Positions 1 through 64,000 of a stretch of DNA of 64,000 nucleotides are shown one piece after another. The DNA comes from Pseudovirgaria hyperparasitica (lineage: Eukaryota): the NCBI GenBank assembly GCA_010093815.1, contig ML996583.1. One strand, given 5' to 3'. The notes below the pieces were generated by a model. It was not told where the DNA came from. It did not search any database and saw only the letters and a program-made list of their open reading frames with translations. Position numbers and translations under genes: made by a program. Position 1 is the first letter of the stretch. Each line of letters begins with the position of its first letter.

Positions 1-131
1 CACACACCTCACAACACCTCACAACACAACACAAGAGGAAAATCTCAGCCTTCACAACTGCCAGAAATCTGACAGATTCATTCCTCTTCAGTAGTAATAA
101 TAATATATCGCCATCTACACATTCGCCTCGC

Positions 132-132
<1 letters not shown>

Positions 133-163
<31 letters not shown>

Positions 164-190
164 TCACACACACACACACACACACACACA
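133..190. repeat. Compound microsatellite (CAG)10 followed by (CA)13
   Basis: Read directly: CAG x10 at 133-162 and CA x13 at 165-190, downstream of the MIT-domain gene. Confidence 0.95.
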
Positions 191-662
191 CTAGAGAGAG
201 ACATCCAGTCCTACCTATACCGCCATCTCCGGTATCCCAAAGAATAGGAAAAAGAAAGCCCCGATGCTTTACATGTCTCCCTCCCCCAAAACTAAAAAAA
301 AAAGAAGAAAAAGAAAACAATCATGTACATAGCCAGATCATGTGCAGACCCGATCTTCATCCCGGATGGTACGTACAGCCAAGGGCCGTCCAGGCCCACG
401 TTTTTCCGACGTCGAGTCGATTAAATTATGCATATGAGACGGGAAGGCCACACTGCACAGGCAGTGTTGAGAGAGGAAAAACTGAGGAAAGGGAATATGA
501 ATGGCAGAACGAGGGTATAATGCTCAAGACAAAGTGTCAAGCAAGTAAGAACAGGGAAGTTCGCATGCCTCGTCATCGCCGGTCGCCTGGTCATGTACAA
601 AATGAGACGTCAACCACATCTCACATCTCTCGTCTCTTTTGACAGTGCAGCTTCTACAGCAG

Positions 663-3600
663 CTATACGAGCACCCACTCGCTGCCTCTTTTGATGAACT
701 TGTCGAGCATCGTGGTCAAATCGGTAAGTACGAAGCGACAAATGTAGAAGCCGAAGAATTCGGCCGCATGTCTGGTGCTCAGCTCCAGACCAACATGAGT
801 TTGACTGGAGTGTTTGAGACCTGGATCCTCGACTTGGCGCGCAACACGATCTAGGGGCACGGGTTAGGAACATGGCATATGTATGTAAGAATTTCATTGA
901 CTGACCAACAACTTGAACGGCGTCAAACAGCTTTGCCAAGCTGCTCATATAGAGGGCATTCGGGCCGTTGAAGTCCACTTGACTAATATCGCGCTTCGTG
1001 AATCGAATGTTCGGGAGAGAGGTCATTGGAAGGGAGCTCATCGTCAGCGAGTCTTTGCTCACATCTTTCGTTGCCAAGAGTGACAGACCAACACCGCTAG
1101 GTTTTGAGCGTAGCTTGCGCCAGGAAGTCAGATAGTTTTTGCTCTTATCACCAGCAGCCTTTGTGTTGGCAGAAGGTTCCACCGTATCAACACCAGTGGC
1201 GGCGCCATTGCCAACAGTAGTGGCGTCTTTGAAGAAGATGTTGATCCCACCAACACCGACCTCGCTGCCCAATTTCTTGCTTAGATTATTTTGCACTTGG
1301 TCAAGAATCACCTCAAGACCTTGCATCTCTTCGAGTACGGCATCCGCGTCCAATGTATCGACACTTCCCAGCTTCATTAGAGCTGCGGTCAAGAGGTCAC
1401 AGTTTGCAATCTTCTCTTCCGTTGCTTTTATTTTCACACCCTTGACACTCCATACATCACGTGGTACGAATAGTTTTGTGCTGAGGTAGCCACCGCGGGG
1501 GTGAGCAATGGTCTGGTAGAAGCAGCGCATCAGCCAGAACGGACGCAGGAGGTACGAATCCGGACAAGGTTCCAGCGGTATAGGCGCGTTGATGGCCATT
1601 GGATTTGGCGAGCCAGGGCTGTAAGGCGAATGAATGTCAGCTTCAAAAAGTTGTATACCGGCGCTGATGAGAGGCTCGTTGGAGAAACCCGGGAACATTG
1701 GAGTCAACGGTACGGCATTGCTCTGCTTTCGCATACTAATATTGGAGAATGTGCTGCTCAGCGGGGTATGTCCAGAAATATCCGATCCGTCCGGGCTAGA
1801 GATGGACAAAGCACGATTTCGCAAGCTTAGTGATGACTTGTTCTTCCTCAGCGCGCCTATGCCACCTCTCGAGCCCTTCAATGACGTTGGTGACGACGGA
1901 ACCATGGTCTGCTCGCTAGATTGGACGCGAGTCAAGGTGGAGGCAACCGGCGAGTTCGCGGCTGGCTCAGATGGACTGGGAGCCGGGACGATGGGTGGTG
2001 TGGCTCGCAAAGCTTGGTCGATGGTGTTCGGCGTCGGAGCTTGGCGCTCAGGAGGGGGATGATGATGTAGGACAGGCTGTGCTGATCTCGGATGGGGAGC
2101 TATCGTGGGGTCAAAGTCATCGTGTTTTGGTGTGAGTTGCTCAGTGTGAGGTGGGGCTGGTAGATTGCGGTGCACGGATGTGTCAATCTTCAACTGACCC
2201 GCAGTCTTCCCAGACAAGCGTCGATTGCGCACAGTGGAGGCAGAGTTGGCTGAGGATTGCGGCATCGAGGGTGGTGGAGGAGGAGGAGGTGGTTTCTTGT
2301 CTGGGGGTGGAGGTTGTGCAAGCTTAGAAGACATTGACGAATGCGTCGTCTGCGATTGGCCTGCAGTCGTACGTTTCGAGGAGCGTGAGCTATTCCAAGT
2401 GCTCCCGGAGATGCCACTGGAGTCTGACTCTCGTGGGAGAGCAGACTTGCTTTGTAGGTCAAAGTCAAAGCCGTCCAGCATGAACTCCTTTGTCATCTCT
2501 TCGAGCATTTCCTCATCCTGGTTCGCATCGACGTCAATGTCGTAGCCATAATCGACGCTTTGGCGAATAGCAGGTAGACCACCCCTATCGTCATCCCCCA
2601 GCCGAAGCTCTCTAGCACGCAGGCTCGCAGCCTTGATAGCCTCTTCCCTTTCCAGCTCGAGAACCTTCTCTTTTGCAATCTCGACTTTGCGCATTGCTGC
2701 TGAGACGCTGCCGCCACGAGGCAGTGAGTGCTCACCTGCTTCATATGGCTCAAAGCCCTCATCATAGGCTGCTTCCACTGCCGCATCAAGCGCTGCATTA
2801 AACTCCGCTTCAGTACCATTGCTTCCCGTGTGTAGGTGCTTTCTTCGGCGAGTGCCGTCCTGAGAGTCGACGGAGTGTACTGATGAGCCGCATGACGAGC
2901 CAGACTCATCTATCGTATCAAGCCAAGTCATGGATTCTTCACTGTTTTCCCGCGAGTGCTGCTGCTTTCGTGAAATATCTCTTGTTGACTCAGACGTCTG
3001 GCGGCGACCAGAGGTCATATCGGGCGAGTCGCGAGTGGTGGTGTCGAAACTTGCGGCGAATTGGGGATGTGGCGATAGCGGTGGTGGCATATACGTGTGC
3101 TCCATACGTGGATCTAAAGCTTGGTGGCGGTTGGTTAACGAAGAAGATGCGTATGAATTTAGCAGGAAGGTGGATGGATCTGTATCTGGGATCGAGCGCT
3201 CAACTTCGCGCATGGCGGAGGTGAATGTCGATTCTCGCGGATCACGTTTTGATGAGAGTCTCTCTGGGATGGGATCAGGCAAGATCGAGCTATCGGGAAT
3301 GATTCGGGTTAGAGTGGCAGTCTGAATCACTGCATCGTCATTTTCGTTGAAGAAGATTGATTTTGCTCCAAGACTGTCGACCGATTCATTGCTCATTGGA
3401 CGGTTCGGAAGGGCTTTTCCAGAGGTTGACGTGTAGGAAGGATCAAGTTGACGCAATTCTTCGATTCGGTTGGTGTAGGTTACTCGCTTTGAAAGATGTC
3501 AGCATTCGACCCGGTCTTGAACTCCAGAGTACTCACAATAGCTTCCAACTTTTTCCTATCCTCTTCTCCATTACTCCGTATCATCACCTGCTGTAACAGG

Positions 3601-4691
3601 TGACAGGCATCCTGATACGCATCCATGGCACCTTCAAAGTTCTGGGCATTATCAAGTAATACAGCAGTATTGGCCTTCTGCAACGCCCTTGACAGCATCG
3701 TCTTCTTGTCTTTATCCCGGCGCTCTTTCACGCGCGGTGGAGTGCCCATAGGATACTCCTCTTGTGGGAATGTGGAGCCGGTGGTATCCATCATTGGGCG
3801 ATAAATGTTCTTCTCTCTGGAGTCGCTACGTGGGATACGTGAGGCAGCATCTCTAGCTGGTTGAGAAGATGAAGCTGGAACGGGCGGTGGTCGTTGAGAA
3901 AGTTGTCTTTCGGCTGCAGAAAGGATGACTGGAGACGAGCCAAGAGATTTTCCAGTTTGGTTCCGAGAATGTGGCTTTGTCTTCTCTGCCAGTGAGCTCT
4001 GCTGCGGACGAGGTTTGGTGCTGAAGTAATCGGACGAGCCTTGATTATTTGGAGTGTACGGGGCCGAGGTCGTCGAAGGCGTCATAGAAGACGTAGAGGC
4101 CGAATATGGAACGTATACATTGGGTAATAAGGTTGGGAGAGTGTCCAAGGGAGGCAGAGATCGTGCAGAAGTCGTGGGAATCGGCGGCGGAGAGGTTCGG
4201 TGTCGTCTTCTCGGGCTTGATGTGGGCGAGGGGCGTGAAGGACTGGACGGAGGGCGAGGTGGAGAGCGTAGAGGCTGTTCGAATGGCAGATGAGTGATGG
4301 TGGCACTCAAGGCCAGTTTCCCGTTATGGACGTGATTCCCGGAAGATCTACTCGAAGTTGTAGATTGCGACCAGCGGTTCAGGCTGGCAGCAGTGTTATG
4401 ATCTTTGTAGGACGTGTATACCTCCGGGGCGAGGTGGGCGACGCTTGATCTCCTCCGGGACGCAGAAGGTCTCGAGGAGGACTTTGCGAAGTCGTGTGTA
4501 GTAGGGGCAGTATCAGACAGGGAAGTGGGAGGTAGAGAGGCAGAGGCGCGCGAGTTCAGGGAGGCAGAGCGCTTGACGGTGACAACAGAGGAAGAGACGG
4601 AATTAGACCTCGATTTCCGGCGGCGTTGAGAAGAGATGGAATTGGCAGGAGGAGGCGTATCATTCATAGCAAGGAGGGTGTTGCTATACAT
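663..4691 (-). CDS. MIT-domain-containing protein, ~1307 aa, 3 exons (4691-3537, 3486-906, 850-663)
   Basis: MIT-like helices LSRALQKANTAVLLDNAQNFEGAMDAYQDACHLLQQV...KKLEAI|RVTYTNRIEEL are joined by intron 3487-3536 (GTGAGT..GCTGAC..AAG). Intron 851-905 (GTCAGT..CTAAC..TAG) restores a conserved-looking C-terminus (EFFGFYICRFVLTDL...KRGSEW). The spliced length is divisible by 3. Confidence 0.85.
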
Positions 4692-4756
4692 GGCGGGGGT
4701 CGGGATCTCTCATTCGACAGTCATTGCTTTCCAGAGGATGTAGGGACGGAATCGCG

Positions 4757-6490
4757 GTGTGTGTGGGTGTGGGTGTGGGTGTGGGTGTGTCTCATGGGGC
4801 CGAGGGGCCGGCTACTCGCGACGGCTGGAAGGCATGCGGCGGGAAGAGGGTTGATGGGAGCGGAATTGAGAGGGCGCAATTGCAGGAGACAAAAGCAAAG
4901 AGACGGCGAAGGCGAAGAGAGGATGGCGATTGTGGGCAGTAATGGCCAGGAGCGTGCTTGGAGGAAGTCGGTCAAGGAGTTGGTGTATGCAAGCAAGCAA
5001 GGTGAAGGTGTAAGGTCTGGGTGTAGTAGTAGGAAGGGGAAAGGGTTGGCGGCGACGAAGGATGGATGGCGAATTGAGTTGACGACGACGACGAGGAGGA
5101 GGACGGGGAGTGGGCGAGTGCGTGTGCGTGTGCGTGTGCGTGTGCGTGTGCGTGGGCGCGGGCGCAATTATCCGCAGGCGGTTAGGAGGTGAGAAGGTGA
5201 GTGAGGCCTTTGGGGGGGTGGATGGATGGGCGAGCGAGAGAGCGAGTCAAAAAGGGGAATGGTTCGGCAGCCAGGGGTTCACATACACACACACGGACAA
5301 CAGCAGACACACATACTGTACAGTAATTACTACTGTATTTACTGTAATAGCTGACTGGTGGAGACTGGCTCTGGCTATCTGGCTCTAGAGCGTGTCTATC
5401 CCACATCCAAGCAGTCGTCCAGTCGTGCGTGTGCGTGTGCCTGTATGTGTGAATATAGCTGTCTGTGTAAGTGCTGGCTACTACCTGGTGCCTGTCTAGC
5501 CCGTCCAGCCCGTCCAGCCCGCCAAATCCGCTCCAACGGCCGGGGCTGCACACTCGGCCATGGTACCTGCAGCAGCTACAGCTATAGCCAGCTACAACAA
5601 CCGCTCCAGCAGACGACAGCGGTTTACTGCATATAGGTATTAAACAGTCGGTGAGTGAAGTCCACTGTCCATCAGGCCCAGCGCATCCTCACCATCACGA
5701 ACACCATCCTCGTCGGTGCACTGCACTGCACTGCCTTTACACCATTAATTAATAAGTACCGCAACCTTTGCTGCGCTCTAATCAATTACCACTCGCTCAC
5801 TCATCATCACTCACTCTCCCAGCTAGCTACACTAATTAACAGCTCACAGCAAACCCAGCCAGACAAACCACCTGTCAGGTAGGCAAGAGCCCAGCCCAAC
5901 CCAGCCCAGCCACCTCTGTCCACCCCCCCTTAGACCCTGAAACCCTGACGCTGAACCCTGAATCCTGCCTGCCTGCCTGCCTGAACCCTGCCAGCCTACA
6001 TACATATCAAACCCTGACAGACACGCTTACACCGTTACCGTTATCCTTAACAGAACCTGCCAGCCAGGGTCGCAAGTAGCAAGGTACACTACACACACAC
6101 ACACACACATACACTTTCAACACCTACCTCCTCCTCCTCCTCCTCCCATCTTCCACCTACTCAAAATCATCTCATCCCACTATCATTAACCTTTTCTATC
6201 CATCCGTCCCTCTAACATTAAATCTCATCCACGAAAATACCAAACCTTCGTTCGCTGCTTGCTTACCAAAAGACTAAACAATCCAGTGTAGTAGTTCAAG
6301 TTCAAAATCGAAGAGGAAGAAAAGAGAAAAACAGACAATTTAAGTACTGCAAACGCACGCGTCGCGGTCACTGTCGCTGTCACCGTCACTGTCACTGTCA
6401 CCGTTAATTAATACCGTTACCGTTACCGTCATCAAACGCTCTCACTGGCATCGTCGCGCCCTCGACCCTCGACCCTCGACCCTCGACCAG
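4757..6490. repeat. Cluster of diverse simple repeats between the MIT gene and CSN3
   Basis: (GGGTGT)n at 4765-4788, (GTGCGT)6 at 5118-5153, (CCCAG)n at 5890-5910, (CCTG)n, (CA)n, (CCT)n, (TCACTG/TCACCG)n, (ACCGTT)n and (CCCTCGA)4 at 6459-6486. Confidence 0.9.
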
Positions 6491-7129
6491 GGGACCAGCC
6501 AGGGGACCGGGTAGTACACCTTCCCTCGCAACGTACGCGGCGCGGAACAGCGGACTTTATGCGTCAAAATTCATGCGTGAACCACGCTTTTCCTTTCTTT
6601 CTTCAATTCTTGTTTCCGATAACTACCAGCTGGGACTGAACTAGACTTTCCGTCTCCGCTCGTCTTTTTTGGAACATTTTTTTTTGGGCCTCTCTATTAA
6701 TTAGATATCATTCTTTCTACATGCGATCTACCAACAACGCTCTTGGCACCACCGCCGTCGTCGGACTTTGCCTGTAACACACACACACTCACACCAGACT
6801 TTGCTCATCTTTTCTCTTGGCCCAGCCAGCCGGCCGGTCGAATATGCATGTCCTTTGCCTGCCATTGGATGGAATCCCCAAACGCCGTCTTGACTGTCCG
6901 ACTGGGCTTGGCCTCATGTGCATGCTATTCATGCCATGCCCGACCCATTCTTTACCAAACCACCCTACTAAACTACGCAACAACGGTACGTCCCCGCTGA
7001 CATCCCCTTCCGTCAACGCTCGACATGCTTGGTCTCGTCTCTTCAATTGACCTGCTTCTCCCGTTGTCATCGTCGTTGTCATCGTCATCGTCATCTCCAT
7101 CATCATCATCATCATCATACACCCTCCCG

Positions 7130-8793
7130 TCATGCGTCGCCCATCACATCCTCGTCCATCCCGTCCTTATGTACATCCCAAGACGTGTCCATGGCCTCCT
7201 CCCCACTAGCTGCCTGTGCCGCCTTCATCCGGTTCTTCTTCTCGACCTCAATAAACTCCTTCGTCAGGTTGATCCGGTGATCCGCTGCTCTGGTTTGCTC
7301 CGTAAGACTTTCCGTCCGTGTCGCGCACGCAACCAGCTCCTTGTACTGTTGCTGCTCCGACTTTGCTTTTGGGCCCATCGATTCGTCCGAATAGAACTTC
7401 AACACCCGCTGCTGCGTCTTGATCGACCGCTCAATGCTCGCATTGACTTGTCCTTCCTTGATAAGAGTGCTCAGATACATCTCCAGCTCCTCGTCTCCTT
7501 TATTCAGCAACCCTGAAAGCTCGTCAAGTGGTATCGAGGCATATGTCCGCTGTAGCTTGTACAGCAGGAATCGAGGATAGTTCTCCACAAGCTTCTGCAC
7601 CAGCCCAAAGTTTCCGTCCTCACTCCACAGACTGAGCCCAGCCTCGATTTCGGCCAGCAATCGTGGTAGGTTCAGATCATGCAACACCTCCGTCAATTGT
7701 TCGTAGGCCTTTGATGCCGATCTTATCGTCCGCATTGCGTTGCCGTTGGCCGTTTTTGGTATAGGCGGCCGCTGTCATCATGGTCAGCAAACAAGGATCC
7801 GGTCAAAAGCATACTTCTACTGACTTGTCCGGAAGCTAGTGCGCCCGCGAGAACATATTTCTTGTACGCCTCTAGCATAAGTCCATTTGCCGTGTTACTT
7901 GTCGGAGTTACGAGGACGTGTTCCAGTAGTGCTTGTGCTTCGTCGTACTTCCCCAGACCAAGAAATGCCATGGCGCCCAGCAAAAAGTATTCTTGCACAT
8001 CTGCCGTGCGGATCTTTTCCGACAACCCTGATTTCACTGTAATGTAACCGTTGCTCAGCCCGTGATCTGCACAGAGCAGCCCTTGTTCTCCGCCTTGGCT
8101 TGCGTTGGGCGGGAAGCTGTGGATGATACAGTCGAGGAGTGGGACAGCTTGGGCATATGCGGTCGATTCCATGCATAACTGCATGAAAACTACATGTGTA
8201 GTCGTCAACGTTCCACCTGAAGGGTCAAGTCGCAGGATCGCTGTTCGGATAGGTATCAACGCCATGGCGGGCTGCAGCAGCACATTAGCATCATATACAG
8301 CATTACGTCAACTTCAAGGGAGAAACTGACCTGCCGAAGTATGCTTGCTACAAGCCCAATAAATTCTATAAGCTCACGCCATTGCTGTCCGAAGTATCGT
8401 ATCGATATGGGGTCGAAAGAGCTAAGCAGCTGCTCAGTCTTGTTCCAAAGAACAGCTCGCGGTCGCCATGCATCTGATACCTGATTGACAGACCTTGGAC
8501 GGAGTCCACTGTCGCCCTGGTTTTGTGCTAGGGTATAGAGAGTGAGGAGTAGGGACACGGAGTTCAGCGCAGGATCCAGGGCCTTGAAGATACAACGTCA
8601 GCTCCAGTAGCATCATGGTTTCAAGAGCTCTTTTTACCTCTAACAGACTCCCTGACTCGGCACTCTTGACCCATTCTCTTGAAGAGAACTTCTTCACCGT
8701 CGCCGAGAACTTCTTTACATTTTTATCGTACTCTGATGGTTCAAGTTGCGGGTCTGGAGAGAAGGCGAGGAGCGTTGAGGCTAGATCAGACAT
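7130..8793 (-). CDS. CSN3: COP9 signalosome subunit 3 (PCI domain), ~498 aa, 4 exons (8793-8638, 8582-8331, 8271-7825, 7771-7130)
   Basis: Motifs LRLDPSGGTLTTTHVVF, EYFLLGAMAF, LEAYKKYVL and EDGNFGLV...LQRTYASI...IKEGQVNASI are typical of CSN3. Three canonical introns (8583-8637, 8272-8330, 7772-7824) with branch sites join the exons in frame. Confidence 0.88.
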
Positions 8794-9375
8794 GTCGAGC
8801 TGTATAGATTGTATGAAGTTCCAGGGTGACTCCTATGAAGTCGTCTTCACAAGGATATATCTTCTTGTCGTACGATAGTTGAAAGTAGAGGGCGGGGCGC
8901 GAGTGTTCGTGATGCTTGCTTGCGCTGGGCGATGGAACGCTTGCTGCCTAGGAGGTTGGGAGGGTGAAAGCCAGGTACGCCGCGCTGAGAAAGAAGAAGT
9001 GATTCGAAGGGCCAAAAGACTCCTGGTAATGCAACAGGTAAACAGAGTATGTGAAGTGACTTGAGTGCATGCCGTAACTTTACCGATTACAATATGAGAG
9101 CTTAGGTAGTTTTGGAACGTGCCCGCGTTACTTGGCCCGAGCGTCAAGCTGGTATCCTTACGACACACTTGGCAAATAACAAAACACAAGACATTGATGC
9201 ACGCTTCTCAAGGTTGGAAAACCAGTCAATACTCTGTTATGTCGGTATTCAGTTGACTAAAGCAATGGAGCGCTGAAAACGATGCATGCTCACTACACCA
9301 CCAGACGCCGAAACCAATGCAATGCATCCGTCCAACACAAACTCCTCAACATGCAAACGAACCCTCCTGACACAA

Positions 9376-12300
9376 CTACTTCCTCCTCTCCTTGATCTGG
9401 ACCTCGAACCTCCGGAGCAGACCTTTCAGGCCCACGCCTTTCTCGCAATTCGCTTCCAGCCATGTTTCCATCTTCTCCCTCAATGTGCGCATGCCGTGAA
9501 GCACAGGCATCTTCCGACCCTCTTCGCCCTCGAGATGCATCAAAGGGTTCAGGAAGAGACTGAATGCCTCCGCCCAGATCTCAGTCTCCCAGTATCTTTT
9601 CAAAGATTCCCGGATTTTGTACGTCTTCGTTTGACCGGCCCCGAGCGTTGTGCCACGCTCAGCAACGATTTCCATGTACTTGCCGAACAGCAGATTATGT
9701 ATAACACAAGCAATGCCGTGATAGTCAATTTGATAGGTCCAAGGTCGAGTCTCATGCATCTCTGCGCAGTCGGCTTCACTAGGTGTCCAGTCGGCTATAA
9801 ATTGGACGTCTGGCTTGAAAACTCTCATGTCAATTCCCCGACCGAAGTCGATGATGGTGATACCACGGTCAGACCAGCCATTTTTCCCGTCTCTGGAGTA
9901 TTGTGTAGACCAGTCATCATCGGCGTGCGCAATGCGTACTAGAACATTATCCGATTTTATGTCACCGTGCAACAGACCCTTGCTATGGAGGCCCTCAACA
10001 GTACGCAGCAGTTCGATAGTGAAGAACATCGCGAGCAGTTCGTCCATCACATTACCACCACTAGCGTCTGCCCTAGCGAGATTGACGAAATCGAGTAGTG
10101 TACCCTGATTCCTGAACTCCTCAACCAAATAACACTCATCTTTGAACATATGCATCTCATATGCCTGAACGATAGAGTCGGCTGGCCTTTGGACGCCCAA
10201 GCGGCGCTTAGCTTGACGTATCAAATAGAATTCCCAGGCAGAAGGCGGCTCTTCCATCTTGATGGCTTCAAGGTCCCCACGTGGTATTGCGAACGCGCCC
10301 TTGCCCATTTTTATGCCAGGTTCATCGTCGTCGTCGTCGTCTAAAGAGGAACTATGGGCCAAGTACACCGGCGCAAAGGCACCCTTGCCAAGCTCCTTCT
10401 TCACGACATACTGTCTATCCGACCCTGCTAGGCGTATGACAGGTGGCATCGTCAGGTTCGTGGCCGTCTTGTCGTTGACGTTCCTGTTTACCTTAGAAAC
10501 GGCCTTAGTGAATTTTCGGATTTCAGCAGACATTCCATTCGTCTTAGACAGGTCTTCGAAGTAGCCGTCGTACGAAGATAGTGGTGGCTGGATTTGATTG
10601 AGGATGATGTTCTTGATCTCGTAGTTGATTGGATTACACCGGGAATCTTTGATGATCGGGCCATTTTGTATCGGAAGACATTGGCTACGCGAGTCTGCAC
10701 TATTCGTTGCAGTTGTGTTTGCAGCACATGTTGCCATCTTCAGGTCAGGCTGTGGGACCTTGAACGGACGTTGAGCCTCATCGAGGCCTTCTCCGACAGG
10801 ACTGCTCCAAAGGTCATCATCAGGTTTTGCAGATTTGGTAGGAGTCTTTGAATTGAAGTAGTCCTTCTCTTTTTGAGCTTGCGCAAAGGCGGTCGCTGCA
10901 CCAAGAGATGACTCCGTCTTCTCCACTATCGGGGTCATGAAGGGGAGCCTGTTCTGTGCAGCGCGTCCAACATCCCGGTACGGTCTCGTAGGTACTTCCA
11001 TGTCCTCAGGAGGCTCCGGGACGAACTTGGAGTTCGTTTCATCAATAGCTGACGGGGATGTTGGAGTGACTAGGTCTTCTGCTGCAGCCTCATCGAAGGA
11101 AAGCTGCTCAGTTGCTTGCTCCTGGTCATCATCGTCATCATTATCATCACCAGCAGTCTCCAGTTTTGCTAAACCTTCGGGGACATGTTTGCTAGCTGTG
11201 AAGTCGGACCACTCTGAGACACTCTTAACATCAGCTGAAGAAGCCTGATCGTCGTCACTATCCATATCGTCGTCGGCCCCTGCTGCAGTCTGGGTGGTAA
11301 AGTCTCCACTCGTGGTGTCACCAAAATCGCTCGCACTCACAGAGATCCGTCCAGTTGTAGTACTTTCGCCGCCACTCGTATAGTCATCATCACTAGAAAC
11401 CTCGTCACTTTCATTCTCAGAGTCTTGTGATGACTTCAAAGGCTGATTGAATATTCCATAGATCTCGTCCATGGCTTCCCGGGTACATATAGTCATAGTC
11501 GGCTCTGCAGTTTTCTTCCTCCTGAGTTTTTTTCCTGTCGGAGAATCAAGGTTGGTCATGACTTCGAACACAGTCAGTAACAAAGTCGCGATCGTAAGAC
11601 CAGAATGCAACTCACCTTTGGTTGTCTCGTTGTGAACCTCCTTCAACCTAATCTTCTTCGTCCTGTTCGCTCGGTCCTCTCTTCGCGCCTTCTTTACCCG
11701 ACCAGCATGATCTAGAGGCACCGTGGTTGGGGGCATATTCTCGGAATCTTCGTAGTCGTGGTGTATCGCAATCTTGAGTGGCCGGTCGTCTCGTGAAGCT
11801 TCTTCTCGGTCTCCCTGAACGACAGCCTGTGCGGAAGTGTCTGTGATTGCAGACTTCTCTTCGACTGTCACCTGTAATACTGCATCCTGTTGGTCAGGTC
11901 CTGGGGCAGTTTCCTCTTCTCGTCTTCTCTCTGCTCCCCAATCTAACCAGCCGCGGTGCCGTGCGCGCAACTCTTCAAAACAATACTCGATTTTCACGGT
12001 CGACGAAGGATACACCGCTTCGAGGTCGACAAAGACACACTCATATCTACCAGTCTTTTCGTTGAAAGTCATTTTCATATCTCGTAATGGATTGGGTTCG
12101 TTATCATTAATGGATGATCTCTGGATACAAAAGCAGAATAACCGCACCTATCAGTCCTGTGATCGTAAATAGGGAGTTTAGGGAAGCGCAATCGCTGTAA
12201 GCACTTACCTCGTCCTTGAAAATAGCCATCTTTGGCACACCATTATTGGTTTTGGCCGTCCGTAGCTGCTCACCCGCCCACGGTTTTGCCTCAATACGAT

Positions 12301-13180
12301 TCTCCTTGCGTCTCTCCGCGAGCGAACCAATTCTATCCCAACCCTTTGAGCTATCGCTAGAACCGCTCCGAGGTGGCTCCTCCGTATCCGAGAAGATTGA
12401 CATTTTCTGCCTGCCCGGTTTCGAGCCTGTCACGCCAGATCCTCTTGCTTGCGGATCTACTGCAGGTGATGCAGCATGGGAGGAGAACGGGTCGGTCTTC
12501 GCGGCCAGCGCTGGGCGAACCGTGGGAAGCGCCGGGCTCGTTGGCTCTTGCGCATCATGGGGTCGGCTCTCGAAGCGGTGCTGAAATTCCTTGTATTTGC
12601 GCAGCAATTTTTGCACCGGACGCGCCTCCTTTTCTATTCCTAGCTTGTAGACTTCTTCCGCTTGACTCCAACGACCAGCGCCCTCGAGCCATGCAGCAAA
12701 TTCTTCGTAGTATAAAGCGAGCCCATCGCCTATGTTTTGTCGAGAGAGATACGCAAATGTCTCCCGCGGAGTGTCATCAAAGAGACGTATGTAGTGAAGC
12801 CAGAACTTCAGATACCGTAAATCATTCTTGTACTGAGGCGAAGACAGGAATGCCTTCGTCGCGCGCTCAAGAAGAGGAAGAAGTTGGGACTGCGGTGTAG
12901 CCTGCGCCGAAGGATACGCTTGTAGCGTCCACCTCACATAACGTTCATAAACATCCAGCGGGTCATCTAATTCATCGATCGTGAGAAGTTCCTTCTCATA
13001 CTCGTGCCGAAGTGCATCGTTCAAGTTCTGTGTTTGTGATGGAGAGGGAGAGGGTCCAACGCTCAAAGGCGCATATAGAGAAGCGAGAGCTTTTGCAGAC
13101 CTGCCGCTCGGAAGGGATTGTATGTTTTCTTTATGTGTCTCAATAAGATCAAAGTCAATTAGATCATCGGTGGCAGCCAT
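9376..13180 (-). CDS. BUB1: Spindle checkpoint kinase Bub1/Mad3 (unduplicated MadBub, SldA-like), ~1220 aa; exons 13180-12209, 12120-11616 (acceptor uncertain, alternative exon start 12147), 11561-9376
   Basis: KEN1 (HKENIQSL), TPR region (DDPLDVYERYVRW, YKNDLRYLKFW), ABBA-KEN2-ABBA-like cassette (MSIFSD, RRKEN, MAIFKDE), GLEBS (EYCFEELRA), CD1 (EPTMTICTREAMDEI), KARD-like MTPIVE, and a kinase domain (LGKGAFAPVY, HGDIKSDN, IIDFGRGIDM, PWTYQIDY). Confidence 0.95.
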
Positions 13181-13640
13181 ATCGAAAGTAGTGTCTCTGC
13201 TTTGTTAGTATCCAGGCGCACAAACTGATAACGTGTGTCGCAAATGACTTCGAGGAGGTGTTGTTTAGGCATTGTTGAGCGGCTATGCCCTTGATAAGAT
13301 GATAGTTGCTACGGAAACGTGTAGGGCCACATCTAGGCAGGGCGTAACCCAGCGCAGTTAATAACACCTAATAATACAAATCGTGCATGACACTGGTTCT
13401 TGATGCGTGGAATTTAGACATTTGAGCTAAGTGTCAAATTATTTCCAGAGATTGCTCGGAAGCTTTCAAAGGCATTTCATTTTCGCCATACTAATTACAG
13501 AGTGGAATGATTGCGAGGTCCGCTTACAATGCTTTGCTACCACATATTGCCCCCTTTTTAGAATACAGAGACTTTGCCTATGTACGACATTCTGGTCACA
13601 GGCGAATATTACTAAAGACCGATTGACTTTTTCGGAACGC

Positions 13641-14665
13641 TCATTTGGCCCTCGCGGCTTTGTCGCTAGCAGTTTGGTTGATGTTCAAGCCAAGTCCCTG
13701 CGAGTCTAAATAGACCTTGTTGGCTCCGTTCTGTAGAATTTGCGCGATGTTCCTAGCATTTTCGAATTCTCTTAGATCAACGTACGATCGAGACTTCTTG
13801 ATAGCGTCACCGATAAGCTCAGCACTACGTGCTTCACCCTGGGCTCTCACGACCATTGCCGACTTCTCTTGCCTAGCTTTGTCCACAACGAATGCGGCAC
13901 GTTGAGCTTCCTGTTGCGCAACCTGCTTCGCCTCTACGGCAGCGGTGAATTCTGGTGAGAAGGCCAGGTGGGTAAGAGATACATCATCGAGCATGATGTT
14001 AAATCGGGCCGCTCTGCGGACGAGATTATCTCTGACCATGCGTGACACATTTTCACGTTGTGTGATAAGTTGTGAAGCGTTGAACTGAGCGACTACACTC
14101 TTGAGGACTTCGTTGACGATCGATGGGAGCACTCGTTCGTCATAGTCAGTCCCAAGGGTGCGGTAAATCTGTGGAAGAGCGTCTACGCGTGGTCTCGAGA
14201 GGACACGGCAGGTGATATTCACCATCTGGAGGTCTTTCGTACCGGTGAGGGAGGCGACATTCCGAGGTTTGGCGCGGACGTCGTAGGTGATTGGTGTCTC
14301 GAACCACGGTATCCGAATATGCGTTCCTAGCTTTGAATGAGCAACAATCCTGTGGAGGATGTAAAGTTTCGGCAGTCATCGAACCTTCGTTGTAGATTTC
14401 CTTGCCGACACCACCTAACCTCGTGTATTTTATCGCACGATGACCTCCATCAACTGGGAGTAGACAACGTCAGTCTCTGATTTTACCAAGTGGATATGGT
14501 CTCACCATTGAACAGTGCATTGTTACCAACCATCAGAACACCACCAAGGACGACAAGACCAACAAGACCGGCGCCGGCACCTTTTGGTGGAGGGAAACCA
14601 CCGTTGCGCTGAGCATTCTGCAATGAGCGCTGAAGGCGCTTCCATGTCTCTTCAGGTCCAGACAT
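13641..14665 (-). CDS. PHB2: Prohibitin-2, ~304 aa, 3 exons (14665-14506, 14453-14385, 14326-13641)
   Basis: ALFN|VDGGHRAIKYTRLGGV...EG|THIRIPWFETPI, DYDERVLPSIVNEVLKSVVAQFNASQLITQRE and AKQVAQQEAQRAAFVVDKARQEK. Introns at 14454-14505 and 14327-14384. Confidence 0.96.
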
Positions 14666-15481
14666 TCTTCAGCGGGCGCAATAATGTGGCTGATGAATGA
14701 TGTCTTGGAAGGGCTCTCGAAACTGCGGTGATGTGGTGGTTCTGTGAGGCGACGATGCGGAGCTGTCTGGACTGAAGCTCCTCCGCTTCGCTAGAGAAAT
14801 GTACCAGGATCACGTTCATGCCTACACGTGACCTACTAGGATCCATCGAAAGCCGACACTATTAGTTACGCCGACGCACGAATGATCTAGGACTTTGAAC
14901 TTTTATAATTCATCTGTTTGAGAACGCTGATATTAATTTCTTAGACCGTCATTCGGTTCGATAGAGTGACCATGTCTGAAGCATCTTCATCCAGCTCGGG
15001 AACGCTGCAATAGTAAAGCATGCACATTGAGCAAAGCAATCTTGGAAACCCAATGAGTAAGTTTCATAGCTTCTGGCGTCTGTAGCCAATCACGAGCGTG
15101 CCCTGGGACCAAACAGAACAGCTGGCCCTTCCATTTGCGAATCGAAGACCATAGTACTTGCTGCGCAGGACAATTCATGATACCATTCTCCCACGAAGTA
15201 CGCCAACCCAGACTTTGGACCTTCGTACCTCCGCTGTCCACGCCCGCATTCTATGCAGGTGTCATAGCCCGCCATTGATCGCATGTCATACGCCATCCAC
15301 TCTATCAGCATCTTTGGTAAGTCGATGAGCCATGTGTGCGCTCTTATTGTCCTGACGGTTGTATTCAGTCCTCTCCCGGACTCAGACTACAGTCTCTACC
15401 TGCTCGTTCTAATAACCGGCGCGCCTCCCCTGTCGCGCCCTTACCTTACTCTCGACGACATTCTTCGACCGGACCAGCACC

Positions 15482-16820
15482 ATGCGTTTAACGCGATCTA
15501 TAATGCGAGTCGCAGGATTGTCTGCTTTCGTATCCGCAGTACAAGCGCAATATACTTTAGACAATCTAAGCTTTGGACACAAAGATGGCAGAATTTCTAC
15601 GAATGACGAGAGCGTTGATGGATGGCAACTACTCGGCGAACAGTATACTCCATACCTGTTGTCAGATCGTGTGATTTTGACGCCACCTTATCCTGGAAAC
15701 AAAAGAGGTGCGATTTGGTCTATCAATACGATGCCCAATACTGAATGGGTGGGAGAGCTCAATTTCCGGGCGTCAGGGGATGACAGGGCTGGAGGTAACA
15801 TGCAATTATGGTACGTTAAGGATGGGAAGAGCTCGGTGGGCACAAACAGCCTATATACGGTTGACAAGTTTGACGGGCTTATGCTTGAGATCGACACGTA
15901 TGGCGGCCGAGGCGGAGTGATACGTGGGTTCTTGAATGATGGTACAAAGTCTTTCAGAGGGCACCATAGCGTGGACGCTTTATCATTTGGCCAATGCGAC
16001 TACCCGTATCGCAACACCGGGAAGTTTTTACCTTTGACCGTAAAGCAAACGGCCAACGGCTTAGAAGTAATGGTAGACGGAATCCCGTGTTTTCGAAGCG
16101 AGCAGGTGATCCTGCCCACGGGCTATCAATTCGGAGTCACAGCTGCATCTGCGGAGAATCCTGATTCATTCGAAGTAGCGAGCTTCAGGGTCTCTACGAC
16201 TGGATCTACTACTCGTGAAGAACCACGACGAGATCAACAACAAAACCAACAAGCATTTAAGCAGCCTCCATCTTCACGAGGCAACAACATTATCCCGGAC
16301 TCTCTGGCAGAAGACATCAAAACTCAAGAAGCCCAGTTCAAAGACTTGCACGACAGGCTACAAGCCATGACCTACCAAATCGGCATTCTCCATGACCAAA
16401 TCACCAAGCTACATGAACAGCAAGCAGCAATCCAGGTCGAGACCAATAATCAACTTCGCCCCATAAATGAACGTGTGAACGAAGCCAAACAAGTGCAAAG
16501 TCGCATTGAGGACAGAGTGAATGAGATCAAAAAGGACATCGAAAGCAAAGACTACAAAGACATGATCAACGCGTTACAGCAAGCGGTCACTGCCGGGCAT
16601 AGCAACATGATGCAGAACCTCCCCCTGCAAATGGACCAACGTGAGTATCCAGGTCGTCCTGAGCAGCACACATAGCTAACTATTTCGTCTAGTCATGAGC
16701 AAAAATGGTCCTAAGCTAAGCACTTTTGTCTTAATCATCATTGCCGTCCAGATAATCCTTATTGGTGGTTATATATTGTACAAGCGAAGGCTGAAGAGCA
16801 TGCCTAAAAAATATTTGTAG
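15482..16820 (+). CDS. L-type lectin cargo receptor (ERGIC-53/Emp46/Emp47-like), ~428 aa, 2 exons (15482-16640, 16693-16820)
   Basis: Signal peptide, lectin-like domain (RVILTPPYPGNKRGAIWS, FGVTAASAENPDSFEV) and coiled coil. After intron 16641-16692 come a TM helix and the cytosolic tail ...MPKKYL*, a KKxx-type signal. Confidence 0.9.
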
Positions 16821-17615
16821 TTCTATCACATGGAAGGCTCCAGTGGCACTGGCACGCATGCATCATATTATGGAGTTTGACGCAAACTTTTGAGTTATTT
16901 CACTGTGTCTATAGCAACATACCCCTTCTTCAGGGTGGTAGAGTACTGGGCACCATTCCAGCTGACGTCATTGTTGACTTCGACCAAGTGACTTGACTTT
17001 ACTCCTCATCCATGATATTCGGCTGAGCAATCCTCGGGTGTTCCTTATGCTTGACCAGCATGAATCCTGTTGGACAATTGGTGGAGAAAAGGCTTGGAAC
17101 GGCCAGATGAATGAAAAAAGGTCATGAGTTGCTATATCTAAATATGGCCCGGCAGCATTCAAAAGAAGAAGAGTAAGACACCCACACCCGGAACCCGTCT
17201 CCGCAAAGGCAGAAAAGGCCAACAAGACCAAGGACATGGATGGCGGCCCCATAGTTCGTAAGCTGCATATGGATGCGCATATCACAGCACGCTACCCATA
17301 TCCCTGACCCGGCCCCGGCTTCGGCTTTACATAGATGTTCTGAGCTCGAGCAATAATGCCCGAGCCAGTCCGCTTTGTCGTTCCGCCGACGGATGAGTTG
17401 GAGCTTTCTCGCGCTGCGGCAAACAACAAGGTCCCCAACGTCTATGAGATCACCCGGAAAAGCGCTCTGCTGCTTTTTGACGTGCCGCTTGAGTGCCATC
17501 ATCCCCGAGATACGCAACTCAGTACCGTCCTTTACAGCTTGTTTTGCCCCATCTCTCGGTCCGCTCAACATTTTAGCCTGAGATCGCATCAGGAAAGCTG
17601 TGCGCCTACGTCTAT

Positions 17616-19663
17616 ATGGCTTCAGTGGAATCTCAGGGTCTTCTCATCTCAAATGAGAGGCTGGACCAGATAGCCGGTAATGAGAACCGATCAGTCGACT
17701 TCGAGGAAGCTTTAAATCCAGTCACAAATAGCTCCGACAGCTGGAGTGGAAGCTCTGTCTCTGATGAGGAGGACTACGATAAGCTCCGACCTCATCCCGA
17801 CGATTTACGAGATGACGCATACGGGGGAGGCATCGAGGACACCGAACAAAAGGACGGGGACTATCCATCAGGAGATGCGGACAATGTTGCGAGAGCAAAG
17901 CCAAAGATAGCTCGGAGGAAGAGCATCCAAGTTGTTCTAGAGACGACTGATAGGAAGGGGCGATACAAAATCACTGCGGATGACCCTGAAATTAGGGAGA
18001 TTCTACGGAGGAGCCTCGAGAGGGAAGCAGATGTAGCAGACGCAGCTAAGAAGAAGAAACTGAGATTTCGCGACCTTATGTTTACGAAGCAATTCACCAC
18101 ATTTGATCGACAGAATCCGCTGAGCTCAGAATCCGCCTTTCATGGCTTCTTTACACTATTTTGGCTTTGTCTCGCTATGCTGCTATTACGAATCGCAGCA
18201 TACAATTACAAGGAGCATGGAAGTGTATTCGGAGGAGCTGAACTGCTGCACATGATGTTTGGTCGCGACGTTATACTCCTCGGTTTGACTGATGGAGCTA
18301 TGGCTGCAAGCCCGGTCGTTGGACTGGTCCTTCAGCTCGCCATTCTCAAGGGCTGGATATCTTGGAATTCTTCGGGATGGATAATACAGAATGTGTGGCA
18401 AGCCGGATGGCTCGGAGCTTTCCTTGGGTGGACATTCTACAGAGAATGGCCATGGACCCATACCATATTCATTACGCTACACTCCCTCGTTTTTCTAATG
18501 AAGCAACATAGCTATGCTTTTTACAATGGCTACTGTAAGTGCTACCATGGTCAGACGGTATATATGACTAATTCAGGGCAGTGTCACAAGTATATCGCCG
18601 AAAGATGCTGCTGGAGCAAAAGCTTCAACAATTAGACGACATTGTACCTACACCACAATCGCCACAGGTCCGCCGCTCATTTTCAACCACTGGCACAGAT
18701 ATTGACTTTAGTCCGAGTGCCGGGAAGAACCTCAGACGCCGCGGCTCCATGGGACCCAAAGCATCAACCAATCTACTCAAGGAGAAGTCTGGAATCTCGC
18801 CCATTGCATCCGCCATCGAATCTGGAGAGCCACTCGATGGAGATCAACTCCGCACCTTCACCTCGATCATCAACACCGAGATTGAAATCCTTGACGACGA
18901 ACTCTCTGCCCGCTGCACGAACAAAGCGAATGCATATCCCAACAATCTAAACATTGCCAATTTTGCCGACTGGACCGTCCTCCCGACGCTCGTCTACGAG
19001 CTCGAATACCCGCGCCAGGAACGCATCAACTGGCTATACGTAGCTGAGAAAACCGCCGCCACCTTTGGATGCATCTGGGTCATGATGGTCGTCTCTCAAG
19101 CTTACATCTACCCAGCCGTGCTCGAAACCGTGCGCATGAAGGAAGCAGGCATGTCACTTCAACAGCGCTGGGTCGAATTCCCCTGGATTCTATCCGACCT
19201 GCTATTCCCTATGCTCCTCGAGCAACTACTGTCCTGGTACGTCATCTGGGAATGTGTGCTCAACGTCCTCGCCGAACTCACGCGCTTTGCGGATCGTGGC
19301 TTCTACGGCGATTGGTGGAATAGTGTGAGCTGGGACCAGTATGCGCGCGACTGGAACCGGCCGGTGCATAGTTTCCTCTTGCGCCATGTCTATCATAGCA
19401 GCATCTCTGCGTTCCACTTCAGCAAGCCGACGGCCATGTTCGCGACGTTCTTCCTGAGCGCATGTGTGCATGAGCTGATCATGTTTTGTTTGTTCCACAA
19501 GGTGCGCGGGTATCTGTTCACGTTCCAGTTGTTGCAGATTCCACTGGCTGGACTGTCGCGCACAAAGCTGCTGAAAGGTAGGAAGACTATCGGTAATATC
19601 ATGTTCTGGGCAGGTCTATTCATCGGACCAAGCCTGATCACGAGTTTGTATCTTATTGTATGA
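17616..19663 (+). CDS. ARE2: Sterol O-acyltransferase (MBOAT, Are1/Are2 family), ~666 aa, 2 exons (17616-18534, 18582-19663)
   Basis: MKQHSYAFYNGY|LSQ, PTLVYELEYPR, AELTRFADRGFYGDWWNS, WNRPVHSFLLRHVY and SACVHE. Intron 18535-18581. Confidence 0.93.
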
Positions 19664-19958
19664 GCATATTGCAGTATTGCATTACGGAGGCATCGTTGGA
19701 GGCATTACTGGAGTTCGATATCCTTGCTTTTGGATGGGTATCTGTGCTGTAATATATTCCCCCGGTCATAGTAAGCTGTCAGGATCTTCCTTTAGGTTAT
19801 TCCACTCCTCCTAGATACCATTTCCATATCGAGATATCATAAGTCATTCGTATCTATTACATGCCTAGATCAGCCTTCACGATCAGCATCCATATCCATC
19901 CGGTTCGTGGACCTCATCCTTGTTCATCTCTAGAAATACAACCCTCCCAAAGTCGGTC

Positions 19959-21318
19959 CTATAAGGGCGGTCCCTTTGATTCCGTTTCCGCATAAGGAAA
20001 GATATGTCTCAACCCTCGGTCCTGTGCGCCCCCTTCCGCGACACTACTCTCGACTTTTAATTCCTCTTTCAATCGCTCCATAACTGGCGAACCCGGTTCC
20101 AACATATCCGAATACGACTTTCCAGTCTTCGCATCTACTTGCCGGTCCAAATAGTCCTGCTGCGATCGGCTAATATTCAGCGCAGACCGCACCTGACTCG
20201 CCAGATCCTCCACATTTCCACTCTGCGGCCTGCCCGCTCCATGTGTTGCCGCAAACCCATTCACATAATCGCGGTGTGTCTCCGTCTTGTGCAGCGTCTC
20301 CTCAACTTGCCGCGTCAGCCTCTCGACCTCATCCTCCACGCGCTGATCTGTGGTCTCCGTCTCGGCCACCGGCTCCTTCCGGCCCATATCTACGGCAGCT
20401 ATGGGCTGTGTTTGCGCCCACAGCGCCTCGAGCTCCTCGAGCCAGCCGCAAGCCTCTGCGAGCGCGCGCACGCCGGTGTCGCAGTCTCCGATGAGTGGTA
20501 CGTCGTCAGCGCGGTACCCGAAGTCACCGACAACTTCTTTATTGATCAGCAGTCGCGGGATGTGTGGCGCGCATTCGGAGGGTAAGCCGGCGAAGGGCTG
20601 CACGGTGAGGCTTGTGCCCATGACGATGGCGAGATCGGCGGTGGCAGGCAGGTGTCTGTTCAGGAAGAATTCTTCAGGGAGGGCTTCGCCAAAGAAGACA
20701 ATGTTGGGCTTCACGAGCCCGTTGCAGGCTTCGCAGTGGGGCACGGTCTTCTCATGGATTGCGATTTTGATCAGGGCGTCCGGGTACGGCGCGCGGCACT
20801 CGATGCACTTTTGTCCGGCGAAACTACCATGGGCTTCGACCATTTTGTCACCCGGGACACCGGCTTCGCGTTCCAGTGTGTCTATGTTTTGTGTGAAGCA
20901 TTTCAGTAGCAGGCCTTTGTCGTGGAGGAGTTTTATAAACGAGTGTGTGATAGTCGGGCGGTATTTTCCAGGATATAACTCTTGCGCAAGAGTGTAGAAT
21001 GGCTCGGGGTTGTTTCTGAAGAAGCTTATATCAAACACGGCCTCAGCATATGGCAGATTCAGCTTTGCAAGATTTGCATATAACCCGGTCTCTGGGCTGC
21101 GAAAGTCGGGTATCCCCGCGCTGGTCGAGATCCCTGCGCCCGTCTACACAGATTTAGTGCTTCTCTTCGTAGCCACACGAGTCCAGCAAACGAACCATAA
21201 CGACGATTTTCTTTGGCTCGCCATCCTTGATGTACTTGGCCAGAGCCTCCAGCGTCCTGCTCTCGAGCGTGTCCGGGGGCGTGTGCTCATCTATCGGAGT
21301 GCTATTCTCTTGGCCCAT
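19959..21318 (-). CDS. HST2: NAD-dependent deacetylase, class I sirtuin (Hst2/SIRT2-like), ~435 aa, 2 exons (21318-21196, 21143-19959)
   Basis: KIVVM|TGAGISTSAGIPDFRSP, FTQNIDTLE, EAHGSF, CxxC..CxxC zinc site, KPNIVFFGE and MGTSLTVQPFA. Intron 21144-21195. Confidence 0.92.
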
Positions 21319-22015
21319 GGCAGAGAGCCCTCTCTTTCCTTTCTCTTTGTGTTTAGATTTGCCTTTGCTCTTGCCCTTGCCTTTCTCGTGCTCGTGCCAC
21401 GGCTTGCTCGATTGCAGCTCCTGGCGATGTGCCTTATGTTTGCGACCTATGTTTAGAGACTATGCCTGTAGTCTCGGGGCTGAGCGGCTGTATAAACCCT
21501 TGAGAAGTCGGTCGAGGCATTCACAGGCGCGAATGAAGTTCAGAACTATTAGGCGAATTGTGGGGTGAGGGTAGATCAGAGCGTCAGTCGCAGGTCGAAG
21601 ACTTTGTGGGGAATTGTATCCATCCAGGCACCTATCAGAGGGCCCGGTATTTCGCAAGGCAACAGTGGGTACGGGTATACCCGGATCGCCGATGTCCGAC
21701 ATAATTCTGGATTTCCTGTAATCCAGGGAAAGGGGTCCCTGTCCAGCATGTAGGGATTCTGGAATATCAGCAGAAGAAATCTACCAAACTAAATGGGTGA
21801 GTTGTATCTAAGCCGATTGGTCCTGTGTACTAATAATACAAGGTTGATAAAATGGACTAGCGTTGGAACCACGAGCGACGGACCTATGTAGCAATCGTAA
21901 TCATCGGGCTGCTAAAGAGTTGTTGTGATGTTTTCCTAGAACAGTAGATTATATAGATTGTGATGATTTACATCAATGGAACGATAGAAATAACATTCGC
22001 GTGAATTATTCCAGT

Positions 22016-22855
22016 CTAGGGAACAAACGCTTCTAAAGTCTGAACAACTTCACTCATTGTTATATGGTTGCTAAGCCAACAACTTTGCATTAGTTGTCCC
22101 ATGGGTAGATCGGCAACAATAGGAAAATGGCCATCTATATATCGCTGCTCGACCTCCCTATCTTGGTTCCGTGATGATTCAAGATCGTAATGTGGTGGTC
22201 TTCCAGTTACGACTTCGTAGATTGCGCAACCGAATGCAAAGACATCCGTCCGTTGGCTTACGCTAGGTATAGAGGGTCGATAACTAAACCATTCATAGCA
22301 TGAACCTGCTTCTCCACCGTCGATACTACAGCCTTCAAAATCGATTAACTTAACGATATTCTTCCGCGTTAAAATAAGATTATTACACCCAACATCGCCA
22401 TGGACAATGTTACAGCTATGCAAGTGTTGGTAGCCCCTAGCGGCATGTCTAAGCCACTTAACCTTCGTCTGTATGGGTATGTCGGCAGCGGTGGGATCCC
22501 GACAAATCGATCGAAGGCTCGTACCTCGCTCAAGTACGATAGAACCATCCTTCATGATACCTAATATCTTCGCTATATTTGGGTGCGATCTAAGACGCTC
22601 ATATGCTCGATATTCAAGTTCACCATCCTCGTGCTCGTGGAAAGCTTTGAGAACTCTCTTTCTGTCAATACTGTAAACAGCTGAGGATTTTCCGGCGGCA
22701 ATGAATTTTAATGTTCCTATAGGGAAGGAATCGCTCGGTATACTAGGCAGAGGACGAATTGCTTTCAGCAATCTAGCAGGAAGAGCGCCGACGAAAGCGA
22801 AGCAGGAGAGGAAGGTTCTCCTGTTCGGTGGATAGGGCTCTGAATGGGGCGCCAT
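22016..22855 (-). CDS. Small atypical Ser/Thr protein kinase-like protein, 279 aa, intronless
   Basis: Kinase motifs: degenerate P-loop AAGKSSAVY, VLK, HPNI, HGDVGCNNLIL, KLIDFEG and TDVFAFGCAIYEVVTGRPP. Confidence 0.8.
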   Translation of the reverse strand: MAPHSEPYPPNRRTFLSCFAFVGALPARLLKAIRPLPSIPSDSFPIGTLKFIAAGKSSAVYSIDRKRVLKAFHEHEDGELEYRAYERLRSHPNIAKILGIMKDGSIVLERGTSLRSICRDPTAADIPIQTKVKWLRHAARGYQHLHSCNIVHGDVGCNNLILTRKNIVKLIDFEGCSIDGGEAGSCYEWFSYRPSIPSVSQRTDVFAFGCAIYEVVTGRPPHYDLESSRNQDREVEQRYIDGHFPIVADLPMGQLMQSCWLSNHITMSEVVQTLEAFVP

Positions 22856-23549
22856 CTGGATCAGAAATGAGGAGCGAGGTATCTTCAGCCATGGAATGGA
22901 AAATGATCGCGGTCGAGTGCCCGGCGAAGCGGCACGTTGGGTGGTAAGAACAGATGTCTTGCTGCTGGGCGGAATGATAAAGACAGCGAAACAAGCGAAA
23001 GGGGCTAGATGAAGCTTGAAGTGAGGCCGTTGGGTCCTAGGATCTCACCACCCAACCACCGTTGCTCCCACGTAAGTTGTTACTATAAGTAAGAGAGAGT
23101 GAGAGACTATAGAAGCTATTTAACTAACCGGCCACTAGTCCAATCTGGGAAGCCGGGGCTATGTGTCAGCAGCTTCTTCTAATATGTAGTTCGTAATAAC
23201 AAGACATAGTAGCAGGGATTGGAGTCTAATAACGATGCCCATCTTATTTCACTAGCATGCCATGCTTTTGACTGCTTATTAGAGGCTTTACCTTTCAAGT
23301 ATCTTTTAGCCATCTGGTTTTTCTGACGTTCAGTCATCGTCAAGAAACTCTATTAACTATGTACCGCCTTTCAACACTCCCATTACGCTGTTCTTATTGT
23401 TAGTAGCGAAACAACGGGCATGAAGAAATTCTCAATTTCCTCGCGTGTGGAAGTACTTATGTCGTCATTTTATTGTTTTGCGATCTATACCGTACTTCTT
23501 CGCTAAGTTAAATTTAACCACAGCCATGATGCGTAACTCGTATATTGGT

Positions 23550-26500
23550 TTAGAACTTAAGGTCGACGTTCGAAAGCTCTACTAAACTGTATTTCGGATA
23601 GTCGGCATATTCCGGAACACTCGCCTCACTCGTCTCGGAAGAATCATCCCACTCTTTCGCGGACAACTCATCATCTCCATATGTAGGCCCTAGCTCAGGA
23701 TATGAAGCATCAAATAGTGGAGTCTGAGAACGCTCATCGCAATCACAGTCAATATGCCAGATATCTTCGAGCTGAAGTCGTACACAAGCCAGTGCATACA
23801 ACTGCTGGAACGCGTTTAGCTGACCGTTCTCGTTCGACCATAAATCTTCTATAAGCATTTTCTGGAACTGCTCGAAATGTTCAAGACTTCCACCAAAGTG
23901 CGTAGAACTGACCGCCCCATGCGCGCTATATCCCCTAGAGAAACCGGCGATACTAGCCCTATGGAGTAACTCCATGATAGTAGGTGTACTCAAGTCATAA
24001 TAAGCCCGTGCCCGAATAGTCTTGTTGCACACTTCTCCATCAGTAAAAGCTATCGAGCCGAAGGTGAGACGGATACGCGGCATCCGTCGACTTATTTTAT
24101 GCTTAATAAACCTCCATGATGTGCGCCGTTGACGTGCATCAGAAAGACGAGCCAGCATGGAGTCCGTCCACGACAATATGGTACCGAAGTCTCCTTGTAC
24201 AAAGATTCTAGCTCTTCTGGCGTGTTTTGCCCACATGTAGCACTCCTGCGACGTGAAATGTTGCTGGACGAGCCTTGAACCATTGTGATTTATTGCTGGC
24301 TGCTTTATCTCCAGGCAATTCCAGCGGGTCGTTTCTATCTCGAATAGATCGCCCAGAGCGTTGATGATCTCAATGAAGTCCGCGAAGATATGCTTCCTGC
24401 GTCTACGAGGCGGATTCCGTAGCCAAAAGAGGCACTCGCCAGAGTAAATCGCAGCTACTATGCCACACTCCCGGCTGCATGCGAATACCTGCCACGAAAC
24501 GAAATGACTGGAACATGTTTGACGTGATAGAGTAGGTCGATGATAAATTGATGATATGCAATGCGCTGGATGTACTGATCTGCGATAGTCGTCCGCATCA
24601 CATAGTAACTGTGTCAAAGCTAAAAGCGCGAGTCCTGTAAGGTATTCGGGACAACCATATTGCACACGTTCACTTATCGTGCGTATAGCTCCAGATGCTA
24701 TAGCACGAAAAAGTGTAACCTTATACGGTCGCTTAGCCAAAACGGCGAGCTGAGGCTTAATTCGAGAGATGACATATTCCCATGGCGCGTTGAGTGGACG
24801 GTGTACTGAAATGCGATACATGTATAGATCCCAAAACCAAACTGGTTCAAATAAGGTTAAGCATTCCTCTAATGGACAATATCCTAGCCCAGATAGCCAG
24901 ACTAGAATTTGCCAAAGCCTGTTAATGATATAGCTGTGGTCGTCCTTATCGAAAAAACGACTAAATGCAATAAGGTTTAATATGGTGGTTGTCGGCTCTT
25001 GAATGTCCGACAGGCTGCGCGGCACAATCATTAAGAAATAAAACTCGGACTCCAACCATCTCGAAGGTAGCTCGATGTCTGTGTACCGATTGTGCCGTCG
25101 AAGTTCGTGTTCGGATCCAAGGCTGAGTACGAATTCATATGCTGAACGATGAACAAAGTTCAGATCCATATGTTGGTAACGGATCAAACTCTTCGCATAA
25201 GCTGGGGCGTTGCGCGGAATGAGTGTGGAGTTCAGTGGTTCTTCATTTGAGATCCACCAGGCTTGCTGGATATATGACTCCAGGCAGACGTAGTCTGTTC
25301 TGTCTGGGTCGATTTGGAAAGGTTCGGGATAACGATGGAGAAGTACTTCGGGACCATCGTAATCATGAGGTCTCCTCGATATATCAATTAGCCCGCAACT
25401 CTGGCCTAGTATCTGCTTCATTGCTTTCTCACACGTCGCTACAAAGCTGTCTCCCGATATAGGCTTACTTAGATTCGGGTATGCTGCCACTCTAGCAACA
25501 GAAAGGGTAGGTAGCCCAAGCCTTGTGTGTGCATCTATAAGAAAGAGGATGGATGCAAGTGATTCGTAGTATATGGGATCAATTTTGGAAAACATCTCGC
25601 TAAATAAATCGTTTAGTTCACGCGGCATTTCTGCCAATCGCCGCTGAAGAAGGGTCTCGTGATCGTAGTTCTCAAGCCCTTTCTTGATGGACTGAGTAAC
25701 CACGGAAGCCCAAAGAAAGACTCCTTCGGATTTCCCTACAATGGAGTCCACCAGACCCTGGATCTCGCGGTTCTTTTTGTATTGCGACAATTGTGCTGAA
25801 ACGAAGGTCTTGATGTCATCCTCATTAAGATCTTGTAATCTCAGTTGTGCACAGGTGCTAAGCCTTCGGACAAGTCCTGTCTCAGGACGGCTCGAAACAC
25901 ATAATTTGATGTTCTTGAAGTCCTGGATCCCCATCACTAGATCCATGAGCACATCGGATTCGCCCTCGAATTCATCAAGGCCATCTATGAATATGCAAAG
26001 ACAGTCCTTCGATAGATCGCAAAGGACGGCGTGTATGGCAGACCTAAGACGTGTTTCCGTCCAATGTGGTATTCGTCCCACGGCTAAACCGAGCTTCATG
26101 AAACATGTTCCCGCTGCCCTTGGAATCTCCTTGCAAACTTGATATAGCAGAGATCGCATCAAGCCTATCAGGGATTTTTGCATATCCGAGCCTGCCTTCC
26201 AAAAAAAGAAGGAAAACGTATAGAGAGGTCTATTTCCAGCCCAGTCTTTTAAGAGAGTCATTGTCTGGTCATGACCTGCAAGGTGAACCATGAGAGTGCT
26301 CTTCCCAGATCCGGCTTTGCCATTGACCCAATACACTGCATCCTCGGATTTGAGCCACGTAGATATGTCAGACCATACGATTTTGTGATCCTTCGGAGGA
26401 TCAAAAAGCCACTTGAAAGTATCGTGCCATGGCCTTTTTATCATTTCCTGGCGCACTGTGATGTCTGGGAAGAAGAGGCTGCGTAGAAGCTCAGTACGGC

Positions 26501-27246
26501 TATTTGTGTCATTCATATAGGCTTTGTAATCTACGAAGTGTTGGCTTATGTCATTCCGCAGTGTGTCGTTGCCGGTATAGATTGTTTCTTCGACGGTTCG
26601 GATGTTCTGCTGAAGTTGTCCAATATCGCTACGCAACTCTCGATGATGTGTTGAATCGACCGAGTCCTTCGCACGTTGAGAGTTTTCGAGCTCCGTGAAA
26701 CGCTTGCGAAAATCAACATGTACCATAGAGACTTTGTCTTCTAGACTCATGGTCAGATTATCGATTCGTGTCCTGTTTAATTATGAGCTTGTGTTCTGTT
26801 ACTTGATAGTTGCTAATGTCTGACAGAATCTCTGGAAGCAGTGCGTTGCTCAAATCTGCCAGACTTTTATTTAGCCTCTCTTCTAGGTTCGCAATCGTTC
26901 CTTGCTCTTTAAGAACAGACAAAGTGCGCTTGGCATTACCAAAAAAGCTTTTTCTGCCAGACTTCCGTATTTTCTCCAATAGGTCCAAAAGCTCTTCAGT
27001 ACGAGCACAGCAGTCTTCCGTGAGTCTTGTGATAGCAGCCTCACTCTTCGGATTCTTCAACGATAACGATTTAATCTCGCAGCTAAGGTCTTTCACATTC
27101 TGCGCTCGTCGCTTGAGTGCATCATTGCATTTCGTCGACCCATCCTTGGAGTCGCATATATCTTGACAAACTTTCACGGTCTCCAAGCCAAATTTAAAGA
27201 ATTGTACGCACGCAGCAGCAACACTGAGCGCAGATATAGGATCCAT
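23550..27246 (-). CDS. NACHT-domain STAND protein (fungal NLR-like) with HeLo-like/SesA-type N-terminus, ~1214 aa, 2 exons (27246-26825, 26772-23550)
   Basis: N-terminus MDPISALSVAAACVQF is typical of fungal STAND N-terminal domains. Walker A WVNGKAGSGKSTLM, Walker B CIFIDGLDE, KLCVSSRPE and IVGKSEGVFLWA are present. The 52-nt intron 26773-26824 joins the two ORFs in frame. Confidence 0.88.
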
Positions 27247-27599
27247 AGCCTCGAAGAAAGGTCCCTTAGCTGGACTCTCATGGTTGAAAAAGGCTTGGAA
27301 ACTCAATTGCAAGAGCAGGGCGGGGCATTAGGCTGAGCACTTCGCTGACATCCTGTCACCTAGTGCATGACACCTTGTTCGATTGGAGTGATCTCGTCTT
27401 GTCTCAACTGTAGGTCTGATTGGCTGTTAGAGTGAGGCACAGTTGCATACATGTGATTGACAATAGGTATTGCAGTTCCTTCGGGTATGGAGGCCTATCA
27501 TGTCTACCTATAGGTAATGACGTAGATGTCTTCATCATCTAGATCCTGTACTTGTCATGTGGACGGCATTGATACAGTCTTGATGCAGTCTTGATGTAT

Positions 27600-29050
27600 G
27601 AAAGTCAAAGAACGTAGCGGGAATCAGTCGAAAGAAGACTAAAATATTCATGGATGCCTTAGGCATTATTAGGCTAAATTTCGGTAGTTCCCGAGGAAGC
27701 CTCCGACACTCATTATTCTCCTGTACACGCTATCTGCAACTTAAAGACGTCAAGGTACTGTTTGCTGAGTCCCTGGTGTCATTTTGGCGTTATCTGATGA
27801 CTTCAGCAGTCAATAGTCCCTAGGCGGTATTAAAAAGAGCTATGCTCGCCACTTTCATATTGTTCTTGCACATCTATACTGCGACACGCCCTCTCGTCAC
27901 CACTCTATACTATATCGTATATGCCTTTATCTAGGGCTCTAGAAACTTTTCACATGACCCCATCTATCCAAAAAGTACGACATGCCTACAGTTGTCTTCT
28001 AGCTCTTTCGCCTGCCATATAGACGCGCTAGTCTCATAACGCTCCCGTGATTGCGAATCATCTCTTCTCTTTTTAATTGTCTGTAGCCTCGAATTCTGAG
28101 AATGTCATTGTTTATGTATCTTGGGTCGAGGTAGGCTCAGTCGCCCCAAAAGCAGGATACTGGACAGTCTGGTACATTGTTGAGCCGCAATACCACACGA
28201 CGTTGGACGATCCCTGGTTGGGTCCTATACTGAACTTTAGTTCATGTAATTTGGTAAAAGGGAGGCATATGCTAGGCCTAGCTTCTTCTGCGTTACAACA
28301 AATAGGTGCTGAAGCGCTAGTGGAGGACTCACTTGATCGCCGTTGCTCATTCGATGTCTCTTCTATACGTTGTAACGTATCCTATCTATAAGCCTGAAGT
28401 ACTGCTTTGTTCAGAGACGGTAAGCTTGATCATGGCCGTAGTATCAAAATCGTCTGTTCGAAGTCCTCAGACCGGGAGAAGAATCTAACACTCTTGATTC
28501 GTTTCAATGCTACCATCTCAGAGCATACAGTACTCGTGTCTTCTGTTTTGGACATACTGCTGCGTGGGCTTTACGCTAGGAAGGTGAGTAAAGGTGTTCC
28601 TAAGTAGGTCAGCATTCTGTACTTTGTTGTGGATCTGACGACAGATAAGGAGCAACTGTTCGCCTAGCTTTGGCTCTGGTTGACTGGGGCAACGCGACGT
28701 GAATAATAGATATGAAAGTTCGATCGTCGGGTATGGTAAATACATATCGATAAGCTCAGAGTCTTCGAAGTCTGGCAGCGCCATGCTGTTTGACCAGGGT
28801 GGGTTCAGCATTAATCTTTCCGCATAGTCAGGATTGTTCGATTGTAGGCCTACAGCGTGTAAGTATCTAAAGTTGCTTTGATACCTGTCCTTCATTTCGA
28901 CTTGTTCTGGGTCCACAAGACTTCAAGAAAAGATGTAGAGTTGCGAATACAGGTACAGGTGTCTAGTCCAAGGCGCTTAAGGGGGTCCTAGACTTCAGGA
29001 ATATTGTCCATCAGAAGAGACCGGATTTCGAGATCGGAAAATGGCGCCGG
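27600..29050 (-). pseudogene. Degenerate gene relic (possibly an F-box-associated/DUF7730-like fungal family); boundaries approximate
   Basis: The residual ORF 28518-28916 contains LLLICRQIHN, resembling the common fungal LLxxCRQIyxE motif. Flanking frames stay protein-like but are broken by stops (mostly TAG/TAA) and frameshifts. Confidence 0.4.
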
Positions 29051-30287
29051 AGTGAGCAAGAGAAGTTGAGCGTGGCTCTCTGTAAAACTGTGGGGCCAAT
29101 CCTTTATGATTGCTCAATTCAGCAGTGACTGCTTAACATTAGTAGAGGGCGAAGATTAGGACTATATAATAGAGTCACTGACGAATAACTTTACAGATGA
29201 AGCTGGAAACTATCAATGGTGGGTAGAAGGGATGTTCGCTATGGCACTAAGTGATCATAACCTAGATTCCGTTACTAGAGCGAAGAATACGATGAAGTCA
29301 TTTATGCATGTACCCTCCACCGCTCTAGTTCATCAGAATGCCCCCCCCTCAAAGGACTTTCAAAGAACTTCCAAAATTATTTTTCAAAGATACATAGTTC
29401 CGCCCGTATAAAGCTTAAAGCCCTCGGCCACTAGGTTGATAATCTGCTGTTCAGGTCCTTTGTTGACGCGATCGTCGAGGACTCGAGACTAGGTAATTAA
29501 GCAAGCTGTATACTAGCTAAAAAACGAGCCTAGTGCCTGAGAAGATATATATATATACATCACAAATGCAAATTATAAGTTCATTATTCACAATGAACTT
29601 GGCCTTCGGGCAATTGGTCAATTTGGGACAGTATAGAGAAGATTATCATGGCCCCTGCACTAAGGACGACACGCGTAATCAAAGAGATGCCATCAGTTTT
29701 TCAGCCTTTCATACTAGGTTCAAGTTTGAACAAGATCGAGTTGCTATCTTGTGAATATGTCCTTCTTGGCATGTGAGAGCATCGCAATACAAAAGGCTAC
29801 TGCTATGTTTACATGTGTATGATAGGCACAGTGCCTCTTGTGCAGTGAGAAAGCCTAATTGAAAGATGTTAACATACTGACTTATCACCTGAATTAATGA
29901 TAGCCACTCCTTCATAATTCGAGAGAATCAGTCAATAGGCCTCAACTTTTCCTATAGCCAGCTTCAGATTACCCATGAGACCGTGTCGACTTCAAATGGC
30001 TATAAGCTTATATGTTCACATATTGGACAACTGACTGTGTATGTTGCAGTGGCATAATCGAGTAGAGAGGATGTCTTATATGTTCAAACCTGGTCTGAGG
30101 ACAGCCACCGGCACTTCCGGAACGGAGAATCTGGCAATTGTTTTGCTTCGCTAGCTTAGAAATTCACACAGCCAGCCGCCACAACTGAAAACACTTCAAC
30201 GTTGTAGTGGCCTCTTCCTTCACACCTTCACACCTTCACCAGACCACCCCAAACCACAACAGGATCTCAGATCCTATCTAGCTCAAC

Positions 30288-31187
30288 ATGAGTAGGTTAT
30301 ACCCTGCCTCTTGATCCTGTTTCTTGTTACTGGGGATGCTATCTCCTATTTCTCCTTTCAGTGGATCGGATGCTGAGGATGTCCATCTGCCATTTTCTCA
30401 ATTTTGACTAACAACTACCGTTCACATAGCCCACAGAGTATACTTCAAGGCTGCAACGGGCATCAAGCAGTACTTTGGGCAGAGCCCATTCTCCGTTCCA
30501 GATGCCTCCCCGCGAGATCAAACACTACCTTCAGAGCCACTGATAGGCCAGTTTGATGGTGCGAACGACAAGGGGAAAGAACCAGCCAAAGAGGATGATG
30601 AGGATCCGCCCCTCCCAAAGACCTCGTTTGATATCCACGTAGATGACTGTGATTTCGAGGAGTGGGCAAGAGCCGGGGGCAATTACGACGAAGAGGTCAG
30701 GAAACGCAAGGCGTTTCAATCCAGCTCCAACGGCATGCAAAGCTCGAGGATGGAATCCTCAGCTGCTGGTGACGATGCCCCTGAGCCCATTGAGGCTGGT
30801 GCTGCTGGTGCTGCTTTCGCAGCTCGCCTGACATTCCCAGTGAGATCAATGGATCAGAACGAAGATACGCCTGGAACAGAACAGTCTGACACAGAGGCTG
30901 ACTGGGAGACCACCGACGACAGCGAATCCGACGAAGCACCAGACTATGATGAGAACGAGGATGTGGAGAATGATACACAAGGTTTCGAGGCTGAAGACCT
31001 CGAGAATCTACCTCGCCCCGACAATGATGAGGACCGGCTGCCGCTCCAGGCCCTCAATCTACCCGTCCATCAGATGGACGATGAATACGATACTCCAGGA
31101 CCCTCATCAAGGCACCATGAGTCTGAAGAGTCATGGATGAACCGTCGAGCTCGTTCGGGCCTGTGGTACCACAGGGATGAACAATGA
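30288..31187 (+). CDS. Orphan acidic, probably disordered protein, ~253 aa, 2 exons (30288-30291, 30430-31187)
   Basis: CAAC-ATG-A|GTAGGT donor, GACTAAC branch site and CATAG acceptor at 30429. The frame is open from 30432 (HRVYFKAATG...) into the 30735-31187 ORF. D/E-rich. Confidence 0.65.
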
Positions 31188-33009
31188 ATTCCGTTTGTGA
31201 AAAAAGAGTGTATCGACTTGAGATTCTATTTCTCTCATATATACGCCTTAACCCCCCAGCGCGCTTTTCCCGTCAACTGAATTTAAATCATCTCTTTAAG
31301 TCTATCTCCTCGCTTTCGCTTTCGCAGTAAGCAGTCATGTACTCCGCCCCTAACAATGTCTCATGTCACAAAGCATGATATCTTAGATGATACAATAAGT
31401 TCTCTTTCTTGCGCACCAGAAACCCACAAAGAGTATGCCTTTCTTCCACAGAGTCTCGCTATATTTCGTTCTTTGTAGATCCCAGTGAACAGTACATAGT
31501 GTGACATTCTACAATGACACGATTGTCCCTTTCATCTGTCGTGAGGACTCTTATCCACACAGCTGGATGTATTTAAATAACAATGTACTCTTTTGTTCCT
31601 TTATTGCGTGGTATTGATTATCCAAAGCTATGAAACTAATTTTTTAGTAACGAGGCCAGCCTGTTATTGCTGTCTGTAAGACTTCTTCATACTGTTCTTG
31701 CCTCATGTCCGGTCTTGAAGAACAGTGGAATATACAAGGGTCTCCATAAGACCAGGGTAAGTCACAGGAGACTGACGCAGGACTACAAATTTGCAGTGCT
31801 GCTCTTCGACTCGGTATTGTTCAGATGTTATCTGGGGCTACTGGCAAGAGTATGTGTGCGCGAGTCAAGTTCTTCTGTACCTTCTTTCAATATCTCCCTG
31901 GTTTTAGTACTCTCGCACTCCACCAACACTATTATATCCAAGGAATCAGGGCACCAGTTTCTCAATCATGAACACGCACGTCCTCCCTTAGGCCCAAACG
32001 AACAGACATTGCCCCTGGCCATGGAATCTTTTCCTGCAGATAGCTTCCAACTCTTGAGAAATCCTCTTGTATTGATCCGTTTTGATCCTTGGTTTTGCTA
32101 TGAGAATTAGCACGAGCTTGCCACGGCACGAAGTCATACTTGAAAAAGATAGCGAGTGGACCTATAGACATAATATGTTATAGGGGGAACGTACTGTGGT
32201 ATGGTCTGCTAGTAACTCAATAAGATAGAATCTTGCTCAACACTATCCAGCACCCGTTGCATGAACGATAGACTTACATGGCATAGTAAAGCTGTATATC
32301 TGGATTGCGAAAAGGAGGACTTGATGGGCTAATCTCTGGGGGATAAAGTAAGCAAAGTGCTGGCATCTAATGGTTATCTCCTTTACGAGAGTAACTTAGT
32401 TACTACACCTTCGACGTCTCATACTAGAGAAACCAATCTTATCTGCTAATACCACCGGGTTGAACTTCAAGAAGTCGTATTGTCATGCGTCGACGAAGTG
32501 ACCAGAAACATCGACCGTCACAAGTCAGTTTGTTGTCATCCAGGAGACTTGTCTGCGACGAGCATTTGTATAGTCTCGGGGAGGAAGAAAGCAGATGACA
32601 GGTATAAACATGACGAAGTTTCTGCTCCGAGTCCGGGTGATGGTATATGAGTGCCAGTAACGAATGAGTATTGCTATAGGAAACGCATCTTCGTGGTAGA
32701 TGACTATATTCCTGTGACACAGAGAACCACACCACGACAGGAATCTATCCCCTTTCAATGAGATTCCACCGATCAGGTTAATCCGCTCCGCCACAATATA
32801 CCATCGACCACATGCACCAACGACAACACTGACCAATACTGACCAACACATCCACACCCAGCATGTACCCAATGCTCAAAGACCCATCATCATCATCATC
32901 ATTATGATCAACGACCCAACCGCCTCTCCGACCTCAATCCGAATTATCCCAAATCCTTCCCACCCACCAAACCTCCAATCCCACACACGCCCAAGCCTCC
33001 ACCAAAACA

Positions 33010-33789
33010 ATGCCCAACCTCACCACCTTCCAACAAATCTTCCTCCTCTACCTCCGCCGCTGGACCTTCCTCACCTGGCACAACATCGCCCACATCTTCA
33101 ACACCCACTTCGCCCACACCCTCCCGCCCGCCTACCTGGCAGCCTACTTCCGCGTCCTCGGCGAGACGGGCGCGTCCTGCTTCCGCGCCGTCTGCTTCTC
33201 CCACGACGCGCGCCTGCAGTACCACTACGTGCTCGAGCAGGCCGAGGAGGTGCGGCGCAAGCACGGCTTGCCGATGGCGCGTGGGTTGCCGGATGCGGAT
33301 GTGGATGTGGCAGACAGCGTAGACGGCTGGAGCACACACGCGGCAAGCGCGTCGTCGTCATCACCAGCAGCGCTGCCACTACCACCACCGCCATCATCGC
33401 CGAAGCAACAACCAGGGCTCCTCGCACACGTAGACTGGCAAGACCTCGTGCTGCGCGGCATATACAGCGACGATTTCAAAGCAGACCAGGCATGGGGCCA
33501 CTGGACATGGCGCAACTTCCGGCGCGCAACGACGACGGAAACAACGGCCACAGGCCGCCGACAGAACTACGTCGGAGTCGCGGATTTGTATCTCGGGGAT
33601 TTCTTCCGCGAGCCGGTGCCGGAGTGGTGGCAGGAGAGAAAGCGGGCGGCGGAGAGCTCGCTCGGGGTGAGAGCGGTCCGGGATAGGATGGCGATGATGG
33701 TGGTGCAGACGGCGGGGAAAGGGGTGGAGAGCGTGAGGCGGAGGACGTGGCTTTTCGGGGCTCAGAGAGGGGAGATTGCGGAGGAATAA
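33010..33789 (+). CDS. Hypothetical protein, 259 aa, N-terminal HTH/Myb-like motif
   Basis: Good start context (CAAAACA-ATG), strong GC3 codon bias, and the motif FLLYLRRWTFLTWHNIAHIFNTHF (WxxIAxxFNxxF). Confidence 0.7.
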   Translation: MPNLTTFQQIFLLYLRRWTFLTWHNIAHIFNTHFAHTLPPAYLAAYFRVLGETGASCFRAVCFSHDARLQYHYVLEQAEEVRRKHGLPMARGLPDADVDVADSVDGWSTHAASASSSSPAALPLPPPPSSPKQQPGLLAHVDWQDLVLRGIYSDDFKADQAWGHWTWRNFRRATTTETTATGRRQNYVGVADLYLGDFFREPVPEWWQERKRAAESSLGVRAVRDRMAMMVVQTAGKGVESVRRRTWLFGAQRGEIAEE

Positions 33790-34825
33790 AGGAGATTTTT
33801 GACGGAAATGGGGAGCTGTGGTGGTGGGTGCTGGGATGGGTGACTTGGAGGCTTCATGAAACATAATATGTGGTTAGAGAATCGTTTCTTTTTTGGTATA
33901 GCCAATGGAGCTTTTACTGGTTTTGTGCAGTTTGGCTCGTCGAGCTCGCGTTCTTGGGATTGGATACTGGCCTTTTAGCTTATGACGGGACCTAGTGTAT
34001 ATTTCTCCGAGGAGAGATACGCAAATGTCATCGGAATTGTCTTTGACACATACTAGATAGCATTCTATAGCCTTCTTAATCCTATAGTATCACATTTTAC
34101 GTTCTTCGTAGGAATCACCGTACCCCTCACATCTCCATGTCTATTCTCATATCTCTCACTTGAATGGTATCTCATATTTGGACCTAGCCGTGGCTTTTCG
34201 GTTTCAAACGGTGTTTCCGAACCTTGAAACGTCACACTGATATCCTACGTTAAGTCTAGTATTTAAAATTTCGTGAATTGTACCGACCTTACTAACAGAG
34301 CTTCCACAAATCTGAGCTCTCCACGTAGCCCATCACCTACATGGGCTCAGATATGATGCCTTGTGAAATCAAACAAGGGGCTCGAGATGAGGGCCTATCA
34401 ACGACCGGCGAGTGAAGCAACAGGACTGAAAGCAAGACACGTATGGGTGGACTTGAACTTGAACCTAGAAACCATGTCCATAACCAGTCCCACGTCACAA
34501 GAGCGAACTTGTCATGCTTCAGCACTGATATATTATTTCGCTATGTGAGTGGAGATGAGTGTAACGCTGACTGAGTACGGGCTCCATAGACTCCGTGATC
34601 CCTTACACCCCAGAACGCCTTTGAAGACAAACCGCAACAAGAGCGCCATGCTCCATCATCGAAGCTTTCACACACCATGCTCAATGTTATTCGTTATGAG
34701 CTCTGTAACGCTTCGTGTGTTTGTTGAAACCATATCTTAAATCGTCCCCATGACCATAGGATGCATCTGAGGTATCCTTTACACAACGTATAAAGCAATC
34801 TGAAATGAAAATCGTGATGTGGCAT

Positions 34826-35423
34826 TCATTGCGGGAGCATGTTCTTTATCTCTTCATCGGTGAGAATGATGTCCTTGACTGGCTCCTGTTTGCGCTCCAG
34901 GTCACCATAGTCGTGGTCGTGGTATGATGGGAGGAAGATATCTGCACAGCTCACCGTTAGATGCTTGCAAAACTGATGTAAATGCGAGGCTCGGTACTCA
35001 CCAGGGTTCCAGTCAAAGCCTTGTGATGCCTTGACGCACGATATCTGAAATTGCTCGTCAGTATCATTTGATTCGGAGTATGGCTCAACTGTGCTTACCA
35101 GCCGTGGTGCATCTGGTTGCCCAATGTTGATAACAATGTGCTCGGTTTTGGAGATCGACTCGCCTGGCAGTAATTAGTTCTCAGTTCTGACTGTAATTAC
35201 CGCATTCTCGCGCTTGCCATGACATACTTAACAATGATGGTCTCCGATCTCGGCCGAATATAGCTGCCTGGGGTGGAGTGGTGGGACTGTGTGAGAATGG
35301 TGTTCTTTTGTACGAGGATGAAGACGACGACGCGGAGGATGACGAGGAAGACTCGTTAATATGGTAGGTGGAGTGGCTACTCGACTTTCTCTTGCGCCGA
35401 GGAATGGGGATAGAGGACGACAT
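34826..35423 (-). CDS. Small conserved-looking hypothetical protein, 139 aa, 4 exons (35423-35228, 35163-35099, 35044-35002, 34941-34826)
   Basis: Three canonical introns (GTATGT, GTAAGC and GTGAGT donors with CTRAY branch sites) give an uninterrupted frame: RRPSLL|SESISKTEHIVINIG..|ISCVKASQGFDWNP|DIFLPSY...EPVKDIILTDEEIKNMLPQ*. Confidence 0.85.
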
Positions 35424-36559
35424 GGTGTTCGTCTACCTGTTGAGAACGTTGGGGCCCAGTACTAGAGAACTACCAGCTAGAGTTTGGATTTGGCGACATG
35501 AATCAGTGAGAGTCGTGAAAGTAAGTTAATATCTGCGTTTAAGACTCTCTCTCAAGGAAGAGAAATGCACAGTCTGAACGTTCAGCGTTGAGTGAGAGAC
35601 AAGAGCAAGCCGAAGCTCATGACGTGGGGTAAGCTTGGTTGTTGCGTGGGTGAGTCAGGATGCGGACGTGCTTGACGGATTAGGCAATCCACTAGTGCTA
35701 GGCATCGGTAGCAGCTGCCTAGCAGGCCATTATCGCACTTATCGCACGTGAAGAAACGTCAAGGCGCCAGCAAAGCGGGGGCGATAAGAGAATATAGGGA
35801 GTCGGGAGGCCAGGGGGAAAACATGGGCATGGATCAATCATTATCAATACATGCTCATGCTCCCTATATTCTGCTTGTTCAACGTTTGACACACCTGGAA
35901 TCCATAGGTATATCAACTCTAGATTACGCATTGATCGAATGCTCTGCACTAAACCCAGTCAAGTCTACGCATCGAGGTACGTATTGTTCAAGCAGTGTTT
36001 GTTTGACGGCTTTCTGGCTTTGAAACATACATATAAATAATTGTACACTGGGGATATCATCTGCGCGAATATACGCCGCCAAGTCCCGCACTCGTTCAAT
36101 CCCGATCTTCATTTGCATCTGCGTCGCTATCTGCACATTCCGCTGATTATGGACTTCGCAACCCCTTCCCCGGGCCAGCCCGAGCACAAATGGAAACGGG
36201 ACTATTGGGCTTTTCAAGCCAATGACAAATGAAAAGAAGTAAAAACGCTCTCGGGGATTCTCACCAAGTGCCGTTCATTAGGTGTATGAGTGTCTCCTCA
36301 ATAAGCCGGGCAGCGCCTTCCATACTATGCCTTCTGTTGTTTCAATGCTTAGTCCACTGACCTGGAGATGCTGCACCATTATCGTTTCTTGTGTCCTGTC
36401 CCATGGGTATCTTCCAATCCAATCCAAACAAATTTGCGTCAGTAACAATGAATGAATACATGTACATTCCCGCCACTGACATGGTGTGCGACATGTTCAC
36501 ACGATCTGTCTCTCCCAGTATGGCCACTCTGCATGGGTCTCTGGTCGGTCCAGGCTGAT

Positions 36560-39060
36560 TTACCAGCCCTTTTTTCTCGCAAACCTCTTGTTGAGCAGGG
36601 CCAGAACTTTTGTCACATTGAACTGGACATATTCGAGATCTAGATCTTGTTGGTTATCTTTCTGCATTTCCAGAAGATCATCGAGTTTTAGATCCAACTC
36701 TAATAGACCGCGATTGCGTCCTGTAGTATGCGTTAGTAGACACTCTTTACGTTGTGGAAATAACCTTACCTTTGTAGTGAAGACTGATGACGAATGTACC
36801 GGGTAGAGGACTGGTAAAATTGAAGTAGATGTTGGCTCGTCGGTTCTCCGGTACATTGCTTTTCTGTATGACGCCTTCTTTTTCGAGTTGTTGATGTGTG
36901 AACTTGTACGGACCGAGCACTTGATGCTTTTGCGTCTTTCTAGTCTTGCCTTCGGATTGGCTTCGGACGTTGTGTAGATACGACTTGTAGGTCTCTAGCT
37001 GACCGATGAGGTATGCGTTGTGATCACGAATGGTTCTGAAGACCTCGTCTAGTTTCTTGGTTTCTTCGACTGTCTTCTCCTTCATCGAACCAAGATGAAC
37101 CAGCTCCTGTTCCACTTCGTCGCGCAACAGGGCAAATCCATCGTCTTTGTCGATCACACCAAGCTCTTGAAGCTGGCTCAGCAGCTCCATAGTACGAATT
37201 CCTTTCTTGACCATGACTGAGTCGTTCTTGGTGGTTGCAGCAGCCTCTGCTATCTTGTCCAGACGGAGTGGTCTCCGAGTGACCGGCGTGTTGGTAGGAA
37301 ACGAACGGAGAATCATGACAAAGGTCGATTTGGCCTCCATGAAGTAGATCTCTTCCTGTGTGATATCGAGAGCAGCGGTCCAATCATCGAGAGGAGATTC
37401 CCACTTGCTGAATAGAGGCAGGTTGATGGCCCTATTATCCTTACGCGGAAGCTGAGCAGGTGCAGGGCCCAGTTCCTGAAGAAGCACACCTAGATGCGAG
37501 CTGTCATCTTTTGCTAGCACAGCCACGTGGCGCTCCAGCAATGAGTGCGTAGCGTACACTTCATTAAGAGTAATAGAGAGCTCAAGGTCGCGCTTGGACA
37601 AAGCCACGTAATTGTCCATTTCTAGACTCTCGTAAAAGTCTTGTACTTCACAGAGATCCAAAAGAAACTTGTTGATACGGTCTTTGTTTTGCTCAATGAA
37701 TGGCTGCAGCTTAATCATGTAGGGCTCTTTGGCATATGATGGCTTATTGGCCAGGTTCTGCAGCATCTTGGCAACGTATGTCAGTGTGCGCTTGGGGTTC
37801 TCGGCAGGCGTCCCGTCAATTAGCATGTACGACCTTGGTGTAACGATGGCTGGATTGATGAATCGGAGGAAGAAGAAACCGCCAATAAGAGTGCAGATCG
37901 TTTGGTCCTGTGCATCGGGGTACTTCCTCTTTGAAAGACTCCTGATCTGCTTACAGATCCATCGGATGCCATAAGGGGTTTCCTCGAGTCCCTTAATAAT
38001 TGTAGTTAAGAATGAATTGGCAATGTCCATGAGTAGCGTCAGGCGTGGTGCGATGATCTGTTGAACGGTTACGTTATCTGCAGCTTCTTCGGCAGTGACA
38101 CCACGGGGAAGAGATGGAGGCAATTTGCCCTCGCTCTCTTCCATGTCCTTGCACATCTTTTCATAAACCTTGAGAGGATTGATCTCGAGATCCAAGTCCT
38201 TAGTCTCAATGAGATTATTGATCTGTCCTGCGAGGACGATTTTCAGGTAACTCTGGCCAGGACCCCGACGAGTATACGTGGTCATCATTCGCGAAACGGG
38301 AGTGTTGGCGCGTAGAAGAGAGGAGTAGTCCGGAGTGTTGTCGAATTGATAGGTGAGCACAGACTGAGGCAAATTTAGCAAATATTAGTGAGGGCACCCT
38401 GATTGCTTACTTGGAACATGGTCAAGAGAAGATGTTCTTCTCTGCTCTCATATTGGTTTCCATAGATCGTGAACATGACTGTCTGAAGTAGAGAATCAAT
38501 CTCAGCCATAGTGACCAGACGACACAGATGTGCGATATGTCTAGGTTCTGATTGTAGCAGGAACAGCAAATTGCCATATTTTTGTGTCTTGTCGTCGTTC
38601 GGGAAGAAGCCTTCTTGCAGTTCGGCCGCTTCGTCGAGATGACTGGCAACCTCGTTTTGTTCCTCCAAAGCCATGCGATTCTGAATTAGCAAGGCAATTC
38701 TCGAGTCAAGGTATCGCACGTCCTTTTCGAGAACGAAGTTCTTTTTCGACTGGGAAGAAATTTTCGCCTTCAGGTCGCGAAGGACTTTTTGAGCTATACT
38801 TTTTGTCAGTATGACCAGCGTGGAGCCAATATGAACGCTGAGTGTAGGACCATACCCTTTGCCAGGTCATCTTCAATCTCCAGCTCCTTATCTTTTGCAG
38901 ACATGGACAAGTACAAAGCGGTCACGGAGTACCGCTTTGACTGCCGCACTGAACGCTGACCATCATGTGAAGACATTGTGTTCTGACGGGTAACTGGTTG
39001 AAAGGAAGAAGATGAAGAGGTGGAGGCTCTTGACGGGGCGTGGAGCATGGCGACGGACAT
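36560..39060 (-). CDS. gapA: Ras GTPase-activating protein (GapA/Gap1/Sar1 type, RasGAP + RasGAP_C), ~780 aa, 4 exons (39060-38856, 38793-38411, 38363-36770, 36720-36560)
   Basis: SLLRANT arginine finger, [17 protein letters not shown] signature and AKMLQNLAN. Introns 38794-38855, 38364-38410 and 36721-36769 are all canonical. Confidence 0.93.
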
Positions 39061-39759
39061 TGCGCGCCTCTGAAAATTGGTAGTCTATTGCTGATTGTTA
39101 CTGACACGAGCTCCCAATATAATTGACATATGCCTTGTTAAGCGCGAAGGAGCAATAAGTCGTCGGTAGACAAAGGGACCGCCACGGTGGTGCAACTCAG
39201 GTACCAGTGTAACGAGGATAGATGCGCCGAGGGAGCTGCGAGGAAGATGCAGTGATCTAAATCGGCAGACGAGTTTGATTCTTTGTTGACAGTATGAATT
39301 GTGTGTGCGGGATTTCGTTCGCCGGCTTCACCGGGACCGTCAAACGGTGGTCTGCGCTTGGGGTTTAGAGAGCCGTACGAGCAAAGCTTACCAGAAGCGT
39401 ATGCAGGATAGCGGCGTAGGTAAGGCTTGGGCGTGCGTACGTGTGCGCAGGTGTTTGGAGGTTTGGCTTGTGCGGTTCGAGCCTGAAACAAGAGGAGGAT
39501 GAGTTGAGGTGAGTTGAGGTCGGCGGGATACGGGGTGTGCGACAGGACAGCCTGAATGGTGGGCGGGAGATTAGAGGAGGAATTGAGGTGGCATTCCAGA
39601 AGGTGAGGAAAAGCCAATGACCAGCAGCAACAGGTCAATCAGAGAGTTGAATAAGGCGTAAGAAGTGGAAGAGAGAAGGTTGTGGTGTGGATTCGCGGAG
39701 AAGGAGAGGTAGAGGGACTGGGTTTGACGATAGATGGTTGTGATGGATGGCGGTTGGTG

Positions 39760-40055
39760 CTTGTGGTGGTGGTGGAGGTGGTAGTGGTAGTGGTAATGGT
39801 AGTAGTGGAGTAGTCGTAAGGGGCAGGGCCGGGCAGGGCCTAGGAGGAGGGCAAGTCAGGCAAAAGGTCATCAAGCGTGCAACAGTGCAGCAGCAGCAGC
39901 TAAGGAAAAAGTAGGCGATAAGCGGGGGAATGAAAGAAAAAGAATGGGTGGTGGGTGGTGGTGTGGCGGGCAACGGGCAACGGGCAACGGGCGAGCAAAG
40001 CATGGATGGCCGGGGGGACGTACGTGGGCATGGGCATGGGCAAAGCATGGGCAGC
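39760..40055. repeat. G-rich simple-repeat cluster upstream of the RasGAP gene
   Basis: (GGT/AGT)n, (GGGCAGGGCC)2, (GCA)n, (GGGCAAC)3-4 and (GGGCAT)n, read directly. Confidence 0.85.
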
Positions 40056-43000
40056 AACCAGCTCCAGACATACCAATTATCATTTCACGAGTGGGCAAAA
40101 CAGTTTCAGAACTCAATACCAGCCTAGCCAAGTCGCTAAATCTCCCTATTAGCCGCCATTCCACCATCTTGACCCCTGATCGGCGGCGCTCTCTACTTTC
40201 GTCTCATCTGAAAAGAATGCGCCATACAGTCAGTCTGTCAGACATGGCTTGGGAGAATGTTTGCAGTCGGAGATACACTTTACACAGTATCTTCATCAAG
40301 AATGTTGCAGCGACCAGACCCATCCACGACTCCTCAGCTGCCTCTGTCGCATCGGTTACCGGTTACCATCTAATTATTGCCAATTACAACGAGACCGGCC
40401 AGCACAGGTGAGCAGGCAAGCACACGCACGCACACTATTGTTTGAAGATTCATCATTCATCTGCCACGGACCCGCCCAGCAATCTGCACTTTTGGCCATG
40501 GATGATGGTCCCATCTGTTCTCTCTTTTTCCTTTGGTAGCATCGCCTCCCCCTTCCTCTCACATATTTTCTTTACCTCTCGTCAATCGAGCACGGATACC
40601 CGTTGAGCTCGTGCTAGTGTGCCCCGGCTTGTCGTTTAATCGCCTATGCAGAGGTCCACATGCGTAGTTGGGTATTATACAATAGTACAGAGCACTTGTA
40701 ACTAATGGCTATAGGCGCCAGCCCAGAACCAGGGCCAGGTACCCGTGCCAGTCCCAATGTTCCCTGCACCTGCGTCGCTTTTTCGTTCTCGCCCGCTTTA
40801 CTGCCGCGGGACCTCTAAAATATCAATTAGCTAGTGCCTCAGTACAGTACGCTACAAAACAATGATGAGATGGTAATGTCAAAGGATCAAGGAGTAAACT
40901 GCCTTACTGTTCGATGTTCAGACGCTCAAGTACTGCCCACACAGCTTTGAAGTACATAAAGCCTCCTCTATACCCTCTAGACACATCCTGCAGCTGCTGT
41001 ACTACTCTCGCATGTTGACAGTCACAGTCATACCTCCACAGATCTCGGCAATATCGGTAGGTTTCCTTAGCAAAGGGTTCGGTTCAACAGTCGCCCGTAA
41101 CTAGACCACGCGGCCTTGTCTCCCACAACCTTTCGGACTCCAGCTTATCCAGCGCCATTCGAAAAGCTGGGTGGTGTGTTCTTGGTCAGCCACTGCATCT
41201 ACTGCCAGCCCTACCTAGGTATCGCGTCACATGCCTGATCGCAATGGCCCCTTTTGGGCTCCCGTCTTTGCCGTGGCTGCTTTCAACTTTCTGCTCTGCC
41301 GTTGCTAGCTTTATACACTTGACAGGAACCAGTCTGGCTTGCGATGCCAGCTGATGCGCCACAAGCCCTTGAACCGTAACATTGTGTCTTAGCCTGTCGT
41401 GCCTGACGTCGACTTGTCTTTTAGCCTCTGAGTTTCTTTTTCATCTCAATTTGGGCTCTGAGCTAACATAAATGCGTCTTATCCATCATTCCCAGTGCGC
41501 AACTTCCACCCGAAGTCACAATCCACTCAACAGATCGCATTCACAGTTCTCCCACAAACGCTGTAGAAGTTCGCTTGGTAAAGAACGAGAGCACTGATCA
41601 ATTCTCCTATTAGGAATAGCCTCAGCTGTCCCGACAGAATTATCAGTTTATCACCCACGATGTCGTTTCGGGCCGCAGCGCTTCATCCTGGCAACATGTG
41701 AACACTTTCATCATCATCATCATCATCTCCATCGTCATCATCATCACTATCGTCACAGGCACCACCATTTCTTTCGTTTCCATCATCCTTTTTGCAGTCT
41801 AGCCAGTAGCTAGACCTCGTGGCGGACATTTCCAAGCCTAATTGAGAGCACGGGATACCTGTCTGGTACCTAGGTAGTAACAACTACGCACGCGCTTGGC
41901 AACCATATTCCAAAATGGGAATACTAGATGTCGTGACTCGTGGCCAAAGTACTGACTCCCACTACTTTTCGCTACGTTCCACGACAAGCCCTAAGCCTTT
42001 CTTCGGCATGCCGCATGCCGTATGCAGGGCCAGCTTGATAGACACACGGACCAATGGTCTTCAGGCTTCAAGATCGTGCGTGCATAGATGCGATTACGTG
42101 CACGTCCCTCCTGTATGCATACCTAACCCTATGCAACTAAGTTTCTACCCAATATCCAGCAATGTAGACATGAGAAATCCGACCGCCCAGACTTTGCTCC
42201 TCGCGCGACCAATTTCTTTCGATACGGATTTTCGCAAAATACCCCGGCAATCGAAACTCATTACGCTAAGCCACCACCTGAAACAACACCTAGGAGCTTT
42301 CGAAGCCGATCTCCATAAGACAGGAACAAGATTCAACCACTGGGGAAAAAGATGGAGATCGCCAACTTTAATGCTGGTCATGTCGTAGACCTCAGCTTCC
42401 CGGAGCGCGTGACTTTCCCCATGCCATCGAAAAGGCAGTACCCCCATGGGGTTTCATTGTCCTGATCTACGCATCGAGCACAGCTTACATGCAGCCTGTC
42501 TCTGCGTCCGCCCATCTTCCGAACCTCAAGATATGCGCATATCAAGTGCAGAGATGTGATGCAGTGAAGTTTCCGGGGTACACCGTATCCGGAATGTATA
42601 GATTACGACTTCTCCACGTTCTTGCGATTAGAGCATATCAGACGTCTGGCTTTCATGGCCTTTCCGTATACCTCCACCCTCTAGGTAATACCTACCTCCT
42701 TACCTAGGCAGGTCTAACGTCAAAGTCTTGGCACTTCACCCGCATACACCTTACCCAAAGAAAATATTCCTTAATCCAACCTTCGACCCACCAACACGAT
42801 TCGGAATGTACACACATCCAAACGCAACACAGCATTCTCGCATCGCGATCACGTTACACCAGGCGCCGACCACCCTCAGCACTCTCACCACGCACCGCAT
42901 CGCCGTTCTCGCTCATCGGCTCTGCCCTCCACCCCCGCAAGCCTCGACAATATCCTCATCCAGTCGTATCGAGCAGCATACAAAAAAAAGCCACGAGATT

Positions 43001-43202
43001 GCGCAGTGTACCACTCTTGCGCACGAGACGAGGCCAGCGACATGTCTAGGGAGGGGGGGTGTGGCTCGTCGCGATGTCCTCGGGTTTCTAACAAAGGAAA
43101 GGCAAGGTGCGTAGATCTACATTGAGTCGCGACCGCATACTATATGTGCACCTTTGCAAGTCATCCGCACTACTGATGCCTGCGCGGATTCCTGGATTGC
43201 CA

Positions 43203-43608
43203 TGCTGCTGCTGCTGCTGCTACTACTACTACTACTGAACTACTACTGCTACTGCTACTGCTGTTAGGTAGCATTCGCAAACACCACTTAATCTCGTTCC
43301 CGAGCCAGCACACAATCACCTACTACATCCTCGTGCTGTGCTTGTCCCTGTCTGCACATATATACATATATAACACATAGACAGAGCACCACACAAACTG
43401 CACCTCCCCCTCTACTTCTGTACAGAGAGTAGAGTAGATTAGACGATTAGAGTCCCATGCAGATAATCCCAATCCTATGTATACATGGATACATCCATCC
43501 ATCCATCTGCTGATCTCACACGGCGCTGCCGCCGTGCCGTGCCGTGCCCGAACCCAACGCACCCCAGCCATCGCATTGCACACACACACACTCTCTCTCT
43601 CTCTCTCA
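43203..43608. repeat. Microsatellite cluster: (CTG)n(CTA)n, (ATCC)n, (GCCGT)n, (CA)n(CT)n
   Basis: Read directly in the 39-45 kb intergenic region. Confidence 0.85.
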
Positions 43609-45177
43609 ATTTCTCACCTTCTCACTCTCCACACATAGCCCCAATGCATGCAGGTAACATGCAAGCATGACAAGCTGACAAGGAAAAATCGGCATCGATA
43701 ACGACGCCGCCTGCTGCGAGATAAGCGACATCGGGCGGGAGGGGGAAAGGCCCGTGCGAGATCTGATCGAGAGGGTGGATCGACGAATACGATTGCCAAC
43801 CAACCCGTGAGATCAGCACTAGGGGGAGGGGGAGATGAGGGGAAGGGGGGAATATCGAAAGAAACGGGGGTGTTTGGATGTTTTGAATAGCAGACCAGGT
43901 GTATTATTATGCTGTGTGAGTATTGTTATAGGTATACCTGCACTTTTGGCGGATATAGGTGCCAAGGTGGAAGGATGGGAGGGGCACGTATATCAAAGTA
44001 CGTGCAGGCGCGATAAACCCGCACGTAATATTATGATATAGCCTCTACTACGTGCGTACGTACGTGTGTATGTGAAGGTTGAAAAGCTGGCGGGGGGTGT
44101 TAGGGTGGAAGTGTATATAGGTAATAATATGGCATGCACCTACAGTCTAGCTAGAACAAAGAAAAAAGAGAAAAGAAAGAAAAAGAAAACCCCGTCTTTC
44201 TCTACTCCACAAACAAACAAGAACTTCCCAAAAGGAGAAATTGAAAATTGACTCATAACACAATAATATGGAAGGGGAAACAGAGTCGTTACATTCGTGA
44301 AAAGTCGTTCGCATGTCTCAACAAGACCCACCGTGCCAGCCAGCCCTTGGCGTTCCCGAGGGATCTGAGAGCTGAGATCTAAGCACCGCTGAACGGGATC
44401 GATTAACTTGCGTTCGTCATCATCTTTGCATCTTGACCTCCACATAATTCACCAGTAACGGAGCAGGTAAGGTACGATTGACTCATCGCCGCGGACAAAC
44501 ATCGAGAGTCGCACGGAAAAGCATAAACATAAACACTTCCATTGGCGTCGGTGCCCTCTCCGTACCGCCATCAGCAAAGCATCACAAAAGCAAACAAGGC
44601 CTGCATTACATGAACACTCGAGGCCTATATATCGAGGACTTATATGACCAAAGGCAGTCGAGACAGATGGGATCGCAGGCACAACCATGCCATGTGTCCG
44701 CGGATCGAGGCGATCGGTATGGAGTGGGCCGCCCGGTTCGCCTCCACGATCCTGGTGTCTTGATCCTAGCAAGTGGTCCTGGCGGGCGGCTGCCCCACTC
44801 TCTAAACATATGGCTTTTTCCCGTCCACCTAGAGCGGCGAGCTCATCATGGACGTGTGACGCGAAGGGACTTGCTGTACAATGAGGCTGATAAATGCGTC
44901 TGAAGCAAAAAAATAAAAAAAAGCAAGGTGTTAAGATGAAGGCGTATGTGAATAGTGCGTTGGTATCGCCGTCCAGTGCACGAAGAATTCGTTATAGAGA
45001 AAGCTCGGTGTTCGTATAGGCTACTCAAACGCCTTAGCCGTATAGTTAGATGAGATCGGCTCGTTGACGAGTCGCAAAGGTCAACTCGCCGGACGGCAGT
45101 GACTAGCCAATGCAAGGCTAGCGAATGAGCGCCGCGAGGACACTCATGAGACCAAAATATCTATCAGACGTCAGCTA

Positions 45178-47657
45178 TCAGATATATTGAGCATTGGAAC
45201 TCATCAATGCATACATTGAGCCACAGATCGCCCAGTCTCGATGCGCCATACAGGCGTGGAGCCGTGTGAGGCTTATGAGCGACGCTATTGCCAGTGCTGT
45301 GGCAGCTAAGGCGATCATTCGGGCGACCGTTCCTGGGATGAAGACGATGGCGAAGAGAGGGACTAAGAAAGCGAACGGAGACACGAACATGGCTGGATGT
45401 ATAGAGTCCCAAGCGGGTGATAGACTGGCTGTTTCAGGGGCATGGTGAAGTTGCGTTGCCTGTGTTGTTGTGGTATTTATATTGAGCAAATCATCTTTTT
45501 TCGTGAGGAATTGCGTCTCTATCTTGTCGACTGGAGTATGCTGCTCTAGCCAGGAAGTGAAATCATTGATGTCGTCTGTCTTCGGGCCTTCGATGGCTTT
45601 GACCGAGTGGAAAGAGGACAGCGCTTGGTCTGAGACGAGGTTAGGTTTACAGATATCAACAGCTAAGGATCGTACTATATTGTCCCAGCTTCACGTAGAC
45701 CTTCCCCAATATTTCGGTTCTTCGATAGTGTAGATCGTTACCATAACGCGCATCGGCACGCCTTGAGGCAGGTTGTATGCTGCCGTCTCTTCCACGGGGC
45801 GCCATCTGCGCAATGCTCTCGTCTAGAAACCGAAGCTCCTCCTCTAGTTCAGTGATTTCGTCTTGGAGGTGTAGCAGGATTCGGTGGTTGAGATGTTCAA
45901 ACTTCCGATACATAGGTGGTATGCTTTTCTTGTCATCATTTGCATCCTTGGGTTTTTCTGTCATTCGATGCGCTATTAATTCATATCCAGTAATAGTCTC
46001 CCTACTTCTGTCAATAACTTCCGGAGGGGGAAAAGGTGATGGTTGATGTATCTGTGTGTACTGTGGCAAAACGGGTACAGGGGGAGGATTCGGTTGTGGA
46101 TGATACAATGGCACTGGTGATAATCCATATCGTGATGGTGGTTCCATGTACTGGAAAGGCGATACAAAGGGGACAGGTGGACGTGGCGACATAGTCCCTG
46201 GCGCATAGAATCGAGAATCATGCTGCGGTTGCGGGCTTGGACTGTGTAGCATGTGATGCCTTATTTGTTCCTCCTGGGCTCTTAAGCGGGCAGAATGGTC
46301 ATGCTCGACATCGGAAGGACCAGGTGCTGCATTGTTGCTGCCGTAGCGGAATGGCTCTAAGCCTGTGCTGTCTTGGACCTGGTCCTCATAGGGTGCTTTC
46401 GCTGCTTCGTTGTGTTCACTCCCTTGTTCACGGCACTCGTCATCTCCGTCCCCATTTCCTTCATCATCATTGTCACTAGATTCATCACTGCTACTATCGC
46501 TAGCATCATCTGCCGGCTGTTCCGGAGCTCCAGATGCAATCAATGGTGTACCAGGAACACCCGGACTGCTGGCCTTCACAGAAATTTCGGGATGGAGATT
46601 ATGATCATCTCGCTCAACATCTTTGTCATCTGCTGTTTCGAGATGTATGGATGCTGGTGGGGAAGGATATGACCCCATTTGATCTTTCCAATGTGAGATT
46701 GGATCTTGTCGCTGCTTCACTTGGTCGAAAGGTGGAGAAGAGACGTCACTAGCCATTCCGGACACGTCGTAATTGGAAGTATTAAAAGATGGGTCATGCA
46801 TATACTGAAACACGCTTGAGGCGTCGTAGCTAGGCTTTCGTTTCCTTTGACTACTTTGTGGTTCGTCTGAGTCAACGCTGCTCGACTTCCGATATTTTTT
46901 CCGTCTGCGCTTAGATACTCCAGCCTTGTCGTAAGACTTCTGAGTGATTGTTGAATTGCTTCCACTAGATGTTCCTGAAGTTGCGGTCAAACTTGAGAAG
47001 ATTGATGTCAGGGATGGATTTGAATGTATTAGTCCGGCTAGGTCATTTGCATGTTTCTCGAGAGTAGTTCGGTGTGTACGAGAGGGTCGCCTCGATACAA
47101 GACTTCCTTCTTCGACCCCCCGTGTTCTCGCCGACTGTATAGACTTTCCTTGTGTCTTGTATGGGCGGGCACGTCGCTGGCGCTCTGGATCGCCTTCTCT
47201 ACCCTCCAAGATTCGTCCTAATCGCGGGAAGAACCCTCCTGAGTATTTTTCGCTGTTCGATCTTGACGAGTATTTCCGGTCTGAGTGAGTCTTGCGGGAA
47301 ACGATCGGCTCCGTTAATGATCGTGAAGCGCGACCACCAGGACGCGTCTTATTTGGTGCTATTTTATCGCCCGAGGAGCGTGACGGGCGAGTACATTCGT
47401 GAGAAGCTTCAACTGGGTCAGACCGGCTCTTTGGCCTCGATGATCTCTCTCGAAGGTTGGCGGTGTGTGACTGGGCGTCCCGATTATATCTTTTAGCTCC
47501 TTCGTTTGATGGGCCTACGTCAGAGTCAATTTTGAGCGAGCACGGACGGTTTGATGCAATGCTAGAACTCTCATCCTATGTGGTGGGGAAAGAACGTGTT
47601 AGCAATCGAAGGGCAGGAGATAAAAGTGAGTAAAACCGCTACTCTTGAACATACCAT
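45178..47657 (-). CDS. DUF6594-like protein with long disordered N-terminus and C-terminal TM helices, ~784 aa; exons 47657-47655 (ATG only), 47575-45676, 45629-45178
   Basis: The motif GYELIA...PMYRKFEHLNHRILLHLQDEITELEEELRFLD is present. The frame is open upstream of the listed ORF to an acceptor at 47576 (GCTAAC..CATAG), paired with an ATG|GTATGT donor at 47654. Intron 45630-45675 leads into a hydrophobic C-terminus. The start assignment is less certain than the gene. Confidence 0.75.
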
Positions 47658-48976
47658 ACCGAGGAGGCCGCGTGAGGATAAAGCCTTGCAGCGCTTTGGT
47701 GCCAAGCTCGTCGACGAAGTTCATTTGGGTTGGACGCTGGCGACAGCGCAACATGCAACTAGCCGTAAGCGACAGCAGGCTGCTTGGAGGTAGTATAGAT
47801 GGTTTCTGAGTCGCGAGTAGAAGTTGTCATGCCGGCTAAGGAGGATCGCAATAATAACGCCGCCAGCAAAGGCTGTACCACGGCATAGGCTTTGGGACGG
47901 CTACTTTCTTCTGGAGTTTGTTGTCAGGGATGATGGCAGCACGGGTGTGCGTTGGCGGCCAGATAGTAAGGTTTGCCAATTGGAAGCCGACTTCTCCCTT
48001 GGGACTTCGGATCGAGCGTCGATTGCATAAGTGGTGACCACCGTTCTTTAATTGTGCGTTCAGAAGCGGACAGTTGGCCGTTGCACATTGGAAGAGCTTG
48101 ATAACTTTGCATGTCGCATGAAGGGGGGTTTGAATCATTGATGGATCGGAGGGGAAGGCCGCCAGTCAAGGTCGGGTCCTGGTTGGGGAACGAGTCGCGC
48201 GAGTGCGGGACCAACGCCCCCAAAATCCCAAGCCTCCGTTCGTCCTCTGACTGTTATGTGGCTGCCACGCATCCTGGACCATTGGCCGTGGCGTCAAAGT
48301 ATATGTCCATGTCAATGTTCTCCAGTCTCGAAGTGTGGTGTTCTGTCATGGAGCAGAATAACATGCCCTTTCAACGTGGTCATTGCCGGCTGGCGTAGCG
48401 TCTCACAAAGATTCAGGACTAAAGTCAGTAGGTCGATTCAAGGTTAGCATGAAGAAGATGACACTGAGTGGGCTTAGTACTTTCGCACCCTTATGTCATA
48501 TCTGCTTCACATATTGCTCCATCGCTCATGTGCATTCAATGAGATTAATGTATGTGTCTCCTGATCGTCAACATTCCTCTCGTGCTGTGTGGCATCCATG
48601 TGGCTCGTGACATGGTTCCTACGTTTAGCGGTAGGATGCCACTGAATGTTGCGATCTGGAGGAGGACAAGATCGCTTCTGCCTCACTCGGGCTTGAGAAC
48701 ACACCTCCAACGACAATGCGATTCGAGGCTTGTCTTCTGTAACCTGGAATAGTGAATTTGTAGAGATAATGACTCTTGTTCAACGGGAACGATTACACCA
48801 CTGGGTCCGGTGATGATAGCATTGATGATACATTTTTACATCAGATAATGTCGGCTTGCTCTCAACAACCGTCATAAAGCTTCTCTGTCCTTCTATCGAT
48901 GTTGTCGCTTCTCCAAGATGATATGATTTACAGAGGAGTTCCTTCGTTCTTCGCTTCTTCCAATCCATGGACGCAT

Positions 48977-49486
48977 CTATTCCTCCTCGTCATCATCGCC
49001 GCCTTCTGCTCTTGCCATCACGATGGGCTTGACATCTTGCCATTGGCGCTGTATAATTGTCAGTTCATGAGCCATAATCAATGCAAAATCGTGTCCCATG
49101 TCGTGCGTTGGTCTTCGGACGATGATCTGAATATACTATGGCACCTTCTTCTGTTTTCGATGATTGTATATGGACATTGCCCTCGTTGCGGTTGGATTCA
49201 TTACGATGAGGACAGCCGCAGCGCAAGAACGTATTTTGGGTAGTTGGTTGATGACATGACTGGGCGCACTCACCCCTCGGTTTATTGCGCTCCAAAGGCG
49301 CTCTGATCCGGTGTCAAAAGCTAGCTGGATTCCAAAAGCAGTGGCAAAGACCGTGAACAGCATGGTGGTGTTGCGTCTGAAAAGACTGTTGTAGATGGTG
49401 TTAGAGAGCTGTTGAGAGGATATTAGCTGCGAGGCCTGTTTGATTTCTGAGATGGCTGAAGGCATCGCATTGGCACTTACAGGCAT
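48977..49486 (-). CDS. QCR9: Cytochrome bc1 complex subunit 9, 70 aa, 3 exons (49486-49481, 49408-49274, 49048-48977)
   Basis: MP|LSNTIYNSLFRRNTTMLFTVFATAFGIQLAFDTGSERLWSAINRG|RQWQDVK matches the Qcr9 pattern. Introns 49409-49480 and 49049-49273. Confidence 0.93.
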
Positions 49487-49832
49487 CTTGAGCAAGGAAG
49501 CAACCAGGTCTGGACTGTATGGGAGTGCAAAGCAAGGCCTGGATGTCAATTACGAGTATGAAAACTGAGACGAAGTCATAGACTTGAGGTGAGGTTTCGT
49601 TGCGACCCGGAACGCTCGGGCCACTCTCGTGCTTCGTGCTTTGAAAACCAGTCTTCTTGTCTTCTGGTTGGTCAGTCTTCCGGCTCATTCTTTTCTCTCT
49701 GAGCCTTATAGTATCGAGCTATGTACACCATCCGCCCATTTGGGAAGCCATAGACCTTGTACTCATTGAAACGCCTCCTTGATACCATACAACTTTCGGG
49801 GCGCCTTCCGACACGCCTGACGTGTGCCCAAC

Positions 49833-50444
49833 ATGCCCAGCGAGGCATCCACTTCTGAAGACTGCGTGTCGAAATCAGGCATAGCAACCGACACACAAAC
49901 AGGCCAGCGTCACATTCCCTCCAGTACACGAGCAGATGGATCAGTGCGCAAAGAGATTCGAGTAAGACCAGGCTACCGGCCCCCGGAGGATGTAGAGGTG
50001 TACAAGAACAGGACCGCTGAGGCATGGAAAAATCGAGGCAAAGGCGGTGTTCCAGGCGCAGAGCCAGTCAAGAATGACAACGTAGACCAAAGTGCATCGA
50101 GCACAAAGAATGCTAAGCGGAGGGAAGCTCGAAAGAAGGCTGCAGATAAAGCTAGGGAGGCAGGGTTGGACCAGTCGCTGGCCAATACTGCAGACCATGC
50201 GACCGGAACTGCAGTTCCGGTCGTAAATCAGGGGGAAATCATCGATGCTGAAGAGCAGAGAGCCAAAGATGCAAAGAAACTCGCTAAGAAACTTCGACAA
50301 GCAAGAGAACTGAAGGATAAGAAGGATAAAGGCGACCAGTTGTTACCGGAACAGTTTGAGAAGGTCATTCGTATCAACGAACTCATTCGACAACTTAATG
50401 CTCTAGGATTCGATGCAGAGGGTGAGAAGAAGGCCGAGGACTGA
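49833..50444 (+). CDS. PYM1: Partner of Y14-Mago (PYM/WIBG family), 203 aa
   Basis: Mago-binding motif RHIPSSTRADGSVRKEIRVRPGYRPPEDVEVYK, plus C-terminal KKLAKKLRQARELK...LLPEQFEKV. Confidence 0.9.
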   Translation: MPSEASTSEDCVSKSGIATDTQTGQRHIPSSTRADGSVRKEIRVRPGYRPPEDVEVYKNRTAEAWKNRGKGGVPGAEPVKNDNVDQSASSTKNAKRREARKKAADKAREAGLDQSLANTADHATGTAVPVVNQGEIIDAEEQRAKDAKKLAKKLRQARELKDKKDKGDQLLPEQFEKVIRINELIRQLNALGFDAEGEKKAED

Positions 50445-50614
50445 GCGACCGAACTGCTGAAAGTCTCCACTGATCTAGACATTGATCAAGGTCACTCTGC
50501 TTCAACGACTCAAACACCGGAGAAACCAACTATTCTATAGAGAAGTTGGTTCCAAGCTACCCTCTTTGGCGGCTATATAGTCTCCCCGCACGGCTCTATA
50601 CATGTGCACCAAAG

Positions 50615-51371
50615 TCACGACCGGATGTCAATCTTTACAACAACTCCCTGCCTTGTTCTAGTTTCGTTCAGACCCATAGCTGATACCGTGCGCTGGCATA
50701 ATCCTTCATCGACTTCGACGCTTACATTAATCCGCTCTTCGGGCATTATCTCAGTGCTATGAACCATGGATGTCTGACTGTCTCGCGGAACTGATTCGGT
50801 AAATCGTTTGAACAAGCTTTTTTTCGTTTGCCTCACAAGTGCATTTGCTCTCACATCACGGGCCGAACAAGGGCTTTGCGTCTGCACTCGTGGTGAGGAG
50901 AGATGGTCGAATAATGCTCTTTGGAGATCTTCTGTCACTCCGGTTTGTTTCCAGAAGCCAGCCTGGTTCATTATGCCCTCAAGTTGGATAATTCTGACAT
51001 GATCATCGATTGAAAAGCCTACCAAATCGACTCTTGGGATTACTGGTTCGAGCTCGCTTTCTGCGTGACATTTTAGACATTGGACCGCACGATCACTTAG
51101 TATACTCACCGAATCGATACTCCTCCACTTCCGTTTTAGCAGAATTGGCGGGAAGTAATAATACCAGGACTGTTCTCGCAATGCCCATATCTGTTTGCTC
51201 TTTCACCTCAGGGCAGATGTGCTGCTCGACGATAGAACGAATGTGCTGCGACCGTACCATTTCCAATCGGTCAATGATCCTTTGTTCTTGTGGCACTTTT
51301 TCTCTCGCATTCTCATCGACAGAGCTAGCAATGGTCTCCTCGTACGAGGGCAGGAACTCAGCTTTTGGCAT
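50615..51371 (-). CDS. Hypothetical protein, ~235 aa, 2 exons (51371-51110, 51060-50615)
   Basis: Two ORFs are joined in frame by the 49-nt intron 51061-51109 (GTGAGT..CTAAA..CAG). N-terminal LPSYEE (PY-like) motif. Confidence 0.7.
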
Positions 51372-52599
51372 GATACGGTCGTCGTGGGGTATGTTCGTCG
51401 AAGCTGCAATGTTCTGGCCCGCGTAAGGAAAGTATAGCGGCGACTATGAAGCTGGACGCCTGGAATGTACAACGTCTATGCAAGCTTGTTCAGCCTTGGC
51501 TGAGATCGAGGCAGCCCTGAAGGATTCAAGTGACACAGCACCTCGCGACAAACCAGGTGAAGGATTTCGCAACTTTACAGACTTGATGTCACGGATCGAA
51601 AACACCAGCGCACAGGGCTCGCACTTACCACAGGGGGCTGACCGGAAGGAAGATACGTGTTGTGTGAATGGATATTCTGTTGCGCACGTACAGGTTCATC
51701 ATACCTATCATTTCAACCTCATGGTTAATATCTAAGCTAGCCGCAGCGTAGCGGAGAGTGGCTATGCAGATCAGGCTGGCTTCAACCACGTTAGAAATGA
51801 AGGCGATGCAGTCCATTGGCCACTCCAAAGCGAACACGATACGCTTTCTTATCCACGTTCCAAGTTCTTCGGCTACTTTCCACTGGTTGACACCGCCCAG
51901 TAGTCACAAGTCTATATCTATGACCCTTAAAGGATCAGCCATTAGACCGGTTCAACAGCGCGGTTAGGAATATTGCCACAACTGTAGTCCTAAGCTGACG
52001 ATCCCTCTCTCTGCCCTCGCGCTTGATCCATAGTCATGACTATTGCGGACCTTGGACTATACAAACAGCATCAGCATCCGGCGAGGTTGATAGACAAGGA
52101 AGAAGGCTGGGGCAAGTCACGAGGCGGTGCATGAGGCTGAAAGCATGACCGTGGCCCCACTCTAGAGCAGCCCAAGAATGGCGCTAGAACCCAAGTCCCT
52201 AGGATTCTGCCACCATCACTGATTGTGGGACATGCAGCCATGCTTAGAACTTGTGCACCGGGAACACGCGGGTCAAGCACGGAGTAGAAGGGCTATGTTC
52301 GCCTCGCCAGTGCCTGTTTCAATCGGTCTTGAAGTAACGAGGCTGAACCGTACCGGATCTGGCATCTTTTTCACCATGAGTGTCATATAAAATAATTATA
52401 GGGATCTCGTTGTCGCGATCTCCTGGCAAGAGCATCCACTGATCCTCCAAAGAACCGCCAGTGTGGACTTTTATATACTTTGACCTCGTCAGGATATCTA
52501 TTGCCTTCCGAATAACACTAACTTTTCGTTTATTCTGTGCTTTTTATTTCTATCATATTTCGACTATCAAGGTTACACGACGTACTACCCACGCCCAAA

Positions 52600-54123
52600 A
52601 TGTGGTTTCATGTAGCAGAACCCAACTCCTACCTCGTCATTACTGGCGCTGGTATCTCCAAAGTCAAGTTGGAGAAAAAAGCTTTGGTGTTGCCTTTCCA
52701 GAAGGTCTCCAAGATCTCTATCACACCATTTGACTTCTCGATGTCACTCCACGCCATGACTGTCGAAAAACTGCGGTTCTCGCTACCGGCAGTTTTCACC
52801 ATCGGTCCGGATGACAGTGTAGAGTCTTTGACTAAATACGCGGTGCTTCTGACTGGACAATCCGATGGTCGCCCTACTCCTGCGGCGTCAAAAGGCGCTG
52901 TTACTCCAGGCAGTAATCACGTCCAGGACATCGTAAAGGGCATCATCGAGGGAGAGACTCGAAGTATAGTCTCAACTATGACCATGGAAGAGTTGTTCCG
53001 TGAGCGCAAAGTCTTCAAGCAAAAGGTTATCGAGAGTGTGCAGGTCGAACTTTCTCAATTCGGACTTCGTATCTACAACGCAAACGTCAAGGAGCTTCAA
53101 GATACCCCTGGGTCCGAGTACTTTGCCTACCTTTCCCGCAAAGCCCACGAAGGTGCCCTCAATCAAGCCAAGATCGATGTCGCTCACGCTCGTATGATGG
53201 GTGAGGTTGGTGAAGCAGAGAAGCAAGGCAAGACCAAGCAAGAGGTTGCCAAAATTCATGCCGCTACCGCCGTTCTCGAGACCGAGCGCAAAGCCGAAAA
53301 AGCCAGTGCAGATGCCAAACTTACTGATAAGGAGATTACGATCGAAAAGGAACTCAGTCTTGCACGCATAAATGCCAAGCGTGCCGCTGAACAACGCGAT
53401 ATTGACCTGCAGAAAGACGTCGAGAAGAAGCGTGCCGACATGGAACTGGAGCGTCTCCGCGCGACTACCGTCACTAAAGCCAAAATTGCCCGTGAGTCCG
53501 AACAACAAAAGGCCGACGCGGACCTTTACACCAAAGAACGCCAGGCCGACGCCGTTCAATATCAGCAAGAAGTCGACGCTAAGGCGACACTTTTCCGCGA
53601 AACAAAGAACGCCGAGGCCAACTTTATCGTTACGCAAAAGGATGCCGACGCAGCTTTCTATGCCAAAAAACAGCAGGCCGAAGCCGACTTTTACACTCGC
53701 GAACGTGCCGCCGAGGCCAACTTTATTTCGGCGAAGAAGGAAGCCGACGGGCTGCGCGAGATGGCGAGTGCGTACACGGAGCTCGCTACAGCATTCGGTG
53801 GACCTCAAGGTGTACTGCAGTACATGATGTTGCAAAATGGCACGTACGAGAAGCTAGCGCACGAAAATGCGAATGCAATCCGTGGGATGCAGCCGAAGAT
53901 CAATGTGTGGAACACGGGTGCTCAGGGAGGTGAGGGCGCAGATGCGATGGCACCGATCCGGAATCTGTTTCAAACACTGCCGCCATTATTGAGCACAATC
54001 AATGACCAGACGGGCATCACGCCGCCAAGTTGGTTGGCAGGGATGCCGGCACAGGGACAACAGCTGCAGCATGGAGACGAGCAGATGGTGAAGAAGACGA
54101 AGATTGCTAATGGTGCACGTTGA
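52600..54123 (+). CDS. floA: Flotillin (SPFH domain + flotillin coiled coil), 507 aa, intronless
   Basis: MWFHVAEPNSYLVITGAGI, FSLPAVFTIGP, IIEGETRSIVSTMTMEELF, FGLRIYNANVKELQD, AEA-type repeats and PKINVWNTG. Confidence 0.93.
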   Translation: MWFHVAEPNSYLVITGAGISKVKLEKKALVLPFQKVSKISITPFDFSMSLHAMTVEKLRFSLPAVFTIGPDDSVESLTKYAVLLTGQSDGRPTPAASKGAVTPGSNHVQDIVKGIIEGETRSIVSTMTMEELFRERKVFKQKVIESVQVELSQFGLRIYNANVKELQDTPGSEYFAYLSRKAHEGALNQAKIDVAHARMMGEVGEAEKQGKTKQEVAKIHAATAVLETERKAEKASADAKLTDKEITIEKELSLARINAKRAAEQRDIDLQKDVEKKRADMELERLRATTVTKAKIARESEQQKADADLYTKERQADAVQYQQEVDAKATLFRETKNAEANFIVTQKDADAAFYAKKQQAEADFYTRERAAEANFISAKKEADGLREMASAYTELATAFGGPQGVLQYMMLQNGTYEKLAHENANAIRGMQPKINVWNTGAQGGEGADAMAPIRNLFQTLPPLLSTINDQTGITPPSWLAGMPAQGQQLQHGDEQMVKKTKIANGAR

Positions 54124-54379
54124 GAGACATGATGCGACCATCAATCCGATATGAAGCATATGCATTGGTCTGAGATATCATTCTTTTTCACTCTCCTTAC
54201 GTTGGCCGTATACCCAGTCATATCTCATTTATCTCTTTTCGTATGCAGTATATTACTTTACGTGCTAGATTGGTTATTTTCAAGCATCAATACGAAACAC
54301 ACCGCTATGAATAGTGACTTGTAACATCGATTCTCTTTATCAACAGCTAAGTAGCGCCTCCGCAAGGAGCGAGTAACGT

Positions 54380-54721
54380 TTACAAACAGCAAGCGGTGCA
54401 GCATTCTACCCCACACCAAGGATCACCACAGTTCCCGCGATTTTTCTTGCTCTCCCCTTTCCTGTAGGCCATGGCCTCGGTTGCGGTAGGCTGTGTGCTG
54501 CTAGCATTATGGGGGACTGCATATTTCTCTTCGAAAGGAGGGGGTCCGATAGCATGGGTCGCGTCCTCGCTGGGCTTCTCCGGCTTTGTGTCTCGAGTCC
54601 AAGCTGGAGGAGGGACTTGTGTAAAGAAGTCTGGGGTTTGTCTTGACTCAGGTGCTTGCGACGTTGGTCCAGCATGCGTGATCGGGGCGCCTGGAGCAGG
54701 CAGGGTTGAGATTCGAGACAT
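54380..54721 (-). CDS. Small Pro-rich protein with Cys-rich C-terminus (CYSTM-like), 113 aa
   Basis: Pro/Thr-rich body, a basic patch, and the tail GNCGDPWCGVECCTACCL*. Start context AACA-ATG. Confidence 0.65.
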   Translation of the reverse strand: MSRISTLPAPGAPITHAGPTSQAPESRQTPDFFTQVPPPAWTRDTKPEKPSEDATHAIGPPPFEEKYAVPHNASSTQPTATEAMAYRKGESKKNRGNCGDPWCGVECCTACCL

Positions 54722-55643
54722 TGTTCTGTTGCGAGCGTATGTAAGAGCGATGCGTAAGTCTGACTACAGGCTGCGGTATATGAGGGGAAGTTCTCCTGCG
54801 TATCTTGATTTGAATATATCTTAGGATCACGACTGGATACCGAACCACTCTTCAGAAATATGTTTATGACATATAGCCCTACTTCAAATTATGACGTCGA
54901 AAGGACTCCTCAACTCCAATGCCGCACATGATCAGTCATTTCTGTAGATCACCCAACAGACCGGAATCTACCAATTGCAGCTATTGGCCCTTCTGTATTC
55001 AATGCTAAAGCGGTGCAACAATTGAAAAGTCTCTTTACTAACCCAATCAGGCAGCTCATGAACAGCCTATTCCTGCTCAGCCTTGTCCTGCACCACGGAA
55101 CAGGATTGGGTTCTGCAAGTCGCGACAAAGACCCTTTCAGTCCTCAGGAGTGTAGTCATTGAGCGTAAACCACCCACTGACGCGAGAATTCTATGTGTCT
55201 CGAATTACCTGCCTCGAAAAGAGTAATAGTGTTAGCAGACATGTACCTAATATCCACTCTTTCTTCTCCTTCTTCCAACTTTATTTTAGCTGGTCTACTC
55301 CATCTGCAACACGAAACCAGCACTACCTATATATCTATAATGCGAATACCCCTCTATTTGTCTGGTGTTTCTAGAGTGTAAGTCGATCTTGCCTTATCGT
55401 GATATGTCAATTCTCGCCTGCTGTGTTGAAATCTAGCTTTCGTGCTCTAGATGACACCCACCTAGCCCATCTAGGCAGCTAGGAGTTTTTTGATGGAAGA
55501 AGTCACGACTGTGCAATGTCTTCTAGTCTTTGAATCTTAACACTACATTTATCTCCTTCTGAGACCGGAGCTCGACTACGGTAGAGGTACATCCACGATT
55601 TTGGTTCTAACAACCGTTATCATTACTTTCTTATCTTATCCTC

Positions 55644-58600
55644 ATGCCAGTCGTTATGCCTTTGGCCGTTAACAAGAAAAGGAAGAATGCTCGTAGCCGG
55701 TCACTTGGTCCCACAAACAATGATAAAGTTCGTGTCATAGCCCGAAGGACCCAAGACGCCCTTCGAGACGACGACGAAGATCCAGCTACTGTCAGACATC
55801 ATGGGCTTTTCTTTGATAGTGCCATCGGGAGAATTCGTCGTAGCAGCTCGAGGCTGATATCTGTGTTTCGTGGTGGCAATGGTATGTTGTTTGCTGTCCT
55901 TCCATTGTAGTCATCCTAATACTTTTGCAGCTACCATTGGTCAACATAGCCTAAGGTTATCGCCCACCGCTGAAGATGCCACGGACATTTTTGTACCCTC
56001 TGCGGTGTTGAAGGCTCTGTCACAATGTCAAACACCTCCGCCATCCGACACTGAGGAACAACCACATAATGTGAGCAACAAGACCACAAATGAATTGTCA
56101 AAGATGAGTTTAGACAATGCACCGATTTGCTCTGAGAAATTACTTCGCTTCGACGGACCTGCTGAGCCAGGTACAACAAGACGTTACTCTACAGTCAACC
56201 GCAAGAAGTCAACGCCAGCCCTATCACTGTTGCGTAAACTATCATTCTCACCTGCTACCACTACGGTACATCATCGCCCTCTGGTAAGATCTAGATCCAG
56301 TACCTACGCTGAAGCTCCTGGGGGCTTACCGGATCCGACTCCACTGGAACTTCCTCAAATTCCTAAAAATACTCAGTCGAGCTCCCGTTTTACGAGCCCT
56401 TCTACATTGCCCACTCCTCCTACATCCCCAACAACCCCCGCCTCCACTGCACCAACGTCAGTCTTTACCGACCCGGTCGCAAGATCGGGCTCCACCACTT
56501 CTCGTCTCTACCAACGCGACTCTCCACCAAAACTTCCTTTCCAGGGTCTAGGACCGTTGCAGCTTGGAGAGTCAGCTCCCTTTTGGCTGGATAGCGCTCT
56601 CAGCTCACCGGATCCTATGGTCCCTACCATTGCGACTATTGAGAAGATCGCATCAACGAAGGTCTATTTCGAAACACACTACAACTCGATCCTGGCTGAG
56701 AATACGTCGCCTAGGTCAATGAGACGCCTTACGTTCGAGCGGGCTCTGAACTTTACAGCTATAACCAACGAAGAGCGTCAGAGACGTCGCGACGACTGGT
56801 ACCAAGCTGAGAGCAACCATCTCAGACACAATCGTTCCATCAGGGCAAACTCTTATGTTCGACGTACCAGGAAAGGCTTTCCAAGTACCAAATATGAATG
56901 TGTCCGTGTACTCGGGAAAGGGAGCTTCGGACTGGTCCGTCTTGTCCGTGAGAAGTCAATATCGTCAAATGATGAATCAGGACGGATTCCTGCAACAGAT
57001 GGTGCTTCCTCACAGGATATGATCACGCCCGGGTCTTCAGATGATACTTGTATCATTGGTGTGAATGGCTCGTCAACGTCTTCTCAGAAGAAGGTCTATG
57101 CGATGAAAGTCATCCGGAAATCAGAGATGCTACGTAACAGTCAAGAGGCCCATCTTCGTGCCGAGCGGGATTTTTTGGTGGCATCGGAAAACTCTCGTTG
57201 GGTAGTACCGTTGGTAGCAAGCTTCCAAGATAGCGTTAATCTCTATCTCGTAATGGAGTATATGGTCGGCGGAGACTTCCTGGGTCTGTTACTTCGCGAG
57301 GATGTGCTCGATGAGAGTATTACCAAGTGGTACATCGCAGAGATGATATTGTGTATTGAGGAAACCCATAAGATGAGTTGGATACACCGCGATGTCAAAC
57401 CTGACAACTTCCTGATCACAGCCTCGGGTCATCTCAAAATCTCTGACTTCGGTCTCGCATTCGACGGCCACTGGGCACACAATCAGACCTACTACAATGA
57501 TCAGCGATATACACTCATCGATCACTTCAACATTGAGGTTCGAGGTGATGACCAAGATATACAGGAAGAACTCAACAAAGTTGGCGTCTTCGCTGATCCC
57601 CTGAACGTTCCGAGTCAATCAGGTGTCGAGGAGACAAAGCGTCCCCTACCACCAAAATTGGACTGGCTCAATGGTCGCCATATGCGCAAGTTTGCACGCA
57701 GTGTTGTCGGTACTAGTCAGTACATGGCCCCAGAGGTCATCAATGGCGACTGCTACGATGGTCGCTGCGACTGGTGGAGCGTAGGCATCATAATGTATGA
57801 ATGCATGTACGGTAGCACGCCGTTCTTCAACGAGGACCGCAATCTCACAAAGGAGCGAATTAAGTATCACAAGCACTATCTGCGCTTTCCCAACCGCACG
57901 CGCATCGCTCGACCCAATAGTGCTGTAGGCGGCTACTTCCTCGCCGATGTAACTGTCCCAGCCATTGAACTCATGCGTTCCCTCCTCGAAGATAAGGAAT
58001 GGCGTCTGTCGTCTCCTCGCTACAGATGTAATGACTCGCCACGTTCTCGCGCCCCTGGCCTCCGTTATCCACGCCACATCAATGCTCTTGGACCGCGGCC
58101 AGGCTTTGTTTTTGCCAACGACGCCGAAGACATCAAAACTCACGAGTTTTTCTCCGGCATTGACTGGGAAATGCATCATTTGACACGACCCCCTTTTGTG
58201 CCTAAAGTCGGCGATCGAGACATCGCCAAGTACTTCGACGACGAAAAAGACATTCTCAGCTCAAACAGCCATGACAGCTCGACAGGTGCCGAAGAGATGG
58301 GGCTGACTGCAAATTCGCTTAAACCTTTGGACAATCAGCGTAGAACTCGCTCTGCAGATCACGCTGTTCCCGAAAGCCCTTATCCGCGCTGGAACTTGCC
58401 CCAACCCCATGTCGCAGGTGCTCAAGGTAAGCCAGTGAAGCCGCGAAAGGAAAAGAAACGGCCTCGAGATAGGCTACTGCGGGACCCGGCGCTGGCGAAG
58501 ACCGTTATGGAGATCAGGAAAAGGAACGCGTTCGTTGGATACACCTGGCGAAGTGCAAGACACGGCGCCTTGCTTGGAGGTGGTAATACGAATGGGGTGC

Positions 58601-58674
58601 TCGTCGCAGGCGAAAGAATGAGTGTTGATGGAATTTGGAGCAGAGTGGATGTCTCTGGGGCCTTGTTCTCCTAG
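55644..58674 (+). CDS. NDR/LATS-family AGC kinase (Cbk1/COT1-related paralog), ~993 aa, 2 exons (55644-55881, 55931-58674)
   Basis: Mob-binding-like N-terminal region (KVYFETHY...AESNHLR), LGKGSFGLV, YAMKVIRK, HLRAERDFL, IHRDVKPDN, SDFGL, a long insert, RSVVGTSQYMAPE and hydrophobic motif AFVGYTW. Intron 55882-55930. The activation loop differs from the canonical COT1/Cbk1 (STVGTPDYIAPE), hence the paralog call. Confidence 0.9.
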
Positions 58675-59055
58675 CCTTTAAGAGACATCCATGTTACGAG
58701 CATAGCTGACTTTAGCTTTTCCTGCCAAGGCATAAGCAGCGACGTTTGGTCAATGCTTGAATATCATCCTTACCACTTCCCTAGAGAGCAGATCGTGCGG
58801 TTGAATCATGGTAAATTTATATGAAATGGTATCGAGTGATATGTCGGCGGACCTACCTTTTCAACAGGTCCCATAAATAATAATACTGATGCCTACTATG
58901 ACATTAAGAAATGATATCTGTAGCTTTGACTGCCCTGTACGCTCCAACCATTACGTCAAGCTGCATGATACGGAATGCTCAATTGATGGCCCCTTTTATA
59001 CTCTCCACCCCTACCTCCATTTTGATATTTATCTCCTTCGACTGCAAAGGCAACC

Positions 59056-62000
59056 TTACGACGAAGCAATATACGTTCCACTTGTAATCTTCTTGGCCCC
59101 CTGCACGTTCTTCCACCTCGTCTTCTCCGGCCCTTCGTCCTCATCTGCGAACGGATCAGCCTCAGTGGCCTTTGCGCCATCCTCAACAATCGACGAGACA
59201 CTAAGACCACTGCCCATCCCAGGAGTTTTATTGTCATCCAGCTCCCATCGCGCCTCTACATTCCCTGGTTTGGCCTCACCGTCTGTGAAGAATCGTACAC
59301 GGAGCTGTTGCACGGGTGCGTCGGCCGACAGGGTGACGTCGCCAAGACGCCAGTAGATCAGACTGCGATCCTTGGAGAAGTTACCCACAGGCTTGGATTG
59401 GGCGTGGGTGGGTTTGCCGGCGGTAGGGTCGAGGCGTAGAACGAGGACAAGGTTGGAGAGGGTGATGGACGAAGTACCGGGCGGAAGAGTAAGTGTGGGG
59501 TTGAGACCGTAGCTGAGTAGGGCGGAGGTCTGAGTGGGTTCTGGCTTCCAGGCGGGGGATAGAAGGAGTGGTGAGAAGGAGGACTGATTGGTGGGATTGA
59601 GGTGTACCTGGTAGTGGAAGGCAACGGAGGTCTTTGTAATTTTGGAGAGATCGACGTTGTATATGCCGGGATGCTCGGCTTGTTGCTCAATGAATGCTGG
59701 ATTTGGGGCAACCTTTTCAAGAACAGGAAAGTTCTCCAGGCGGATGCTTTCCTGGCCGAATGGACCTGAGGATATATCCGGCGGATTGTATGCGAGTGCA
59801 ACCTGGCCAATGACCATTGCTCTGGTAACTTGACCCCGTTCAAACCAGGTGCTGACGGTTTCTACGATGGAAGAGTTGAGCCCAGGCTCATGGAGTTCGG
59901 GGTGTCTGACTGTTGTACTAGCTGAACTACTTAATGAGCGTCCTGATCTAATAGATTGTGTGTCAGAGCCAGCTGGATCTTCATTGAGGAAGGGGGGGCG
60001 ATGCGATATTTTGAAAGGCGAAACTTGGCTCGACGGCATAGGTGGTGAAGTTGGCAAGGAAATCATGGTAGGCGTCGTAGGTTGAGGTACTGCTGCGGAA
60101 GGTAGCATTGAGAGTTCCCCAGTTGATTCGTTCATTTGTAGAGTCTGACCCGCAGGTACAAACATGGTATTACGGACGTCGCCGGCTCTTCGTCCGCGTA
60201 CTGTGCCAGCTTTACGAGACGGCATGCCTATTGCTTGCTAATATGACACAGTTAGCATCAGTGTGATTGAATGAACGCATGTACATACTGCTCGTAATGT
60301 GTTAGTAACGTTAGCGATCGCGGCGTTCGCATCGCCATCTTCTTCTTGAATAGGGGCATTTCTTATGTCTACTTTGAACTGCTGCGAAGGAGCGTCTTCG
60401 GACCTAGCGAAACATAGTCAATACCTGTATCAAAATGAATTGTAGAAACTAACAATGATAAGCCTGCGGCCTCCTGCTCTGCCTGTGAAATGGCATCTAA
60501 GCCGGCCGTTGGTACAGTAAAACCTTCAGAATCCTTGCGTGGCTGTGAGTCGCGTTAGTACGCAATCAATGGAGGAAAATAACGAAGATCATACATCGGT
60601 CGCAACTGTGGATGAGGGCGATATGGGTTGCAGAGGTTCTTGCAAGCGTGGAATTGATGTCGTAGTCGCCGCACCATTCGTGAGGGATCCGAGGGCGTCT
60701 GTATCATTCTGTAGGCCTAAGCCATTTGGTCTTTCCGTCTTGTCTGGCGGGATGTGTGGCACAACCGGGGATTGGGCTTGTTCTGTACTTGATTCAGGGA
60801 GATCTGCTAGTTGGCGCGTTGGTGAGCGTTGCCTCTCGGGAGACTGAGGAGCTTCCTTATCCTTTCGCCTGCCGAACAAGGACGAGGCTAGATTCCCCGA
60901 AGACTTCTGCTCCGGAGATGGTCCGCGCTTTTCATAAGGATGTATACTTTGTCGTCGTCGTCCCAGGACTGTGGTGAAACGCTTTAGCCCGGATGGTTTA
61001 CTGCTAGACTTTGGTTCTTGAACTTGAATAGATTAGTTCAGAGCTCGATATAGTTTATTGCAAACCTACTGGAGCCTTTATGGCTTGAACCATCATCGCG
61101 TTGTTCTGGAGTACTTGGTGACATAGGAGGCGCTAAACTCGCGGAAGCGATAGAGCTACCTCCCTGAGGCCGGCTTCTCTGACGCTCAATTCTGGGAATA
61201 TCGCTTGTGGCTCTAATTGAAAAAGTTTTGATCTCGTCTGCAGTTTCAACATCGAGTAGAACATTTAGGCATTGCTCAGCAGTAGTTCGATTGCGTTCCA
61301 CCTGATCCACTTCATACGTCTGAAGCTGGGTTAGAGCGTCCCGTAATTTGTTGAGTCTACTCTCGTCTACAGCTTGTAGCTGCTCGAATACGTAAGGGGC
61401 TTGAGAATCCCATGCAGCTTGCGCGCTTTCGATTTCACCAGCTACCGAGGAGACTTTGGAGGCTGACGCCTTGCCTCCTTTGTTTTCAAGCTTCTCAGCT
61501 TTTTTCTGTGCCGTATCGATCTCTTTCGCCATGGCGGCAAGATTGCCACTTATATTGCCCATGGCTTGGACCTCTCTGTTTGTGCTGACAAATGCGCGTA
61601 ATGGCAGTTCGACATCGATCTCTATCTTGGTGGCGAGGGTATGATGAGATTCGGCAATGGCTTCTATTGAGCTGATGATCTTGTTCCATGGAGATGTAAA
61701 CACTCTACCGGTCCAATTAGCTTCATATCGACAAGGGACCTGAAGTCACCATACCCAAGATCCAGAGCCGAATCAGCTGGTAAGCTTTGCGCGAGTCTTC
61801 GTAGGCCTAAGACGTATTGCTCTTCGACCCGGCGGCGTTCCTAAGTACTTTAGAGGAGCTTTTGAGACGTGGTCGTGAGATTTTGTTCACCTTTAGCCAT
61901 TCGGCAATACTAGTATTGACATTGCTAACATGTCTAATGCGATCATTGAGGACGTTCACGGCTTGACTGGGCTGTAGGTTTTCCTGTTCGAAGAGTCAGT

Positions 62001-62069
62001 GCGGCTCAATGACGCGAGGACGTTACAACGGACCAGCATTGCCGGGTACTCTTTTCTTTGGAGATCCAT
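59056..62069 (-). CDS. SYP1: Muniscin Syp1 (F-BAR + mu-homology domain), ~887 aa, 8 exons (62069-62034, 61983-61891, 61840-61755, 61704-61070, 61022-60595, 60542-60454, 60403-60289, 60237-59056)
   Basis: F-BAR start (IAEWLK|ERRRVEEQYVLGLRRLA; WDSQAPYVFEQLQAVDESRL) and a C-terminal muHD (GLNSSIVETVSTWF, GQVALAY, LEKVAPN, SGTY). Seven 47-52 nt introns close in frame. Confidence 0.9.
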
Positions 62070-62472
62070 CGTGAGCGCAATAGTATCGCGAAAGCCAGAC
62101 AAAGAAAATGGTATTAAAGTCCCATATATCAGAGGGAGTGGTAGACGTAGACCAGTACGTCGTGCATTATGACACGAGAGAAGCTGCCGTGAAGGAGGAC
62201 GTTAGGGTAGCTGGCCGCTCGGCAAAGACCACGCCGCCGCCGAAGCTGGCCTGGGCCAGGTGCATGACTATAAAATGCCGAGCATCAACAATCACGCTGC
62301 CACGTTGACGCAAACTGCGTGACTGATCAAAGAACGCGTACACTGCTCACAGATGTCGTGATTATCTATCAAGGCTCACCAATCTTGAATTGATTTGCTA
62401 TCGAACCATACAGACAGAACCTCTTAACTCTTGTTCACCAGGCAATAAAAGGTCTATATTTCGAAAACACTC

Positions 62473-63932
62473 ATGGCAACAGCATGGAGAACCGAGTTGA
62501 GTTTTTCGGACCGGCTCGCTAACGTCCATAAAATGTAGGTCGGCACGCCCGCCTGCCAAAGCTGGTCTAACATTTGTATATAGCAGCTTCACATATCGAG
62601 GGGCCAGTTCATCTGCGACGCCTGCCGAAGCGCAGGGTGAAGCTACCTCTGTTGAGACCGCAGCCTTCAATGAAGCTACCTCTGTAGTATGTGGTCAAGC
62701 TAAGTTATCTGAGACAAGTGGTGATTGATCAGGCAGATTACCAAGAGAGGTGCTCCGCATTCATCAAGAATTTGAACAGAGATGGGCTTCTTAGCACTCC
62801 CAAGGCAAGACAACCAGGCTACAGCTGGTCGGCAAAGCAGACATTGACTCGGGCACGTTTAGAACACACAAGACAACCAGCGGGGTGATACGAGCGTCAA
62901 GCTTGATCTTGGCAGTTATAAAGGTGCCACATTTTACGAAAATGGCCTTTTTTCAGCCATCTACAAAGCAACTGCACCAAGTCAGAAACCCCCCGATGCT
63001 TCTGAGGTATACAAACCTGGTGCACTAGTTGCCCTGAAGTTGACGAGACCATCTACCATGGGACCACCACACGACTCTCTACGAGAAGCGCGAATCTTAA
63101 GGTACGCCCAGGGTCCAGGTATCGTTCCTCTGTGGGATTCATTTCATCGATCAGGGGGCGAGTTTGTCCTTGTGTTTCCGTTCTTGCGTCACGATCTAGA
63201 GGAGCTCCTGGTTCAGAGAAACTTGTCCAAGGAACAAGCCGTCTTGATACTGCGAGATGTGTTCACTGCCCTGGCTCATATTCATTCCAAGGGTATTATT
63301 CACCGAGATGTAAAACCGAGTAACATTCTGATCAAATCACTCGACGGTCCTGCATACTTGGCAGATTTTGGTATCGCCTGGTCTGAGAGTGATTCTGCGT
63401 CTGAGAAAGCAGACAGGAAGATTACTGATGTAGGTACAACCAGCTACAGGCCTCCTGAGCTTCTGTTCGGTCATCAAAGCTATACTTCTGCCTCTGATAT
63501 GTGGGCAGCCGGATGCGTTGTGGCTGAAGTCGTCAATCATAGCCAAAAACCCCTATTTGAATCTGGTGAGTTGGGCAGCGAATTGACTCTTATTCACAGC
63601 ATGTTCCAGAAGTTGGGTACACCAACTTTAGATGTTTGGCCTGTAGGTGACGTCAATATTTTCTGTTCCTGACCCAATCTTGACCCTCTCCCAGGAAGCT
63701 GCGAAATTTAGAGATTGGGGCAAGATGCAGTTCTTCCGATACCCTCCTCGATCATGGTCTGACTTGCTTCCCCACGCCTCGGAAGTTGAGCGTGATCTTG
63801 TGAGGAGATTGGTCTGCTTCGAGAGTGGCCAGCGTCTGAGTGCAGTTGATGTACGAGACCCATGCTAACTATCCATCTGAAGAAGAGGCGCTAATTGACG
63901 TCCAGGCCCTGCGTCATCCATATTTCCTGTGA
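62473..63932 (+). CDS. CDK-activating kinase-like protein (Cak1/Csk1 type) with N-terminal KIX-like domain, ~399 aa, 6 exons (62473-62534, 62584-62686, 62733-62804, 62863-63642, 63695-63850, 63906-63932)
   Basis: Degenerate Gly loop (ENGLFSAIYK), VALK, PPHDSLREARIL in place of PSTAIRE, IIHRDVKPSN, LADFG, DVGTTSYRPPELLFG and ALRHPYF. Spliced length is 1200 nt. The third intron is GC-AG. Confidence 0.85.
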
Positions 63933-64000
63933 AGCGAACAATAAGTCATGGAAATGGCAGCCGAGTCGTACAGCAATGAATGACACGTGCAATGAAAGGA

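Follow-up and report, generated by a model that had tools for sequence, protein, structure and literature searches.

A conserved splicing switch in filamentous-fungal MadBub likely yields a short Mad3-like protein

Introduction

Duplication of the MadBub gene followed by subfunctionalisation is recurrent (PMC5204127, PMC7414715, PMC5409178); in Neurospora and Aspergillus the gene is said never to have split. The MadBub locus of Pseudovirgaria hyperparasitica raises the question of whether one undivided gene can supply both kinds of product. It lies on the minus strand of the window, the whole stretch of 64,000 nucleotides of contig ML996583.1 that was analysed. An earlier note on this DNA had proposed that alternative acceptors in intron 1 give both a short Mad3-like protein and the full-length kinase, making this a case of subfunctionalisation by splicing.

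A single MadBub gene with two acceptors in intron 1

A genome search by protein and by PF08311 returned one candidate and one match, the sole MadBub gene; neither a paralogue nor a separate Mad3 gene was found in this search of an assembly that may be incomplete. The coding sequence of exon 1 (12209..13180, minus strand, as for all features below; 324 codons) is common to both isoforms and encodes: the KEN1 box (aa 17-19, 13124..13132), invariant across 106 aligned homologues; the TPR domain (Pfam Mad3_BUB1_I, aa 58-182, 12635..13009; E 3.2e-43); and the RxxL sequence RPAL (12506..12517), which we take to be D-box-like and which is kept in aligned short homologues (as RAAL in P0308) and missing from the fission-yeast Mad3 row of that alignment. 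The exon closes with the ABBA1-KEN2-ABBA2 cassette as defined in PMC5204127 (12212..12403), in which ABBA1 (12403-12386), KEN2 (12307-12299) and ABBA2 (MAIFKD, 12229-12212) are flanked by Trp residues in the order ABBA1-W-KEN2-W-ABBA2. Exon 2 of the long form (11616..12120) includes the GLEBS motif (Pfam Mad3_BUB1_II, PF08171, 12078-11941; E 3.6e-4, 21.1 bits against a cut-off of 21), and is followed by intron 2 (11562..11615; 54 nt, ordinary CTGAC branch), whose joint is present in the RNA contigs and which served as a control. Exon 3 (9376..11561) carries a presumably CMI/CD1-like motif at 11496-11440 and an intact kinase, with the G-loop from 10389, HGDIKSDN at 9969-9946 and DFG at 9849-9841 (PF00069, E 2.9e-13).

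The long form is 1220 aa, with 52% to full-length P0241. KEN1 and TPR, the ABBA1-KEN2-ABBA2 cassette, GLEBS and an intact kinase are thus combined in one gene with no paralogue found, which is the composition of an unduplicated MadBub. The long form is the protein that undivided genes uniting every MAD and BUB motif encode elsewhere, namely A. nidulans SldA, N. crassa NCU10043, Cryptococcus Bub1 and the single-copy protein of L. kluyveri. Papers on those four genes assume one polypeptide per gene; A. nidulans SldA was tagged C-terminally, so a short N-terminal isoform would not be detectable there.

The donor of intron 1 (GTAAGT, 12203..12208, phase 0) reads GAG|GTAAGT and follows ABBA2, which ends at 12212; the earlier note had correctly placed it right after the KEN1-TPR-ABBA-KEN2-ABBA block. 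The proximal acceptor CAG (12157..12159) defines a 52-nt intron (12208-12157) and joins exon 1 to GAC TGA TAG, giving a protein of 325 aa that ends AIFKDED, and intron retention gives 357 aa, with a read-through of 33 aa in the window; on these points the earlier reading was confirmed. The distal acceptor CAG (12121..12123) closes an 88-nt intron in frame with GLEBS and the kinase. Between the two lies a lineage-specific TAG (12148..12150). It is a further in-frame stop and might act as a minor acceptor, closing a 61-nt intron in the GLEBS-kinase frame. A micro-exon GACTGATAG with donor GTGCGG at 12147 was also considered and rejected on reading the sequence, as it leaves a 27-nt intron and contains stops.

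The proximal acceptor is used in RNA

The RNA for P. hyperparasitica consists of intron-less contigs from two runs of one sample in one study. One contig per run covers MadBub, reaching 13255 and 13227 at the 5' end, and the proximal joint (12155/12208, a skip of 52 nt from 12208 to the proximal 12157) lies within it in both runs. All nine joints in these contigs correspond to GT-AG introns, and 52 nt is the modal size (4/9 joined introns), as the earlier note had held. The proximal acceptor is genuine and is used in the RNA of this organism. Neither a distal joint at 12121 nor one at TAG 12148 occurs among the contigs of both runs; being contigs from one sample, they carry no readable isoform ratio, strand or 3' end. 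Distal use is known from a relative, whose RNA contig (L016) equals the genomic locus L017 minus both introns, with the distal AG used; proximal use is known from this organism and distal use from that relative only.

Protein records ending in x-Asp-stop after ABBA2 number 14 of 504 in the database: seven are NCBI gene models, which may be ab initio, five come from JGI/Logan contigs and two are without source. Three short-form proteins sit on contigs of 1.16-1.30 kb; genomic matches sit on contigs of that size as well, and these three were not counted.

One possibility would be regulated unproductive splicing, in which the proximal acceptor leads to NMD and so sets or times the dose of full-length MadBub, the short protein being incidental. 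We regard this as possible, if rather doubtful. The stop is premature and, given a normal 3' end, would be followed by a 3' UTR of ~2.9 kb with an exon junction ~535 nt past the stop. Assemblers, however, retain the better-covered branch, and both assemblies of the sample, like five further JGI/Logan contigs, kept the proximal form, which argues that it is not scarce. The available part of PMC7746235 reports that, in Neurospora, a long 3' UTR or an intron within it can set off NMD, but also that ck-1a, an NMD target in this fungus, still gives protein. In the available part of PMC9340482, checkpoint function is described as dependent on protein dose, which would suit such regulation.

The two acceptors and the short-form stop are conserved

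Conservation was followed across 79 homologous genomic loci, which form 51 sequence groups with a median identity of ~57% aa in the last 70 residues of exon 1. The groups cluster near named proteins that we take to be Eurotiomycete, Sordariomycete, Lecanoromycete and Dothideomycete, hence from at least four Pezizomycotina classes. A phase-0 donor lies within two codons of the intron 1 position in 79/79 loci, and YAG|GAC TRA is present at the intron in 79/79 loci and 51/51 groups, the stop being TAA in 50 groups and TGA in one. AG|GACTRA occurs in none of 36 intron-2 calls (two of them false hits, leaving 0/34 real) and in 0/20 pattern-defined introns. Judged on these alignments, its conservation is far beyond chance, and the conserved proximal AG and stop anticipated by the earlier note are borne out.

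Upstream of the proximal YAG (51/51 groups), an A at -10 sits in a RTTYAY/RTTGAY-like sequence in 49/51 groups, with TT at -13/-12 in 50/51 and T at -15 in 49/51. In the window this is TATTTAC (12165..12171), a conserved, weak branch-site candidate for the proximal acceptor with predicted branch A at 12166. CTAAA (12177..12181), which the earlier note had favoured as the proximal branch, is present in 1/51 groups, the window itself, and was discarded as a conserved branch signal; its use in this species alone is still possible. The same motif had been suggested for the sirtuin, SYP1 and 51061 introns; the letters were read at the 51061 intron, where they agree (GTGAGT at 51109, CTAAA near the 3' end).

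An in-frame distal AG is found in 49/51 groups, in line with one of the two distal acceptors that the earlier note had named, CAG 12121. The other, TAG 12148, is an in-frame YAG nine bases past the proximal site, a feature that none of the 51 groups has apart from the window; it is also 3 nt away from the A predicted for the distal branch and has no RNA joint, and was rejected as the main distal acceptor. That branch is predicted within GACTGAT (12150..12156), a putative dual-use element that supplies the Asp and TGA stop of the short form and matches the CTRAY branch consensus for the distal acceptor, with predicted A at 12151. The short-form stop codon thus falls within the branch-site consensus of the distal acceptor, and a further YTRAY precedes the distal AG in only 2/49 groups.

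This overlap invites a simpler account, splicing noise, in which the AG just happens to precede a conserved branch site and is spliced by mistake: the distal acceptor needs GACTAAT, a strong branch consensus of the ordinary kind. By the same token, since CTRA is required for the distal branch in any case, its conservation is no proof of selection on the stop. The YAG, the +1 G and a second branch-like element at a fixed distance are nevertheless kept in 49-51 of the 51 groups, while positions -36 to -20 hold ≤0.39 bits and the pattern is absent from the intron-2 controls; moreover, the proximal junction is the one that was assembled. Together, the RNA joint, the conservation and the controls largely refute noise, which we consider very improbable.

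Consistent with a coding role, the AG-GAC-TRA spacing is invariant, so that the stop is always the second codon (51/51 groups). A pure NMD trigger would not need invariant spacing, since any frameshift suffices. In locus L054 the donor precedes the Asp of ABBA2, so there the short form alone would supply this Asp. Distant proteins are also interrupted at the intron 1 position; the position may therefore predate the second acceptor, and the clean cut after ABBA2 may be inherited rather than selected. Read-through of a retained intron meets a stop within two codons in 18/51 groups against 4/34 controls (p 0.022, for groups that are not independent).

Two conserved non-coding motifs resemble regulator binding sites, which would suit unproductive splicing: TGGC between the acceptors (34/49 groups) and TGTA within -18..-3 of the distal AG (38/49; controls 0/36 intron-2 calls and 0/20 pattern introns), the latter at 12126..12129 in the window and retained in the short mRNA only. 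Folding of the stretch from one acceptor to the other gave an empty consensus, with a mean z of +0.29 and 0/49 groups below -2, and a conserved RNA structure there was rejected. Of the 49 groups, 10 have an A-rich hexamer in bin 1 of exon 2 and 11 have one in bin 2, compared with 0-5 in other bins; the excess falls on coding positions, and an early polyadenylation signal was rejected on this ground. The main text of an A. fumigatus 3'-end mapping paper (PMC12810187) makes no mention of sldA or Bub1.

The short product resembles fission-yeast Mad3

The reference for the short product is P0354, which we take to be from Schizosaccharomyces pombe. Across residues 1-223 it is identical to the Mad3 of PDB 4AEZ (chain C). 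The 325-aa product aligns with it end to end at 34% identity, upholding the likeness drawn in the earlier note: both have KEN1-TPR-ABBA1-KEN2-ABBA2 and neither has GLEBS or a kinase. P0354 is 310 aa and ends, after the same ABBA2, four residues past the last residue of the short form. In S. pombe, Mad3 is encoded separately and has a TPR of its own, whereas the TPR of the short form is letter for letter that of the long form; the short form also keeps the D-box-like RxxL that S. pombe has lost (PMC5204127). The short product thus fits the MAD-type motif set (KEN1, TPR, ABBA1-KEN2-ABBA2, no kinase), but comes from no separate duplicated gene. From its motifs it may work like Mad3, although it is not a Mad3 paralogue. 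That the product is, by alignment, a complete Mad3 equivalent further argues against its being incidental to unproductive splicing.

A short protein might be made without being an MCC subunit, serving instead to compete for Cdc20/Cdh1 or to buffer them, for instance while the checkpoint is silenced, in interphase or in meiosis. The long form already carries every MAD motif, and the short form, without GLEBS, has no evident Bub3 route to kinetochores; the available part of PMC3591445 describes phenotypes of sldA mutants that mad1 mutants do not show. The same architecture is, however, a working MCC subunit in fission yeast (4AEZ), and we consider a competitor role unlikely.

Discussion

Taken in aggregate, these data make it probable that proximal splicing adds Asp and a stop, that the short mRNA is likely translated into a 325-aa Mad3-like protein, and that the distal acceptor would give the full-length kinase. 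The mechanism would involve two acceptors that compete via overlapping signals: a proximal unit with a weak branch (TTTAC or TTGAT) and an optimal YAG|G; and a distal unit whose strong branch, GACTAAT, doubles as the stop and is separated from the AG by ~30 nt, and whose first exon base is not G. Selection of one branch would bar the other and thereby set the isoform ratio. The level of the short mRNA may be trimmed by NMD, and the message may end early near the conserved TGTA.

The short protein would hold the whole Cdc20-binding set (KEN1, TPR, the D-box-like motif and ABBA1-KEN2-ABBA2) without GLEBS, CMI or kinase. With this motif set its role would be that of fission-yeast Mad3: an MCC subunit that works independently of Bub3 to inhibit APC/C-Cdc20. 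The 1220-aa form would bind Bub3 and serve at the kinetochore as scaffold and kinase. In fission yeast, recruitment of Mad3 proceeds via the Bub1 TPR, independently of Bub3, according to the available part of PMC6657678. In Cryptococcus and L. kluyveri a single MadBub polypeptide reportedly fulfils both roles, so the need for a short form is not evident.

The interpretation in the earlier note is partly supported. Two acceptors in one gene and a Mad3-like short product stand, but subfunctionalisation is incomplete, because the long product retains KEN1, KEN2 and both ABBA motifs. Judged by motif content, the gene products would be a Mad3-like protein and an intact MadBub, not Mad3 and a KEN-less Bub1. 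As in MadBub duplicates, the cut parts two co-segregating clusters, with KEN, ABBA1-2 and D-box before it and GLEBS, CMI and kinase after it; unlike them, there is no duplication and the BUB-like product still has its KEN boxes.

The closest precedent is fungal SKI7/HBS1, where, in the available part of PMC3597508, one ancestral gene uses conserved alternative 3' acceptors and its products match those of separate, duplicated genes in Saccharomyces and Schizosaccharomyces. MadBub is alike in having one gene, conserved alternative acceptors at one intron position and an isoform that mirrors the duplicate gene of another lineage. Here the mirrored product is the short form, which resembles P0354, while the long form resembles MadBub and not a KEN-less Bub1. 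As far as that source goes, the SKI7/HBS1 isoforms both retain the C-terminal GTPase, the difference between them being an internal segment, and western blot and complementation demonstrated both proteins; the proximal site of MadBub truncates the protein by a stop overlapping the consensus of the distal branch, and the short form is known here from RNA and sequence. Neurospora ck-1a, in the available part of PMC7746235, is likewise a Pezizomycotina kinase gene with an alternative acceptor, a short isoform and a long 3' UTR, but its short forms retain the kinase that the MadBub short form loses.

On a broader scale, we lean slightly towards the reading that most filamentous ascomycetes make a true Mad3 from the MadBub gene. 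An ancient two-branch switch, in which the stop is the competing branch site, would yield a GLEBS-less, kinase-less MCC subunit about as abundant as the full-length form: a MAD fate without the duplication seen at least 16 times elsewhere, which would explain the single copy.

No published report of this MadBub splice switch was found in the literature, and the available part of PMC3597508 describes deeply conserved, protein-changing alternative splicing as rare in fungi. Whether it was adaptive for MadBub to divide, again and again, into Mad3 and Bub1 is in question, a yeast fitness study having found no benefit. A short Mad3-like isoform across Pezizomycotina, if true, would mean that the same product was reached independently, in cis and without redundancy, and the isoform's maintenance under those terms would make a case for selection on free Mad3. 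The switch would account for gene models that split the locus, and in these fungi an sldA/bub1 gene tagged at the C-terminus or disrupted in the kinase alone would report on one product only. Filamentous-fungal MadBub thus contains a deeply conserved splicing switch, and the short form, observed in the RNA of this organism, probably makes a Mad3-like protein that elsewhere comes from a duplicated gene.

Two acceptors in the first intron of MadBub

Exon 1 of the MadBub coding sequence comprises 324 codons on the minus strand, from the ATG at 13180 to 12209, its end lying one codon past the ABBA2 motif MAIFKD; the exon matches Mad3_BUB1_I in a profile search (E 3e-43). By sequence, a phase-0 GTAAGT donor follows at 12208. 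The proximal acceptor, CAG at 12157, is the earliest AG more than 40 nt from this donor. As the earlier note had claimed, and as was read back from the sequence, it defines a 52-nt intron followed by GAC TGA TAG, giving a 325-aa product with the C-terminus AIFKDED. TAG at 12148 (61-nt intron) and the distal acceptor, CAG at 12121 (88-nt intron), each place the downstream ORF in frame; retention of intron 1 would give 357 aa. In profile searches this ORF matches the kinase and, with a score at the cut-off, Mad3_BUB1_II (GLEBS), and its kinase catalytic motifs are intact. Intron 2 (11615-11562, minus strand) is removed in RNA-derived contigs. A search for a separate Mad3 in the 35.4-Mb genome, an assembly that is possibly incomplete, returned only MadBub, with one candidate and one match each for the protein and PF08311 searches.

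Contigs from two unlabelled runs of a single sample were compared with positions 7000-17000. They are taken as RNA-derived because all nine of their joints there are GT-AG and because depth differs between genes, by tenfold. The MadBub contigs, one per run, span 9237-13255 and 9211-13227 with zero differing letters, and both splice 12208 to 12157 and excise intron 2. The proximal junction, which the earlier note had suggested seeking in RNA, is therefore present in both runs. No distal joint was seen in the contigs of either run, which represent one sample and carry no ratio information; since assembly contigs lose variants, the proximal form is present, and absence of the distal form does not follow. 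Nor does finding the proximal joint in the same contig as the 3' end far downstream place both on one molecule. Four of the nine joined introns are 52 nt long. Leaving intron 1 aside, seven of eight carry a CTRAY branch between -13 and -17; the proximal unit of intron 1 has none. An RNA-supported 58-nt intron at 14327-14384, in a presumably prohibitin-like gene, has the donor GTTCGA and no YTRAY branch, the nearest candidate being CTCAT.

Conservation of both acceptors, and their use here and in a relative

A scan of metagenome contigs, with aligned exon-1 ends as the query, gave 191 stretches, 151 of them confirmed, from which the best 80 were taken as loci. Genomic sequence with a phase-0 donor at the exon-1 end accounts for 79 of these best 80, and all 79 contain AG/GACTRA (slash, splice site) 46-135 nt inside the intron; the remaining locus, L016, is already spliced. 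Loci and window, clustered at 88% nucleotide identity, form 51 groups. The proximal AG and stop, whose conservation in relatives the earlier note had made a check, persist as YAG/GAC TRA in 51 of 51 groups (TAA in 50, TGA only in the window). Upstream of this AG, A occupies -10 (49/51), TT -13/-12 (50/51) and T -15 (49/51); positions -36 to -20 hold at most 0.39 bits. The conserved element reads TTTAC, TTCAC or canonical TTGAT, making it a branch-site candidate (TATTTAC in the window, A at 12166). The CTAAA previously put forward as the proximal branch occurs in one of 51 groups and is discarded as the conserved signal, though it may still serve in this species; the CTAAA also ascribed to the intron at 51061 does appear in the sequence, near the 3' end of a likely 49-nt intron (51061-51109, minus strand, donor GTGAGT).

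In 49 of 51 groups the proximal site is followed after 24-60 nt by a distal AG that is in frame, the other two being not resolved, and in 46 of the 49 it is the earliest AG at least 15 nt on. A second YTRAY precedes it in just two of 49, so that the distal branch is predicted to be GACTAAT itself. Intron-2 controls, called in 36 of 51 groups (two false by inspection; 15 not found), showed no AGGACTRA, no AG right before the branch and no TGTA near the end. Of 20 introns defined by pattern, one had AG near the branch and AGGACTRA occurred in none.

In a tree of 70 rows of loci and named proteins, loci fall beside Penicillium, Aspergillus, Paecilomyces, Thermoascus and Emergomyces; Rosellinia, Fusarium, Cordyceps and Thermocarpiscus; Loekoesia and Caloplaca; and Alternaria and Cryomyces, which we take to represent Eurotiomycetes, Sordariomycetes, Lecanoromycetes and Dothideomycetes. 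The window sits within a supported 26-row set containing Alternaria and Cryomyces. As the groups are related, 51 groups are not 51 independent events; the outcome is one ancient, retained element. Distant homologues (P0263, P0270, P0280, P0289, P0298, P0348, P0364) also show a break or intron read-through after ABBA2. P0263 and P0270 carry the RTN frame of the element, by which the switch may reach basal Pezizomycotina.

Stored homologous proteins (n=504) comprised the best 120 of 1108, 1150 and 1133 matches, 178-578 aa only, plus the best 150 of 1787 representatives. After the motif, 355 read into the intron (Val), 65 continue otherwise, one stops at the donor and 14, among these best matches, end x-Asp-stop, the exact proximal product; 69 lack the motif by the pattern used. 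The length filter conceals long forms, so these counts give no isoform ratio. NCBI models whose evidence basis is not visible make up seven of the 14 (Rosellinia necatrix, Thermocarpiscus australiensis, Cordyceps sp., Penicillium fimorum, Thermoascus crustaceus, Aspergillus egyptiacus, Paecilomyces variotii); JGI/Logan contigs are the sole origin of five, and two have no source. Because JGI/Logan proteins otherwise read through the intron, those five probably come from spliced transcripts. L016 shows the distal form: it is 100% identical to the genomic locus L017 except that intron 1, 85 nt long and ending at the distal AG, is missing, as is intron 2. The alternative acceptor is real, deeply conserved and used: one gene has two acceptors, the proximal used here and the distal in a relative.

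Two predicted products

By sequence, the short product has KEN1, TPR, a D-box-like RPAL and ABBA1-KEN2-ABBA2, without GLEBS, CMI or kinase. Fission-yeast-type Mad3 P0354, identical over residues 1-223 to the Mad3 of PDB 4AEZ (presumably fission yeast), can be aligned with exon 1 over its full length (34%) and ends four residues past the last residue of the short form. The lost and kept motif sets correspond to two clusters that co-segregate once MadBub has duplicated (PMC5204127, excerpt). The Bub1 TPR recruits fission-yeast Mad3 without Bub3 (PMC6657678, excerpt), so Mad3 can function without GLEBS. At 1220 aa, the long form retains all MAD motifs and thus is MadBub, not a KEN-less Bub1. The earlier proposal of a Mad3-like protein and a Bub1 from one gene is partly supported: the short architecture fits it, and the long form would be an intact MadBub.

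After ABBA2, P0354 ends in Val-Ser and two residues, as read-through of a GTRAGY donor there would give; speculatively, this C-terminus may derive from an ancestral intron. Directly past the distal junction, adjoining ABBA2, the residue is Ser/Thr in 45 of 49 groups (Arg-Ser-Ser in the window, 12118-12120), a possible phospho-site in place of the short form's Asp.

Proposed switch and its purpose

The proximal unit would combine a weak branch with YAG/G (G at +1 in 51/51 groups). In the distal unit, which has T or A at +1 in 48/49, a strong branch would act across a long spacer. Since the units overlap, branch choice would set the isoform ratio. No conserved RNA fold was found between the acceptors. 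TGGC(G), often doubled, lies between them in 34 of 49 groups; the window (12126-12150) has TGTA and no TGGC. Both motifs are candidate binding sites of a splicing or 3'-end factor.

Selection on the protein end is hinted at by three observations. The stop is invariably codon 2 after the proximal joint (51/51 groups). Retained-intron read-through halts within two codons in 18/51 groups versus 4/34 controls (Fisher p 0.022, the groups being related; 33 codons in the window). In locus L054, as in P0259 and P0268, the donor lies two codons earlier, right after F-[KR] and before the ABBA2 Asp, so that only the proximal mini-exon of the short form would supply Asp and the long form would lack it.

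The main rival reading, rather unlikely and not exclusive of a protein product, is dose control through NMD of the short mRNA. Extended to the normal end, this mRNA would have a ~2.9 kb 3' UTR and a junction ~535 nt beyond the stop, each of which triggers NMD in Neurospora (PMC7746235, excerpt); yet the assembled path is the proximal one, for this sample as for five further contigs, and ck-1a, an NMD target, still yields protein (same excerpt). Intron 2 is missing, with the frame open through the site, in L018, L032, L048, L052, L055 and L058, which keep intron 1 and both acceptors. The downstream junction is thus not universal, which weakens junction-dependent NMD as the conserved purpose. 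TGTA matches UGUA, an element of 3'-end processing. Located at -18 to -3 of the distal AG in 38 of 49 groups and retained solely in the short mRNA, TGTA also matches the Nrd1 motif, reported as slightly enriched at premature termination sites (PMC12810187, excerpt); early polyadenylation of the short mRNA may therefore be possible.

Relation to known systems

Among the papers listed by searches of the open-access full-text literature, no title or abstract start reports alternative splicing of fungal MadBub, and a term search of PMC12861292 found nothing on the topic in the text it covered; the short variant may already be present in genome databases, as it is among some NCBI models. In excerpts, a single gene is said to do all jobs in Aspergillus (PMC3944740, PMC3591445), where the SldA tag was placed at the C-terminus (PMC3944740), and likewise in Cryptococcus, where the paper describes the gene as believed to encode one polypeptide (bioRxiv 2022.09.21.508923; see also excerpts of PMC7414715, PMC5409178, PMC12323316). 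The closest known kind is SKI7/HBS1, in which a choice between conserved alternative 3' sites yields what two duplicate genes encode elsewhere (PMC3597508, excerpt). On balance, we favour translation of the short mRNA: an unduplicated MadBub would probably yield from it a Mad3-like protein, a ~37 kDa subunit of the MCC.
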